From: Opitutales bacterium
Lineage (GTDB): Bacteria; Verrucomicrobiota; Verrucomicrobiia; Opitutales; PNEW01
NCBI GenBank assembly: GCA_965197745.1
Contig: CBDANS010000007.1
Coordinates: 1,920,001-1,984,000, forward strand
Reading direction: 5' to 3'
DNA length: 64,000 bases
This document shows positions 1 through 64,000 of the stretch, piece by piece (the first letter of the stretch is position 1; every line of letters begins with the position of its first letter). The notes under the pieces were generated by a model. It was given only the letters and a program-made list of their open reading frames with translations. It was not told where the DNA came from and did not search any database. The translations under genes were made by a program, and so were the position numbers.

Positions 1-760
1 ATTACTGCGACGCCGTATTCCGGATATTGCCCGTAAATCCGATGTGAGTATTGAAGAAGTAGAGGCCGCTCTCGAAGAAATCGCTTCACTCGACCCGTCG
101 CCGGGCCGCAGATTCAGCGATGATAATAACCGTGTCGTTGTCCCCGATGTAAAAGTAGAAAAAGATGGGGAAAGCTGGGTTTTAGTAATGAATAATGACT
201 ACATTCCAAGGCTCAGGCTAAGCTCAACTTATAAGGATCTCATCGCCAAGGGTAAACTCTCTTCATCTGAAAAAGAATACATCCAGGAGAAAGTGAGATC
301 AGGAAAATTTCTTATCAGTTCTATCGAACAGCGCCAGCAGACGATCGAACGTATCACGCGACAAATTCTCAAGTTCCAAAATGATTTTTTTGAACAAGGA
401 GTATCCCATCTCAAGCCGCTGACCATGAACCAGGTCGCCGAAACCGTTGGAGTGCACGAAACCACGGTTAGTCGGGCCATCGCCAATAAATATATCGATA
501 CACCCCATGGCGTTTTCCCCCTTAAATATTTTTTCACCTCAGGTTATATCGCTGATGGTGGTGAAGCGATATCCAACACCAGTATTAAGGAGCGCCTCTC
601 CCAGATAATAAGCACGGAAAATCAGGCTAAACCCTTTAGTGACCAGGAAATAGTAAAAATACTCTCCGAACGCGATATAAAGATAGCCCGTCGCACGGTG
701 GCCAAGTATCGGGAAGAATTAGGCATCTCCCCCACCAACCTGCGCCGAAAGTATTCCTGA
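1..760 (+). CDS. rpoN: RNA polymerase sigma-54 factor, 5' truncated by window edge
   Basis: HTH VHETTVSRAI and RpoN box ARRTVAKYRE. The frame is open back to position 2 (LLRRRIPDIARK...). Confidence 0.97.
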   Translation, partial: LLRRRIPDIARKSDVSIEEVEAALEEIASLDPSPGRRFSDDNNRVVVPDVKVEKDGESWVLVMNNDYIPRLRLSSTYKDLIAKGKLSSSEKEYIQEKVRSGKFLISSIEQRQQTIERITRQILKFQNDFFEQGVSHLKPLTMNQVAETVGVHETTVSRAIANKYIDTPHGVFPLKYFFTSGYIADGGEAISNTSIKERLSQIISTENQAKPFSDQEIVKILSERDIKIARRTVAKYREELGISPTNLRRKYS

Positions 761-776
761 ACGCGCAAAAGGGAAA

Positions 777-1292
777 CTATGGGGAGGAAGCGTGATGCCT
801 TTCCAGATGAGCCACGCCGCCTTCGCCGAAATAAATTCTTTTAAACGAATCAAGAAGAACCCTGATTTTCTCAACCTGCTTTGCATCAACAGTCTGTTTG
901 CACTTCATGGCGTGTACGAGAATTTTATGTAAGACAACGAGTTTTTCCTGGTAGGCCTCATGTCCCTCGGCGTTATCACTATTGACTGGCTTGATTCTTT
1001 GAAAGAGAAAATATTGGGTTACAATATGCTGTATTTTATTCGCGTGTTCTTCCTTATTATTAACCCATCGAACTAACTGGTTGTAATTTTTATCATCCTC
1101 TATGGATAGCTTTCGGATCTCAGTCATTGATTTTTCAATCGTCTGGCAATTCTCTTCAATCATATCGATTCGCATTGCGTCTCCGTAGATACCACAGGGA
1201 ATTTCGCAATGGGCAAAAGCAACTGGCGATGGTGCGATAATAAATAAAGCTGCAACCACCGATAATCTTATTTTTTGAGTCATTCTTTTCAT
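777..1292 (-). CDS. sodN: Nickel superoxide dismutase precursor
   Basis: Ni-hook HCEIPCGIY directly follows a hydrophobic leader ending AFA; NQLVRWV..KEEHA and YFLFQRIKP motifs. Start placed at the ATG at 1292 (MKRMTQ). Confidence 0.93.
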   Translation of the reverse strand: MKRMTQKIRLSVVAALFIIAPSPVAFAHCEIPCGIYGDAMRIDMIEENCQTIEKSMTEIRKLSIEDDKNYNQLVRWVNNKEEHANKIQHIVTQYFLFQRIKPVNSDNAEGHEAYQEKLVVLHKILVHAMKCKQTVDAKQVEKIRVLLDSFKRIYFGEGGVAHLERHHASSP

Positions 1293-1351
1293 ATTGTTCC
1301 TTAGTGTTTTATAATCTTGAACTATCAAATAAAGGAGTGCATGCAAATTAA

Positions 1352-2041
1352 ATGTCAACAGCGTTCGGCAACTCTCTGAATTCACAGACTTTACTTCTTT
1401 TAGATGCCAGTTCTTTAGTCATTCAGACGGGATTATTGCGAGAGGGGAAGTGGGCAGCTTATATCGAATCTAAAGAGGAATCACTGAATTCACTTTTTAC
1501 GGGAACTGATACATGCCTGAAAAAAGCACAGTGTGATCTCGAGACCATTGATGGTTTTATCTTATGTCAAGGACCCGGTTCAATTCTGGGATTAAGGCTA
1601 ACGATTATGGCTGTTAAAACCTGGCGGACGCTACCTTCTCTTCGCAGGACCAACCTCTATCTCTATGGCAGTCTGGAAATAGCCGCCGCTCTTCATTCAA
1701 CGCGAAATATATCGCAACCATTTCATTTTATATCAGATTATAATAAAGATCATTGGAACCTCTTAACTGTAGTAAATAACGATCATCATCTAATACAGGT
1801 GAGCACGGAATATTTAAATAATCTCAACGGTCCTATTTGGCATATTCCTCAACGACATAACGTGAAAGCGCCACCGTCTCAGGTGAAAACCCTGGAATAT
1901 TCTCTCAAAGACCTGCCCCTGGTTCTCGACCGGACTTCACTTTTTCATCAATATAATGATCTCAGCCAAATTAAACCCGGTAAATCAAATTTTACTAAAT
2001 GGCACAGTAACCGCCATCGTAAATATTCAGAGAAGGATTGA
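1352..2041 (+). CDS. tsaB: tRNA t6A biosynthesis protein TsaB (YeaZ)-like
   Basis: N-terminal LLLDAS and GPGSILGLR (cf. GPGSFTGLR); overlaps the alr start. Confidence 0.8.
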
Positions 2042-3201
2042 CCCTATTGAACGCATCAATTTCAAAAAATCCTCACTTGCGTTGTTGGGCAGAAATTGAC
2101 CTCTCTGCGCTTGAACGTAATCTAAATCGAATACGGGCAGCTCTACCGGATCATATCCGATTTGTAGCAGTGGTGAAAGCTGATGCCTATGGACATGGAA
2201 TGCAGCAAACTGTCACCCGTCTCATGCATAGTGAGACTGATCTTTTTGCCGTAGCCAACGTGCGTGAAGGGGCAGAGATCCGTGAAATTGGAAGTGGATG
2301 GCCGATATTAGTCTTAAGTTCATTACTCCCGGAAGAAGATAGACAGATTATCGAATATAATTTGATCCCTACCATCTCTACGACCGAGGAGGTGGATCGG
2401 TTTTCCTTGATGGGGAAAGAAACGAATCGTGTTATTCCTGTCCATCTAAAGATTGATACAGGAATGGGACGACTCGGTGTCTGGCATGAGCATGCCGTGG
2501 AACTCTATGAATTTATCAGGAAAAAAGCAGCACTTAAACTTGAAGGGATCTATACCCATTTTTCCAGTGCGGATAGCGATGCGGAATTTACCAATATACA
2601 GCGTAATCTTTTTTTAGAGATACTGCAAAAATTAAGAGGTCTGGACCCCGATAAAATACTTATTCACGCCGATAATAGTGCCGGACTGGAATCATTCACA
2701 CCCGGTCAACCCTTTAACGCGGTACGCGTTGGCTTACTTCAGTTTGGAGTCCTGCCCTATCCCGATTCCCTTCTCGCTCGCGTGAAAGTGGAACCTGTCT
2801 TCAGTTTTCATAGCCGTCTCAGTATTATCAAGAACTTACCCACGGGAACAGGGATCAGTTACGGTCGCACCCATTCCTTGAAACGTGATTCACGCATCGG
2901 CATTATCACTGCCGGCTATGCCGACGGAATTCCCACCACAATAAGCAATAAAGGCTGGGTGCTAATCAAGGGTAAGCGTTGTCCTATCCTCGGTCGAGTG
3001 ACCATGGATCAGACTGTCGTTGATGTAACAGATCTCATTGACGCAACCAGCGGGGACCGAACCACACTCATTGGGAGACAGGGCGATGAGGAAATAGAAG
3101 TAACAACTTTCAGTGATTGGGCCATGTCTATCCCCTGGGAAACTTATTGCTCAATCACTAAACGTGTACCACGTATTTACCGTACAGATACTGCCATTTA
3201 A
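2038..3201 (+). CDS. alr: Alanine racemase
   Basis: [13 protein letters not shown] lysine motif, [23 protein letters not shown]. Confidence 0.97.
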
Positions 3202-3237
3202 ATACCCTATTTCCGATGAATCAGGAAAATCCCTGTT

Positions 3238-3846
3238 CTATTCTTTCCTCTCCTTTAGCCAGCTAACAAGCTCTTTCAGCGCTGTTGCACGGTGACTCAT
3301 TTTTGATTTCACCGACTCGCCAAGCTCTCCAAATGTTTGTCCATAGCCATTTGGCATAAATAAGGGATCATACCCAAACCCTTCATTTCCTGCAGGTTCA
3401 TCGGTAATAAAGCCTTCACAATTCCCGCGGAATACTTTTTCAATTCCTCCAGGACCTGAAAGGACAAGCGCGCAAAAAAAACGCGCTGATCTTTTGGCCT
3501 CATTTATTCCCTTCAGTTCACTAAGTAATTTTCGATTGTTTTTCTCATCATCAGCATTAGATCCTGCGTACCGCGATGAATGAATCCCCGGCTTACCACG
3601 AAGAGCGTCTACGATTAATCCACTGTCATCAGCAAGAATCCAGGCATCCTGTGGAGCCTTATTTTTTAAAGCTTTCGCTTTCAATTTTGCATTACCAATA
3701 AATGAATCCTCTGTTTCCAGGACTTCGGGCATACCCCCTGCGGCCATTGCCGACAAAATCTCGACGTTCAAATCGGTAGCTTTGAATATCCCGGAGATCT
3801 CTTCAACTTTGCAGGAATTAGCTGTCGCCAGGTAAATTGTTATCAT
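3238..3846 (-). CDS. rdgB: Non-canonical purine NTP pyrophosphatase (RdgB/Ham1)
   Basis: ATAN..K, ADDSGL, PGIHSSRY, FGYDP and SHRA motifs. Confidence 0.95.
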   Translation of the reverse strand: MITIYLATANSCKVEEISGIFKATDLNVEILSAMAAGGMPEVLETEDSFIGNAKLKAKALKNKAPQDAWILADDSGLIVDALRGKPGIHSSRYAGSNADDEKNNRKLLSELKGINEAKRSARFFCALVLSGPGGIEKVFRGNCEGFITDEPAGNEGFGYDPLFMPNGYGQTFGELGESVKSKMSHRATALKELVSWLKERKE

Positions 3847-3854
3847 TCTAAATT

Positions 3855-4976
3855 TTAATCAGGATATGTAACATACCCTCGCATCAATTCATCTCCCTCA
3901 AATGTAGCGTGACATACTTGCTCCAGGGTTATTGCATCATTCATATCTTCAACACGACGCCCATGAAACGCGGGAAGGGATTCAGAATCAGCCAGGATTT
4001 TTGGGGCGCGATAACAGAATAAATAGTTCAGTTCACTGGAATTAAGCAGGGAACTGACTGTTTTAGCGCCACCTTCAAAATAAACCCCAATTAAATTATC
4101 ATTAATACAGTGTTGGCGGAAATTACTCCAATCTATCAACCCCTTATTGGCTGTAACTTCCCAGAGAGAGATACCGCTATCGAGTAATCTTTTTTTTGCC
4201 CCTGTATCGGCATCTTCATCTGTGACAACTATGGTTTTTTCTTTGTCGGCATCACTATATACCTTAGGCAGGAGTTTCATTACAGTACTCAAATGCGGAT
4301 CAATTATTATGCGCTTCGGGCACCAGTCATCTTCACCAGCTCTGCGGCTGCTTAGATTTGGATTATCGGAGAGGACCGTCTTTGCCCCTACCGCTATGGC
4401 CGGAAAAAGACGCCTCCAAAGCATCACATCTTTTCGTGCCTGAGGTCCGGAAATCCACTTAGAGTGTCCGCTGCTTGTGGCAATTCGACCGTCCATTGTC
4501 GTCGCCAATTTAGCTGCGAGGAGGGGGGACTTAAATTCAATCCAATAATTATAGACTAAATTAAGATCCTCACACTCTTTCCCTAAGATGCCCGCTTCTA
4601 TTTTAATCCCGGCATTTTTCAGAATATTGAGACCCTGTCCCGCATGTTGCGGGTTAGGATCAGTCGCCCCTACTATCACTCGCTTAATACCCGAGTTGAT
4701 GATGGCCTCGACACAGGGAGGGGTACGTCCGTGGGTAGAACAGGGTTCAAGCGTAACATAAAGCGTCGCATCTTCAGAGAGAGGCCCCTTTATTTGATCG
4801 AGCGCGTTTATTTCAGCATGCGCTTCACCCGCACAGTGATGAAATCCCTCACCTCGGACAACCCCAAGGTCTACTACCACAGCCCCCACCATGGGATTAG
4901 GATGTGTTTTGCCCCAGCCTTTGCGCGCCAATTGCAAAGCCTGTCCCATGTAGTGCTTGTTGTCACCATCCATCAT
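3855..4976 (-). CDS. ribD: Riboflavin biosynthesis deaminase/reductase
   Basis: PNPMVGA, HAE, TLEPCSTHGRTPPC, SKWISG and EGG motifs. Confidence 0.96.
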   Translation of the reverse strand: MMDGDNKHYMGQALQLARKGWGKTHPNPMVGAVVVDLGVVRGEGFHHCAGEAHAEINALDQIKGPLSEDATLYVTLEPCSTHGRTPPCVEAIINSGIKRVIVGATDPNPQHAGQGLNILKNAGIKIEAGILGKECEDLNLVYNYWIEFKSPLLAAKLATTMDGRIATSSGHSKWISGPQARKDVMLWRRLFPAIAVGAKTVLSDNPNLSSRRAGEDDWCPKRIIIDPHLSTVMKLLPKVYSDADKEKTIVVTDEDADTGAKKRLLDSGISLWEVTANKGLIDWSNFRQHCINDNLIGVYFEGGAKTVSSLLNSSELNYLFCYRAPKILADSESLPAFHGRRVEDMNDAITLEQVCHATFEGDELMRGYVTYPD

Positions 4977-5086
4977 CAATATACAATCGGAACCTGCTCC
5001 GATATATGGGGAGGAAGACTATAAGTGGCAAATTAAATTCCAGATCTAAATAATAAATTATATCAGACCAGCAAACTATGGCTCAT

Positions 5087-6484
5087 TTAATTAACGGTGG
5101 TTTCTACAACAATGATAAAAATTTCAGTGCCATCTTCATTCGAAAAGCCAGCAGCGATGCTTTGTGTCGGTTGTTCAGTTCCATCCGATTTGATATTATT
5201 TTGTGAAATCACTGTCGAAAATCCTGGCGTTGTCGAACCGCTGGGTGCCACATTGACAGAAGCCCCATTGCTCTGTTGCAGGTTCCCCCCGGTAATTCTC
5301 ATGCCGGGATTACTAGCGCCTATGGTAAAGGATTCTTCACCCACTACCAGGTATGGGGTTGCGCTCCCCGATGCATTGATATCTCCCACCGTTACGCGAA
5401 TCGCGACCGGCACGCCTCGTGCATCGATGCCTACTTTTCCACTTGTCCCAGAGAACCTTGCATTAGAGCACTGAATTCCCCCGAAAGCCATGGAGTCAAC
5501 AACCTCCAGCAACGCCGCGTCAGCCTGGGCATCATAGACTGTACCCTCGGGAAACAATGACTGGTTTACAGCATTGATTGTCCCGACTGTAAATAAGCTG
5601 AAAAAGGTATTTGTATTCGCTCTTTTTATGGTAAAACTCGGTCGCCCTTTTACATAAGAGACACTTTGATTATATTTAATCGGCGGGGCTGGGCCACTGA
5701 ATGTGGTGGGATCAAGTTCGATAGTGAGTGTGCCCACTCCAGAAAATTCAGCCTGTACGATATCATCATTTTCATCGATAAATGAAACCCGGGTGATTTT
5801 ATCTGTTTCAGCCTGGACGGTAACGTTTTGGCCGGTAAGAAGAACCTGATCAAAAATATTTCCACTCGGGTGCTGAATATCTGTTCCTACCGTATCACCT
5901 GATCCGTCAATAACAATTCCGACACCCGTTAAGGGAGTAAATCCAAAGTCATCAATTGCCGTTAAACTCTCCGTGATATTAAATGTAACTGCAGGATCAT
6001 CAATTAAGAGAATCTTTCCAATACCATCTGGGGCTCCAAGATTTAAGGCATTAAAAGTAATAAACTGTGGTTCCAATTCAGGCAATAGGCTTGTTGGCAG
6101 ACCAGTTACTGAGATAAGTAAGTTATCATTGGTGTCATAGACCTCTACAAAACCATCAAATCCGATTAGATTTGCCGCATAAAATTCAACGATCAAGGCT
6201 GGAGTCTCAAATGTTATGGACCCTATCTCTCCATTCAAAATTGACCACGTATGTGTCGGTGAATGGGCAAGTTGTGTTGCCAATGTTCCAGCTCCGGCAA
6301 AACCGTTTTCAAAAAGTGCGGTAAATGGAGGGGTCCCAATAGAAAAAAATAGTCTTGAATCCTCCGGGATGTCTTCAAAATTAGTAAATATCTCTTGATC
6401 TTCCGGCGCCGCAGTTAACCAGGCAGCTGAACCAAATAGAACCGTTGTGATTACACGCCAAAATATGCGGGGGTTATTTATCAT
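5087..6484 (-). CDS. Secreted hypothetical protein: N-terminal beta-rich domain plus ~275-aa C-terminal domain
   Basis: Signal peptide (RIFWRVITTVLFGSAAWLTA). Gly/Thr/Ser-rich beta composition. C-terminal block GTDIQHPSGNIFDQVLLTG...SFIDENDDIVQAEFSG. Confidence 0.75.
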   Translation of the reverse strand: MINNPRIFWRVITTVLFGSAAWLTAAPEDQEIFTNFEDIPEDSRLFFSIGTPPFTALFENGFAGAGTLATQLAHSPTHTWSILNGEIGSITFETPALIVEFYAANLIGFDGFVEVYDTNDNLLISVTGLPTSLLPELEPQFITFNALNLGAPDGIGKILLIDDPAVTFNITESLTAIDDFGFTPLTGVGIVIDGSGDTVGTDIQHPSGNIFDQVLLTGQNVTVQAETDKITRVSFIDENDDIVQAEFSGVGTLTIELDPTTFSGPAPPIKYNQSVSYVKGRPSFTIKRANTNTFFSLFTVGTINAVNQSLFPEGTVYDAQADAALLEVVDSMAFGGIQCSNARFSGTSGKVGIDARGVPVAIRVTVGDINASGSATPYLVVGEESFTIGASNPGMRITGGNLQQSNGASVNVAPSGSTTPGFSTVISQNNIKSDGTEQPTQSIAAGFSNEDGTEIFIIVVETTVN

Positions 6485-7058
6485 GGCTTAATTTGAAAAG
6501 CTAAGCTTCAGCTTTTTATTGATTTGGGGATTATGAAGTTTGGGAAATTAGCTTTTAGAGGCAATCTGTTCAAGCGTTTTTTAAGGGTCTGTCAATATCA
6601 CTCTTTAGATTTTAAAGCATTGAATTTCTGTTATTTAGGGAATTCAATAGAATCTTTTATTCTATAAAAAGTAACTTCATAGACTCAAAAACAGCCTCAA
6701 ATTCAGATAAATATGCAATATCCGTATTCAACCCTTGTTAGGGTTTAATTATTTCGACTTTGAATAAACATTTCTGTTCCCCTTTTGCTTATCGTTTCTA
6801 CGCTATTATTTTATTCTGAATATTTGCGGCACAAACTTCACTTTTAAATTAATTCCCGGACCTATAATTATTAAGCGTCGAGAGCATGGGCTCTGTCTCT
6901 TTAATCGCGCATAACTCAATAACGGTGCTATTTAAAAATTACACCTATCTTATTTACTTCAACGCTGGCTTCGTTACACCGATCTTATTTTGTTTTATTG
7001 CTATCATTTGAAATTTAATTTTTAACCAGAAGCAAAATAGGCAATAACCCTGATTAAT

Positions 7059-8126
7059 ATGAGTAAAAGCTATAAAATTGCAGTAATACCTGGTGATGGA
7101 ACGGGACCTGAAGTCACTCGTGAAGCTGTTAAAGTGCTCAACGCTGCGGCGGACAAATTCGGATTTAAACTGGATTTGCACGAATATGATTTCGGTGGCG
7201 ATCGCTATCTAAAAAGCGGCGAAGCCTTGCCCGATAGCGCTTCTGAAGAGATGAATAAATTCAACTCCATACTCCTCGGGGCAATCGGCCATCCTGATGT
7301 TAAACCGGGCATCCTCGAAAAGGGAATCCTTTTGCGTTTAAGATTCGAATTAGATCAGTATATAAATTTGCGCCCTGTGATACTCTACCCCGGGGTTGAT
7401 ACCCCCCTTAAGGATAAAGGTCCTGAGGATATCAGTTATGTCGTGGTTCGCGAAAATTCGGGTGATCTTTACACGGGAACGGGCGGCATCTCGATGAAAG
7501 GAACACCTCATGAAGTAGCGGTACAGAGTGCGGTTTACAATCGATTCCAAGTGGATCGCTGTCTCAAGTACGCTTTTGATTACACGCGCAAAAGGGATAA
7601 AAAAAGAACGCTTGCTCTATGTGGAAAGACGAATGTTCTCACATATATTTATGACCTCTGGGAGCGCGCTTTTAATGAAATGGGAGAAAAAGATTACCCC
7701 GACATCACCCGCGAGTATTACCATGTCGATGCCGCCTGTATGTGGATGGTAAAAAATCCTGAATGGTTTGATGTAATCGTCACTGGCAATATGTTTGGTG
7801 ATATCATCACCGATCTGGGTGCTATAACCCAGGGTGGTATGGGTATTGCCGCGGGAGGAAACATTAATCCTGAAGGGGTGAGCATGTTTGAACCCATTGG
7901 CGGATCTGCTCCAAAATATACGGGGAAAAATGTGATTAACCCTCTCGCTGCCGTTTGTGCTTCCATGATGATGCTGGAAACGCTGGGAGAGGATGCTGCT
8001 GCCAATGCAGTTGAAAAAGCAGTTGTGGAAGTTACGGGAGGGAAATTAAAAGAACTTGGCGCCGGAAAAATGGGGTACAGTACCAGTGAAGTGGGAGATA
8101 TGCTTGCTGAGATGGTTGCGGGTTAA
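7059..8126 (+). CDS. leuB: 3-isopropylmalate dehydrogenase
   Basis: IPGDGTGPE, LRLRFELDQYINLRP, VVRENS, NMFGDIITD and EPIGGSAP. Confidence 0.9.
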   Translation: MSKSYKIAVIPGDGTGPEVTREAVKVLNAAADKFGFKLDLHEYDFGGDRYLKSGEALPDSASEEMNKFNSILLGAIGHPDVKPGILEKGILLRLRFELDQYINLRPVILYPGVDTPLKDKGPEDISYVVVRENSGDLYTGTGGISMKGTPHEVAVQSAVYNRFQVDRCLKYAFDYTRKRDKKRTLALCGKTNVLTYIYDLWERAFNEMGEKDYPDITREYYHVDAACMWMVKNPEWFDVIVTGNMFGDIITDLGAITQGGMGIAAGGNINPEGVSMFEPIGGSAPKYTGKNVINPLAAVCASMMMLETLGEDAAANAVEKAVVEVTGGKLKELGAGKMGYSTSEVGDMLAEMVAG

Positions 8127-8192
8127 TATACCTGCTCTCTTGTCTCTAGCTTCTGCTAGCATATCTTTATTCAGTTTGGACATAGAGCTATT

Positions 8193-10868
8193 ATGAAGTC
8201 AGCTGATATCAGGTTATCTTTCCTTAACTTTTTTAAAAGTAAGGGGCACACCATTGTCCCTTCAACCTCCTTGAGACCCACTGCTCCCAACCTGCTCTTC
8301 ACCAATGCAGGAATGAACGCATTTGTCCCCAATTTTCTAGGGGAACAGGAAGCGCCGCATAAACGTATAGCTGACACTCAAAAATGCATTCGGGCTGGCG
8401 GCAAGCACAACGACCTGAAAGATGTCGGCTTCGACACGTCTCATCATACTTTCTTCGAGATGTTGGGTAACTGGTCTTTTGGTGATTATTTCAAAAAAGA
8501 GGCTATCGAATGGGCTTGGGAACTGCTGACGAAAGTATGGGAAATACCTAAAGAACGTATTTACGTGACTGTATATAAACCGGAAAAAGGTGAACCCGCC
8601 GAATTTGATCAGGAGGCCTATGATTACTGGAAATCTATATTTAAAGCCGAAGGCATGGATCCTGACATCCATATATGCACCGGTGGAGAAAAAGAAAATT
8701 TCTGGATGATGGGTGAAACCGGACCCTGTGGCCCCAGCAGTGAAATCCATATCGATCTAACCGAGCAGGGAAATACTTTGGGAAAACTCGTGAACACGGA
8801 TTCCCCCTATTGTGTTGAATTGTGGAACCTTGTCTTTATTCAATTTAATGCCCAGGTAAACGGTGATTTTACACCCCTTGCTTCCAGGCATGTAGACACC
8901 GGAATGGGATTTGAACGCGCTGCGGGTATTTTTGCTACGACGAAAAATTTCAGTGATTTTTCACGTCCACCATCAAACTACGACAGCGATTTATTTACCG
9001 ATATATTCAATCAACTGACTCATTTAACTGGCCATCACTACCAGTCCACAATACCTGAAGACAGAAATAAGCTGTCTGATATGGAAATGCGTGACTGTGC
9101 TTTTCGGGTCATTTGCGATCACATTCGCACCCTCACTTTTTCAATTGCAGACGGTATTATACCGGGCAACGAAGGGAGAAACTATGTTCTCAGACGAATT
9201 TTGAGACGGGCACTTCTCTTTGCAAATCGAATCGAATTACCCCATCGATCTCTCGTCATTCTTGCCGAATTATTAATCGATAAATTTAAAGACATATTTC
9301 CCGAACTTTCAGAACAAAAAGAAATAATTCTTAAATGTATCGATGCTGAGGAGGAAACTTTTGAAATCACCCTCGACCGGGGTTTACAGCACTTTGAAAA
9401 AATGACTTCCGGGAAGAAAAAGACTGTTTCGGGGAAGGATGCATTTAAACTTTTTGACACTTACGGGTTCCCTATTGATTTAACCCAAATCATCGCTCGT
9501 GAACGGGGTATTAAGATAGACCTTGTTGGATTTAATAGGGAAATGGAAAAACAGCGCGAACGCGCGCGCGCGGCGCAAAATAAGACCGTCATTACGGTTC
9601 AAGAAAATAAAACTATCGCAGCTAATGAAACGAAGTTTGTGGGTTATGAAAAAGCTAACCTCCAGGATTTTAAAGCAGAAATAAAGGATATCGTTTTTGA
9701 AGGTGATGACTGTTTTCTCATATTTGACCAGACACCATTTTACGCCCAGATGGGAGGACAAATTGGTGATAGCGGCCATGCCACCATAAAAGGAGATCGT
9801 TTCCCTATTCTCGATACCTTGAAAGACGAATCCAATCATTATCTGCATAAAACAAAACTATCGGGAAGCGGTGAATGGGTGGGAAAATCAGTTTTACTCT
9901 CAGTTGATGGGGAAAGGCATTCAGCAATTCAGCGCCATCATTCGGGCACTCATCTCCTCCATTGGGCCTTGCGTGAGATACTGGGATCACATGTGCATCA
10001 ATCGGGTTCATTCGTGGGCGATGATTATTTGCGTTTTGATTTCAACCATTTTGAGCAAACGCAAAAAATTCAACTGCGAGCAATTGAAAAGATTATTAAT
10101 GCCCGTATCTTAGAAGACACTGCGATAACCACCTATGAAGTTCCACTTGCGGAAAAACCCGATGCCGTCCTTGCCTTCTTCGGTGATAAATATGGGGCTA
10201 TCGTTCGCGTTGTGGACATCGGTGGATATTCTAAAGAACTCTGTGCGGGAACCCATGTTGAACGTACGGGTGAAATTGGCCCCTTAAAAATTGTAAGTGA
10301 AACAGCGATTGCTTCAGGGACGCGCCGCATAGAGGCCGTAGTCGGCACGAGCGCGTTAGATTTGATGAATCATGACTTCGATCTTTTACAGGAAATGGCG
10401 CAAAAATTATCCTGCAGCCCAGACGAACTTGTAGAGCGATTTGAATCGATTATATCACAGCGATATGAACTTGAAAAGCAACTGCGCAACCAGCAGGAAA
10501 AAGGAACTGCCCAGTTAGCGGAAAAATTAGCCGGGCAGGCGAAAATACATTCTGGATTGAATTGGGTGATCGCCAAGGTAAATGCTGCCAATACAGAGGA
10601 ATTGCGCTCGCTTGCGATCAGCACCGCGGAAATTCTCGGTCCCGTAGCAGTAGTTCTCGGCAGCATTATTAATAAAAAAGTTACCCTTCTTGTTTTATGT
10701 TCTGAAGATGCTGTGAATTCAGGACACCATGCCGGTCATATCGTAGGTGAAATTTCAGGAAAATTGGACGGCAAAGGGGGTGGCAAACCGGATTTTGCTA
10801 TGGGTGGAGGAAAGAATCCGGACAAACTGGAAGCTGTTCTTAACGCCTTTAATGAATCTCTCGGTTAA
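8193..10868 (+). CDS. alaS: Alanine--tRNA ligase
   Basis: LLFTNAGM, HHTFFEMLGNWSFGDYFK, DTGMGFER, editing HxxxH and ELCAGTH, C-terminal GGG motifs. Confidence 0.98.
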   Translation: MKSADIRLSFLNFFKSKGHTIVPSTSLRPTAPNLLFTNAGMNAFVPNFLGEQEAPHKRIADTQKCIRAGGKHNDLKDVGFDTSHHTFFEMLGNWSFGDYFKKEAIEWAWELLTKVWEIPKERIYVTVYKPEKGEPAEFDQEAYDYWKSIFKAEGMDPDIHICTGGEKENFWMMGETGPCGPSSEIHIDLTEQGNTLGKLVNTDSPYCVELWNLVFIQFNAQVNGDFTPLASRHVDTGMGFERAAGIFATTKNFSDFSRPPSNYDSDLFTDIFNQLTHLTGHHYQSTIPEDRNKLSDMEMRDCAFRVICDHIRTLTFSIADGIIPGNEGRNYVLRRILRRALLFANRIELPHRSLVILAELLIDKFKDIFPELSEQKEIILKCIDAEEETFEITLDRGLQHFEKMTSGKKKTVSGKDAFKLFDTYGFPIDLTQIIARERGIKIDLVGFNREMEKQRERARAAQNKTVITVQENKTIAANETKFVGYEKANLQDFKAEIKDIVFEGDDCFLIFDQTPFYAQMGGQIGDSGHATIKGDRFPILDTLKDESNHYLHKTKLSGSGEWVGKSVLLSVDGERHSAIQRHHSGTHLLHWALREILGSHVHQSGSFVGDDYLRFDFNHFEQTQKIQLRAIEKIINARILEDTAITTYEVPLAEKPDAVLAFFGDKYGAIVRVVDIGGYSKELCAGTHVERTGEIGPLKIVSETAIASGTRRIEAVVGTSALDLMNHDFDLLQEMAQKLSCSPDELVERFESIISQRYELEKQLRNQQEKGTAQLAEKLAGQAKIHSGLNWVIAKVNAANTEELRSLAISTAEILGPVAVVLGSIINKKVTLLVLCSEDAVNSGHHAGHIVGEISGKLDGKGGGKPDFAMGGGKNPDKLEAVLNAFNESLG

Positions 10869-10991
10869 TCAATCTACCCCGTAAAGCAATATATTTGCGC
10901 CATTATTCTCATTACATGAGGGTAAAATTGATCTGTTAAAATCAGTCCTGCCCACGCTAAAAAGCTCAGATCTACTGAATTGTATCTCGTT

Positions 10992-12260
10992 TTAACGAAT
11001 CATTCCTGCGGCAACAGTCTCGTTGGTAAACTCATCAATTAGAATTATACTGCCCATTATGCGGTTTCGACGATAACTATCGTAGAGTAAGGGACTGGAA
11101 GTCCGAAGAATGACACGTCCGATATCATTAAGACCGATATCACGGTCATTCTCTAATTTATGCAGCGTGTTAATATTTATTTTATAACTTATATTTTTCA
11201 CCAGGGTTTTTACTTCCCGCGTCGTATGTCGCAGAATGTATTTGCCATTCGGCTCAAGTTTTTTCTTCTCCGAGAACCAACACAGCATGATGTCTATATC
11301 TTGCCCCACCCTGGGTTTGTTATTCGGTTTTGCGAGGACATCACCGCGACTTATATCCAATTCGTCTTCCAGGGTTACGGAGACAGATAACGGAGAGAAT
11401 GCTTCATCTAAATCACCATTGATAGAGTGTATCCCCTTAATACGTGAGCTGAATCCGGAAGGCATCACAACTATTTCATCTCCCGGTTTGAATACTCCGC
11501 CAGCGATGCGTCCGGCATAGCCGCGAAAATCGTGGTAATCATTGGAATGGGGTCTTATCACCCATTGAATGGGGAGTCGGGGATCAACCTGGTTGGCATC
11601 AGGGCCAATGTAAACGTGATCCAGATGATAGAGAAGGGTAGATCCGTCATACCATGGCATGCGTTCAGATTTTTCTACAACATTATCTCCATGTAATGCG
11701 CTTATAGGAATAAAAGTCATGTCGGAAATATCCATGCGGGAGGCGAAATCGGTAAAATCACTCATAATTATGTGGAATACCTCTTCACTATAATCAACAA
11801 GATCCATTTTATTAATACAAATGGCCAAATGTTGTATTCTCAAGAGGGAGGCAATAAATGTATGGCGACAGGTTTGTTCGACCACCCCGTTGCGAGTATC
11901 GATAAGGATGATCGCTAAGTTTGCGTTCGACGCTCCGGTAACCATATTCCGTGTGTATTGGATATGTCCTGGCGTATCCGCTATAATAAATTTTCGTCGC
12001 GGAGTGGCGAAGTAACGATAGGCTACATCGATTGTTATACCCTGCTCACGCTCTGCTCTAAGACCGTCCGTTAGTAATGCCAGATTTACATAATCGTCAC
12101 CCCGTTTCTTACTGGTCCTTTCAATGGCATCAAGCTGGTCCTCAAAAATTGTTTTTGTATCGAATAGTAATCGACCGATGAGAGTGCTTTTCCCATCGTC
12201 AACGCTACCCGCAGTGGTAAAGCGCAGGAGATCCATATCAAGGTATGAGTGATCGTTCAT
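10992..12260 (-). CDS. cysN: Sulfate adenylyltransferase subunit 1 (GTPase)
   Basis: GSVDDGKST, EREQGITIDVAY, DTPGH and NKMD motifs. Confidence 0.97.
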   Translation of the reverse strand: MNDHSYLDMDLLRFTTAGSVDDGKSTLIGRLLFDTKTIFEDQLDAIERTSKKRGDDYVNLALLTDGLRAEREQGITIDVAYRYFATPRRKFIIADTPGHIQYTRNMVTGASNANLAIILIDTRNGVVEQTCRHTFIASLLRIQHLAICINKMDLVDYSEEVFHIIMSDFTDFASRMDISDMTFIPISALHGDNVVEKSERMPWYDGSTLLYHLDHVYIGPDANQVDPRLPIQWVIRPHSNDYHDFRGYAGRIAGGVFKPGDEIVVMPSGFSSRIKGIHSINGDLDEAFSPLSVSVTLEDELDISRGDVLAKPNNKPRVGQDIDIMLCWFSEKKKLEPNGKYILRHTTREVKTLVKNISYKININTLHKLENDRDIGLNDIGRVILRTSSPLLYDSYRRNRIMGSIILIDEFTNETVAAGMIR

Positions 12261-12310
12261 ATAAAACTAATTTATCCTCTTAGGTATGAATTCCATTATA
12301 TTATCGGACC

Positions 12311-13219
12311 TCAAAAATAACCATCTCGCTTTCGATCTTCCATCGCTGTTTCGGAACGTTTATCATCGGCACGCCCTCCCCGCTCGGTAATTCTTGCCGC
12401 TGCAACTTCCCTGATAATAGCTTCCACATCGCCTGCTTCCGATTCTATTGCACCGGTGCAGGTGGCATCACCCACCGTTCGAAATCGAACATTCAGGCAT
12501 TCAGTCTTTTCACCGGCTTGCAGTGAAATAAAATCAGTGGCGGCCAGTATCACCCCCTCACGCTTTACTACCTCACGCTTATGGGAAAAATAGATGGTCG
12601 GTATTTTTAAATTTTCCATCGCGATATATTGCCATACATCCATCTCTGTCCAGTTGCTTAATGGAAAAATGCGGAAATGCTCTCCCATATTTTTCCGCCC
12701 ATTATAAAGACTCCAAAGCTCCGGTCTTTGGTTTTTAGGGTCCCACTGACCAAATTCATCACGGTGAGAAAAAATTCGCTCTTTCGCTCTCGCCTTTTCT
12801 TCATCGCGGCGGGCACCGCCAATAGCTGCATCAATATTGTTTTCCTTGATGGTGTCGAGAAGGGTTATCGTTTGTATCGCATTGCGGCTCGCGTTTGGCC
12901 CCTTCTCTTCAATAGCACGCCCATTATCGATAGATGCTTGCACCCTTCCGACTACCAGACGGGCGCCTATTTCATTTACCAGTTGATCACGGAACTCAAT
13001 AGTTTCATGAAAATTATGCCCTGTGTCTATGTGCAGCAAGGGGAATGGCAACTTCGCCGGCCAAAACGCTTTTTGGGCTAGACGTGTAACAACAATCGAG
13101 TCTTTTCCACCTGAAAAAAGAAGCACTGGATTTTGAAACTGAGCCGCGATTTCTCTTAATATATAAATTGCTTCGGACTCGAGATGATTAAGGTGGTTTA
13201 CAGAATAAGAATAATGCAT
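12311..13219 (-). CDS. cysD: Sulfate adenylyltransferase subunit 2
   Basis: SGGKDS, GGARRDEEKARAKER, VRFRTVG and C-terminal RKRDGYF. Confidence 0.97.
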   Translation of the reverse strand: MHYSYSVNHLNHLESEAIYILREIAAQFQNPVLLFSGGKDSIVVTRLAQKAFWPAKLPFPLLHIDTGHNFHETIEFRDQLVNEIGARLVVGRVQASIDNGRAIEEKGPNASRNAIQTITLLDTIKENNIDAAIGGARRDEEKARAKERIFSHRDEFGQWDPKNQRPELWSLYNGRKNMGEHFRIFPLSNWTEMDVWQYIAMENLKIPTIYFSHKREVVKREGVILAATDFISLQAGEKTECLNVRFRTVGDATCTGAIESEAGDVEAIIREVAAARITERGGRADDKRSETAMEDRKRDGYF

Positions 13220-13293
13220 GCGATCAGTTTCATAGAATTAATATAAAATTTTTAAAAATATTGAAGGACAACAAACAATGAAAATGAAATATC

Positions 13294-13899
13294 TCAAGAA
13301 TATTTGATCTGGTTAATTATTCTGGTATAGAGAATTTCTAGACACTCCTCGAGGCTACATTTTTCAGTATCGAGTGTGAGATCGGCTTGCGCCGGTTCCT
13401 CAAAAGCCGAATCCTTTCCCGTAAATTGCTTTATCGCACCGGATTCCGCCTTCGCGTAGAGTCCTTTCACGTCACGGGAGGCACAGACATCAAAAGGGCA
13501 TCTGACATAAACTTCACAGAAATTTTCTTCGCCGATTATCTTTCTGGCTAATTCGCGTAGTGCTAGCCTGGGGGTGATAAATGCAGTAATTGTCACTAAA
13601 CCGGCATTGAGAAATAATTTAGCCACTTCCGCAATGCGTCGGATATTTTCTTCACGATCCTCATCAGAAAATCCCAGATTATTATTTAAACCTGCGCGGA
13701 TATTATCACCGTCCAGGATTTGCGTTAAATAACCATCCTCGTTAAGTCGACGTTCCAGGGTATCAGCAATAGTACTTTTCCCTGATCCCGATAACCCATA
13801 TAACCAGACTACATAGCCATGTTGTTTGAGGAGTATTTCCTTATCTCTTTTAATCAGCATCTGCTTAAATTGAGGATGGATGTTCTCTGGTGTGGTCAT
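13294..13899 (-). CDS. cysC: Adenylylsulfate kinase
   Basis: GLSGSGKST P-loop, LDGDNIR, DREENIRR and RDVKGLY. Confidence 0.97.
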   Translation of the reverse strand: MTTPENIHPQFKQMLIKRDKEILLKQHGYVVWLYGLSGSGKSTIADTLERRLNEDGYLTQILDGDNIRAGLNNNLGFSDEDREENIRRIAEVAKLFLNAGLVTITAFITPRLALRELARKIIGEENFCEVYVRCPFDVCASRDVKGLYAKAESGAIKQFTGKDSAFEEPAQADLTLDTEKCSLEECLEILYTRIINQIKYS

Positions 13900-14110
13900 C
13901 TTTTATAGTTTAAATGTAATAATTAAAAAATCCTTATATTATCATATAATGGATATAACGATAGTTAAATTTAAGTAATTCAGGTTACGATTACCCCTCC
14001 ATAGGAATTAGAAATAGCATGCAGAAATGAAGCTCAGAGTGTCATCCCGTAGACTACTGCATGCCCTTGATAAACAAACTGAGCAACAGCATAGGCCGCA
14101 GCCTTACTCC

Positions 14111-14827
14111 TTAAATCTGAAAATCAATAATATTTGTAGACTCATGAAGTCCGCATTCACGCTTCACTCCATTAAATCTGGTCTCTTCAGAAATCATCCC
14201 CGCTTTAAGTTTACTGGTGCTATGCCAATCACCCAGCGAAACATATCTAGCATCCTTTAAGGGGTGATAAGGTAAATTATGCTTTTGCATGTAATTATCA
14301 ATGTCCCCGTCATTCCAATCAATAATGGGATGAAACTTTAATATGTTGTTCTGCTCTTTGATTACATTAAGTGATTGCCGCGACTTCGCCTGATCGCGTC
14401 GCAATCCAACCATCCACGCATTTGCTTCCAATTCCACAAGGGCCCGATTCATCGGCTCAATTTTACGGGTAAAATTATATTGCCTTAAACTGTCCTCCCC
14501 CTGTTCCCATAATCGACCGTTAAGTGATTCCTGCTCTGCTGCGCTCATCAAGGGATGATATTTTTCCAAATTGATATTAAATCGTTCACACAGCTCTCGG
14601 GCATAGCGATAAGTATCGGCAAAAAGATAGCCTGTATCGATGAAAATTACGGGGATTTGGGGGTAGATACTTGTTGCCAGATGAAGCATAACCGGCGATT
14701 GAATGCCAAAACTCGTGCTCACAACCAGTTTATCAGAAAAATTCTCGTACGCCCAGGCTATCCGATCTAACGACTTAAGTGATTCCAGATCAATAGTTTG
14801 TTCTTCTATGGATTTGACTTCCAGCAT
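14111..14827 (-). CDS. cysH: PAPS reductase (Fe-S-free, E. coli type)
   Basis: SFG, DTGY, GLRRDQ and C-terminal ECGLH. It lacks the CC...CxxC cluster ligands of APS reductases (YNFTRK in place of CC..RK), consistent with the adjacent cysC. Confidence 0.93.
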   Translation of the reverse strand: MLEVKSIEEQTIDLESLKSLDRIAWAYENFSDKLVVSTSFGIQSPVMLHLATSIYPQIPVIFIDTGYLFADTYRYARELCERFNINLEKYHPLMSAAEQESLNGRLWEQGEDSLRQYNFTRKIEPMNRALVELEANAWMVGLRRDQAKSRQSLNVIKEQNNILKFHPIIDWNDGDIDNYMQKHNLPYHPLKDARYVSLGDWHSTSKLKAGMISEETRFNGVKRECGLHESTNIIDFQI

Positions 14828-14852
14828 CAGTTTCAGGTCTTAATCTTAAAAT

Positions 14853-14900
14853 AATACTATCTTTAGTATTTTAGGTTATATACTTAAGATAATATGTCAA
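14853..14900 (-). promoter_or_regulatory. Candidate operator palindrome and -35 box upstream of cysHCDN
   Basis: Perfect AATACTA-N4-TAGTATT at 14853-14870; TTGACA on the minus strand at 14895-14900. Confidence 0.4.
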
Positions 14901-14966
14901 GACCAGGGGCGTAATTAAGTAAAATTGGATTGAGAAATTGCGGCATTAACCCTGCCACTCCTGGCT

Positions 14967-16076
14967 TTAATATTCAATAAAGCTCAGGTCGAGAGGAACG
15001 GTGACGCAAAGATTCTCTTCATTCATAACACGAACTTCACGATGATTATCCCCCGGTACAATTTCAGTAACCATGCCAAAATCTCGTGGGACCTGGTGCA
15101 CCGCTTGAATCAACCTGATTGATGTTGAGCGAGAACGCGAGAAATGCCGAGTCGTTGCAATTCCACGTTTTTGCAGTGGGTTTTTACGAGACAAAGCCAA
15201 CCAATCGAAGTAGGTATTTACTTCTTCGAGCCCAACACGATTGCGATGTCTCCCACACCAAGGCGCCTGGTGTCGTCCCCCATTCGTAAACCAAAACAGG
15301 GTGCTTGGGAGGACTTTCGTGTTCTTCAAGCTGAACCAGATATAACCGTCCATCGTTGCCGCAGTCCAGGCAAAATCTTTTTTTTTGTTCGCAATCATGA
15401 CCAAATCTTCATATCCGGGGCGAGCGGGACAATTGTGCAAGGAGGTAAAACCACCATTGGCTAAAGCCACCTTGCCCAATGATTTGAATTTAGCACCCGT
15501 TTTTAATGCGCTGTATTCACCGTTTGCAGGATTCGCAAACGGCTTAGGGCAGACTTCACCATAGATAAAAGGACTGACATTGATAAAATAGGGCCCTCCT
15601 TTATCGGGAAATTGGAGAATAGCGTGGTGACCATAGTTATAGTGGCCTTGAACTCCATCGATAATGTGCTCCTGGTAAACAGCACGTTGCCCCTGTTTTA
15701 AGGATATTCGCTTGGTAATCTTACCTTTCAGATGTTTAAGAGGTAACTGCAACTCTATGCTGTGCACATTACTTTTCACGTACCGCCATTTTAAATTAGC
15801 GGTGTCTCCATGAACAAAGGGGATGCCCTTGTTCATACCAAAGGGAAAGCAAAAAAAATCACCACGCAGCATTCTCTCTATGGGAGGAAATTCCCGTGAA
15901 AGATCATTGGGCTTCCAAGGTGGCAGGGAAAAAGGTGACACCCAGCGGTGTTTCAACTTAAAACTTACGGGAGCTAGATGGCCCCCGATTTCAGTTAAAT
16001 AAAATTCAACCTTGTCACTGGAAATCCAGAAACTCGAAGCTCCGTGTATTACTGTTTTAATATTGGGGACACGCAT
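14967..16076 (-). CDS. Conserved hypothetical protein, possibly galactose mutarotase-like fold
   Basis: 369-aa ORF with RGDFFCFPFG, HG, GHH, NGGR..APW and GLEE motifs spaced like aldose-1-epimerase catalytic residues. Confidence 0.6.
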   Translation of the reverse strand: MRVPNIKTVIHGASSFWISSDKVEFYLTEIGGHLAPVSFKLKHRWVSPFSLPPWKPNDLSREFPPIERMLRGDFFCFPFGMNKGIPFVHGDTANLKWRYVKSNVHSIELQLPLKHLKGKITKRISLKQGQRAVYQEHIIDGVQGHYNYGHHAILQFPDKGGPYFINVSPFIYGEVCPKPFANPANGEYSALKTGAKFKSLGKVALANGGFTSLHNCPARPGYEDLVMIANKKKDFAWTAATMDGYIWFSLKNTKVLPSTLFWFTNGGRHQAPWCGRHRNRVGLEEVNTYFDWLALSRKNPLQKRGIATTRHFSRSRSTSIRLIQAVHQVPRDFGMVTEIVPGDNHREVRVMNEENLCVTVPLDLSFIEY

Positions 16077-16481
16077 TGCATTATAGGGAGCAGCAGCTCT
16101 GATAATCCCAAAGCGGATAAATGATTACAAGATTTATGGACATAAAGATCAGGGTTTAGGTCCGAGTATTTACTATTTCTCTTATAATTAACAGGGTGAG
16201 ATTATCAGAGTAAAATTTAAAATGCGGTAATATTATTGTCATTTGAATACCGGACGCATGCCCCGGATCCACGGCCATAATTGCCCCCGGCGAACCGGAT
16301 GACGAATAGAATAGCCACTTTTATATCGTGACACAGGAGGAATGAAAATTTATACTCTCGACCCCATATGTTCATTTATTTTATTTTTATGATGAAATAA
16401 ATAGGGCTCGAAACACTACTATCACTCCCTTTTTTATATTATATCCCCCTCTTCTTAGATTATAGATTTATAGGTTAAGGA

Positions 16482-17591
16482 ATGGAAATTAAATCACACC
16501 CTTTTTTTGAACATATCGCACCCGGGCAGCGCGATGATTTAATCCAATGCGCAGTTATTGAAGATTACCCGCCTGACACCCTAATTTTTGAGGAAGGAAG
16601 CCGTTCAGATGGTATCTACCTCGTTATTGAAGGTGCAGTCGCCTTTAGTAAAAAAACCCCTGAAGATAAGTTCAGGACCGTTAGTTACTCTACCGCTGGT
16701 AATTTCTTTGGTGAGATCGGCTTATTCACGGGACAGACGCGTTCATCACGTGCTGAATCAAGAGGGACCGTAAAGCTCGCGAAAATCCCGAGCGACCATC
16801 TTTTGAAATTTATAAAAAATACCCCGGGTCCAATCGAAAACATTTTGCAAAGTATAGTCACCCATCTACATGATACCACCCAGCACTATATCGAGGACTT
16901 ACTGGAGCAGGAAAAATTGGCCATCGTAGGCAACATGATGAATACCATTATTCATGATTTTAAAAATCCATTCTGTTTAATCAGTCTCGGCGCTCAACTG
17001 ATCATGCAACAACACACGGATGATAAAACCCAAAAATTGTGTATTAATATAGAAGAGCAAGTCCAGAGGATGGTTGATATGGCAGAGGAATTGGCCCAAT
17101 TCTCCAGAGGTCAGCATCAGTTGAACCCGGAAAATATTAATATCAGAAAACTCCTGGAGCGATTTGAAGCATTGAATTTTCCATTCTTTCAAAATGATAG
17201 AATTAAAATCGAGATAGCCGTCCCGGATATTAATATTGAAGCAGAAGAAAATAAACTGTTACGGGTATTACAAAATCTCGTCGGTAACGCTATAGACGCC
17301 TTTGAAGAGAATCCGGGACATATCAGTATAACCGGTGGGGTTGAAGGGGAAACCCTAAATCTTGAAATCAATGACAACGGTAAAGGTATCCCCAAAGAAA
17401 TTCGTGAGCATTTTTTCGATCCTTTTGTCACTTATGGCAAAAGCCACGGAACGGGTTTAGGGAGCGCTATCGCCAAATCTATAATCGAAGCCCACATGGG
17501 GACAATCAGGTTTGAGACGGAAACCGGAAAAGGAACAACATTTTATATTAATCTGCCCGTAAAACAACAGGAAGTGGCCAATGTCGCTTGA
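16482..17591 (+). CDS. Soluble histidine kinase with N-terminal cyclic-nucleotide-binding domain
   Basis: cNMP cassette FGEIGLFTGQTRSS; H-box IIHDFKNP; N-box NLVGNA; DNGKGI; GTGLG. No TM segment. Confidence 0.92.
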   Translation: MEIKSHPFFEHIAPGQRDDLIQCAVIEDYPPDTLIFEEGSRSDGIYLVIEGAVAFSKKTPEDKFRTVSYSTAGNFFGEIGLFTGQTRSSRAESRGTVKLAKIPSDHLLKFIKNTPGPIENILQSIVTHLHDTTQHYIEDLLEQEKLAIVGNMMNTIIHDFKNPFCLISLGAQLIMQQHTDDKTQKLCINIEEQVQRMVDMAEELAQFSRGQHQLNPENINIRKLLERFEALNFPFFQNDRIKIEIAVPDINIEAEENKLLRVLQNLVGNAIDAFEENPGHISITGGVEGETLNLEINDNGKGIPKEIREHFFDPFVTYGKSHGTGLGSAIAKSIIEAHMGTIRFETETGKGTTFYINLPVKQQEVANVA

Positions 17592-17606
17592 TCAATTTCC
17601 CCTTAA

Positions 17607-17621
17607 AGCGGGTTTTCCGCT
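17607..17621. terminator. Short hairpin between convergent genes, possible terminator
   Basis: AGCGG-GTTTT-CCGCT lies between the kinase and TonB receptor stop codons. Confidence 0.3.
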
Positions 17622-17625
17622 CTTC

Positions 17626-20010
17626 CTAAAAAGATAAATTTACCCGGCCCTCCATGCGAAAGGGCAATTCACGGAAGATGAGAAGATTGTTAACAAATGG
17701 ATCTCCATTGTGTACCCAATTTATCTCATCAGTGATATTGTAAAAGACAACTTCCGCTTTCCATTTTGGTTTTTCATAAGTAACTGCCGCGTTTAAAGAG
17801 AACTGAGTGGGGATACGAAATTCGGCATCGAGATTACCTATTTGCTCGCTTTCTAAAGACCCCCATAGCCTGAGTCCAATTCCTTTCGATGGGCTATAGC
17901 TACTTCCTGCATTTAATATCCAACGAGAGAGACCGGGGATTCTCCAATCACCCGGAGGCGCCTGGTTAACACCGGGAAACGACTCAAATCCCACACCGGT
18001 GCCGCGACCTTCAGGGCCCATTCCCTCGGCGTAAAAATCAAAAATCGAACGTCCCCCGTATTGAAAAGGAGCTGTATTTTGATAGTGACCTTCCGTAAAT
18101 GAAAGATTCGTATAGAAGTAGAAATCCTCATTGGGTTGATAGACACTTTCCAGTTCCAGACCTTGCACCCGTATATCGTTTTTCCCGCCGCGCGTCTCCA
18201 CTCGCTTTCTGTCCTGAGAAAATGCCGTTAATCCGACAAAAAGTTTATTCTCATAAAAACTGAACCGAGCCCCTCCTTCATATAGATCACTTCGATTATT
18301 AAAATCATCCCCGTCGATTTGACTATTAAATAAAAATATACCCCCACCGGTTACACTCCCATTGACCGCGCCGGTGCGATTATAAGTAAGGTAAATGGTT
18401 GATGAACTACTCGGTTTAAAAGTGAGACTGACATGGCCTCCAAAATGATGGAAGTCGTGATTGTCGTTCCAGGCCAATCCACCCGCTGGTGGCAGAGGGT
18501 CGGTGACGTCCGCATAAAATGAGTCTCCGCGAATTCCATAAAGAATGGACCATTGATCGGTGAGTGAAAACTCATGCTGCCAGAAGAGTCCAATATTCCA
18601 TAAGTTCGAATGTATGGTTTCCGGACTGAACATTTCTGCTCCGAAAAATGGTCTTCCCCCAGGTCCCGGCAACCCCGGAAAGTAGGAATCGCTGAACTGC
18701 TCACGCATGTTAAAATCAGGAGGATTCTGAGTGATATCGAAATTAAAAAAATACTCATTGAAAAAATTCACGTATGTCTCGCGTTTCTCGTAACGGACAG
18801 AAACTCCCGTGATCATTTCATGCCTTTGTCCCCATAAATCACTGCTGAAGTTAAATTCGGATCGGTTATCCCAGGTAAATTGATTGACGTATTCTATATA
18901 CTCCAGTTCATGAAATCGACGTCGATTGATGTGCTCAATCATACTTCTGTTAGTGAAAGACAAATCTTCCTCTTCGTTTAACGTCGATATGAGCTGTGCG
19001 TGAAACCCGTTGGAATTACTGAAATCATCATTGGAAAATAGTGTGTCTGCAGGTTTAATCTCAGTCGTTCCACTCGGGGTCAGGAACCAGGGTTCAACCC
19101 CAGGTCCTCCGATATCATCAAGGTTTCCCGTGTAATATACAGCATGATCAATAAGCTCTTGCGAGGGGCGGTTCACCCCCAATTGTTGTGGTATGGCCTG
19201 CCAGCTGTACTGGGCATTGAAATCAAGTTTTAGCTCACTACTGGGTTTCCAGGTGAGTGCAATAAAAATGTCCTGACGGTCATCTCGGGCACCATTGTCA
19301 TGGTAAATAGTTTCATTTTCCTGACCGGTATAACTGAAACGCCAGGCCAATGTATCTTCGACAAGGGGTTGATTGAAATCAATACGCCACAGGCTGCTGA
19401 AAAACGAATCATTGTCGGGAATCCAAGTGCCAAAACGCATATGTATATTCGTGCGTGCCTCCTCAAAATAGGGTTGTTTCGAATTATAATTTAGATACCC
19501 GCCGCTGTAAAAACCAGGACCGTATACCGCCGATCCGGGCCCTCGCGCAATGTCTACTGACTCCACAAAATTAAAACCGTGTGGTACTCCGAAGATATTT
19601 GCGCTGCGTCGCTGCCCATTTATATAAGTCTCGGATATGTCACCGCGTATGTTCGGCGTGGTTAGGTTTCCAAAACTTGAAGGGGCATAGGCGCTGGGAC
19701 TGAATGAGATTATTTCATCCACTGATTCAACCCCCCGATCACGAAGAAGCGCTTCGTTGACAAGACTCACTCCACGAGGGGTATCGAGGATATTGCGGCG
19801 GTCCCCAAACAGCGATGTTACTGAACGCGCCAATGGATTAATCGAATCATCATAGGCCACCCCCTTCACGATAAATTCATCCAGGGTATGAACGGCTTCA
19901 CGAGAATCTGCATTTTGGGCAATCGCTGAAACAGTCATGTAAAAAAGCGCGGGGATCATCGCGAGCGCTCTTTTATGCGATTTTTTAACTGTTAAAAGCT
20001 GACTTCTCAT
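17626..20010 (-). CDS. TonB-dependent receptor, probably for thiamine or a thiamine precursor
   Basis: Signal peptide, TonB-box-like LDEFIVKG, plug motifs (NIRG, VDIARGPGSAVYG) and C-terminal Phe. Lies downstream of a TPP riboswitch. Start at the ATG at 20010 after AGGGG. Confidence 0.9.
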   Translation of the reverse strand: MRSQLLTVKKSHKRALAMIPALFYMTVSAIAQNADSREAVHTLDEFIVKGVAYDDSINPLARSVTSLFGDRRNILDTPRGVSLVNEALLRDRGVESVDEIISFSPSAYAPSSFGNLTTPNIRGDISETYINGQRRSANIFGVPHGFNFVESVDIARGPGSAVYGPGFYSGGYLNYNSKQPYFEEARTNIHMRFGTWIPDNDSFFSSLWRIDFNQPLVEDTLAWRFSYTGQENETIYHDNGARDDRQDIFIALTWKPSSELKLDFNAQYSWQAIPQQLGVNRPSQELIDHAVYYTGNLDDIGGPGVEPWFLTPSGTTEIKPADTLFSNDDFSNSNGFHAQLISTLNEEEDLSFTNRSMIEHINRRRFHELEYIEYVNQFTWDNRSEFNFSSDLWGQRHEMITGVSVRYEKRETYVNFFNEYFFNFDITQNPPDFNMREQFSDSYFPGLPGPGGRPFFGAEMFSPETIHSNLWNIGLFWQHEFSLTDQWSILYGIRGDSFYADVTDPLPPAGGLAWNDNHDFHHFGGHVSLTFKPSSSSTIYLTYNRTGAVNGSVTGGGIFLFNSQIDGDDFNNRSDLYEGGARFSFYENKLFVGLTAFSQDRKRVETRGGKNDIRVQGLELESVYQPNEDFYFYTNLSFTEGHYQNTAPFQYGGRSIFDFYAEGMGPEGRGTGVGFESFPGVNQAPPGDWRIPGLSRWILNAGSSYSPSKGIGLRLWGSLESEQIGNLDAEFRIPTQFSLNAAVTYEKPKWKAEVVFYNITDEINWVHNGDPFVNNLLIFRELPFRMEGRVNLSF

Positions 20011-20061
20011 ATGTCCCCTGGAGGTCACTCCAACCAAGGACATACAGCTTCAACGATTACA

Positions 20062-20157
20062 CCATAGTTCCTCCGCCGGCATGACCCGGATCAGGTTCAG
20101 TGGGTAGCAGAACCGATCGTGCTCCAATCTCAGCCCCACGCGAAGGACTCCCCATAG
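20062..20157 (-). ncRNA. TPP (THI-box) riboswitch aptamer
   Basis: Minus strand reads CTATGGGGAGTCC...GGGCTGAGA...ACCCACTGAACCTGATCCGGGTCATGCCGGCGGAGGAACTATGG, matching the UGAGA, ACCUGAU and GCG..GGA core of TPP riboswitches. Confidence 0.93.
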
Positions 20158-20399
20158 AAATATATAAGTTATCTAAGCAAAATATTATCTAATATCAACT
20201 CCTATTCTTTATCTTTGCAGATAAAATAGCTCTATCATCACTGAATTCACCCATCGTGCTGAACTACGGGACCCATTTTAACCGGTTAAAGCGTCAATAT
20301 AATCAAACTCATCTAAATACCATCAGGATCTTAATGATTCAGGATACAGCGATATGACCTGATGCCCTATAGAAATAAAATTCAGGCATAAACTGAATA

Positions 20400-21587
20400 T
20401 TAAACCAGGATTTCATCGACGACTTCGTCGAGTTCATGTTTCACGGGCACCGATCCCTTAATTAAAGGATAGCGATAGACTTTCCCTTCATAGTTACGCA
20501 TTACCACTTCTTCATCCGTAATCCTCTCAACGTATTCCGGATTAATCGGGACCTTGCCCCCCCCACCTGGAGCATCAATGACAAATTGAGGGATTGCATA
20601 TCCTGTGGTGTGCCCTCGAAGCGCTTCTATAATTTCTATCCCCTTGCGCACATCAGTTCGCAGATGAGCGCTTCCGGTGATGAGATCACACTGGTAGATG
20701 TAGTAGGGTCGAACCCGCATCATAAGCAGACGATGGAGCAGTGATTTCATTACCTCCACATTATCGTTAACCTTTTTTAAAAGTACTGATTGATTTCCTA
20801 TAGGCACGCCGGCATAGGACAATCGCTCACAGGCTTCTTTAACTTCCCATGTACATTCTTTTGGGTGGTTGGCATGAATGCTCATCCAGATGGGTCCGTA
20901 TTTTCGGAAAATATCGCACAATTCAGGGGTAATACGCTGAGGTAAAAAAACAGGGATACGTGATCCTATACGGATAAATTCAACGTGCTTAATAGAACGA
21001 AGACGCCCTAGAAGATAATCCAGTTTGTGGTCAGCAAGAAGGAGTGGATCACCTCCACTGAGCAGAACGTCACGGACCTCTTCATGTTCTTCAATGTATT
21101 TTAATCCCGCTTCCATTTGGGGATGAAAATTATAGTCTTGAGCGTTGGAAACGAGTCGGCTGCGAGTACAATATCGACAATAAGCAGCGCATCGGTCTGT
21201 AATTAGAAATAATACCCGATCGGGATAGCGATGGACCAGTCCAGAAACTGCCGTCGTATTCTCTTCACCCACCGGATCGAGCATTTCTTCCGGAGCAGTT
21301 TCCATTTCTTCAATCCGGGGGATAACCTGTCGCCGAATAGGACAGTCCGCGTCCTTCCGGTCGATAAGATTGAAAAAATAGGGTGTGATGGCCAGAGAGA
21401 GTTTTTGATTGGCAAATCGACAGCCCTCCTTTTCCTCCTCTTTAAGAATCAGATATTTTTCTAATTCCTCGGCAGAGGTTATTCGATTCTTCAACTGCCA
21501 GACCCAATTGCTCCAATCATCCTCCGGCACTTCAGACCATAGTCCCTGCCCGCGAATCCAGTTGTTTTCACTATCCTCAGGATACAT
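20400..21587 (-). CDS. kamA: Lysine 2,3-aminomutase (KamA family radical SAM)
   Basis: HRYPDR, CAAYCRYCTR, SGGDP, YQCD and IDAPGGGGK (PLP lysine). Confidence 0.92.
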   Translation of the reverse strand: MYPEDSENNWIRGQGLWSEVPEDDWSNWVWQLKNRITSAEELEKYLILKEEEKEGCRFANQKLSLAITPYFFNLIDRKDADCPIRRQVIPRIEEMETAPEEMLDPVGEENTTAVSGLVHRYPDRVLFLITDRCAAYCRYCTRSRLVSNAQDYNFHPQMEAGLKYIEEHEEVRDVLLSGGDPLLLADHKLDYLLGRLRSIKHVEFIRIGSRIPVFLPQRITPELCDIFRKYGPIWMSIHANHPKECTWEVKEACERLSYAGVPIGNQSVLLKKVNDNVEVMKSLLHRLLMMRVRPYYIYQCDLITGSAHLRTDVRKGIEIIEALRGHTTGYAIPQFVIDAPGGGGKVPINPEYVERITDEEVVMRNYEGKVYRYPLIKGSVPVKHELDEVVDEILV

Positions 21588-21775
21588 GATTTGATTTTAA
21601 CCCTTTTCTTGATCCTTCTTTGCTGATATAAAATCCCGTGATAAAAGATTATTTTTAATCTTGTCACTAAGAATCTATATATTTAAATAAGTCAATACAT
21701 ATGTGGGGAGATAGATAAACTCACGTGCTACGAATGGGTTACAATATATTAAGAAGGGCATGAGGAATAGAAAAA

Positions 21776-22108
21776 GTGGATAATAACGACGAGCTGGCCA
21801 AGCAACTTTGGGCTCTGGGAGATCCTGTGCGTCTCAGAATTTTGCAATTTTTGCCCTACACACCCAACTGTGAACATCACAATAATGTATCTCAACTGGC
21901 AGAAAAACTGGGATTGAGCCAACCGACAATCTCCCACCATCTTCGCATCTTGCGCCAGGCGGGATTAGTGTCCCATAAAAAAATGTGCCGCGACTGTTTT
22001 TACTGGATAGAGTTTGAGGCGACGGTGGCGGTACTGGAAAGCATGCGTATATCCCTGCTTTCAAATTATAAAGAAGATGCGGTCATAAAAAATCCCGCAG
22101 TCACATAA
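21776..22108 (+). CDS. ArsR/SmtB family transcriptional regulator
   Basis: ALGDPVRLRIL and LSQPTISHHLRILRQAGLV winged HTH; GTG start. Confidence 0.92.
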   Translation: MDNNDELAKQLWALGDPVRLRILQFLPYTPNCEHHNNVSQLAEKLGLSQPTISHHLRILRQAGLVSHKKMCRDCFYWIEFEATVAVLESMRISLLSNYKEDAVIKNPAVT

Positions 22109-22150
22109 AATTAAATTGCGGGTTGAGACTTGGGTACTTTTATAGAAGCC

Positions 22151-23314
22151 ATGTCAGAAATAAAACCCGGAATATTTGCCCTGGAAAGCGGGGAAATATA
22201 TCGAGGAACAGCATTCGGTTCAGAAAAAACGGTAGTTGGTGAAGCGGTTTTCAACACCAGTATGACCGGCTATCAGGAAATTCTGACGGATCCATCTTAT
22301 TATGCTCAGATAGTGACGATGACGGCTCCGCAAATAGGTAATTATGGAATTAATCCCGAAGACGTTGAATCTGACGGACCAAAAGTATCTGGATTTATCG
22401 TGCGTGAGCTCAGCCCATTAAGCAGCAACTGGCGCAGCCAGCAGGATCTCACGGATTATTTAAGTGAGCATGACATCCCCGGTTTAAGTGGCATTGACAC
22501 ACGAACCATTACTAAGAAAATCAGAGTAGATGGAGCGCTCAAGGCCTGCCTGAGCACAGAAGTTATCTCTGATCAGGAGGCCGTAGAACGCGCGCGTGAA
22601 TGGCCGGGAATAGTGGGTGTCGATTACGTAAAAGAAGTCACCTGCAAGAAAGCTTATACCTGGGATTCCAAAGAAAAAGACATACAGCCATTCACCGTTA
22701 AGGGAACACGGCTTTCAATCATACAAAAAAAACGCAAACCCTATAAAGTAGTGGCTTTTGACTTCGGAGCGAAATACAATATTTTTCGAAAACTGCGTTA
22801 TCATGGGTTCCAGGTAGAGGTCGTCCCCGCCAATTATTCAGTAGAAAAAACTCATAAACTAAAACCCGACGGAGTCTTTTTATCCAATGGACCGGGAGAC
22901 CCTTCCGCTTTGCCTTATGCCCATGAGACAGTGGAAAAACTTATCCAGCACTACCCTACTTTTGGCATATGTCTTGGACATCAAATCATTACTCATGCTA
23001 TAGGCGCTAAGACTTTTAAGTTAAAATTTGGTCATCGTGGCGCTAATCAACCCGTTAAAAATCTTGAGACGGGTGAAGTGTATATTACCTCTCAAAATCA
23101 CGGTTTCGCATCCACGAGAGAAGAGCTGGAAAATAGTAATGCCATTGTCACGGAAATTAATTTGAATGATCAGACAGTAGCCGGCCTTCGCTTAAAAGAT
23201 AAACCGGTTTTTTCCGTGCAATACCACCCTGAAGCATCACCCGGCCCCCATGATACGGACAGTCATTTCGATAAGTTTTATAAGCTGATTGAAGAGCATA
23301 AAAAAACCAAGTAG
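22151..23314 (+). CDS. carA: Carbamoyl-phosphate synthase small subunit
   Basis: FNTSMTGYQE..TDPSY, SNGPGDP, GICLGHQ, QNHG and QYHPEA. Confidence 0.97.
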   Translation: MSEIKPGIFALESGEIYRGTAFGSEKTVVGEAVFNTSMTGYQEILTDPSYYAQIVTMTAPQIGNYGINPEDVESDGPKVSGFIVRELSPLSSNWRSQQDLTDYLSEHDIPGLSGIDTRTITKKIRVDGALKACLSTEVISDQEAVERAREWPGIVGVDYVKEVTCKKAYTWDSKEKDIQPFTVKGTRLSIIQKKRKPYKVVAFDFGAKYNIFRKLRYHGFQVEVVPANYSVEKTHKLKPDGVFLSNGPGDPSALPYAHETVEKLIQHYPTFGICLGHQIITHAIGAKTFKLKFGHRGANQPVKNLETGEVYITSQNHGFASTREELENSNAIVTEINLNDQTVAGLRLKDKPVFSVQYHPEASPGPHDTDSHFDKFYKLIEEHKKTK

Positions 23315-23333
23315 CTCTCAGACTCAAAATATT

Positions 23334-24080
23334 TTAACCTACCAATTTCTCAAAGATCGCAGCATCTTCCGGGGTATCCACACCAAGGGTCGGCTCATTG
23401 GTGATCCCGACCGCGATCGTTAATCCATTTTCAAGAGCCCTCAGTTGCTCTAATCTTTCAATTTTTTCGAGACGTCCAGGGGACATTCCGCTGAAATTAT
23501 TGATAAATTCTGCACTATAGGCATATAGCCCCAGGTGCCAATAGCATAAATTCTCTTGCAGCCATTTACTGTCGACATAACCGTTATGGTCACGTGAAAA
23601 AGGAATAGCGGAACGCGAAAAAAATAAGGCTCTACTCTCGGTGTTGAGAACAACTTTGACTTTGTCGGGATCATGAAAATCTTCTTCTTTTTCAAACGGC
23701 GTGGCCAGGGTAGCCATATCTACATCAGCACTGGTAATCAGCTGACTTAGCGTTTTAATTTGCTTTTCGGTAACCAACGGTTCATCTGCCTGCACATTTA
23801 TGAGGTAATTGGCTTGAATGCATTCATTTGCTTCGGAGATGCGGTCAGTACCACTCTGGTGTTTACGCGAAGTCATTATAGGCTGATACCCTTGCTTCTC
23901 CAGGAGCTCCAATAGCACTTCATCCTCCACCGCAAAATAGAGCGGAACGTCGGGTGCCTGTTTGGCAATGCGTTCTGCGGTCCAAAGAATCAGTGGCTTA
24001 CCCAGTATCGGATAGAGCAACTTGTGAGGGAATCGTTTTGAATCGAGTCTTGCGGGGACAACAATCGCTATATTTGGCAT
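23334..24080 (-). CDS. kdsB: CMP-KDO synthetase
   Basis: PARLDSKRFP.K, SGTDR, NVQADEP, LEQLRALE and VDTPED. Confidence 0.96.
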   Translation of the reverse strand: MPNIAIVVPARLDSKRFPHKLLYPILGKPLILWTAERIAKQAPDVPLYFAVEDEVLLELLEKQGYQPIMTSRKHQSGTDRISEANECIQANYLINVQADEPLVTEKQIKTLSQLITSADVDMATLATPFEKEEDFHDPDKVKVVLNTESRALFFSRSAIPFSRDHNGYVDSKWLQENLCYWHLGLYAYSAEFINNFSGMSPGRLEKIERLEQLRALENGLTIAVGITNEPTLGVDTPEDAAIFEKLVG

Positions 24081-24121
24081 GGCATTTATTTCCGTAATGC
24101 AATTTGATATAAAAAACGGGG

Positions 24122-25039
24122 TTACTCCCTTGATGACTTAGGGTCGAGCGCATCACGGAGTCCGTCTCCAAGAAAGTTAAGTGAAAACAGGGTGAGTGAA
24201 AAGAAAAGGGCGGGGAAAAAAAGAAGCCAGGGATAGACCTCCATTTTTTCTGCACCTTCTTTGATGAGGAGCCCCCAGGAACTTTTGGGAGGCTGCACCC
24301 CCAACCCGAGAAAACTTAAGATGGCTTCTAATAGCATGACCGCGGGTACGGTCAACGTTGCGTAGACAATAATCGGCCCCAGGGTATTGGGGATGAGGTG
24401 ATGCGCAATAATCCGCCTGTGCGTTGACCCGATTGAGATTGCAGCTTGAACAAACTCCAGTTTCTTTAGCGATTGTACCTGACCGCGAACAATACGGGCC
24501 ATCGTAAGCCACTCTACTGCTCCTATTGCGATAAACAACAATACAATACTCCTCCCGAAAATAACCATGAGAAGAATAACAAATACCGTAAATGGTAAAG
24601 CATAAAGTATATCCACAAGTCGCATCATTGTGGCATCCGTCTTCCCCCCCACGTATCCGGCAATAGCACCGTAGGAAACACCGATAAGAAGTGATACCCC
24701 TGTCGCCATAAAACCCACCATTAACGAAACACGTCCCCCATGAAGAAGGCGGGTGAGCACATCGCGCCCGAGGACATCCGTGCCCATCCAGTGATTCAGG
24801 TTCGGACGCTGTGCTCCGTAGAGAAGATTTTGCTCTTCATAGGTATAAGGAGACAAGAATGGCCCACCCACACTTATAAGGGTCATGAAAATAAAAATAA
24901 TGAGCCCAACTCGAGCCAGCTTATTTTTCATCAAACGCTCATATGCATCACCCCACAAAGATATACCGGGCATTGTCATCACCCTGCTCGGAATTCCTTC
25001 TGTATTATTATGTTGGATTGTATCGTTAGTTTCCATCAT
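24122..25039 (-). CDS. oppC: Oligopeptide ABC transporter permease
   Basis: GTDVLGRD, EAA-like loop and LGDGLRDALDP. Confidence 0.93.
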   Translation of the reverse strand: MMETNDTIQHNNTEGIPSRVMTMPGISLWGDAYERLMKNKLARVGLIIFIFMTLISVGGPFLSPYTYEEQNLLYGAQRPNLNHWMGTDVLGRDVLTRLLHGGRVSLMVGFMATGVSLLIGVSYGAIAGYVGGKTDATMMRLVDILYALPFTVFVILLMVIFGRSIVLLFIAIGAVEWLTMARIVRGQVQSLKKLEFVQAAISIGSTHRRIIAHHLIPNTLGPIIVYATLTVPAVMLLEAILSFLGLGVQPPKSSWGLLIKEGAEKMEVYPWLLFFPALFFSLTLFSLNFLGDGLRDALDPKSSRE

Positions 25040-25065
25040 AACTGGGGCGATTTCTGCCTCGTAAT

Positions 25066-25983
25066 TTACTCATATTTTAGTCGGGGATTAAGGAGAACCT
25101 GGACAATATCCACGATCAGGTTTAGAAGGATGATCAAAACAGCGTAAAACAGAACGGTTCCAAGAACCATCGTATAATCGCGATTAAAAGCGGCCAAAAC
25201 AAAGAAGCGTCCAAGTCCGGGAACTTGAAAAATCGTCTCCACAACGAAGGATCCACTGATGAGTCCAGCGGAAGCAGGTCCTAGAAAAGTGGCAACAGGG
25301 AGCAAGCCGGTCTTGAACCCATGGACCAGGATAACACGCCATTCTGATAAACCTTTGGCCCGCGCCGTGCGAATATAATCACTGGAGAGAACGTCCAGCA
25401 TTCCGCTGCGCGCGAGTCGCGCAATGTAGGCCGCATAATAAAACCCGAGGGTAAAGGCGGGCAGGACACGGTCTGACCAATACTCCCAACCCAAAGGGTT
25501 AAACCAGCCCAGTGACAACCCGAATATCAGCACGAGCAAAGGCCCCATGACAAAAGTCGGCATGCAAATACCTATCATCGCAATGGACATCGGGAAATAA
25601 TCCAGTGCGGTATTTTTATTAATGGCCGCGATGATCCCTGAAATGGATCCAAGCAGAACAGCGACGATCAATGCCAATAACCCAAGTTCTAAAGACACAA
25701 AAAAAGATTGCGCGATGAGCTCATTCACCGACCACCCCATGTATTTGAAAGAAGGTCCTAAATCACCTTTGAGAAGGTTCCCTACATAGTGAAAGTATTG
25801 GAGCCATAAGGGGTCATCAAAACCGTAGTGTGCTTCAAGATTATTTCGTATTTCCGGTGGGACCGCTTTTTCATCGCTAAGCGGATCACCGGGGGCCAAA
25901 CGCACCATAAAAAAAGTTACGGTAGCGATTATAAGCATTACTGGAACAGCTTGAACGATGCGCTTGATTATAAATTTAAGCAT
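25066..25983 (-). CDS. oppB: Oligopeptide ABC transporter permease
   Basis: PGDP, GDLGPS, DYIRTARAKGL, VETIF..PGLG and NRDY. Confidence 0.93.
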   Translation of the reverse strand: MLKFIIKRIVQAVPVMLIIATVTFFMVRLAPGDPLSDEKAVPPEIRNNLEAHYGFDDPLWLQYFHYVGNLLKGDLGPSFKYMGWSVNELIAQSFFVSLELGLLALIVAVLLGSISGIIAAINKNTALDYFPMSIAMIGICMPTFVMGPLLVLIFGLSLGWFNPLGWEYWSDRVLPAFTLGFYYAAYIARLARSGMLDVLSSDYIRTARAKGLSEWRVILVHGFKTGLLPVATFLGPASAGLISGSFVVETIFQVPGLGRFFVLAAFNRDYTMVLGTVLFYAVLIILLNLIVDIVQVLLNPRLKYE

Positions 25984-26005
25984 ATAATTTACTTCTCATT
26001 AAACT

Positions 26006-27685
26006 TTACTTAGCTTCGAGATAGACAAATTTGTAGGGATGATGATCAAGAACGTTTGGATGCCACCCTCGCACACTGGATTCGATGAGCAAGCTTCTTA
26101 CATAGAAATAGATGGGGATGATCGGCAATTCACCGAGGAGAATCTGCTCCGCCTTTTGAAAAAATGCTAATCGCTCCGAACTATCAGTGGCACGGCTCGC
26201 GCTCGCAATCAGGGAATCATATTCCGGATTCGACCAACCCGTATGATTGTTCCCGCCGCCCGTTACAAACATATCCAGAAATGTGTTGGGATCGTTGTAG
26301 TCCCCTATCCAACCTGCGCGCGCAATTTGATAATTCATACCCTGGCGGGTATTCAGATACACTTTCCATTCCTGGTTATAAAGTTTGATTTTAATATTTA
26401 GCGAATCACTCCACATTTGCTGGATAGCTTCAGCTATAGTTCGATGCGCTTCGCTGGTATTATAGAGAAGCTCGATTTCGGGAAGTCCTTCTCCATTGGG
26501 GAACCCGGCATCTGCCAGCATGGATCGTGCTTCCTCTAAATTATATTCCAATTGTCTCTCTGCCATATATCCACCGGTCCCGGGTGGTGTAAAGTGGTAG
26601 GCCGGCTTCTCCCCAGCTCGTGATACATGTTCGCTGATGGCTTCACGGTTCAATGCCAATGATAACGCCTTGCGTATTCGTTTATCGTTTAATGGCGGTT
26701 TCGTCACATTGATTAAATAATAGTAAGTTCCAAGGTAAGTATCGAAGCGTCCTACATCTGGTCTCTGGGTCCGGTAATAATCAACTCTGTGTAAAGGAAT
26801 AGTATGGGTAAGATGAATATAACCCACGCGAAAAGCTCGCTCTTCCGCATCTCTGCTATCGATGGGCATGAAATGTATACCCTTTAATCTAACCTTGTCT
26901 GAATCCCAATAAAGTGGATTTTTTTTGACAATTATGCTCTGGTTAATCTTCCAGGAATCCAGGGTGAAAGGACCATTGCAAACCATGTTTTCCGGACGCG
27001 CCCAGAGAGTGCCGCGTTTTGTCATTCCGCCAAACTCCTCGATTGTCGGGGGATGCACCGGCCACCAGGAATAATGATTTTGAAGCTCAAGAAAATACGG
27101 AGTTGGTGCTTCCAGTATTATTTCCAGCAATTTATCATCTATTGCTTTCACCCCAACCAGGGAAAAATCTGTAATTTCTCCGACATTAAAAGCGCGCGCA
27201 TTTTTCATCGGATAGAGCATATAGGCATATTCTGCGGCCATTGCGGGGGAGAGGATACGCTGATAAGAATAGAGAAAATCATGGGCCGTGACCGCATCAC
27301 CGTTTGACCAAACCGCCTCATGGCGAAGATGAAAGATGTATTTCGTTCCCTCTTCCGCTATATCCCAACTTTCGGCAACACCGGGCACCGGATGAAGATC
27401 TATGGGGTCTTCTGAAACCAGACCTTCGAAGAGGGCGGAGATAATATTATGTTCCGAGACACCTGTAGTGATGTGGGGATCCAGGCCTTCGGGTTCGGTT
27501 CCATTACCGATAAAGAGAATCTGCTCACGATTACCGCGTTCAACATTTGTCTCCGGTATTCCACAAGCAACGACGTTTAAATAAATGGCCAATAATAAAA
27601 TAAACCCGGATAATTTCTGCTTGTACCATTTACTCACGACTCTCATGCAATTGTCTGCTGCGATATTCTGCAATATTTTCCTCAT
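26006..27685 (-). CDS. oppA: Oligopeptide ABC transporter substrate-binding lipoprotein
   Basis: Lipobox VVAC, LDP, WSNGDAVTAHDF, NGPF and RAGWIGDY. The start may be at 27646. Confidence 0.93.
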   Translation of the reverse strand: MRKILQNIAADNCMRVVSKWYKQKLSGFILLLAIYLNVVACGIPETNVERGNREQILFIGNGTEPEGLDPHITTGVSEHNIISALFEGLVSEDPIDLHPVPGVAESWDIAEEGTKYIFHLRHEAVWSNGDAVTAHDFLYSYQRILSPAMAAEYAYMLYPMKNARAFNVGEITDFSLVGVKAIDDKLLEIILEAPTPYFLELQNHYSWWPVHPPTIEEFGGMTKRGTLWARPENMVCNGPFTLDSWKINQSIIVKKNPLYWDSDKVRLKGIHFMPIDSRDAEERAFRVGYIHLTHTIPLHRVDYYRTQRPDVGRFDTYLGTYYYLINVTKPPLNDKRIRKALSLALNREAISEHVSRAGEKPAYHFTPPGTGGYMAERQLEYNLEEARSMLADAGFPNGEGLPEIELLYNTSEAHRTIAEAIQQMWSDSLNIKIKLYNQEWKVYLNTRQGMNYQIARAGWIGDYNDPNTFLDMFVTGGGNNHTGWSNPEYDSLIASASRATDSSERLAFFQKAEQILLGELPIIPIYFYVRSLLIESSVRGWHPNVLDHHPYKFVYLEAK

Positions 27686-27797
27686 AGTTTATAGTGATAA
27701 GTGATTGAGAGGTAAATTATCCTTCCAAACAACTTAACTACCCATAACTATGCAAAGCTTGCTAAACCATGTGTAGGTCCCTAGTGAAGGCCGTAAT

Positions 27798-28814
27798 GTG
27801 AATCTCCCCATAGCCAACCGAACGCAGAAATACAAACCAGGAATAGCCTGGTTTTGTCTATTTTCGCTTTTTTGGATTATTCTCCTCCTCTATGCCGGAG
27901 GGCTTACGACAAGTATTGAAGCAGGGATGGCATTCCTTGACTGGCCACTCTCAGAGGGTTCTCTTAACCCTGACGGTTGGACTCAGGACCGTGAAATGCG
28001 TGCGGAGCACAGCCATCGTTTGCTGGGCATGAAAGTTGGCATTCTCTCCATAATCCTCGTTGTCTGGACTCAACTGCGCGAGGCGAGAAGCTGGGTGCGA
28101 AGGTTGACTCTTTTTATCTTATTAATGGTGATATTACAAGGGTGCCTGGGGGGCTCCAGAGTGATCTTTGACCGCTTGAATATTCAGAGTGAGGGGAACC
28201 TTATCGCTCAAATTTTTGCCATCATACACGCTTGCGGGGCACAAATTATACTCTGTCTGCTTGTCACCCTAACGATTGCCTCCACCCGATTATGGATTGA
28301 AGATAACGGCGGCCTGAAAGAACCAGCACCCTGCCGTGTAAGATGGGTCGGTATTGCTTCCTCCACTATTCTTTTTATCGTTATCATTTTTGGGGCCGTC
28401 ATGCGTCATGCCGATGCCGGTCTCGCCATAAGCACTTTTCCCCACTCTACCATGGAAGGATACTGGTTTCCTGATTCCTGGAATTGGGCGGTAGTCATAA
28501 ATTTTGCTCATCGATTATGTGCCCTGCTCGCATCATTGTGTATCCTCTATTATGTTAGTAACATTTGGATCTCCTTGAGAACTTCACGCATCCTCTGCTG
28601 GCTCACCGCCATCCCCCTTTTGCTTCTTCTTGTACAAATATTTCTGGGAGCAACGGTGACGTGGAGCCGCATAAATGAACATGCAGCTACCGCTCATATG
28701 CTGGTTGGAGCTTTTCTGCTTGCCAGTTGCTGGATGCTCACTTTTTTAAGTTTGCGTTTATCAATTCCTTTTTTTATGGCAGACAATCATCCCTCCCCGA
28801 GTCCCTCCAGATAG
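27798..28814 (+). CDS. ctaA: Heme A synthase (CtaA/COX15)
   Basis: Multi-TM protein with DWP, EHSHR, Q..LGG, NFAHR and conserved His residues. Confidence 0.88.
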   Translation: MNLPIANRTQKYKPGIAWFCLFSLFWIILLLYAGGLTTSIEAGMAFLDWPLSEGSLNPDGWTQDREMRAEHSHRLLGMKVGILSIILVVWTQLREARSWVRRLTLFILLMVILQGCLGGSRVIFDRLNIQSEGNLIAQIFAIIHACGAQIILCLLVTLTIASTRLWIEDNGGLKEPAPCRVRWVGIASSTILFIVIIFGAVMRHADAGLAISTFPHSTMEGYWFPDSWNWAVVINFAHRLCALLASLCILYYVSNIWISLRTSRILCWLTAIPLLLLLVQIFLGATVTWSRINEHAATAHMLVGAFLLASCWMLTFLSLRLSIPFFMADNHPSPSPSR

Positions 28815-28842
28815 CATTGAATTATAGCATAATCGCTAAACT

Positions 28843-29784
28843 ATGAAGCCCGGATCAAGCCGATTTAATTTTAATACACGATCACGATCTGAACTAATGG
28901 TCGAAGATGAGATTGACCGTAAAGCGCTGTTATATGATTTTTGGGAATTAACCAAACCACGATTGAGTCTACTGGCAGTGATCACTGCCATTGTAGGTTA
29001 CCTCGTTGCTCAGCCAGATAAAAATCTTCTCTTATTCCTGAACCTCTTTATGGGGACATCGCTCGCGGCCGGTGGAGCAGCAGTCCTTAATCAATGGCAG
29101 GAACGCGTAGCCGATGAAAAAATGGCGCGAACCCGTAATCGCCCTATTCCCTCAGGATCAATAGCACCCGAGACCGCTCTTATTTATGGACTCATATTAT
29201 CTGCGGTTGGTGATATTACTCTCTGGTTTGGCGCCAATAGTCTGGCTGCAAGTTTGGCTCTCATTACCCAGGTATCTTATATCTTAATATACACACCGCT
29301 TAAGCATTATTCTCACTGGTGCACAGAAATCGGAGCAATCCCTGGAGCTATCCCTCCCCTTATCGGATGGGCTGCCGCTGAAAGTTCACTCTCTACTCTA
29401 GGTTGGTTATTATTCGCTATTCTCCTCACCTGGCAAATTCCGCATTTCATGGCAATTGCATGGATCTTCAGGAAGGATTATGCTGACGCTGGCTTTCCTA
29501 TGATTTCAGTAATTGATTCGAGTGGACACCGAGTAGCTAGACAATCGCTAACTTTTACCCTTTTGCTTATTATTTGCAGCCTATTGCCCACATTACTTGG
29601 TTATACTTCATTTTTCTATGCCTTGATAGCGGTCGGCTCAGGTCTGTGGATACTTATAAAAGCCCTGCGCTTCACTCAGAAAGACAACCGCGATGCTGCA
29701 GCGCGACAGCTCTTCGTTGTTTCAATCGCCTATCTTCCCTTACTTTTAGCAGCACTTGTTATCGATCGTTGGTTTTTCGTTTAA
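28843..29784 (+). CDS. ctaB: Heme O synthase (protoheme IX farnesyltransferase)
   Basis: LTKPR, D..MARTRNRP, YTPLK, GAIPP..GW, WQIPHF and DY..AG. Confidence 0.96.
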   Translation: MKPGSSRFNFNTRSRSELMVEDEIDRKALLYDFWELTKPRLSLLAVITAIVGYLVAQPDKNLLLFLNLFMGTSLAAGGAAVLNQWQERVADEKMARTRNRPIPSGSIAPETALIYGLILSAVGDITLWFGANSLAASLALITQVSYILIYTPLKHYSHWCTEIGAIPGAIPPLIGWAAAESSLSTLGWLLFAILLTWQIPHFMAIAWIFRKDYADAGFPMISVIDSSGHRVARQSLTFTLLLIICSLLPTLLGYTSFFYALIAVGSGLWILIKALRFTQKDNRDAAARQLFVVSIAYLPLLLAALVIDRWFFV

Positions 29785-29869
29785 GTTTCCTTTCAATAGT
29801 TAGCCACCGGTCGGGGTAATTATCTAAAGCTGATTCATCCCGAGCAGCTTTGTTAAAATAAAATCAATT

Positions 29870-30307
29870 ATGCGGGGGATTTCATTCCCAGAATTAAACG
29901 CTTCTTTAAACAGCATAGCTTTTGTTTTGCTGACCATTGGTTTTATCTTAATCAAGTTTGAAAAAAAAAGAGCACATCAATTTACGATGACCACTGCCTT
30001 TATTGTCTCCGTTGCCTTTCTTATCAGTTATGTCACCCACAAAGTATTAATGAAGGGAGTTCATACTCCATTTGGAGGGACAGGTATCTGGCATACCCTG
30101 TATTACAGTATGCTTATCAGTCATATTATATTAGCGGTAATTATAGTTCCCATGGTACTGCGAACATTTATTCTCGCCATGACCGGACAAATTGAGAGGC
30201 ACCGCAAATGGGCAAGAATCACTTTTCCGCTCTGGTATTATGTTTCTATAACCGGTATTCTCGTCTATTTATTTCTTTATCAATGGTTCCCCTCCAATTC
30301 CTTATAA
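29870..30307 (+). CDS. DUF420 membrane protein (CtaM-like oxidase assembly factor)
   Basis: 4 TM segments; LNASLN, H...M, LISH..LA and HRK.AR...W.YVS.TG..VY; follows ctaAB. Confidence 0.88.
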   Translation: MRGISFPELNASLNSIAFVLLTIGFILIKFEKKRAHQFTMTTAFIVSVAFLISYVTHKVLMKGVHTPFGGTGIWHTLYYSMLISHIILAVIIVPMVLRTFILAMTGQIERHRKWARITFPLWYYVSITGILVYLFLYQWFPSNSL

Positions 30308-30535
30308 ATAGAATTATAGCGTGACGGCACCATGAATAACTGCGAATTTATAACTGGCATGAAACTTCGAGCTGTTCTCAGAATATAAAACTTCTGTAAG
30401 TTTAAGCACTCTTTACCGTATTAAACCGATTTTTAGCTGGTATCGGGATGTAAGCAGAGCTAATAACTAAATCTCTATAATGGGGCCCCTTATTTGATCG
30501 CGACTCTATCACGCTCACCACTTTATTGAATCTGT

Positions 30536-32353
30536 ATGACCTGGGAAATTGCATTAATATTTGTTCTACTCACATTGGCGATTATCAGTTTTGTCCTGGA
30601 AAAAATATCCAGTGATCTTACGGCGATTACTCTTTTTACGCTTATTTTATTGGCTGGATTGCTGCCTGTGGCTCATACCCTTCCTACGACGGCCATGATG
30701 CTTGGCGTTTTTGCCAATCCCGCTCCAGTAACTGTCGCCTCAATGTTCATTATTAGCGCGGCCCTTGAAAAATGTGGAGCTATTGAAATTTTAGCGGTAC
30801 TTTTGGAAAAACTGGCGGGGCTTGGCTACCGCGTGTTTATCTTCGTCATGATATTCGGTGTAGCGACGGCTTCGGCCTTTATTAACAACACACCCGTTGT
30901 TGTCATGCTCTTGCCGGTTATTTTAAGCCTTTCCAGGAAAATGGGTGTGCCCGCATCCAAACTCCTCATTCCCCTTTCTTATGCTTCAATATTTGGCGGT
31001 ATGTGCACGCTCGTCGGGAGCAGCACTAACATTCTCGCCAGCAGTATTATCGAGGCCGCCGGGGAACCCCCCCTGTCCATGTTTGAACTCGCCTCGATAG
31101 GTTTGCCCTTACTTATTCTGGGTGCTATTTATCTCGTCTTATTTGGAAACCGTATGCTCCCGGTCCGAGAAACGCTAACCTCCATTCTTTCAGAGGAGGA
31201 ACGAAAAGAATATATTACGGAAGCGTTTGTCCAGCAGGGCTCCCCTGCAATCGGTAAATCTTTGATTGAATCAGGAATATTAAAAACCGGCAGTGCTCGC
31301 GTTCTTGAAATTATCCGCAATCAGGTGGCTTTATTTACTGATCTCAATAAATTGGTATTACAAGAGGGCGACCGACTCATTCTCGCTCTGCGCCCATCGG
31401 GTGTGGCACATGCGAGAACCGTCGAGGGAATCAATCTAGCTGCTGAAATGGGGCAAGGGCTGGAAACTATCGCTGCCCATGAAGGTTCCATCGTCGAAGG
31501 GGTCATCAGTCCAAATTCTACGATTACAGGTAAAAGCGTCAGAGATATACATTTCCGACAACGCTATCGAATGATTGTCCTGGCCATCCACCGCGGAAGT
31601 GTGAACCTGCGAGAAAAGTTTGACCAGATTGCCTTAGAATTTGGCGATACTCTGCTCATGATGGGCACCGATACGGCAATTGAAGATCTCAGAAGAAACG
31701 ACGACATATTATTACTCGATCGCCCGGCGACACCGGCAAAGAGTATGCGGCATAAAATGCCAATCGTCCTCTCTATTCTTGTGGCCATAATCCTCGCAGC
31801 ATCATTCAAACTTGCTCCTATCGCTGCCGCTACCCTGACCGGTGTCGTAGCACTATTTCTCACCGGTTGTCTAAAGCCTAAAGAAGGCTACGCCTCGATT
31901 GAATGGAGTCTTATATTTCTTATTTACGGTATGTTAGGGGTAGGTATCGCCATGGAGTCGACAGGTGCCGCTGTTCTTCTCGTCAAGGGTTTAAGCTCTA
32001 TTGTCGATGTAGTATTTTCCGATCCGCTAAAGCCCTATGTCATGCTCGCCATGCTTTATTTATGCACAACCCTGCTCACCGAATTTCTTTCTAATAATGC
32101 TACCATTGTCCTCATGGCCCCTCTTGCGCTTGGCATCGCAGAAACACTGGGAGTCGACCCCCGCCCTTTCATAATTGCCACCGCAATTGCTTCTTCTGCC
32201 AGTTTTTCCACACCCATCGGATACCAAACCAATACTTTTGTTTATGGTGTGGGAGGTTACCGTTTTGCTGACTTTTGTAAAATCGGGCTGCCCCTTAATC
32301 TTATTTATTTTACCGTGAGTGTTGTCCTGATTCCTCGTATATGGGATTTTTAA
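30536..32353 (+). CDS. SLC13/DASS permease with two TrkA-C domains
   Basis: SAFINNT, GG..TLVGSSTN, SNNAT and TPIGYQTN motifs, with central soluble TrkA-C repeats. Confidence 0.9.
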   Translation: MTWEIALIFVLLTLAIISFVLEKISSDLTAITLFTLILLAGLLPVAHTLPTTAMMLGVFANPAPVTVASMFIISAALEKCGAIEILAVLLEKLAGLGYRVFIFVMIFGVATASAFINNTPVVVMLLPVILSLSRKMGVPASKLLIPLSYASIFGGMCTLVGSSTNILASSIIEAAGEPPLSMFELASIGLPLLILGAIYLVLFGNRMLPVRETLTSILSEEERKEYITEAFVQQGSPAIGKSLIESGILKTGSARVLEIIRNQVALFTDLNKLVLQEGDRLILALRPSGVAHARTVEGINLAAEMGQGLETIAAHEGSIVEGVISPNSTITGKSVRDIHFRQRYRMIVLAIHRGSVNLREKFDQIALEFGDTLLMMGTDTAIEDLRRNDDILLLDRPATPAKSMRHKMPIVLSILVAIILAASFKLAPIAAATLTGVVALFLTGCLKPKEGYASIEWSLIFLIYGMLGVGIAMESTGAAVLLVKGLSSIVDVVFSDPLKPYVMLAMLYLCTTLLTEFLSNNATIVLMAPLALGIAETLGVDPRPFIIATAIASSASFSTPIGYQTNTFVYGVGGYRFADFCKIGLPLNLIYFTVSVVLIPRIWDF

Positions 32354-32615
32354 AGGACCCAGACCATGGCAATGAGCTAAGCAACATTACGTGTTAAGGA
32401 TCGACTGTCATCCCGCGTTAATGGGAGTCTTCATGGAAGGCATACCTTCCCCTTAATCTGTTAATCTATTTAACTTACACCCTTTTCCTGAACTTCTACT
32501 GCTTAATCCTGTCTTATTATCTATCTAACCATGTTTCCCATGATTTAGCTGTTTACTCAAAAGTGTTTGCTAAAGTTTATATAAAAAATAGGATTTTGTC
32601 ATACCCTTAATTAAT

Positions 32616-33539
32616 ATGCGTCACAATAGATTCACATTTTTAATTTTTCTAGCAGTTTGTCCTTTTTCGCTTTCCGCTCAAATTGAAGAGAGCGATGGGG
32701 TCACCGATGAGAATGATTACGAATACGATGAGGCATTTGAAGAGGGCGATGGGGAATTCGACACGTTCGACGGGACAGAGTTGGATGATGAAACAGCCGA
32801 TGAAAAAAAAGCGGAAACGGGTCCCCAATCGACCGATGCAAACTCAGCAAAGATTATTGATCTGCATATAGATGCGCTGGGCGGGTTGGAGAAAATAAAA
32901 ACGCTAAAAACCATAAAGCTGACAGGTTCCTTTCGAGAAGGGAAACAAAGTTGGAAAATGACATGGTACCGAAAAGCGCCGAACATCTATCGTGTAGAAC
33001 GATACCATCGACTTTTGGGTAGAGACTACCTGACAATCAAAGCCTTTAATGGGAAAACAGGATGGGTCAGAGAAGCATCCCCCGAATTGAAACCCCCTGA
33101 AGAGATGTGGAAAGGTGAATTGGATTCATTTTTGAAAGAAGCTGAATTTTATCCTCCCCTCGTCGACTGGCGCGAAAAAGGGCACCATTTTGCCTATAAA
33201 GGTGAACTCAAAATTCTCAGAAAACCGACTTATTTCGTTCAGGGTAAATTAGAAGATGGGCGGGATATTTACTACTATTTCAACACTAATAATTTCCTTC
33301 TTCGGCAAGTTGGTTTTAAAGATAAATTTGCGGGCGCCACTGCCGATGCTGATTACAGACCCGTTAAGATGAAAAAAGTGAATGGGATTTGGATGGAAGA
33401 AATAATTCAATATGTGGTTCAAGGGCGGGTATACAAAGAGATTGTCTATGACACTATGCTCGCCAATATTGATATGCCTGATTCACTTTTTGAAATTCCT
33501 GAAGTCAAGGAATTCATTCTTAGACAGAAGAGTAGATAA
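32616..33539 (+). CDS. Periplasmic LolA-like (lipoprotein-sorting family) protein with acidic N-terminal tract
   Basis: Signal peptide SLSA; D/E-rich linker; HIDALGG.EK...LKTI...G and N...PDSLF motifs typical of this family. Confidence 0.65.
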   Translation: MRHNRFTFLIFLAVCPFSLSAQIEESDGVTDENDYEYDEAFEEGDGEFDTFDGTELDDETADEKKAETGPQSTDANSAKIIDLHIDALGGLEKIKTLKTIKLTGSFREGKQSWKMTWYRKAPNIYRVERYHRLLGRDYLTIKAFNGKTGWVREASPELKPPEEMWKGELDSFLKEAEFYPPLVDWREKGHHFAYKGELKILRKPTYFVQGKLEDGRDIYYYFNTNNFLLRQVGFKDKFAGATADADYRPVKMKKVNGIWMEEIIQYVVQGRVYKEIVYDTMLANIDMPDSLFEIPEVKEFILRQKSR

Positions 33540-33559
33540 CGCTTTCTTCTTAAGCGTAT

Positions 33560-35911
33560 ATGCGGCTTTCCTTAAACGAAAAAAAAGTATCTTTAAGTGC
33601 GGGGGAATTTGCAGAGTTTCGCCTGGGACCGACTGACATCAGATACGGACGAACCGGGCGTTGGCGTCTGGAACTGGGTCAAACCTGGCACCAAGAACTG
33701 CGAGCTCAATCCGAAGCTGAATACAGCAACGCGACATTCGAAGTTCCTATTAAAGGCACGTGCCTGCATAAAGATTGGTCGGTATCAATACAGGGTCGCA
33801 TTGATCAGGTAATTCATCACGGCAGCAGTGTAACTCTCAAAGAAATTAAAACAGTAAAAGCAGCCCTTCCCTTACCGGAAGAGGAACTATTAGAGAATTA
33901 TCGTCCTTATTTTGTCCAACTGGCAGCCTATCTTGTTCTCGCAGATCTCGACCCCGCTTACCGCGATACATTTTTACACGGTGAGTTAATTTTTATTGAT
34001 ATAGCAGGGGGGGACACAGGGGGGGACACTCAATCAGTGCTACTCGGGCCCGAACACACGGCCCATTTTAAAAACCAATTAGACGTGCTTCATTCGTTTC
34101 TCGAGCAACGCTGGTTGGCAACCCACCGTCTGCGTCGCATAAAATATACCGCTCCATTTCCCAACTTGCGCCCCGGTCAAGAGCATACCCGTGAAATACT
34201 CGATCGCGCCGCCAACCAGTCAAAAGTAATACTATTTGAAGCCCCCACCGGTTTTGGAAAAACAGGCATTGTTCTTGAGTTTGCGCTTGCGCGTTTGCGC
34301 GATGGACATTTTGACCGCGTCATATTTCTAACGGGAAAATCTACGGGCCAAATTCAGATTCTTCGCCAGTTAAATACGATGCTTCTTGAAGATGGAGGTC
34401 TCCAATACTTTCAATTGCGCAATAAATCAGAGCATGCCCAGGATTGCGCGCTTCGCCATTGCGATTTTGGATACGGCTGTAAACGCGAGCTGGAAGAACG
34501 TTGGGAACGTGCTGGAATCTCTCCCATGCACTTATTTAATAACGGCTCTATCCCCCTTTCCCGGATAAAAGATATGGCGGAAAAGAATGGGGTATGTCCG
34601 TATGAAATTTCCCGATCTGCCTTACCCTTCGCCGATGTCTGGGTCGCTGATTACAATTATATTTTCAACCCGAATAATAACAGTGTCTTGTTTGAGCAAC
34701 CTGGTTTTGAGTCGAGCCAGACACTCCTCATTATTGATGAAGGTCACAATCTTCCCTCACGTGTCGCGGATGCCTACTCTCTAAGCTATGATCGATCAGA
34801 AGCTGAAAATGTTTTTAAAGAATTACAGTTTGCTAATGTCGCTCCATCCCTCCTCTTCGCTTATGAGCAATGGTTAATTTTTATAGAAAAGATAGAGAAG
34901 ACGGATCGAGTCGACGAAATAATAGAAAAAGAAGCGTCGATGATTATTGATAATCTAGTAAAGGAACTGCAACTAGACCGTATCGATCCCAATCTATTCT
35001 CGAATACCGCTTATGATAAACTCTGGTCTTGCCCCATGGTTAAAAACTTCCTCAACCAAAGTTCACTGGAAAAGCTTGTCTGGGCTCCTGAATCGGGATC
35101 CTTAAACTTCACTTGCTTAAGCGCAGCGACAGAAATCGGACGCCTTATCCAATCTTTTGGCCAAACCGTTATTATGTCTGCCACCCTTTCGCCGCGATCT
35201 ATTTTTATGGATGCTTGCGGGATTCAATCGGAAATGTGCCAATGGGTTGATGCTGAAGCTGAGTGGAGAAATGAAGCCTACAAAGTGGCTGTTGATACGC
35301 GTGTGGATACCCGTTTGAAATCACGCTCCCGTCATTACGCAACTACGGCCCAAACTGTCGGCTTGATGTCTCATTTAGCGATTGATCCCATTGTCGTTTA
35401 CTTTCCTTCATACCGTTACGCCCATACGATCGTAGAGTATCTTAAAGCGACCTATTCTGATCTCCGCATTGCAATACAACCGCGAAACCTGAATCTCGCT
35501 GAGCAATATCAGTTCATTGAGGATGCACTGATTTCTGCCGATACACTTTTTCTCGTCCTGGGAAGTGGCTTTTCTGAGAGCATTGATCTTCTGGGTGGGC
35601 GTGTAACCAGCGTCATCGTCGTCGGACCTGCATTGCCAGAGGTCAATGCCAACCAGCGGGCAAAAATGGAAGCGAATTGCTTTCTTTCCCGTGAGGAAGC
35701 ATTCTTCCAGGTCTATCAGGTGCCCGCTATGATAAAGATTAATCAGGCATTGGGGCGTCTGGTTCGCGCGCCGCGACAACACGCCAAGGTATTACTCCAT
35801 TGTCGACGCTTTAAGGAGGACTCTTATATGCAATTATTAGCACCTGAATATCGGCATGTATCTGAAATAAAATCCGAGGACGATTTAATTAAATGGTATC
35901 AGGATGATTAG
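33560..35911 (+). CDS. Rad3/DinG-family Fe-S helicase with N-terminal PD-(D/E)XK (Cas4-like) nuclease domain
   Basis: Nuclease motifs GRID..EIKT and Q...Y. Helicase motifs: Q motif RPGQ, APTGFGKT, four Cys ending in CPY, DEGH, SATL, YFPSY and QALGRLVR. Confidence 0.9.
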   Translation: MRLSLNEKKVSLSAGEFAEFRLGPTDIRYGRTGRWRLELGQTWHQELRAQSEAEYSNATFEVPIKGTCLHKDWSVSIQGRIDQVIHHGSSVTLKEIKTVKAALPLPEEELLENYRPYFVQLAAYLVLADLDPAYRDTFLHGELIFIDIAGGDTGGDTQSVLLGPEHTAHFKNQLDVLHSFLEQRWLATHRLRRIKYTAPFPNLRPGQEHTREILDRAANQSKVILFEAPTGFGKTGIVLEFALARLRDGHFDRVIFLTGKSTGQIQILRQLNTMLLEDGGLQYFQLRNKSEHAQDCALRHCDFGYGCKRELEERWERAGISPMHLFNNGSIPLSRIKDMAEKNGVCPYEISRSALPFADVWVADYNYIFNPNNNSVLFEQPGFESSQTLLIIDEGHNLPSRVADAYSLSYDRSEAENVFKELQFANVAPSLLFAYEQWLIFIEKIEKTDRVDEIIEKEASMIIDNLVKELQLDRIDPNLFSNTAYDKLWSCPMVKNFLNQSSLEKLVWAPESGSLNFTCLSAATEIGRLIQSFGQTVIMSATLSPRSIFMDACGIQSEMCQWVDAEAEWRNEAYKVAVDTRVDTRLKSRSRHYATTAQTVGLMSHLAIDPIVVYFPSYRYAHTIVEYLKATYSDLRIAIQPRNLNLAEQYQFIEDALISADTLFLVLGSGFSESIDLLGGRVTSVIVVGPALPEVNANQRAKMEANCFLSREEAFFQVYQVPAMIKINQALGRLVRAPRQHAKVLLHCRRFKEDSYMQLLAPEYRHVSEIKSEDDLIKWYQDD

Positions 35912-36105
35912 ATGATGCTGTGCGTATGGGACAAAGACATTCTACCGGTTTTATAGAAAAGGTGATGTAAGAGCGTCACTGGCGAACCTCGCTTTCTTTT
36001 TCCTTAAACGCTTTTATATCTCACCTCGAACGGAAAACCTGCTTTCTCCTTATAATCAATTACAGCTTGCCCTATATCGATAAATATTACACAAGTAATT
36101 TTTTA

Positions 36106-36642
36106 ATGAGCGAAGTCTCAAGAATCGAAAGCGAGGAGCTCCATCAGTATATAGATAGTATTGCCAAAATCATCGCTCTTAAACATAGCGATAATAAAGA
36201 TTTGGTCATTGTAGGTATTGCCAATGGAGGCATTACGTTCAGTATTGTTCTTGGCAGGTATCTGAAAAAATATTTAGGCCGCCCGGTGCCATGTGGGACT
36301 GTCGATATCTCCTTTCACCGAGATGATATCGGACTCAAGCCGATCAAATCGATTGAAAACCCCACGGCTTTACCTGCTAATATTGAGGGCGCTACAGTTA
36401 TACTGGCTGACGATGTTATTTTTACGGGTCGAACCGCAAGAGCGGCTATTAATGAGATATTCGATCAGGGGCGTCCACGATCAATCGAACTGGCTATACT
36501 TTGTGATCGAGGCAATCGCCGCCTGCCTATCCAGCCCGACTATATTGGGTTTTCAAAAGATACAACCATAGAGCAGAAAGTTGCTGTGCATATAAACATA
36601 GACAAGTCATCGGAAGATTCCCTTCGCATTTTAAGCGCATGA
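36106..36642 (+). CDS. pyrR: PyrR / uracil phosphoribosyltransferase-like protein
   Basis: DISFHRDD, ADDVIFTGRTARAA and DRGNRRLPIQPDY; first gene of pyrRBC. Confidence 0.93.
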   Translation: MSEVSRIESEELHQYIDSIAKIIALKHSDNKDLVIVGIANGGITFSIVLGRYLKKYLGRPVPCGTVDISFHRDDIGLKPIKSIENPTALPANIEGATVILADDVIFTGRTARAAINEIFDQGRPRSIELAILCDRGNRRLPIQPDYIGFSKDTTIEQKVAVHINIDKSSEDSLRILSA

Positions 36643-37589
36643 AAAAAGAATTTAAATGGTCTCGCAAAGATCTGCTCACCATTGAATCATTGAGCAAGGA
36701 AGAATTAGAAACAATATTTTCGGTAGCCAATTCGTTTAAAAACACGCTCAAGCGGTCGCAAAAGAAATTACCTTCCCTGCGGGGTAAAACGATTGTCAAT
36801 CTCTTCCTTGAACCAAGCACGCGCACACGCATTGCTTTCGAAATAGCAGCTAAACGCCTGAGCGCCGATGTTATCTCAATAACCTCCAGCGCCAGCAGCT
36901 TGACGAAAGGAGAAACCCTGCGTGACACCGCACGCAATATCGAAGCATTAAATGCCGATCTCCTCGTGATTCGCCATTCCGCTGCAGGATCCCCCCAATA
37001 TCTCAGTCGTATAGTCGATATTCCTGTAATTAATGCTGGCGATGGTTCCCATGAACACCCCACTCAGGCTTTACTCGATACCTTTACTTTACGCGAACAC
37101 CTGGGTGACCTCAGCGGTAAAAAAGTCACCATCCTCGGTGATATTCTCTTCAGTCGCGTGGCGCGTTCCAATATCTGGGCGTTGCAGAAACTCGGAGCTG
37201 ATGTCACCTTGGCAGGGCCCTCAACCCTTGTTCCAGAACGCTTAACTGAACTCAATGTTAAAGTCACACACTCCCTGAAAGAGGCTCTCGCAGATGCTGA
37301 TGCTATTATGCTTTTGCGCATTCAACACGAGCGACAAACCTCCACCCATTTTCCCTCGATTGGGGAGTACACGAGTATGTTCGGGCTCAATATGCAACGT
37401 GCATCCTGGCTTAAACCCAATGCCATCATTATGCATCCTGGGCCTATTAATCGTGGAGTAGAAATCGACTCCAAACTCGCGGATTCCAAACGCTCAGTTA
37501 TACTCGAACAGGTTACCAACGGTATTGTCTGCCGTATGTCTGTCCTCTTCCTTTGCGCCAGCGCAGTCGCCCAGACAAAGAATAAATAA
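36639..37589 (+). CDS. pyrB: Aspartate carbamoyltransferase catalytic subunit
   Basis: EPSTRT, HPTQALLD, RIQHER and HPGP. Confidence 0.97.
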   Translation: MKKEFKWSRKDLLTIESLSKEELETIFSVANSFKNTLKRSQKKLPSLRGKTIVNLFLEPSTRTRIAFEIAAKRLSADVISITSSASSLTKGETLRDTARNIEALNADLLVIRHSAAGSPQYLSRIVDIPVINAGDGSHEHPTQALLDTFTLREHLGDLSGKKVTILGDILFSRVARSNIWALQKLGADVTLAGPSTLVPERLTELNVKVTHSLKEALADADAIMLLRIQHERQTSTHFPSIGEYTSMFGLNMQRASWLKPNAIIMHPGPINRGVEIDSKLADSKRSVILEQVTNGIVCRMSVLFLCASAVAQTKNK

Positions 37590-37594
37590 ATCAT

Positions 37595-38905
37595 ATGAGT
37601 GACATAATATGGATATCTGGAGGACGGGTTGTCGATCCGGGAAACGATCGCGACGCATCAGATGACATTTACGCAGTAGATGGTAAAATAGTATCGGAAT
37701 TAAGTGATAGCGAAAAAAAACAGGCTCAGCGTATTAGGGCTGACGGAATGGTAGTTTGTCCGGGGCTCGTAGATATCCATTCGCATTTGTGCGAACCAGG
37801 AGAGACCCATAGAGAGTCAATAAAGACGGGCACATGGGCTGCCGCGGCTGGTGGGTACACCACTATTGTCTGCATGCCCAACGCCCTGCAGCCCAGTGAT
37901 AACGCGGGAACGATACAACAAATTAATGATGCCATTAACCGAGATGCCCTCGTAAACGTCTTCCCAACTGGAACAATAACTATGGGTATGGAAGGGAATG
38001 AACTCGCGCCAACCGGATCGTTGACACGATCCGGTGTCGTCGCCATCACCGATTCGCATCGCAGCGTGCAGAACAACGAAATCATGCGTCGCGCTGTTGA
38101 ATATGCGCATATGTTCGATCTAGTCGTATTGGATCATTGTCAGGATATGGCCCTTACCGAAGGCGCTGTTATGCATGAAGGGATCTGGTCAATACGGCTG
38201 GGACTGTGCGGTTCGACCAGTGCTGCGGAAGATATTTTTGTCTCCCGAAATGTTATCCTTTCAACCTACACAGGAGCGCACATCCATCTTCAGCATATCA
38301 GTTCTTCAAATGCTGTCGAAATTATCCGTAGGGCTAAGCAACGCAAAGTTAAGATCTCCGCTGAAGTAACCCCCCATCATCTTCACCTTTCGGATGCGTG
38401 TATTCAAACCTACGACACAAATTTTAAAACAAATCCACCCTTACGCACCAGAGAAGATCAGGAAGCGCTTATCGATGGGCTGCTCGACGGCACCATTGAC
38501 TGTATATCCACTGATCACAACCCCCATACGGATTACGAAAAAAATATTGAGTTTGATTATGCCCCTTTCGGTGTCATTGGCCTGGAAACCGCGCTGGCCG
38601 TTTCTCTTGAAGTCCTGATCCACAGTGGGCGTTGTGAACTCCCTAAACTCATCGAGTTGATGTCATATAATCCCTCAAATCTACTCGGATTGGGAAAAGG
38701 AATACTCAGCCCGGGATCCGATGCTGATATCATCGTCATTGATCCCAATGAGGAATGGGAAGTGGATCCGGATATGTTTCTGAGTCGCTCCAGCAATTCA
38801 CCCTGGATTGGCAAAAAATTGAGAGGAAAGGTGAAACGGACTCTAATTTCCGGTCGTACTGTTTGGGATGGCCATCGCATCATCGTGCCCGAAGTCGGTG
38901 GTTAA
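37595..38905 (+). CDS. pyrC: Dihydroorotase
   Basis: DIHSH..EPG, MPN, EVTPHH, NPPLR and TDHNPH. Confidence 0.94.
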   Translation: MSDIIWISGGRVVDPGNDRDASDDIYAVDGKIVSELSDSEKKQAQRIRADGMVVCPGLVDIHSHLCEPGETHRESIKTGTWAAAAGGYTTIVCMPNALQPSDNAGTIQQINDAINRDALVNVFPTGTITMGMEGNELAPTGSLTRSGVVAITDSHRSVQNNEIMRRAVEYAHMFDLVVLDHCQDMALTEGAVMHEGIWSIRLGLCGSTSAAEDIFVSRNVILSTYTGAHIHLQHISSSNAVEIIRRAKQRKVKISAEVTPHHLHLSDACIQTYDTNFKTNPPLRTREDQEALIDGLLDGTIDCISTDHNPHTDYEKNIEFDYAPFGVIGLETALAVSLEVLIHSGRCELPKLIELMSYNPSNLLGLGKGILSPGSDADIIVIDPNEEWEVDPDMFLSRSSNSPWIGKKLRGKVKRTLISGRTVWDGHRIIVPEVGG

Positions 38906-39080
38906 TATATAAACGGACCAGAGATCGAGCGCCACCGAAAATAACCTCGTAATTTTCCTCCTCATTTATTCGATTACGAATATAAGGAAGAGGAGATCCG
39001 TTGCCACCTATAATCATAGCCCTGTGCGATAGGTTGTATTTTCGTTTTTCCTGAACCACATAAATTATTATAACCTGATT

Positions 39081-39983
39081 ATGAGCGAAGCAGAGGCCAT
39101 AGAAGTTTTCCAAAATAACAGGGGGTTCCTCATTTATTTCTATCTCCTTCTTGGATCAGGTCTGGCTTGTCTCATTTCATTAGCCTACAGCCAACATCGG
39201 GTCAAACACACGCATCGCTTGAAAGGAAAAGTCATAGGTTGGCAAATTGGGTGGCTCGACTTTGGACTCTTCATCTGGGTGATGATTTGTGGCATTTTAA
39301 TCGCCCAATTTATAGCTCCTCTCTTCGTGCATGAGTCTGACAGTCCAGAGACTTCCCCTGAAGTGTGGACTATCATAGCGGGGAGTTTTATAATGCACCT
39401 GGGGATCATCTTTGCCTTCTTCTTATACCGCTATCTCCAACCCCATCTGTTTCGTCAGACTATTAATGCTCAGGAAATGTCCTTTATAAGAGCGATGACA
39501 AAAGGTCTTTACTTCTTCTTAGCCTCTTTTCCCCTGGTCTGGTTGGCAGGATTATTGTGGATCTTAATCTTGAAATTTTTAATCAATGCTGGCTGGGGAA
39601 TTTCCCTTGAGCCCCAGTCTTTAATCAACATTTTTGAAAATCAGAATTCATATTCTTCATTGTTCTTACTCTTTATATTGGCTATTATTATTGCTCCCCT
39701 GGCCGAGGAGTTAGTATTTCGTGCCATCGTTTACCGTTTCATTAAAAATCGGGCACCGGCATTTTTAGCAATGCTCTTAAGTTCCATTTTATTTTCTCTC
39801 CTCCATATGAATGTCGTCAGTTTTTTCTCCCTTGTAATTGTGGGTATCTCACTTTGCCTGGCCTACGAAATGAGTGGAAATATTATGGTCCCTGTATTTT
39901 TTCATTCCGCTTTTAACTTGAACTCTATTATCCTTATTTTCTTTCGTCCCGATCTTCCCGGATTAGCTATTTTATTTAATTAA
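39081..39983 (+). CDS. CPBP (CAAX/Abi) family intramembrane metalloprotease
   Basis: Multi-TM protein with EELVFR, F...H and H...N motifs. Confidence 0.9.
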   Translation: MSEAEAIEVFQNNRGFLIYFYLLLGSGLACLISLAYSQHRVKHTHRLKGKVIGWQIGWLDFGLFIWVMICGILIAQFIAPLFVHESDSPETSPEVWTIIAGSFIMHLGIIFAFFLYRYLQPHLFRQTINAQEMSFIRAMTKGLYFFLASFPLVWLAGLLWILILKFLINAGWGISLEPQSLINIFENQNSYSSLFLLFILAIIIAPLAEELVFRAIVYRFIKNRAPAFLAMLLSSILFSLLHMNVVSFFSLVIVGISLCLAYEMSGNIMVPVFFHSAFNLNSIILIFFRPDLPGLAILFN

Positions 39984-39987
39984 GTCT

Positions 39988-40968
39988 ATGCACCCGTTTA
40001 CTGATAATCCCCCGGAATCGATTGCTGAATTAGGCGAGCACGCCCTATTGGGAAAATTCCGTCAATGGCTTGGTGACGTTTCTCCTCCTTCACCCCACGG
40101 GATGGGCGACGATACAGCCGTGCTCCCTCCTGGGGCCAATCATTTTAATCTCATAACTACCGACACACTTGTTTATCAAAGCCATTTTAACGATAAAGCA
40201 TCACCCCAGCAGGCAGGTGGTAAATTACTGAAACGCAATATAAGTGATATTGCTGCTATGGGTGGGACACCCCATAGCGCAGTAATCGGACTCTTTCTTC
40301 CTCCAAATCTGCGACTGGATTGGTTGCGTGATTTTTACCGTGGTATTCGCGATGAAGCGATTAAGTATAATGTAAATATAGTCGGCGGCGATCTTTGTGA
40401 AACGGATGGCTTTCTCGGCAGCCAACTTACTCTTTTGGGAGCTGCGGCCCGTCCCCTTAAACGCGATGACGCCGAAAAAGGTGATTTTATTTATGTCAGT
40501 GGTTCGCTTGGAGGCAGCAGTCTTGGCAAGCATCTGGATTTTACACCGCGGTTAGTTGAAGGTAGATGGTTGGCAGATCAAACTATCGTCCATTCGATGA
40601 TCGATGTGACGGATGGCTTGATGAAGGACTTGCCGGCACTTATTCAACCAGGTTGCGCAGCAGGGCTACAGATAGATTCATTACCGATAAGTGAAGCTGC
40701 GCTCCAGCTGTCAGCAATAAGTGCTCTCAGCCCCCAGCAACACGCTCTTAGCGACGGGGAGGACTTCGAGCTGCTATTCACGGTAAGCGAGAAAATCGAT
40801 CCGGAGCAGTTCATTAAAGAATGGCATGAGCACTTTGATCTTCCACTTACCCATATTGGCCAGATGATCGACGACTCTAAACATAACGGCCTGCCCCGAA
40901 TCATTAATTTAACTACCGGCGAAGCATGCATCAGCCCAAGTGGATATGAACATTTTAAAAAGACTTAA
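39988..40968 (+). CDS. thiL: Thiamine-phosphate kinase
   Basis: GDDTA, NISDIAAMGG, GGD, DVTDGL and GEDFELLF. Confidence 0.95.
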   Translation: MHPFTDNPPESIAELGEHALLGKFRQWLGDVSPPSPHGMGDDTAVLPPGANHFNLITTDTLVYQSHFNDKASPQQAGGKLLKRNISDIAAMGGTPHSAVIGLFLPPNLRLDWLRDFYRGIRDEAIKYNVNIVGGDLCETDGFLGSQLTLLGAAARPLKRDDAEKGDFIYVSGSLGGSSLGKHLDFTPRLVEGRWLADQTIVHSMIDVTDGLMKDLPALIQPGCAAGLQIDSLPISEAALQLSAISALSPQQHALSDGEDFELLFTVSEKIDPEQFIKEWHEHFDLPLTHIGQMIDDSKHNGLPRIINLTTGEACISPSGYEHFKKT

Positions 40969-41377
40969 ATCGGGCATGATTTCTGCCTCAACTCAGGAAA
41001 CCGAAACGCTGGCAACCGAAATGGCAACGGTTATCCCGGAGGATCAAATCTTAGCATTGTACGGTGAACTGGGAGCAGGTAAAACAACCTTCGTCCGAGG
41101 ATTGGCACGTGCCTGGCGAATCATTGACCCGGTAACCAGCCCAAGCTACAATATCCTGGCAATATATCGCGGGGAGCGAACGCTGCTCCATCTCGATGCT
41201 TACCGCCTGGAAAGTGAAAAACAAATAGAAGACCTGATGTTAGAGGAATTTTTTACTTCCCCCTATTGCCTGGCTATTGAGTGGCCCGAAAACCTGGGTG
41301 ATTGGCTGTCCCCTCACTGCTGGAAACTTCGCCTCGAAAACCATGACGAAAACCATCGTTTTATCCAGCTCGTTTGA
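40946..41377 (+). CDS. tsaE: tRNA t6A biosynthesis ATPase
   Basis: GELGAGKTT, VTSPSY, HLDAYRL and IEW. Confidence 0.96.
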   Translation: MNILKRLKSGMISASTQETETLATEMATVIPEDQILALYGELGAGKTTFVRGLARAWRIIDPVTSPSYNILAIYRGERTLLHLDAYRLESEKQIEDLMLEEFFTSPYCLAIEWPENLGDWLSPHCWKLRLENHDENHRFIQLV

Positions 41378-41491
41378 GGGGTAAAATAGTTGGGGAGTTA
41401 AGTGAGACCTGATCAAAGAAACTTGGGCACATGCCCCACTGGACCCCGTTTATGACTTACCTTATAAACCTTACGCTTACCCCTCAACTCC

Positions 41492-42745
41492 TTAAAGGGC
41501 GTTGAGGACAATACTGGCATTGTGACCTCCGAAACCTGAATTGTTACTCATAGCTACTTTAACAGGTGCGGATTTTTTTCGGTTAGGAACATAATTCAAG
41601 TCACAATCCGGATCAGGGTTTTCGTAATTAATAGTGGGGGGGATATCACCGGTCTGGATTACTTTTGCCGTCGCGGCCGCTTCGATACCGCCCGCTGCTC
41701 CAAGGAGGTGTCCCGTCATCGATTTTGTCGAGCTGATATTAATATTGTAGGCATGATCACCAAATACGTTTTTTACGGCTAAAGTCTCAACTTTGTCATT
41801 TGGTCCTGTCGATGTGCCATGAGCATTGATATAATCAACTTCAGAAGGATTCACCCCGGCCGCTTTAAGGGCGTTATTCAAACAGAGGATGAGACCTTTG
41901 CCATCCAAATCAGGAGTGGTAATGTGATAGGCATCACAGGTCGCTGCGTAACCCGTTAATTCACAATAAATATTTGCTCCACGTGCCTGTGCATGCTCCA
42001 GCGTCTCAAGAATGACGACCCCCGATCCTTCCCCCATGATAAAACCATCTCTTTTCATATCAAATGGGCGGCTGGCACTTTCCGGTGCATCATTGTAGGC
42101 CGTGCTCATCGCTTTCATATTGCAGAAACCGGCATAGCCTAATGGGGTAACAGCAGCTTCACTCCCTCCCGCCACCATGACATCGACAGCACCACTCTGT
42201 AAGTGAAGCATGGACTCACCTATCGCATGTGTCCCGGTGGCACAGGCACTGACTACGCTAAAATTGGGCCCTAGTGCACCGATCTCCATGGCGACAATTC
42301 CCGATGCGGAATTGGCAATTAATGAGGGGATCATAAAAGGCGAGACTTTTCGAGGGCCTAAATCATACATTCTGAGTGTTTGTGTTTCGATCGTATCCAT
42401 GCCGCCAATACCCGAGCCAATGATGATACCCATGCGCGTTTTATCCACTCTTTCCATATCTAACTGACCGTCGGCAAGGGCTATTTTTGTAGCCGCTAAG
42501 GCAAAATGAGTATAGCGGTCATTGCGCCTCACTTCTTTAGGATCCATGTAATCCTTGGGATCGAAATCCAGTACTTCGGCACCAATCCGGGTGGGAAATA
42601 CACTGGGATCCCAACGTGAGATCGTTTTTATCCCACTGCGGCCCGCCAATAGGTTATCCCAAAAAGACTGAATATCATTACCCAATGAATGAATTATTCC
42701 AAGACCGGTAATTACAACCCGTCGCTTTGGCAAATGAGTTTCCAT
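41492..42745 (-). CDS. fabF: Beta-ketoacyl-ACP synthase II
   Basis: SACATG, SRPFD..RDGF, NAHGTST, KSMTGH and GFGGHN. Confidence 0.97.
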   Translation of the reverse strand: METHLPKRRVVITGLGIIHSLGNDIQSFWDNLLAGRSGIKTISRWDPSVFPTRIGAEVLDFDPKDYMDPKEVRRNDRYTHFALAATKIALADGQLDMERVDKTRMGIIIGSGIGGMDTIETQTLRMYDLGPRKVSPFMIPSLIANSASGIVAMEIGALGPNFSVVSACATGTHAIGESMLHLQSGAVDVMVAGGSEAAVTPLGYAGFCNMKAMSTAYNDAPESASRPFDMKRDGFIMGEGSGVVILETLEHAQARGANIYCELTGYAATCDAYHITTPDLDGKGLILCLNNALKAAGVNPSEVDYINAHGTSTGPNDKVETLAVKNVFGDHAYNINISSTKSMTGHLLGAAGGIEAAATAKVIQTGDIPPTINYENPDPDCDLNYVPNRKKSAPVKVAMSNNSGFGGHNASIVLNAL

Positions 42746-42811
42746 TGCAAAATTGGCAGCCTCAAGCCACAACCAAGCTAACCTGGCACGCTATGATACT
42801 CCCACGGGTAA

Positions 42812-43069
42812 TTAAGCACCCGCTTTATCCTCAATATATTTAGTGACATCACCAACTGTCTGCAGCTTCTCTGCTTCCGATTCTGGGATCTCACCTTGGA
42901 TCTCATCTTTAAATTCCTCTTCAAAGGCCATTATAAGTTCAACCGTATCCAAGGAATCGGCTCCAAGATCATCCAGAAAGGAGGCTTCGGCTGTAACTTG
43001 CTCATTATTTACATTGAGCTGGTTGACAATAATCTCCTGCACGCGACTTTCGATAGATTTATCTGCCAT
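42812..43069 (-). CDS. acpP: Acyl carrier protein
   Basis: [12 protein letters not shown] phosphopantetheine site. Confidence 0.97.
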
Positions 43070-43108
43070 AACTGTTCGACTGATTTTTGAAAAGTGTATT
43101 ATTTCGCA

Positions 43109-43855
43109 TCACATCACAAGCCCGCCGTCAATGGAAAAAACTTTACCGGTGATATATGCCGCTTCCTCAGAACAGAGAAAAGCGACTAATCCGGCAACAT
43201 CTTTCGGTTGGCCAAGCCTCTTTAAAGGAATCATTTTTGTTATCATTTCGGAAGCTTTTTCGTCCATATTTGAGGTCATATCCGTCTCAATAAATCCCGG
43301 CGCTACGGCGTTTACAGTGACCGTCCGGCTGGAAAATTCTTTAGCTAAGCTCTTCGTCAGCCCAATCATTCCCGCTTTTGACGCGGCATAATTAGCCTGA
43401 CCGGCATTCCCCATAAGCCCCACAACGGAGCTAATGTTGACAATCCGGCCCCAACGCTTTCGGGCCATCGGGTGAGCCAGAGCCTTTACCCAGTAGAAAC
43501 AGCTGAATAAATTCGTCCGCAACACCGATTCCCAATCATCGTCTGACATCCTCAGGATAAGTCCATCACGTGTAATTCCGGCATTATTTACCAATATATC
43601 TATATTTTCATATTCCTTAAGCAGAGATATAGCGGCCGTTGCCACTGCTTCGCTGTCCGAGACATCAATGGCATAGGCCTTAGCAGTGCCCCCGGCTTTA
43701 GTGATCGCGTCCGCTGCTGCACCGCAACTATTTTCCGATTTACTTATACAAATGACCGTAATTCCACTGTTGCCTAATACTTCTGCTACCGCTCGCCCTA
43801 TCCCTCGACCGGCACCGGTGACAAGGGCTACACGATTTTCATAAGTCAACTGCAT
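43109..43855 (-). CDS. fabG: 3-oxoacyl-ACP reductase
   Basis: TGAGRGIG, NNAGITRD, YAASK and PGFIETDM. Confidence 0.96.
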   Translation of the reverse strand: MQLTYENRVALVTGAGRGIGRAVAEVLGNSGITVICISKSENSCGAAADAITKAGGTAKAYAIDVSDSEAVATAAISLLKEYENIDILVNNAGITRDGLILRMSDDDWESVLRTNLFSCFYWVKALAHPMARKRWGRIVNISSVVGLMGNAGQANYAASKAGMIGLTKSLAKEFSSRTVTVNAVAPGFIETDMTSNMDEKASEMITKMIPLKRLGQPKDVAGLVAFLCSEEAAYITGKVFSIDGGLVM

Positions 43856-43934
43856 GGGCACATGTCTTCAAAAATTGCTGGGTGAGGCAAGATTTATCGT
43901 TTTCTCTTCTCTTACCAGCGTTAGGGTATGCGCT

Positions 43935-45098
43935 TTAGTAGATGTCGCGCAGGTAACGTTTGTCCTTTTTCATTTGCTTCACATAGGCCTGGCTCTCCTC
44001 TTCACTCATTCCCCCGTCATTTTGGATGATTTCGTGAAGAGCAGCATCGACATCGGGAGCCATGCGCTCGGCGTCACCGCATACATAAAAATACGCCCCC
44101 TGACTGATCCAGTCCCACAGACCAGCGGCATTCTCACGCATTTTATCCTGAACATATATTTTAAAATCCTGATCCCGGGACCAGGCGAGATTGAGGTGCG
44201 TCAATTGTCCCTTAGCCAGGTAATCTTCGAATTCTTCCCCGTAAAGGTAATCCGTGGCTTCATGCTGATCCCCAAAAAACAGCCATGTCTTACCCTGGGC
44301 GCTCCGAATAATGCGCTCCTGGATAAAGGCACGAAAGGGGGCAATACCGGTCCCGGGGCCAACCATGATAAGATTAATATTGTCATCCTCAGGCAGACCA
44401 AAATGTGACTTGGCAACAAAAACGGGGATTTTTTTCTCAAAGATATCAACACGATCGGAAAGATAAGTGGTGGCGACGCCCACCCTATCACGCCCATTCG
44501 TTTCATAGCGCACAATGGCCACCGTCAGGTGAACATCATCAGGATAAAGACTGGGTCCTGAGGCTATAGAATAGAGTCGGGGAACCAGTTTGCGCAGGCA
44601 CTCGACAATTTCTTGAGCTTCAAATTTTGCGCTGGGAAATTCTTCAAGCAGATCGATGAATTCACGGTTTACAAGATAGGTTTTAGTAGTTTCTTTCGCC
44701 TCCTCGGAAAGCAGTTCTTCCAGTTGTCTTTTTTCCTCTTCGGATCTTACTTTTTCCGAAAGTTTTATTAAAAATTTTTTTGTCGGTAGCGCTAAAGAAA
44801 CCCTGCTGAAAAGTGCATCTCGCAACCTTATATCTTCAGGATCGTTTTTGAGACGGACTTTCTCATCACCGCTCATCCCCAAGACCTTGAGCAAGGCATC
44901 TATTTCCTCTACACGGTTTGTGGGGTATACACCAAGAGAATCTCCGCAGGTATAGGTCATACCGCTCCCTGAAATATCGACAACATAATGTTGAGTGTCC
45001 TTAGCCGACCCCTCTTTGCACAGCATACGTTTTTCCGTAAGTTGGGCAATAAAGGGATTTTTTACCGTGTATTTCTGTTCAATTTTTACTTCACTCAT
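43935..45098 (-). CDS. CysJ-like FAD/NADPH flavoprotein lacking the flavodoxin domain
   Basis: RLYSIAS, GPGTGIAPF, WLFFG, YVQD, YVCGDA and RY.RDIY. Only 387 aa, with no N-terminal FMN domain. Confidence 0.88.
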   Translation of the reverse strand: MSEVKIEQKYTVKNPFIAQLTEKRMLCKEGSAKDTQHYVVDISGSGMTYTCGDSLGVYPTNRVEEIDALLKVLGMSGDEKVRLKNDPEDIRLRDALFSRVSLALPTKKFLIKLSEKVRSEEEKRQLEELLSEEAKETTKTYLVNREFIDLLEEFPSAKFEAQEIVECLRKLVPRLYSIASGPSLYPDDVHLTVAIVRYETNGRDRVGVATTYLSDRVDIFEKKIPVFVAKSHFGLPEDDNINLIMVGPGTGIAPFRAFIQERIIRSAQGKTWLFFGDQHEATDYLYGEEFEDYLAKGQLTHLNLAWSRDQDFKIYVQDKMRENAAGLWDWISQGAYFYVCGDAERMAPDVDAALHEIIQNDGGMSEEESQAYVKQMKKDKRYLRDIY

Positions 45099-45197
45099 GC
45101 TCTCAGAAAATTGATGTTATTCTTTAATAAATCTTCAATAATTTAAATATATTTCTACCTGTCTTCATTTCTAATAGCAGTTATTAATCATATTACA

Positions 45198-45932
45198 ATG
45201 CGGAAAAAAGAGGAATCCATACGTATCCATAAATACCTTTCCGAGCAGGGCGTCTGTTCGCGTCGCCAGGCTGAATCTTTAATCAGAGAAGGTTTGGTCA
45301 AGGTAAATAGAAAAGTCGCCGAGCTAGGCCAAAAAATAGATCCTGCTAAAGATCATCTATCCGTTCAAGGCAGGAGCATACCCACTAAATCAAAAATAGA
45401 ATTAACACTTGTTCTGAATAAACCAAGAGGGTTCATTTGCAGCAACCGTGATCCTCATCACAGTCAAACCGTCTTTGATCTATTACCTAAAGAGTTTCTT
45501 AAGGAACGGCTCTATTGTGCGGGCAGACTTGATAAAGACAGTGAAGGGCTACTTATTATAACCAATAATGGATCGCTGACCCATTCTATTACTCACCCCT
45601 CAAGGGAAGTAATAAAACGCTATGAGCTGATCTTAAATAAGCCTTTTGATTTAAAAAAAATACCCTTGTTAAAACGCGGTTTGTTTGTCGATGGGGAACG
45701 CTTACACGTGGATAAAGTCGTTCCTCTTAAAAAAGGTCCCAACCCTGAATGTTGTCTCGAAGTTCATCTTAAACAGGGACGCAAACGCGAGATCCGCCGC
45801 CTCTTTGAAGCGCTGGGCTACCCTGTGAAAAAACTCTACCGTTTCCAGATCGGTGGGCTCACCCTGCGGGGCATCAAACCCGGTAATTTTCGCGTTCTGA
45901 ATGCCAAAGATATTAAAAAGCTATTTGTATAA
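45198..45932 (+). CDS. rluB: rRNA pseudouridine synthase (RluB/RsuA family)
   Basis: S4 domain (SRRQAE), NKPRG, GRLDKDSEGL and GRKREIRR. Confidence 0.85.
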   Translation: MRKKEESIRIHKYLSEQGVCSRRQAESLIREGLVKVNRKVAELGQKIDPAKDHLSVQGRSIPTKSKIELTLVLNKPRGFICSNRDPHHSQTVFDLLPKEFLKERLYCAGRLDKDSEGLLIITNNGSLTHSITHPSREVIKRYELILNKPFDLKKIPLLKRGLFVDGERLHVDKVVPLKKGPNPECCLEVHLKQGRKREIRRLFEALGYPVKKLYRFQIGGLTLRGIKPGNFRVLNAKDIKKLFV

Positions 45933-46007
45933 TAGAGGATTAAGGGTGCGCCTTAAGAAGATCTGCCGTAGCCTTAGAATTTACAGTTTAACCTTTTGCC
46001 GCAATCA

Positions 46008-46895
46008 TTACGCCTCTGAAAGTGATTTATTATAGGCCTTCAGTGTATTGCGCATGAGGGTCGCAACCGTCATCGGCCCTACGCCACCGGGTACGGGGGT
46101 AATTTTAGAAACGAGCGGCGCTACATTATCAAAATCGACATCACCGACGAGGCGGTAACCCCGTTTCTTCGAATCATCTGAGACACGATTTGTTCCAACA
46201 TCGATGACTACAGCCCCTGGTTTAACCATCTCAGCAGTGATAAATTGTGCTCTACCCATAGCGGCGATAAGAATATCGGCCTGTTTAGTGATTTTCGGTA
46301 AATTATGTGTATGTGAATGGCATATTGTTACCGTAGCGTTGCCGGTTCTACTTTTTTGCATAAGAAGCAGTGCACAGGATTTTCCCACAAGCAGGCTCCG
46401 CCCCACCACTACCGCGTGTTTACCGTCAACCTTTACATTCGATCGCTGGAGCAACTCAATAATTCCCGCCGGGGTGCATGCCACAAAAGCCTCCGGATCC
46501 TCCTGACAAAGGCGCCCGATATTTATGTTATTCAGTCCGTCAACATCTTTATCGGGGTGGACGCGATTAAACGCCGTCTCTTCGCTGATGTGCTCAGGCA
46601 AGGGGGATTGAACAAGTATTCCGTGGATGGACACATCACTATTCAGAGAATCAATTTTTTTCAGTAATTCCTCTTCACTCGAATCTTCAGGCATCGTATG
46701 AACCTGACTCTCGATACCTATTTCCTTGGCAATTTTTTGCTTTTTATTGACGTAGTATACAGAAGCGGGATCATCCCCCACTCTGACAAAAGCGACGCCA
46801 GGTTGAGCGCCTTTTATCGTCGCAATTGCATCCTTTATTTCATCAAGAATTTGCCGGGAAACAGCGTTGCCATCAATTATTTTTGGATCAGACAT
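46008..46895 (-). CDS. folD: Methylenetetrahydrofolate dehydrogenase/cyclohydrolase
   Basis: Y..K, VQSPLP, KDVDG, GRS..VG, GDVDF and PGGVGPMT. Confidence 0.97.
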   Translation of the reverse strand: MSDPKIIDGNAVSRQILDEIKDAIATIKGAQPGVAFVRVGDDPASVYYVNKKQKIAKEIGIESQVHTMPEDSSEEELLKKIDSLNSDVSIHGILVQSPLPEHISEETAFNRVHPDKDVDGLNNINIGRLCQEDPEAFVACTPAGIIELLQRSNVKVDGKHAVVVGRSLLVGKSCALLLMQKSRTGNATVTICHSHTHNLPKITKQADILIAAMGRAQFITAEMVKPGAVVIDVGTNRVSDDSKKRGYRLVGDVDFDNVAPLVSKITPVPGGVGPMTVATLMRNTLKAYNKSLSEA

Positions 46896-47266
46896 TTACT
46901 CTAAGGAAGATAAACGCAGGTTATACCAATGGCACAAGAAAATACTGTGTAGTGCATATGAATTAATCAAATAACTTTGTATTTTTCGGTTACATTAATG
47001 AAGACCATCGTCGTCCCATGACAGAGAACCAGGGCTCGATTAGCATTGAAAAGAACGGTTTTTACTTCCATCTGATAACTTATAGCTTCAAACTTAAACT
47101 ATATCCACTTACTTACCTCCTCTTCCTCATACCCATATTCTAATTTTACATAAAATGTAAATTAATTGTGAATTTATAAATATAAAAGTGGGACAAGCAC
47201 TGAATGCTTGAATTTTTAAGTTCAACTCCGATACTGAGGTTGAATTTTTAAACCTGTTTACAATCC

Positions 47267-48397
47267 TTGAATTCTTCACCGAAAATACTCGTTGTTGACG
47301 ACGAACCCATCAATGTAAAGCTGCTTCAACGTAAACTGGAGCATGTGGGTTTTGAGGTAAGTGTAGGCTATGACGGAGAAACAGCCTTAGAAAAAGTTTC
47401 CAAGGTTAAACCTGACCTGATTCTACTCGATATTATGATGCCGGGCCTCGATGGTATTGAAGTCTGTAAGCGTCTGAAAAAGAATGACACCACCCACACA
47501 ATACCTATCATCTTCATAACCGCCAAGACTTCTAAAAAGGGGAAACTTTACGGTCTAAGTGCCGGGGCAATTGACTATATCACTAAACCCATAGACCTGG
47601 ATGAGACTGTAGCACGTATAAAAACACAATTGCGGATTCAGGATATACACCGTCACAATCTTGACCTTCAAGCCCGATTAAATGAAGCCCGGCAGTCTGC
47701 CGCGATTGGAGCAATTACTCAGGGCATTGCCCATAATCTTAATAATTTGCTTGGGGTAGTCGTAGGGTATCTCGATCTTATTGATACCTGTTCAGATAAA
47801 CCCGATATGGTCAAACGCAGTGCGGGGCTGATGAATCAAGCTATAAAACGTATCATTAATATCGTCCAACAGCTCAGCCTTTTTGCGACAAAGAAAAAAG
47901 TTCAACTTTCTTTGATTTCGCTCGACCCATTGATCAAAAACAGTATCGAACGTTTTTGCGAGGAGAATAAAGTAAAAGCTAAGGTTAATGTTGAAAACGC
48001 AACCCCGGACACCAATGTAAACGCCAATGCCGAGGTCTTTGAAAATATTATGGGGCTTCTGCTCATCAATGCCTGGGAAAGTTATCCGGAGGGCACCACG
48101 GATGAACGTGATATCCAAATTCATACGGAAATCATTAACATTCGGGGGGAAAAGCAACTCCAGCTTACAATATCGGATCAAGGTGAAGGAATCAATTCGA
48201 AGATAGCGGATCATGTCTTTGAACCTTTTATCTCCTCAAAGACTTCAGTGGGGCGCGGAATGGGTTTAACTATCGCCCGTCATAGCATACGCAATCTCGG
48301 TGGCGATATTTACCTTAAAGATAACCTAACCCCCAAGGAGGCACTTCTGTTGTCTTCACCCACCCGATTTAGGGGTGGCCATACTCACCAGGGTTGA
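47267..48397 (+). CDS. Hybrid receiver domain-histidine kinase with frameshifted C-terminus
   Basis: REC domain (VVDD, LDIMMP, KP), H-box AHNLNN, INA, DQGEG and GMGL. A 5-bp duplication at 48322-48331 displaces the native end, which would stop at 48372. Confidence 0.88.
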   Translation: MNSSPKILVVDDEPINVKLLQRKLEHVGFEVSVGYDGETALEKVSKVKPDLILLDIMMPGLDGIEVCKRLKKNDTTHTIPIIFITAKTSKKGKLYGLSAGAIDYITKPIDLDETVARIKTQLRIQDIHRHNLDLQARLNEARQSAAIGAITQGIAHNLNNLLGVVVGYLDLIDTCSDKPDMVKRSAGLMNQAIKRIINIVQQLSLFATKKKVQLSLISLDPLIKNSIERFCEENKVKAKVNVENATPDTNVNANAEVFENIMGLLLINAWESYPEGTTDERDIQIHTEIINIRGEKQLQLTISDQGEGINSKIADHVFEPFISSKTSVGRGMGLTIARHSIRNLGGDIYLKDNLTPKEALLLSSPTRFRGGHTHQG

Positions 48398-48536
48398 CGC
48401 CTGTAAGGTTGAGTAGCATTCTGCCTATCAGTCAAAATGTCACTCTGTATTACTACTGAATCTTTCACCTTGCATCTGGTATCTTGGATCATGCATCCTC
48501 TTTGCCGTACATAGCGCACCGCTTGTCTCAGACACC

Positions 48537-49340
48537 ATGATTAAAGTATCCTTTCTAGGCGCGGGTAAAATGGCCTCCGCGATGATAAACAGTTTGCTCG
48601 AAAACAAATTGTTCAGTTCAAATGATCTCGCTTGTACCAGTGCTGCGGATGGAACCGGAGAAGCCCTATCCGCTCAGACAGGCATCCTTCACACGGAAGA
48701 CCTGGAGAAACTTCTTACTGAGGCTGAAACCGTAGTTCTTGCCTTTAAACCCCAACAATTAAATGAAATTGGTGAGGATCATCTGCGTCTTACCGCGGGT
48801 AAACTTATTATTTCAATTCTTGCGGGCATCAACATTGAAAAACTGGAGGTAACCTTTTCCCAGGCGGGTAACATCGTTAGAGCCATGCCTAACACTCCCG
48901 GTCAGATTGCCGCGGGTATTACCTGCTTCAGCTCAAAAAAATCCTTGCCAGCCGGGGATCAAGCGATGGTGGAAAAAATTCTCGGATCCTTGGGGCCGGT
49001 AATTCCCGTCCCCGAAGAGTATATGGATGCCGTAACGGCCGTAAGTGGCAGTGGTCCCGCCTACCTTTTTGAGTTTATCGCCGCCCTCCGGGACGGTGGC
49101 ATTAAAGCAGGATTAGCTCCTGATCTGGCATATAGACTGGCATTAGAAACAACACTGGGGTCCTCACGCCTTCTTGCCCGCACCGGGGAAATGCCTGAGA
49201 TCCTGCGCGACCGCGTTAGTTCACCCGGGGGAACTACCCTGGCGGGGTTAAAAGTAATGGACGATCGAAATTTTCGGAAAATCATGGAAGACACGGTAAT
49301 TGCTGCTAAAAAACGCTCAATTGAGCTTTCTGACGCATGA
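48537..49340 (+). CDS. proC: Pyrroline-5-carboxylate reductase
   Basis: GAGKMA, RAMPNTP, SGSGPAY and SPGGTT. Confidence 0.96.
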   Translation: MIKVSFLGAGKMASAMINSLLENKLFSSNDLACTSAADGTGEALSAQTGILHTEDLEKLLTEAETVVLAFKPQQLNEIGEDHLRLTAGKLIISILAGINIEKLEVTFSQAGNIVRAMPNTPGQIAAGITCFSSKKSLPAGDQAMVEKILGSLGPVIPVPEEYMDAVTAVSGSGPAYLFEFIAALRDGGIKAGLAPDLAYRLALETTLGSSRLLARTGEMPEILRDRVSSPGGTTLAGLKVMDDRNFRKIMEDTVIAAKKRSIELSDA

Positions 49341-49421
49341 TTACGTGGATATGAGCCTATGTTTGTCAGCACTTAATTAGAGGCAGGAGATCGATTCAAC
49401 CGGACAATCAATTAAACCGCC

Positions 49422-50426
49422 ATGACCTTACTGGAGAAAGGAAAAATAGTTGTTACTGGTGGTGCCGGATTTATTGGCAGTGCGCTCATATGGGCTTTAA
49501 ACCGACGCGGTCTTAATAATATTCTGGTGGTGGATTTTCATAGCGATGATGAAAAGTTTAAAAATTTAGATCTATTGCAATTTGATGATTATCTGGAAGC
49601 AGATCAGTATATAGATAAAATTCACGCCAACTCTTACTTATTTAAAGAAACCCAGGTGATTTTTCATCTTGGCGCCTGTTCCAGTACTACGGAACGCAAT
49701 GTCCGTTATCTCTTCGAAAACAACTATGAATATACTAAGCGTCTCGCTCATTGGGCATTGAATCATGACACCCGCTTTATCTATGCCTCATCGGCGTCCA
49801 CCTATGGCGATGGCTCCCACGGGCTGATCGATCATGCCGATCAACTCGATCAGCTTCAACCGTTGAACCTTTATGCCTATTCAAAACATCTTTTTGATGT
49901 CTACGCGCATCAGCAGGGGTTGCTCGATAAAATTGTTGGCCTTAAATATTTCAATGTTTTCGGCCCTAACGAATATCACAAAGGAGATATGCGAAGTGTC
50001 GTAAATAAGACCTTTCACCAAATCCGAGAGTCCGGCATAGCAAAACTTTTTAAAAGTTATCATGCGGACTATAATGACGGCGAACAGAAGCGCGATTTTC
50101 TCTATGTTAAAGATGCCGCGAATATGACGCTGCATCTTGCGGAAAAAACAGAAGCATGCGGTATTTTTAATATCGGTAGCGGTACCGCTAATACCTGGAT
50201 TGATCTGGTCTCTCCCCTTTTCCCCGCTATGGGTTTGCCCAGAAAAACAGAATTTATCGATATGCCTGAGCCTCTGCGGGCTAAGTATCAATACTTCACC
50301 CAGGCCGATATTTCCCGTCTACGTTATACCGCTTATGATCATCCTATCACGGATTTATCATCAGCCGTCACCGATTATGTAGAAAATTACCTCCTTCAAA
50401 ATAAATATTTAGGGAGTGTGGCGTAA
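49422..50426 (+). CDS. hldD: ADP-L-glycero-D-manno-heptose 6-epimerase
   Basis: TGGAGFIGS, GACSSTTE, YAYSK, YFNVFGPNE.HKG.M and KYQYFTQAD. Confidence 0.95.
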   Translation: MTLLEKGKIVVTGGAGFIGSALIWALNRRGLNNILVVDFHSDDEKFKNLDLLQFDDYLEADQYIDKIHANSYLFKETQVIFHLGACSSTTERNVRYLFENNYEYTKRLAHWALNHDTRFIYASSASTYGDGSHGLIDHADQLDQLQPLNLYAYSKHLFDVYAHQQGLLDKIVGLKYFNVFGPNEYHKGDMRSVVNKTFHQIRESGIAKLFKSYHADYNDGEQKRDFLYVKDAANMTLHLAEKTEACGIFNIGSGTANTWIDLVSPLFPAMGLPRKTEFIDMPEPLRAKYQYFTQADISRLRYTAYDHPITDLSSAVTDYVENYLLQNKYLGSVA

Positions 50427-50641
50427 TCGTTATATTATAAATTATAATGGACGCGCGATATACGTCCTCGGAGTTTCTGCTTCTAAATCGTGCGCGACCC
50501 CACCGTTATACGCTGAATCATAGATCACACATCATATCCGTTTATACTTATGAACTTATCACTTACTGCTTATAGCTTACAGCAAACCCAATTTTTAGCT
50601 TTTCATCAGGTCTTTTATTTTAAAAACTTCAGGCCATCAAA

Positions 50642-51445
50642 ATGGCAGCTACAGATGTCACATTGAAAAAAACTTCTTTCGGTCAAACCATGCGCCCAGA
50701 CACCTGGTGGGTGCAACCCCTTATTATTTTTCTCGGTTTGTCATTATTCATTGTCTACGCAACGTGGGCGGCATTTCAGGGTGAACACTATAGCTCGGGT
50801 CCTTATCTTTCACCCTTTTATTCACCCGAGTTTTTTGGCGACTCCTCTCACAGCTGGTTTGGTCCCAAACCTGGTTGGTGGCCACTCTGGCTTCCATGGT
50901 CGCCGGCATTTCTAATTCTCTGGGCCCCTGCCGGATTTCGCCTGACCTGCTATTATTACCGCGGAGCTTATTATAAGGCTTTCTGGGCAGATCCTCCATC
51001 CTGCACCGTAAGTGAACCAAGAAAGTCCTACCGCGGTGAAAATTCCTTGCCCCTCATATTGCAGAATGCGCACCGCTATTTTCTCTATCTCGCTCTCATC
51101 TTTCTCATTATTCTTTCCTATGATGTATGGAAGGCGCTTTGGTTTGTCGACCCACTTAGCGGGGAGGTTTCTTTTGGAATCGGGCTGGGTACTGTTGTTC
51201 TTGCCATTAATGTTATTCTGCTCAGCGGCTACACCCTGGGCTGTCACTCCCTGAGGCATCTCGTCGGTGGCTTCCTCGACCAAATATCCAAGTCCCCGGT
51301 TAGACAACGCGCCTACGGCTGTGTGAGTTGCTTGAATCGACAACATATGTTTTGGGCCTGGCCAAGCCTTTTGTGGGTCTTATTCGCCGATGTTTATGTT
51401 CGTTTATGCTCTATGGGGATTTGGGCCGATTGGAGGTTTTTTTAG
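50642..51445 (+). CDS. Membrane anchor of Sdh1-type succinate dehydrogenase (Rv0249c-like)
   Basis: Multi-TM protein with YLSPFYSP, FRLTCYYYR, HRYF and GCHSLRH motifs, directly upstream of sdhA. Confidence 0.82.
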   Translation: MAATDVTLKKTSFGQTMRPDTWWVQPLIIFLGLSLFIVYATWAAFQGEHYSSGPYLSPFYSPEFFGDSSHSWFGPKPGWWPLWLPWSPAFLILWAPAGFRLTCYYYRGAYYKAFWADPPSCTVSEPRKSYRGENSLPLILQNAHRYFLYLALIFLIILSYDVWKALWFVDPLSGEVSFGIGLGTVVLAINVILLSGYTLGCHSLRHLVGGFLDQISKSPVRQRAYGCVSCLNRQHMFWAWPSLLWVLFADVYVRLCSMGIWADWRFF

Positions 51446-53268
51446 TGACTGAGTTCCAGACATTTGAACATGATGTCCTGGTAATCGGAGCTGGGGGGGC
51501 GGGGTTGAGAGCTGCGATCGAGGCCTCAGCCAGTGGTGTATCGGTAGGATTGATTTGTAAATCACTACTCGGAAAAGCGCACACCGTAATGGCTGAAGGG
51601 GGCATTGCCGCAGCTTTGGGAAATGTAGATAACCGCGATAACTGGAAGGTTCACTTTTCTGACACAATGCGAGGGGGCCAGTATATAAACAATTGGCGCA
51701 TGGCGGAGCTGCATGCGAGAGAAGCCCCTGAGCGTGTTCGCGAACTGGAGGCATGGGGCGCAGCCTTCGACCGCACGAAGGATGGCCGTATTCTGCAAAG
51801 AAACTTTGGAGGCCATAAATACCCGCGATTAGCGCATGTCGGGGACCGCACAGGATTAGAGATGATACGCACCCTTCAGGACCACGGAATTCACCAGGGG
51901 TTTGAAGTCTACATGGAATATACCGTTCTAAGCCTCCTCCAGGAAGGCGGTCATATTTCTGGCACTGTTGCCTACACCCGTGAACGCGGGCGATTTATCG
52001 TTTTCAAAGCTAAAGCCGTCATCTTAGCCACAGGTGGAATTGGAAAAGCCTATAAAATTTCCAGCAATAGTTGGGAATGTACAGGAGATGGCCATGCCCT
52101 CGCTTATCATGCCGGCGCTGAATTAATTGACATGGAATTTGTCCAATTTCACCCCACTGGTATGGTTTGGCCTCCAAGCGTGAGTGGAATACTCGTTACC
52201 GAAGGCGTTCGGGGCGAAGGCGGCATTCTCCTTAATAATGAAGGGCGGCGTTTCATGTTCGATGAAATCCCCGAAAACTATAAAGCCCAAACCGCAGATA
52301 ATCCTGAGGAAGGTTGGCGCTACACACAGGGTGATAAATCCGCACGCCGCCCGCCGGAGTTGCTTACCCGTGATCACACCGCTCGCTGCATCGTAAAAGA
52401 AATCAAGGAAGGCCGAGGGAGCCCTCACGATGGCGTCTACCTGGACATCTCATGGGTAAAAGAAAAACTCTCCAATTCAAGCGAGCACATAATGAGAAAA
52501 CTTCCCAGCATGTATCATCAATTCAAACAATTGGCCGACATTGATATCACGCAGGAAAAGATGGAAGTCGGGCCCACTACCCATTACGTGATGGGAGGAA
52601 TCCATGTCGATGCGGAATCCCAAAAATCTTCCGTCCCCGGTCTCTTCGCCTGCGGAGAATGCGCAGCAGGAATCAACGGGGCCAATCGTCTTGGGGGTAA
52701 CTCCTTATCAGATCTTCTGGTCCTCGGTAAACGAGCTGGTGAATTCGCCGCAGAATATGCTAAGGAAAATAACCTTGGGGCTATCAACCCCCAAGAGGTA
52801 GAGGTGATTACAAAGCAGGCAGTAGAACCCTTTGAGCGCGAAGTCGGCTCGGAAAATACCGAAAACGCCTATTACATTCAAAATGATCTCCAGGAATTAA
52901 TGCAGAATCTCGTAGGCATTGTGAGAAATGAAGAGGAGATGGTCAGCGCCCTTGAAGGGATCGAAAACCTTTGGCATAGAACGAAACAAACTGCCGTAAG
53001 TGGCAACCGGGATTACAATCCCGGCTGGCACACCGCTCTCGATTTACAAAACCTGCTCACTGTCTCTGAAACGATCACCCGGTCTGCTATCGAACGTAAA
53101 GAAAGCCGTGGGGCTCACTTCCGGGAAGATTATCCCGAAAAAGAGGATGCCTTTAGCAAATTCAACATCGTCGTGCAAAAAGCAGAAGATGGTTCGATGC
53201 GAATCAGCCATAAACCCATTATCGAGATGCCGGATAATCTTAAATTAATTATCGGGGAGATGAAGTAA
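51445..53268 (+). CDS. sdhA: Succinate dehydrogenase/fumarate reductase flavoprotein
   Basis: GAGGAG, AHTVMAEGG (covalent FAD His), QFHPT, HYVMGG, GANRLGGNSL and ESRGAH. GTG start at 51445 after GGAGG. Confidence 0.93.
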   Translation: MTEFQTFEHDVLVIGAGGAGLRAAIEASASGVSVGLICKSLLGKAHTVMAEGGIAAALGNVDNRDNWKVHFSDTMRGGQYINNWRMAELHAREAPERVRELEAWGAAFDRTKDGRILQRNFGGHKYPRLAHVGDRTGLEMIRTLQDHGIHQGFEVYMEYTVLSLLQEGGHISGTVAYTRERGRFIVFKAKAVILATGGIGKAYKISSNSWECTGDGHALAYHAGAELIDMEFVQFHPTGMVWPPSVSGILVTEGVRGEGGILLNNEGRRFMFDEIPENYKAQTADNPEEGWRYTQGDKSARRPPELLTRDHTARCIVKEIKEGRGSPHDGVYLDISWVKEKLSNSSEHIMRKLPSMYHQFKQLADIDITQEKMEVGPTTHYVMGGIHVDAESQKSSVPGLFACGECAAGINGANRLGGNSLSDLLVLGKRAGEFAAEYAKENNLGAINPQEVEVITKQAVEPFEREVGSENTENAYYIQNDLQELMQNLVGIVRNEEEMVSALEGIENLWHRTKQTAVSGNRDYNPGWHTALDLQNLLTVSETITRSAIERKESRGAHFREDYPEKEDAFSKFNIVVQKAEDGSMRISHKPIIEMPDNLKLIIGEMK

Positions 53269-53270
53269 TC

Positions 53271-54011
53271 TTGAAAGCAACCTTCAGCATCTGGCGCGGA
53301 GACAAAAGTGGTGGTAAGTTTATCGACTACGAAACTGTGATCTCAGAAGGGATGGTCGTTCTCGATGCTATTCATCAAATCCAGGCAGAACATGCCAATG
53401 ATCTCGCCTGTCGCTGGAATTGCAAAGCCGGTAAATGCGGGTCATGTTCTGCTGAAGTTAACGGCATGCCAAAGTTGATGTGTATGACACGACTTAATGA
53501 TGTCCCCCTCGATAAACCCGTTACTGTTGAACCGATGAAAGCCTTTCCCTTAATAAAAGATTTGATCACTGATGTGTCATGGAATTTTCAGGTGAAAAAA
53601 AGTATAAGAAAATTTAAACCCCGCTCCCCTGATGATGCGGATGGCACGTGGCGTGTTGCGCAAGAAAACATTGACCGCGTACAGGAGTTTCGCAAATGTA
53701 TCGAATGCTTTCTTTGCCAGGATGTATGTCATGTCTTGCGAGAGCATACCCTGCACGATGAGTTTATTGGCCCACGAGCCCTTGTCTACGTGGCTGCTCT
53801 TGAAATGCATCCGCTGGATACCGAAAAGAGAACTGAGGAGTTAAAAAAAGCTCATGGTATCGGTTACTGTAATATCACAAAATGCTGCACCCATGTCTGT
53901 CCTGAAGAAATAACAATTACCGACAATGCCATCATTCCCCTCAAAGAACGTGTGGTCGATGAATTTTATGATCCAATCACCCGTTTTTTGAGTCGCTTCA
54001 GGTCTGAATAA
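53271..54011 (+). CDS. sdhB: Succinate dehydrogenase/fumarate reductase Fe-S subunit
   Basis: CKAGKCGSC...C, CIECFLCQDVC and CNITKCCTHVCP cluster motifs. Confidence 0.93.
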   Translation: MKATFSIWRGDKSGGKFIDYETVISEGMVVLDAIHQIQAEHANDLACRWNCKAGKCGSCSAEVNGMPKLMCMTRLNDVPLDKPVTVEPMKAFPLIKDLITDVSWNFQVKKSIRKFKPRSPDDADGTWRVAQENIDRVQEFRKCIECFLCQDVCHVLREHTLHDEFIGPRALVYVAALEMHPLDTEKRTEELKKAHGIGYCNITKCCTHVCPEEITITDNAIIPLKERVVDEFYDPITRFLSRFRSE

Positions 54012-54029
54012 TCAATATATATAAACCCG

Positions 54030-54533
54030 ATGTCAGCGTTAAAGCTAAAACCAATAAGTAGAGATTCTATTCCCTCCGCATTAAAAAAAGTAACGCGGTA
54101 TCGCTTGCTCAATGAATCAGTTGCCGCAGAAAGTATTTGCCTCGATGTTTTAGAAATTGAACCCGAAAATCAAGAGGCGTTGATTCTTCTCTTACTGGCA
54201 ATGACCGATCAATATCTTGAGGGATACAATGTCAGTAAAAAACGCATTCAAGAAGTCCTTGACCGCATAAGCGACAACTATGAACGCAACTATTACGCGG
54301 GGATTGCTTGTGAAAAACGCGCCAAGGCACAGCTTGATAAAAATTCTCCCGGTTCAAATTTTGTCGCATATGATTTATTTCACGACGCCATGGATTGGTA
54401 TGATAAAGCCGAACCGCTGCGCCCCACCGGGAACGATGATGCTGTCCTTCGCTGGAACACCTGTGCCCGTTTAATTATGCGCCATAAACTCGTCCCCAAA
54501 ACGGAAGAAAAGATTATAACCCTTTTAGAATAA
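54030..54533 (+). CDS. Hypothetical all-helical (TPR-like) protein in the sdh operon
   Basis: Starts 18 bp after sdhB; RYRLLNE..AESIC.DVL..EPEN..A..LLL helical pattern and DDAVLRWN. Confidence 0.75.
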   Translation: MSALKLKPISRDSIPSALKKVTRYRLLNESVAAESICLDVLEIEPENQEALILLLLAMTDQYLEGYNVSKKRIQEVLDRISDNYERNYYAGIACEKRAKAQLDKNSPGSNFVAYDLFHDAMDWYDKAEPLRPTGNDDAVLRWNTCARLIMRHKLVPKTEEKIITLLE

Positions 54534-54873
54534 AAGGGTTACGCTGTAAACGAATAGCTAATCTCCCGATCCCCCGAACACTATTCTACAGCCATAAACT
54601 TTATCTTATGGGGTGCAGAGAGAAAGGCATTAATGTACCCCATGATGTCTCTCCCACAAGGTGACAGCGGAAGCGAAGCTTGGCCATCCAGAGAACTTTG
54701 GTAAAACCTGTGGTATGAATTAATGAAGGTTCGGCCACACCATAATCACACACTTCTACTTAGCTGCCCACTATAAATAAACAAACTCCGGATTTTCATT
54801 CGCTATAGCTGACCCCCAAATCTTCACCTTCAAGGTTATCGCTTACCGCCAGATATGACATATCGCTTATGCC

Positions 54874-55152
54874 TTACTTCATGCTAAATCCATTTAGCTC
54901 TGCAGGACGATGCGCATTCCTTTTTTCTACATCTCTAATAAACACATCCATCTGGTCTATAATTTCAGCGATAAACTTTTCAACCTCCATTTCACTCCCC
55001 TCAGCTTCAAGTAAAACACGTCCATCGGGAAGATTTTCAACGAAGCCACAGACTTCAAATTCACGGGCACTTTTAATACATTGATAGCGAAATCCCACCC
55101 CCTGTACTTTACCCTTAAAATATACACGACAATGAAAAACGTCCATATTCAT
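54874..55152 (-). CDS. acyP: Acylphosphatase
   Basis: GKVQGVGFR and GFVENLPDGRV; about 92 aa from the ATG at 55152. Confidence 0.93.
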   Translation of the reverse strand: MNMDVFHCRVYFKGKVQGVGFRYQCIKSAREFEVCGFVENLPDGRVLLEAEGSEMEVEKFIAEIIDQMDVFIRDVEKRNAHRPAELNGFSMK

Positions 55153-55326
55153 TGGTGCAAAGAGAGTTACCTTCTTATTAACAAAAGGCCAAACAATTTT
55201 CACTTGACGGGCTTAGACCTTTTTCATGCCATACGTGCAGCAATTAGAAAAGCGTTTGTCACCTGCTTTTGATCAATTTTTTAAACATTAACATAAGGTT
55301 CCTGGAACCTGAGGCCGATAAGACCT

Positions 55327-56040
55327 ATGAGCAACTTTGATTTTGAAAATTACTCGGAAGGTGAATGGGAAGATCGCGGTGAAACTGTGTGGAGCGAATT
55401 CGATTGGCAGCAATACCTCCAACAAAACGACCGGGATATCGAGAAGTTTCGTTCCTGTTATGATAAGGTTAAAAAAAAATCTGATCCAGTAACCGAGGCC
55501 GCTTCTTTAATGGGATGGGACCTTGAAGACTGGTCACACATCGATCTTACTTACGATGACCCCAATAATGGCTTGGGTGATATCAGCGGAAAAATGCGTG
55601 AAGATGAAGAATCAGAATATGATGACCTGGATCCCTATACTCTACATAGACACCCTGTTTTCATCGTTACACGAGGGCTTCACCTCGACTTGAAAAAAAA
55701 CTGGGAAGCATACATGAAACAATATCCCCGTGCATTCAGCCCGGATTTATCCTGGCAATACAGCAATGCCATTCATCACGGGGAAATAAATGCAGTCCTT
55801 TCAATCCAGGCAATTGACATGGGAGATTACTCACTCGCGATCTGTCTTCTCAAATCAGCCTTAAGCGCTCTCAATCAGTTGATTAGCATAATTCAGCAGT
55901 TGCCGGATAACAGTCCTGAAGTAGCAGCATATTTTAAAAAAGATTCTTTAAAACGCCTTTTTGATTTACGTGAAGTGTGGTTGCGAATGATGAGCGAGTG
56001 TCGTGAAGAATTGCAGCGTCGTTACCAGGACGGGGAATAG
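55327..56040 (+). CDS. Hypothetical acidic helical protein
   Basis: 237-aa ORF with a W/E/D-rich N-terminus, 11 bp upstream of the next gene. Confidence 0.7.
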   Translation: MSNFDFENYSEGEWEDRGETVWSEFDWQQYLQQNDRDIEKFRSCYDKVKKKSDPVTEAASLMGWDLEDWSHIDLTYDDPNNGLGDISGKMREDEESEYDDLDPYTLHRHPVFIVTRGLHLDLKKNWEAYMKQYPRAFSPDLSWQYSNAIHHGEINAVLSIQAIDMGDYSLAICLLKSALSALNQLISIIQQLPDNSPEVAAYFKKDSLKRLFDLREVWLRMMSECREELQRRYQDGE

Positions 56041-56051
56041 TTGTCTTAGTC

Positions 56052-56867
56052 ATGTCACTCTGGAAAGAAATTCGTCAGCTTTTATCGCGCAATGCGCATC
56101 CTCGACCGACTCTTCGCAAGCAGTTGCGCCTAGCGGCACGAGGTGACCAGACCGCCTACCTCCATCTCGTAGACCATTATTTGAACTTCACCACTGAGTA
56201 CATTTACCTCAATGGGGTAACTCCTCCCTCAGAAGTTTACAGCCAATCGATAAAATTGTTTTTTACTCTCTGGGAACGACTGCCTTTTACTTCACGATTA
56301 TCTGATTTTGAGCGAATGCTTGCACTTTCCCTGATTAAGGAGAAATCAACTTTGGCCATTCCGAAAAGCGCTTTGGACGGGAATATAATGAAGACCTTAC
56401 CCCTTTTTCGATTTTTACTTATTACCCATGAAATGGAAAACTGGCAACATCATTGGATAGGTCTGGCCTGTCGATTGAAAAGAAAAGATTTAGAGGATCG
56501 TCTATTGTCGATGCGTTGTGAATTTTGTGGGATCAATGCTACCTTGCTGGAAGAGGATGAAAAACATTGCCTCGAAGCAATTGTCCGAGATTTGGACTCC
56601 GCTATCGCCCTCAAAGAGCGGGCTGCCCTCTGCAAAAAAATCAAGCGCTATCCCAAAATAAAAAATTTTAAATCTGATTGGCTCAACCTCAGATGTGAGA
56701 TCGTCGAGCTTCGGCAGGAAATTAGATTATCCAATGAGGATCGTGATCGATTTTTAATGGAACTCGGAAATAACCTGCATTCAGCAAAAATACTCCAGCC
56801 TCAGTGGGTTGAACGCATGTTTAACAGCATCCATTTCGAGAGCTTTCCCGATGTCAGAGCTGGCTGA
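56052..56867 (+). CDS. Hypothetical protein resembling a degenerate ECF sigma factor fused to an anti-sigma-like domain
   Basis: ARGDQTAYLHLVDHY (sigma2-like), LPLFRFLLITHEMENW...RLLSMR (sigma4-like) and DLDSAIALKERAAL (zf-HC2-like without ligands). Confidence 0.55.
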   Translation: MSLWKEIRQLLSRNAHPRPTLRKQLRLAARGDQTAYLHLVDHYLNFTTEYIYLNGVTPPSEVYSQSIKLFFTLWERLPFTSRLSDFERMLALSLIKEKSTLAIPKSALDGNIMKTLPLFRFLLITHEMENWQHHWIGLACRLKRKDLEDRLLSMRCEFCGINATLLEEDEKHCLEAIVRDLDSAIALKERAALCKKIKRYPKIKNFKSDWLNLRCEIVELRQEIRLSNEDRDRFLMELGNNLHSAKILQPQWVERMFNSIHFESFPDVRAG

Positions 56868-56933
56868 TTTTCAGCGATAAAGCAGTCTGTTCACTGATAC
56901 CGCTTATCATATTCAGTAATCTACTTATTGGCG

Positions 56934-56972
56934 ATTTCAAATAAGCCTTCCGCTATAGGCTTTTCTTGAAAT
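56934..56972. terminator. Probable bidirectional terminator hairpin
   Basis: ATTTCAA..AAGCCT-N8-AGGCTT..TTGAAAT between convergent genes. Confidence 0.5.
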
Positions 56973-57027
56973 AATAAATCATTTATGCCTCCAAGAGCGA
57001 TTGATTAGGGACCCTGCGGCTTATCCC

Positions 57028-58482
57028 CTAATCGCTACTTTGAAGTGGCTTCAGCTTCCTCGCCATCTCCTGACGCAGGTCTTTAATTTGATTTTCGTAA
57101 TTCTCACGCGTTCTCGCGAGATTTGTGGATAAGTTTTCGTAGATACGCCGGTTCGACTCATGAAGCTGCCGTTCCGCCTCTTTACACAGCGCATCGATTT
57201 TACTTTCTTGCAGCGCTTCTGTTTCCTTTACTTTGGATGACAACTCCCTTCTCAATGTCTGTGCCTGTTGTCTCGCATACTCTTTCAGGGAATCATATCC
57301 GTTATCGCTATTGCCGTGCTTATAAGTCCGGAGTCGGGACATTCCACTTGCTAAATTATCCTGCATGTGCCGGTTCGATTCATGAATACGCTTCTCCGCT
57401 TCTTTACGTAAATCTTCAATTTTAGTGTTTTGTACTTTTCCAGCTTCTATAATACTCGCTGATAATTCTTTTTTTATGACTCGCGTCTGTTCTTTTGTAA
57501 ATTCTCTCAATGCCTCAATCTCTTTATCTTCGAGATTTCGAGATCCCGCGCTCACGGTTGCAATATTTTCCTTTAAGCGGCGCATACTTTCAGCAAGTTT
57601 TCGGGCATAATCATGGCGGATATTTTCTAACTTTTTATCCTGAACACGGTTCATCTGTTCGATGACTTGCAAAAGCTCATTCCGCATTCTCTTATCACCT
57701 GTATCCAACTTTTCCGCCGTTGTATTTCTTAACTGTTCACATTCAGCAATCAACCGATGTTCCGTTTTTTCCAGAATTTCTCGGGTGATTCTCTCGCTGC
57801 GGCTCTCCATCTTTCCAGTAATAGACGAGGCCATTAAATTTAAAGCCCGGTGATTTTCTCGGCGTATGTGATCTTCATGTTCCCTTAAGTCTTTAATCCC
57901 TACCCCATATTCCTCCTGTTTTTTAGAGACAGCGTATACCGCTTGCAATCTTGTATCTAACTCCTTGATCGTTTGATTTATATAAGTGTCTAACCGCTGG
58001 CGCAATTGACTATTGGTCTCTTCCAGGTGCTGGGTTGATTGACGGCGAAAATTATCCACACTGCTGGCAAACATACGCCGCGTAGATTTTGTTATACTCT
58101 CTCTCTCCGTCTGCACTTTTCTGCTAATATCATTAATCTCTCTTCGGCTTTCCAGACGATGTTCGTTTAATCTCAAATTAAATGCTTCCTCAATATTCTC
58201 TACCGCTTCCTCAAATCCATGATGAAAGTGATAGCCCTGGGCCCGCTGATCATCGTCATAGCGCCGTCTCTCCGTCATTATTTGTTTTTCAAAGAGCTGA
58301 ATGGTCCTGGCTGTTGTATAGATCAAGAGAAAAACGGCTATGGCTGCGCCACCCGCCATATAGGCCCAGTTATACCGTATATCAAGTAGAGACATGCTCA
58401 GGAGCACAGGCACCGAGAAGGCAAAAATATACGCCCATGCGGGAAATAAATCCGCTAAATAAACAGAGATCTTCTTATTCAT
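57028..58482 (-). CDS. Hypothetical 2-TM anchored long coiled-coil protein (module copy 2, gene B)
   Basis: Start MNKKIS overlaps the upstream stop by 8 nt; two N-terminal TM helices followed by ~420 aa of E/K/R/Q-rich helix. Confidence 0.8.
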   Translation of the reverse strand: MNKKISVYLADLFPAWAYIFAFSVPVLLSMSLLDIRYNWAYMAGGAAIAVFLLIYTTARTIQLFEKQIMTERRRYDDDQRAQGYHFHHGFEEAVENIEEAFNLRLNEHRLESRREINDISRKVQTERESITKSTRRMFASSVDNFRRQSTQHLEETNSQLRQRLDTYINQTIKELDTRLQAVYAVSKKQEEYGVGIKDLREHEDHIRRENHRALNLMASSITGKMESRSERITREILEKTEHRLIAECEQLRNTTAEKLDTGDKRMRNELLQVIEQMNRVQDKKLENIRHDYARKLAESMRRLKENIATVSAGSRNLEDKEIEALREFTKEQTRVIKKELSASIIEAGKVQNTKIEDLRKEAEKRIHESNRHMQDNLASGMSRLRTYKHGNSDNGYDSLKEYARQQAQTLRRELSSKVKETEALQESKIDALCKEAERQLHESNRRIYENLSTNLARTRENYENQIKDLRQEMARKLKPLQSSD

Positions 58483-59296
58483 TAATATAAAGTATTTTAC
58501 CCAGCAGGAATGGCTTGCAGAGTGACCCATGGGTCACCGCCACCCATTTTTTATTTTCCAATTGTGCTTCTATGGTTATGGCCGTAGTTCCTTGCGAAAT
58601 CTTCAATGAGAATTCAAATCCGGAATGGAGAATCTCATCCTCCTGCTCAAACATATAATCTAATTCTCTTCTTTCGATAAAAAATCGGCTGTCAAATAAT
58701 TCTTCGTCAATTTTGCAACGTAAGTTTCGAATCTTAGAACGATCTTTTGAAAAGCACCACCCGCGCAAACGGGTATTATTTCCGTTGGATTTATAATTCT
58801 CCGGCTCATCTATTTGAAAACAAAATCCGTGATTTACTCGATAGCTTCTCCCATTTTCAGTTTTATTTATAATACTGCTGCCCCCCATCTCTTCGGGGTT
58901 CATAAAAGCGATTTCTACAATGGCGAGCCATTCGTCAGTATCTGCTTTTTGGGCTTCGAGGATAAATGTCGATTTGTCACTGGAGGTGGGTACCGAGACA
59001 TCAAAACCTGAATGGATAATCGCTAATTCTTCTCCGAGCACTAACAATTCGGACCTTTTAATCCCGTAGTTACCATTGTATTCAGAGTCAGATGTTCGGT
59101 AACGGATTGCCGATACTTCGGTTAAGTTTTTATCAAAGCACCACCCGCTAATATTTACTATCCCCTCTTTAAGGGTTGATCTACGCACCCATTCAATCTC
59201 GAAAATGAAATCGTTATCTCCTTCGTACCCGATGCCTTTTGGAGTCATCGGTACATTCGGGCTTAACCTGGGTAACAATATATCTTCACCATGCAT
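58475..59296 (-). CDS. Hypothetical protein with two GWCF...R.EL...HSGF beta-domain repeats (module copy 2, gene A)
   Basis: Internal repeat is visible by eye; paralog of 60458..61264; no signal peptide. Confidence 0.8.
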   Translation of the reverse strand: MHGEDILLPRLSPNVPMTPKGIGYEGDNDFIFEIEWVRRSTLKEGIVNISGWCFDKNLTEVSAIRYRTSDSEYNGNYGIKRSELLVLGEELAIIHSGFDVSVPTSSDKSTFILEAQKADTDEWLAIVEIAFMNPEEMGGSSIINKTENGRSYRVNHGFCFQIDEPENYKSNGNNTRLRGWCFSKDRSKIRNLRCKIDEELFDSRFFIERRELDYMFEQEDEILHSGFEFSLKISQGTTAITIEAQLENKKWVAVTHGSLCKPFLLGKILYINE

Positions 59297-59469
59297 GAGA
59301 GCAACAGATGGAAAACCTCACAGGCTATCATATATAACATTATTATTTCAATGCTTAAATTAAACCATGGATAATTGCACCCTGAGGTCTAAGATAAAAT
59401 AAAGTTATCCTGCCTTTCTTCTCCTTTTTAATCTCTTTTTTGTTATTCTTTTTAAGCCGGTGCTTTTTT

Positions 59470-60465
59470 TCACAGTTGTATTTTTTCTTTTTTTGGAAAG
59501 TTTCGTCTTTTTACTCTTAGCTCCAGTTTTTTTGGAGATTGTTTTTTTCCCGCTTTTTTTAATCTTTGTTTTCTTTTTTTGGCGCTGACTCCGCTCTTTA
59601 ATCTCTTCTCTTCTTTCAGGACCATGTCTTCATTTATTTTTTTCTGCAGCTCATTTAGCTTAGTATTCTGCTCGGCAGTGGCATTATCAATGGCCGTTTG
59701 GATCTCCGCATGAAAAATACTTTCAGATACTTCAAGATCTTTTTTCGACAAAGTCCCTTCAAATTTTTCCTGGGTCCCTGCCAGGAATGATTTTAATTGT
59801 TCGTCATACTTTTGTAGTCTTCTTTTATAAGTTGATTCTAAATCTTTTCGCGTTGAAACCAGTTTCTTTTCCCAGAGTTTACTCATATCATTATTCTGAC
59901 TCTCAATTTTATGCAGGGAAGCATTGTAAACAGATAATGACTTATCTATTGATTTTTGAAATTTTTTTAGGAGTCGGTCCCCATGATTGGTAAGATCTTT
60001 TTTGAATACTGTTTCCTTAATCTGTTTTTTATTGACCTCATAGAGGGATTTTAGCCTTTCCTCCGCGGTGCCGACCATCGCCCCTATTTCATTATGAAGT
60101 ATTTTCCTCGAAGCTTCATTTTCTTCATTAATTTCCCGCTTGAAATCTTTTAATAGGGCTGAATTTACTGAACAATTTTCTTCTAACAGGCGCTTAAATT
60201 CCTTTCCCAGGTTGTATTCAAAATCTCTTAAATTCTCTTTGTATCGACGGTTTAAAGTTTCGAGCTTAGATCCACGCAGCTGTGTTGCTCTGACCGCAGT
60301 AAAACCAATTAAAAATAAAGTTATTAAAGTTGCGCCAACGACCAATACCCAATCAAAGAGGACACCGGTAAACGCCAGGCCGAAAAGAACCGGAACTGAT
60401 GAGGCTAAAGCTATTATCCAATACGGATAACAATCCGCCAATAGAATTGAAATATTCTTATTCAT
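59470..60465 (-). CDS. Hypothetical 2-TM coiled-coil protein with Lys-rich tail (module copy 1, gene B); may extend to 59405 in the -1 frame
   Basis: MNKNISILLADCYPYW aligns with MNKKISVYLADLFPAW of the paralog; the 3' end has many A-tracts. Confidence 0.78.
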   Translation of the reverse strand: MNKNISILLADCYPYWIIALASSVPVLFGLAFTGVLFDWVLVVGATLITLFLIGFTAVRATQLRGSKLETLNRRYKENLRDFEYNLGKEFKRLLEENCSVNSALLKDFKREINEENEASRKILHNEIGAMVGTAEERLKSLYEVNKKQIKETVFKKDLTNHGDRLLKKFQKSIDKSLSVYNASLHKIESQNNDMSKLWEKKLVSTRKDLESTYKRRLQKYDEQLKSFLAGTQEKFEGTLSKKDLEVSESIFHAEIQTAIDNATAEQNTKLNELQKKINEDMVLKEEKRLKSGVSAKKRKQRLKKAGKKQSPKKLELRVKRRNFPKKEKIQL

Positions 60466-61264
60466 AAGTGAAATGGATTCTCCGAGGAAGTAATGGGCGA
60501 CAGAGTGTTCCCTGCACAACGGTCAACCATTGACCATCATCTACATATGCTTCCAGGGTAATGGGAGTTGTTCCCGGTCGCGGGCTTACCGGTATTTCAA
60601 ACCCTGAATGGAGCATGGTATGGTGTTCGCCGAATAAATCTATCAGTTCTATTCTCTCCAATTTATACCTTCCTTCAATATATGCCCGGTCAGTCCTGCA
60701 ACGAATGCTTTTAATTTCCGCTAACCTATCGGTAAAACACCAGCCTCGCAGGAAATAATCAAGGCCATCCGCTTTAATATTTTCTGATTCATAGAGATTA
60801 AAAAGAAAACCATTTTTTACACGATACTGATCTCCATTAGAATCAATACGCTGGTAAAGTTCCTCAATAGCTTCTTTCCCGAGAGAACTACTGAGCGTGC
60901 CTTCTGTCACTTTCAACCACTTCTCACTATTATTTATTTGGGCTTCCAGAGTAAATCGGAATTCACTCTGTTGCGCAGGTACCATGATTTCAAATCCTGA
61001 GCTGAGAATTCCTTTATTCTCTCCGAACTTCGCAGATTCATTTCGTTCGATACCATAACATCCGATAAATTCCCGGTCTTTTATTTTAATGCGGACATTG
61101 CTCACCTCGTCTAAGTTTTCAGAAAAGAACCACCCGCTGATATAAATGTTGTTATAATCCGTGGAAAAGTTGCGAACTTCATCTATATCGAATCGAAAGC
61201 CATTTTTGCCAACAATCCCTTTTACTATTTTAATATGGGGATTCTCTGTGGTTTCTCCCGCCAT
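60458..61264 (-). CDS. Hypothetical protein with two GW.F...ER.E...SGF beta-domain repeats (module copy 1, gene A)
   Basis: Paralog of 58475..59296 with matching C-terminus (G[ST]LC[KR]P). Confidence 0.8.
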   Translation of the reverse strand: MAGETTENPHIKIVKGIVGKNGFRFDIDEVRNFSTDYNNIYISGWFFSENLDEVSNVRIKIKDREFIGCYGIERNESAKFGENKGILSSGFEIMVPAQQSEFRFTLEAQINNSEKWLKVTEGTLSSSLGKEAIEELYQRIDSNGDQYRVKNGFLFNLYESENIKADGLDYFLRGWCFTDRLAEIKSIRCRTDRAYIEGRYKLERIELIDLFGEHHTMLHSGFEIPVSPRPGTTPITLEAYVDDGQWLTVVQGTLCRPLLPRRIHFTYE

Positions 61265-61622
61265 AATCGAGTGAGAATAATATTTAGAAAGTGCAAATAT
61301 TATTATTACTTATAATCTAAGCAATATTATTTTAGGGTAAATGGTTATATCAAAGAGTAACTCCTTGAGACTTTATTTTATATCACTCTCATTTTATTGA
61401 AAAACTTTAGGAGTGATGAACATTGAAATCCGTGGAACTCCAGGTCCAGTTCTCAAAAATTCTGACTGATCTCATCAATTCACTTTACCTTTCCGCGCAC
61501 ATTAGGTTTAACTATCATAAAATATTATTAATTTATGATAGAACCGATAGGGATTTGAGGATATAATACTGAAGACAATGTTTTAGTATTAAGCACGGAT
61601 TTGGAAAGAGAGGCGCATTGAC

Positions 61623-61952
61623 TTGGAAATTCCTAAATTAAAAATTCCAACTGTGAAGTTTGAAAAACTATTGGAATCCTATGCTCCCTATCTGACCAAG
61701 ATTGGATTGGGTGGATTCGCTGCCATGATAGGGATTGGCATCGCAAGTCTTAAGAAATTGGGTTTAACCCTAATCTCAGTCCTGCCATTGTTTTTTCTCG
61801 CCACCTTTTTTGTCTTCATTTGGATTATCGGGCATCATATAGAAAAAGCCTTAGAAAAGAGAAGTGTCTCAGAGATCGATGAAGAGAAAATGTCTGAATT
61901 CAGAAAAAAACTGGAAGCCAGAAATTCTGAAGATGAGTTTGTCGATATATGA
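61623..61952 (+). CDS. Small hypothetical 2-TM membrane protein
   Basis: TTG start after GAGAGG; two hydrophobic segments and an acidic/basic C-terminal tail. Confidence 0.6.
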   Translation: MEIPKLKIPTVKFEKLLESYAPYLTKIGLGGFAAMIGIGIASLKKLGLTLISVLPLFFLATFFVFIWIIGHHIEKALEKRSVSEIDEEKMSEFRKKLEARNSEDEFVDI

Positions 61953-62166
61953 GGGATGACCGATGCTTCAGGTTGTAAGGATGAATACCATCTATTTGGC
62001 ATGCGCTCCTCTCTCAGCCCGCATCAAGTCGGGGAAGACTATGAGAATGATTGTCAGATCAAATCCATCTCCTCCACAGCAATAACTTGCTGGAGAGAAG
62101 GTGTGGTGGATCGCTTCGTTTGCCTCATATTCACCCAAATAATCCTGGTGCTTATACTTGCCGCTC

Positions 62167-63203
62167 TTACAGCGGCAATTGAACGAGCCGGTTGGTGTGT
62201 GAGGATTGGAGACTGGCGAGGCACATTTCAATGGCCATGCGGCCGTCTTTCCCTGTAACCGAAGGTTCACGGTCTGCACGGATACAGTCGATATACTCTT
62301 GTAGCATGGCCGCATAGGCCTCAAGTCGAACAGGATCTGCTGGATTCGTAATTGTCAATGCCGGTTGCTCCCAAATTGTCTCCCAGCCCTTATTCGTTGA
62401 TAAATTCAGTTTGCCTAAACCATCGAGATTGAGAAGTCCTTTCTCTCCCATAATCTGCACGCTCATACGGGTTCCCGGGAAAGTGTTACCTGGCATTTCA
62501 CCCGAAGTCCACATTTGGGCAACCCCTCCATTATCGAAATTTATTTCAGCCATTGCACTCATATCAGAGACTTGATGCTCACCATAACTCTGCACCTTGC
62601 CATATATACTGATCGGCTCACTGCCCATAAGATAGCGTATGAGGTCAAAGGTGTGAGAGCAGAGCCCCATATACATGCCCCCTCCCGCTGGATCGAGATA
62701 GAATGGCCGTGTTGCTATTTCCTCCAATGACGCGTTGAGTGGGACGTGGCAAATAATTAATAGCTGGCAAACTTTGCCGATACGGTCTTCATCCAATATT
62801 TTTCGTGCCTGTTTAAAGACTCCACGGAATCGCCAGTGTTTTACCTGCATTAGCTTAATTCCGGCATTGCTACAGCCTTCAATCATAGCGTCACACTGCT
62901 TCAGGTCGGGTGCCATGGGCTTCTCAACGAGGACATGCTTCCCCGCGGCAGCGGCTATCAAGGTCTGCTCGTGATGAACCTGTTCCGGTGAAGTAATGAC
63001 AATCGCCTTGATATCTTTCCGTGAAATTAACCTTTCAATTGACTCCTCGTGATCGATTCCATATCTTTCGCAAGTTGCGGAGATCTTTTACCACAGGCCA
63101 CCGCGACGAGACGCGCCCTATTCGTGTATTTAGCTATGCATTCCGAGTATGTGCGGCCCATAAAACCCGCGCCTATCATGCCAACCCCTATTTCGTCAGT
63201 CAT
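62167..63203 (-). pseudogene. Gfo/Idh/MocA family oxidoreductase split by a 1-bp frameshift
   Basis: The N-terminal Rossmann part (VGMIGAGFMG, ATG at 63203) and the C-terminal part (GIDHEESIERLI...GKHVLVEKPMA) are in different frames. They join if one base is added near 63062 (AKD-Y-GID). Confidence 0.85.
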
Positions 63204-63380
63204 GAGAAAGGAGTAATGGGCTAAAGGTTCAATGGCCAACAAATTTTTTCCTCTATCGCGCTCGTCATGAATCCCCTCGGAGTAATGGTATTTTATCTCC
63301 AGACTATTGCTTGAGCTGCTTCATTCTTATCTAAAATAAGTGTAGGAAAATATTTTATTTTCATCTAAGTTCTTAGTGTT

Positions 63381-64000
63381 ATGAGAACTGAACACGATTC
63401 CATGGGTAAAATGCAAGTGCCTGATGAAGCCCTTTACGGGGCATCTACGCAACGCGCGGTATTAAATTTTCCCATCAGTGACCGACATATGCCTGACGGT
63501 TTTATTAAAGGTTTAGCACTGATTAAATCAGCCTGTGCAACGGCGAATGAAGAGCTGGGTAAATTAAGCGGGAAAAAGGCTGAACTCATCAGGGAAGCAG
63601 CACAGGAGGTTGCTGAAGGAAAGCATATGGATCAATTCCCCGTTGATGTATTTCAAACCGGCTCCGGGACCTCTTCTAATATGAATATCAATGAAGTAAT
63701 CGCGAACCGCGTCAGTCAATTAGCGGGAAATTCGATTGGATCCAAGGAACCCGTCCACCCCAATGATGATGTTAATATGGGTCAATCGTCTAATGACATT
63801 GTGCCTTCAACCCTCCATGTCAGTGTTGCCGTCGCGATCAAGGACAATCTGTTGCCGGCCCTTGAGCACCTCGCCACAGCACTCGAGGTAAAAGCCCAGG
63901 CATTTGGTGACATCGTAAAGATTGGACGCACGCACCTCATGGACGCTACTCCATTGACTTTAGGTCAGGAGTTCTCCGGCTATTTATCCCAGGTGCGTAA
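63381..64000 (+). CDS. fumC: Class II fumarate hydratase, 3' truncated by window edge (missing from the ORF track)
   Basis: MRTEHDSMG, YGASTQRA, FQTGSGTSSNMN, HPNDDVNMGQSSND and KIGRTHLMDATP. Confidence 0.95.
   Translation, partial: MRTEHDSMGKMQVPDEALYGASTQRAVLNFPISDRHMPDGFIKGLALIKSACATANEELGKLSGKKAELIREAAQEVAEGKHMDQFPVDVFQTGSGTSSNMNINEVIANRVSQLAGNSIGSKEPVHPNDDVNMGQSSNDIVPSTLHVSVAVAIKDNLLPALEHLATALEVKAQAFGDIVKIGRTHLMDATPLTLGQEFSGYLSQVR

What the first reader, a model, noticed from the sequence alone, without database searches (positions are those of the whole stretch)
57028..61264. Tandemly duplicated, translationally coupled two-gene module: double beta-domain protein plus 2-TM coiled-coil protein
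Seen: A-B-A'-B' on the minus strand. Each A (268/273 aa, no signal peptide) has two repeats of F.F.I(D/E)...GW(C/F)F...IR...G.Y.I(E/K)R.E...HSGF(E/D)...LEA...W and ends G(S/T)LC(K/R)P. Each B starts MNK.IS..LAD..P.W, has two TM helices and then a long coiled coil. Both junctions keep the same 8-nt ATGAATAA stop/start overlap (58475-82, 60458-65) despite strong protein divergence, implying selection for coupled, stoichiometric expression. The A repeat resembles Ig-like GW...R.D...SGF modules I recall on glycosyltransferases and cell-wall proteins. Inference: an undescribed membrane-anchored scaffold/ruler system (polysaccharide chain-length control, cytoskeletal/polar scaffold or defence). A small 2-TM gene lies divergently at 61623.
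Basis: partly seen in the sequence, partly recalled or inferred. Interest (0 to 1): 0.75.

Follow-up and report, generated by a model that had tools for sequence, protein, structure and literature searches.

The report
Membrane-anchored helical arm with Ig-like adaptor
One small family of Opitutales bacteria keeps two old copies of a coupled gene pair, a soluble double Ig-like protein and a membrane-anchored long helical protein, which probably form a scaffold on the inner face of the cell membrane whose job is still unknown.

Summary
A1 (268 aa), B1 (331 aa), A2 (273 aa) and B2 (484 aa) lie head to tail on the minus strand, and both A/B junctions have the 8-nt ATGAATAA overlap.

- **Conservation:** the overlap is kept at 8 of 8 junctions in the 4 genomes of this family.
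- **A:** two Ig-like (E-set) beta-sandwich domains. The domain has no Pfam model. Elsewhere it sits inside large multi-module GT2/GT4/methyltransferase enzymes, in one locus beside Wzm/Wzt.
- **B:** a short N-terminus, a 2-TM hairpin, a conserved juxtamembrane helix, then a fast-evolving helical arm of variable length. Its hydrophobic period peaks at 3.67, not 3.5. B1 alone ends in a polybasic tail.
- **Distribution:** B's N-terminus and the divergent small membrane gene S occur only in this family. B is in 4 of 401 Opitutales genomes. S is in the same 4 plus one weak hit.
- **Binding:** a complex prediction supports docking of A1's C-terminal domain on B1's juxtamembrane helix (score 0.61, best control 0.00).

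Best reading: a lineage-specific, enzyme-free scaffold on the cytoplasmic face of the membrane. A link to polysaccharide assembly is plausible but unproven, and defence is unlikely. The scan found the same module before in relatives. Interest is moderate.

The parts
61653..61952 (+). S: small membrane protein, 99 aa from GTG (ORF listing gives TTG 61623). It has one strong and one weaker Gly/Ala-rich hydrophobic segment, then a very conserved acidic helical tail. It is divergent from A1.
   Evidence: 61-65% identical to orthologues. Found only in family f1: 4 of 401 genomes, plus one weak hit at 6e-4. PspB matches are below cut-off.
60458..61264 (-). A1: soluble protein of two Ig-like domains. 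N-domain about 60860-61264, C-domain plus tail 60461-60859.
   Evidence: The domain model has pLDDT 83. Fold searches give generic E-set/FN3 matches. No Pfam or NCBIfam family.
60458..60465 (-). 8-nt stop/start overlap ATGAATAA between A1 and B1
   Evidence: Conserved in 4 of 4 genomes.
59470..60465 (-). B1: membrane hairpin followed by a helical arm and a polybasic tail
   Evidence: The N-terminal 95 aa are found only in family f1.
60283..60426 (-). B1 two-TM hairpin (about residues 14-61), with a loop of only 2-6 residues between the helices
   Evidence: Hydropathy and alignment.
60202..60270 (-). B1 juxtamembrane helix (residues 66-88), the predicted docking site for the A1 C-terminal domain
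   Evidence: Interface list. Invariant R74, R80 and Y84 lie here.
59473..59652 (-). B1 polybasic C-terminal tail (last 60 aa, net charge +17)
   Evidence: The orthologues' tails are net +20 and +22, while B2 tails are +1 to +6.
58475..59296 (-). A2: paralogue of A1, with two Ig-like domains
58475..58482 (-). 8-nt stop/start overlap ATGAATAA between A2 and B2
57028..58482 (-). B2: membrane hairpin (about residues 12-64) followed by a 420-residue amphipathic helical arm, without a basic tail
   Evidence: Weak Apolipoprotein match of 20.5 bits against a cut-off of 90.
57031..57510 (-). Internal repeat in the B2 arm (two units, 41% identical over 54 residues)
   Evidence: E 1e-14.

Best explanation
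S, A1-B1 and A2-B2 form a five-gene cluster specific to one lineage. It encodes an enzyme-free scaffold on the cytoplasmic face of the inner membrane.

**How the parts fit.**
- Each B inserts as a hairpin with both ends in the cytoplasm.
- B's short N-terminus and the conserved helix just after TM2 form a docking site for the C-terminal Ig-like domain and tail of its upstream A.
- The 8-nt overlap couples translation of the two partners, so they are made together.
- The N-terminal Ig-like domain of A stays free to hold a ligand.
- The long amphipathic arm of B projects from, or lies along, the membrane. It is built of repeats and varies in length between strains.
- In B1 the arm ends in a polybasic tail that can hold a polyanion.

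**Most likely role.** The A domain otherwise sits beside the polymerase modules of polysaccharide enzymes, in one locus seen here an ABC-transporter (Wzm/Wzt) one. So the cluster most likely organises a membrane-proximal assembly process, with envelope glycan assembly the leading candidate. In layout it resembles WbdD recruiting WbdA.

**Shown:** gene anatomy, paralogy, distribution, domain kinship, fold class.
**Predicted:** A-B docking.
**Inferred:** topology, free N-domain, ligand, and role.
For: - **Anatomy and overlap:**. The overlap is kept at 8 of 8 junctions in 4 genomes.
- **Synteny:** the order S, A1, B1, A2, B2 is the same in two relatives read in full.
- **Co-distribution:** full-length A, B's N-terminus and S all occur in 4 of 4 family genomes. 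B's N-terminus was found in none of the 397 other Opitutales genomes searched. S has one weak hit there.
- **Docking:** complex prediction of B1 with A1 gave score 0.61 (runs 0.58, 0.61, 0.63) against 0.00 for the best of 3 controls. That mark was reached by 116 of 157 solved complexes and 2 of 215 mismatched pairs. My own alignments were used, so these counts hold only roughly. The runs share at least 91% of contacts, and partner pLDDT is at least 70.
- **Interface:** it uses B1 residues 3-11 and 66-88. Six of those 18 residues are invariant, against 20 of 331 over the whole protein. Both segments flank the hairpin, which fits an in-in topology.
- **Domain kinship:** 135 representatives at E<=1e-3. 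Of the 74 scanned, 25 have GT2 and 2 have RgpF. A 1940-aa protein with 4 A domains and 4 GT2 modules lies beside GT4 genes and Wzm/Wzt-C. A 1310-aa GT4-A-GT2-GT2 protein lies next to a 236-aa protein that carries an A domain in its C-terminal half. Similar ~240-aa representatives have an N-terminal coiled-coil-looking segment before the A domain, by eye only.
- **Variable arm:** a 49-residue repeat unit is present in one strain and absent from another whose B1 is 93% identical.
- **B1 tails:** net charge +17 to +22 in three genomes.
- **Purifying selection** between close strains: dN/dS 0.27-0.50.
Against: - No glycan gene lies in or beside the cluster. The flanks are fumarase, a GFO-type oxidoreductase, succinate dehydrogenase and two widespread unknowns.
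- The genome's own Wzm/Wzt locus is on another contig. Its enzymes carry no A domain, and the whole genome has only 2 A matches.
- B has no enzyme domain at the end of its arm, unlike known rulers.
- The fold matches are generic: best Z 7.6 and TM 0.41-0.50. They do not show sugar binding.
- A's interface residues are no more conserved than the rest of A: 5 of 20 invariant against 66 of 268.
- The docking is a model's confidence, not a measurement. Only the A1-B1 pair was run.
- Some profile hits are secreted cell-wall hydrolases with Big_7 domains, so the wider domain family is not purely cytoplasmic.
Confidence: 0.4

Rival explanations
1. A polarity or division landmark of the TipN kind. B is a membrane-anchored helical landmark that marks a cell site, and A is its client adaptor. 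There is no link to glycans.
For: [quoted passage not shown] Such landmarks have narrow phylogenetic ranges (PMC4085708, passages read). B is restricted to one family. The housekeeping neighbourhood is syntenic.
Against: No sequence kinship was tested. The arm's periodicity is 3.67, not heptad. No division, flagellar or ParA genes lie nearby. This reading does not explain why the adaptor is a domain otherwise tied to polysaccharide enzymes.
Confidence: 0.18
2. A lipid-surface or membrane-to-nucleoid tether of the MLDS/apolipoprotein kind. The 11/3 amphipathic arm lies on a lipid surface and the B1 lysine-rich tail binds DNA or another polyanion.
For: Periodicity of 3.67 at z up to 13.9. A weak Apolipoprotein match in B2, E 4e-4. 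The polybasic tail is conserved in charge but not in sequence. MLDS combines an apolipoprotein motif with a lysine-rich C-terminus that binds DNA without sequence specificity (PMC5504291, passages read).
Against: The Pfam match is 20.5 bits against a cut-off of 90. B2 has no basic tail. B has a true two-helix hairpin rather than only surface helices. The role of A is left unexplained.
Confidence: 0.15
3. A membrane-stress or membrane-remodelling module, with S acting like PspB and the B arms as amphipathic membrane-binding helices.
For: S matches PspB models weakly over its TM and following helix: E 0.003 in Pfam, E 0.008 in NCBIfam. The arms are amphipathic helices.
Against: All PspB scores are below cut-off: 18 against 25.6 bits, and 16.4 against 51.7 bits. 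No PspA or PspC family was found among the 10 neighbouring proteins scanned.
Confidence: 0.07
4. A conflict system, either anti-phage defence with a 2-TM pore-forming effector (SLATT-like or Zorya-like) or a secreted Inc-like hairpin effector.
For: B1's N-terminus matches SLATT_1 weakly, E 0.021. The B arms match ZorA tails weakly, E 3e-4 to 0.04. The bilobed hydrophobic hairpin plus helical tail resembles chlamydial Inc proteins (my recall; an earlier scan note also raised and rejected this).
Against: SLATT scores 14.8 bits against a cut-off of 41, in one of the two B proteins only. The ZorA hits cover only the tail, not the MotA-like part. The cluster sits at one syntenic housekeeping site in all 4 family genomes. 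No injectisome secretin scores over cut-off: best 102 bits against 238. A and S have no PADLOC hit.
Confidence: 0.05

Closest known systems
Unnamed Ig-like accessory domain of multi-module GT2/GT4/methyltransferase polysaccharide synthases (motif GWC..R..YG..R.D/E..SGF..LEA..W)
   Same: The motif and profile are shared, and so is the Ig-like fold. The domain occurs as N-terminal tandem arrays of 2-5 copies (P0009, P0011) or between other modules and the GT2 modules. In 16 of the 140 A-family proteins held, an S..W[K/R]..P motif lies upstream of it.
   Different: A is free-standing, has exactly two copies and no enzyme module, and is coupled to a membrane protein. It was found in this form in one family only.
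WbdD/WbdA and WbbB coiled-coil 'molecular ruler' systems of ABC-transporter-dependent O-antigen assembly
   Same: Both have a membrane-associated end with a partner-recruitment site next to the membrane, plus a long helical spacer whose length varies (PMC11231755, passages read). The recruited partner here carries a domain typical of such polymerases.
   Different: B's distal end carries no kinase, methyltransferase or glycosyltransferase. The anchor is a 2-TM hairpin at the N-terminus, not a C-terminal amphipathic helix. The periodicity is 3.67. The cluster is not in a glycan gene cluster.
TipN (Caulobacter new-pole landmark)
   Same: Two N-terminal TM regions, a large C-terminal helical region, and a narrow phylogenetic range (PMC4085708).
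   Different: No sequence comparison was made. B is shorter, is duplicated, and has a translationally coupled Ig-like partner.
MLDS of Rhodococcus (apolipoprotein-motif lipid-droplet protein with a lysine-rich DNA-binding tail)
   Same: Amphipathic helices with 11/3-type periodicity plus a polybasic C-terminal tail in B1 (PMC5504291).
   Different: B has a transmembrane hairpin, B2 has no tail, and no significant sequence match was found.

Membership tests
GT-associated Ig-like accessory domain (unnamed, no Pfam model) | Conserved motif GWC / R / R.[DE] / SGF / W and a reciprocal profile match | tested here: met
   In a 30-sequence alignment G39, R53 and G86 are invariant, and W40, C41, R69, F87 and W111 are at least 90% conserved. 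The profile search gives E down to 4.7e-35 for GT2 proteins.
GT-associated Ig-like accessory domain (unnamed, no Pfam model) | Ig-like beta-sandwich fold | tested here: met
   AF2 model with pLDDT 83 and pTM 0.78, mostly beta strands with two short helices. Best matches are E-set, FN3 and CBM21-type sandwiches, Z 6-7.6. These matches are generic only.
GT-associated Ig-like accessory domain (unnamed, no Pfam model) | Fused to a glycosyltransferase or methyltransferase module | tested here: not met
   A1 and A2 have no Pfam or NCBIfam domain and are 268 and 273 aa long.
Wzt C-terminal carbohydrate-binding domain (PF14524) | Match to the family profile | tested here: not met
   No Pfam hit at E<=0.1. 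hhalign of the A-domain alignment against a Wzt_C domain from L032 gives probability 0.2.
WbdD/WbbB-type coiled-coil ruler | [quoted passage not shown] | tested here: not met
   No enzyme family in B1 or B2.
WbdD/WbbB-type coiled-coil ruler | Encoded in a glycan cluster with wzm/wzt | tested here: not met
   The flanks are housekeeping genes. The genome's Wzt_C gene is on contig 6, while the window is on contig 7.
WbdD/WbbB-type coiled-coil ruler | Extended heptad coiled coil | tested here: inconclusive
   Helix-like periodicity is strong at 3.67 (z 5.8-13.9) and weaker at 3.5 (z 1.8-4.5). No dedicated coiled-coil predictor or oligomer model was run.
Polysaccharide co-polymerase (Wzz/PCP) | Large periplasmic domain between the two TM helices | tested here: not met
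   The loop between the two hydrophobic segments is 2-6 residues.
TipN | [quoted passage not shown] | tested here: met
   This holds for architecture only (PMC4085708).
TipN | Sequence homology to TipN | not tested
SLATT 2-TM effector domain (NF033634) | Score over the family cut-off | tested here: not met
   B1 scores 14.8 bits against 41, and B2 has no hit.
ZorA (Zorya) | MotA/ExbB/TolQ membrane domain | tested here: not met
   The weak hits (E 3e-4 to 0.04) align only to profile positions 227-586, the tail. B has two TM helices only.
PspB (for S) | Score over the family cut-off | tested here: not met
   18 against 25.6 bits in Pfam, and 16.4 against 51.7 bits in NCBIfam.
Apolipoprotein A1/A4/E (PF01442) | Score over the gathering cut-off | tested here: not met
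   B2 scores 20.5 bits against 90. The 11/3 periodicity is nevertheless present.
Chlamydial Inc-type effector | A type III secretion apparatus in the genome | tested here: not met
   The best SctC-model match is 102 bits against a cut-off of 238, in a genome that is 92% complete. The bilobed hairpin itself is present.

The most novel reading that the evidence does not exclude
The cluster is a trans-acting, enzyme-free ruler for glycan assembly at the cytoplasmic face of the membrane. In this reading the accessory Ig-like domain that other Opitutales carry inside giant polymerases has been released as a separate adaptor, A. A docks on hairpin-anchored arms of two different lengths: about 210 residues in B1 and about 420 in B2. 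Those arms grow and shrink by whole repeat units between strains. Together they would set two chain-length classes for the single-module glycosyltransferases and the Wzm/Wzt exporter encoded elsewhere in the genome.
Probability: 0.15. Interest if true: 0.75.

Novelty: new variant of a known kind. Interest (0 to 1): 0.5.

Why it matters
If A and B do bind as predicted, this would be a cleanly separable pair: a membrane anchor with a helical spacer, and an Ig-like adaptor. The adaptor's domain is widespread in polysaccharide-building enzymes but has no Pfam or NCBIfam model. The 2024 passages I read on Klebsiella O7 mention an unstudied carbohydrate-binding-type domain in a similar enzyme (PMC11231755). 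I could not test whether it is the same domain.

The free-standing A would be a convenient handle for finding out what that domain binds. That bears on how ABC-transporter-dependent glycan machines are organised and how they measure chain length.

The system itself is narrow: 4 genomes of one Opitutales family among the 401 searched. Its direct reach is therefore small.

Tried and rejected
- **Family scans.** Pfam, NCBIfam and PADLOC scans of A1, B1, A2, B2, S and neighbours gave nothing over cut-off for the five cluster genes.
- **Word-based homologue searches.**
  - A1: 6 proteins, all close.
  - B1 N-terminus: 2 proteins.
  - B2 arm: itself only.
- **ESM Atlas.** Only unnamed clusters for A, at scores 0.93-0.94. 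For B's N-terminus the scores were 0.83-0.85, under the level of a lead.
- **PDB sequence search with the A-domain profile.** No hit below E 0.65.
- **Whole-A1 fold.** With 7 sequences the model was poor (pLDDT 58) and was not used for fold search.
- **Solved relative covering the A domain.** A PDB search with a methyltransferase-A-GT2-GT2 protein (P0053) matched only its enzyme modules.
- **Wzt-C kinship.** Rejected.
- **Wzt CBM in the fold lists.** Not seen among the rows shown. This does not exclude it.
- **Promoter and terminator scan.** 13 promoter-like sites against 12.8 expected and 7 terminator-like sites against 4.2 expected, so it gives no evidence on operon structure.
- **Sequencing runs.** No RNA holder was listed and no reads were laid.
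- **The 271-aa and 237-aa neighbours.** Considered as cluster members and rejected. The 271-aa protein occurs in 58 of 401 genomes across families that lack A-B. In one such genome the pair sits beside SufS/SufE-like genes (my reading of the translations, no family scan).
- **Earlier scan notes.** A place look-up and a word look-up gave nothing.
- **Not run.** One literature query failed on syntax and was not repeated.

Full report
**What is there.**
The minus strand between 57028 and 61264 carries four ORFs in the order A1 (60458-61264, 268 aa), B1 (59470-60465, 331 aa), A2 (58475-59296, 273 aa) and B2 (57028-58482, 484 aa).
- At both A/B junctions the sequence is ATGAATAA, so the B start codon lies 8 nt inside the end of A.
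- A1 and A2 are 38% identical over their whole length (E 6e-60).
- B1 and B2 are 25% identical (E 1e-22), with most of the likeness in the first 90 residues.
- Each A is an internal duplication: the two halves of A1 are 38% identical (E 1e-22).
- A has no hydrophobic segment. Each B has two adjacent hydrophobic segments within residues 12-64, separated by 2-6 residues.
- A small gene S lies divergently upstream of A1. By comparison with its orthologues it starts at the GTG at 61653 and gives 99 aa.

**Is it real and conserved?**
The window lies in a 4.45-Mb genome that is 92% complete. By the titles of its relatives' records it belongs to Opitutales, Verrucomicrobiota. Two relatives read in full have the same order S, A1, B1, A2, B2 between the same flanking genes.
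- **Overlap:** in the four genomes of the family, all 8 junctions keep ATGA[A/G]TAA. The one variant changes B's second residue from N to S but leaves A's final E unchanged.
- **Divergence from the L003 relative:** A1 55%, A2 58%, S 66%, B1 35% and B2 47% identical. The flanking fumarase fragment is 77% and the 237-aa unknown 69%.
- **Selection between two close strains (dS 0.035-0.075):** dN/dS is 0.27-0.50 for the four genes. All are under purifying selection, but loosely in the B1 arm (0.57).

**Distribution.**
- A profile of full-length A matched 36 of 401 Opitutales genomes at E<=1e-5. The full two-domain match occurred only in the 4 genomes of the window's own family. In the other 32 genomes the matches were single domains, mostly inside open frames of 730-1942 aa, with some shorter (240-560 aa).
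- A profile of B's N-terminal 95 residues matched 4 of 401 genomes, the same four, with two copies each.
- S matched the same four, plus one weak hit at E 6e-4.
- The own genome has only the two A copies.
- The neighbouring 271-aa protein is in 58 of 401 genomes from several families without A-B. It is a flank, not a member.
- Word-based searches of 5.8 billion proteins found 6 close A homologues, 2 B1 N-terminus matches, and only B2 itself for the B2 arm.

The unit is thus a five-gene cluster confined, among the genomes searched, to one family of two genera.

**What A is.**
Pfam and NCBIfam give nothing. A profile search of 1.84 billion representatives found 135 proteins at E<=1e-3, 26 at E<=1e-10 and 6 at E<=1e-30. 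I scanned the 74 best against Pfam:

| Pfam result | Proteins |
|---|---|
| GT2 domains, often with GT4 or methyltransferase modules | 25 |
| RgpF | 2 |
| Methyltransferase only | 1 |
| Secreted cell-wall hydrolases with Big_7 | 3 |
| Odd chimera (P0008) | 1 |
| No family | 42 |

- The domain occurs as N-terminal tandem arrays of up to five copies before the enzyme modules, or between other modules and GT2 modules. In 16 of the 140 A-family proteins held, a motif S..W[K/R]..P lies upstream of it.
- In one Opitutales genome, a 1940-aa protein with four such domains and four GT2 modules lies beside GT4 genes, Wzm and a Wzt with the Wzt_C domain.
- In another, a 1310-aa GT4-A-GT2-GT2 protein lies beside a 236-aa protein with an A domain in its C-terminal half, a methyltransferase and sugar-nucleotide genes.
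It gave an AF2 model with pLDDT 83.
- Fold searches find only generic Ig-like sandwiches: the sulfite oxidase C-terminal domain and GH13 N-domains (Foldseek E 3e-4, TM 0.41); GH13 E-set domains at Z 7.6; CBM21 at Z 6.4; FN3 at Z about 6.
- The domain is not a Wzt_C domain.

The fold does not tell what the domain binds.

**What B is.**
After the hairpin comes a conserved helix. Invariant L63, R74, R80, Y84 and F90 lie in it. Then comes a long, charged region poor in Pro and Gly.
- **Periodicity:** the hydrophobic periodicity peaks at 3.67 residues in all six B proteins tested (z 5.8-13.9) and is weaker at 3.5 (z 1.8-4.5). This is the 11/3 pattern of amphipathic helices of the apolipoprotein type or of non-heptad bundles. 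It fits the sub-threshold Apolipoprotein match.
- **Repeats:** B2 has two units 41% identical. B1 of one strain has a 49-residue unit that a strain with 93% identical B1 lacks (375 against 320 aa).
- **Arm length:** if fully extended as a helix (0.15 nm per residue, my figure), the arms would reach about 31 nm (B1) and 63 nm (B2). This is an upper bound by inference.
- **Tail:** B1, but not B2, ends in a tail of net charge +17 to +22 over 60 residues. The tail is conserved in composition, not in sequence.

**Do A and B bind?**
A complex prediction of B1 with A1, each with its alignment, gave 0.58, 0.61 and 0.63, against 0.00 for all three controls. The runs share at least 91% of contacts and partner pLDDT is at least 70. 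That mark was reached by 116 of 157 solved complexes and 2 of 215 mismatched pairs. Because my own alignments were used, these counts hold only roughly.
- The interface joins B1 residues 3-11 and 66-88 to A1 residues 151, 192 and 230-268.
- Both B segments flank the hairpin, so the model is consistent with both B termini, and A, being cytoplasmic.
- Six of the 18 B interface residues are invariant, against 20 of 331 overall.
- On the A side there is no enrichment: 5 of 20 against 66 of 268.
- No fused A-B protein was found: 0 of the 140 A-family proteins held carry B's N-terminus.

This supports binding but does not show it.

**Function.**
The evidence fixes a layout: hairpin anchor, docking site next to the membrane, Ig-like adaptor with one free domain, and a modular helical arm. 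This is the layout described for WbdD, which has a membrane-associated end that recruits the WbdA polymerase and a coiled-coil ruler. It is also that of single-chain versions such as WbbB and Klebsiella O7 ORF6 (PMC11231755, passages read). The adaptor's domain comes from that enzyme world. That makes glycan assembly the leading candidate.

There are real objections:
- No enzyme sits at the far end of B.
- The cluster is not near glycan genes.
- The genome's own Wzm/Wzt locus, with single-module GT2 and GT4 enzymes, a sulfotransferase and a double methyltransferase, is on another contig and has no A domain.

Rival readings:
- **TipN-like landmark.** The architecture is the same (PMC4085708).
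- **MLDS-like tether.** Amphipathic helices plus a lysine-rich tail (PMC5504291).
- **Stress module.** S is weakly PspB-like.
- **Conflict system.** This is the weakest. The SLATT and ZorA matches are below cut-off or cover tails only. The locus is syntenic and housekeeping-flanked in all family members. No injectisome secretin passes its cut-off.

**Earlier notes.**
The scan had already flagged the same module in two windows of one other genome. Follow-up agents there reached much the same reading (e1-2421546 and e1-2714776). I saw these after my own analysis. They are not independent evidence. One raised the Inc-like rival, which I then tested in part.

**Verdict.**
This is a lineage-restricted, unnamed membrane scaffold whose adaptor belongs to a widespread but unannotated Ig-like domain family of polysaccharide enzymes. 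I rate it a new variant of a known kind (membrane-anchored helical scaffolds with recruited partners), of moderate interest.

Noticed in passing
window 62167-63242 (-): The GFO/IDH/MocA-type oxidoreductase next to S is split into a 71-aa N-terminal ORF and a 264-aa C-terminal ORF in different frames. The frame changes near 63030-63060. The orthologue in L003 is one intact 345-aa gene. This is either a frameshift (pseudogene) or an assembly error.
   Followed up: partly
window 55327-56040 (+) and 56052-56867 (+): An adjacent pair of unknown proteins (237 aa and 271 aa, no Pfam or NCBIfam family) is conserved as a pair in relatives, and in a different family beside SufS/SufE-like genes (by eye from the translations). 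The 271-aa protein is in 58 of 401 Opitutales genomes. It looks like an unannotated conserved Opitutales gene pair.
   Followed up: partly
P0008 (representative protein): A 185-aa metagenome protein joins an N-terminal phage-integrase SAM-like segment (Pfam E 3.8e-8) to the C-terminal domain of an A2 orthologue. It is either a misassembly or an integrase insertion that truncated A2.
   Followed up: no
L031 9305-10015 (-) and 10005-13937 (-); also G334:C3, G382:C12: In another Opitutales family, a ~240-260-aa ORF with a C-terminal A domain lies within about 2-3 kb of a ~1310-1350-aa ORF that also has an A domain. In the one locus read (L031) the two are adjacent, and the large ORF is a GT4-A-GT2-GT2 enzyme. 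Similar ~240-aa representatives end in a W-C-x-P motif like A's L-C-[KR]-P tail.
   Followed up: partly
window 58001-62000: G+C drops to 0.38-0.39 over the cluster, against 0.42-0.48 around it. This may simply reflect the Lys/Glu/Asn-rich arms. I did not test it as a sign of foreign origin.
   Followed up: no
G000:C6:290000-329999 (L044, L045): The genome's own ABC-transporter-type glycan locus holds Wzm, Wzt with Wzt_C, GDP-mannose dehydratase, single-module GT2 and GT4 enzymes, a sulfotransferase and a 506-aa double methyltransferase. No long coiled-coil protein was recognised among the ORFs scanned. Two ORFs of 192 and 203 aa have no family.
   Followed up: partly
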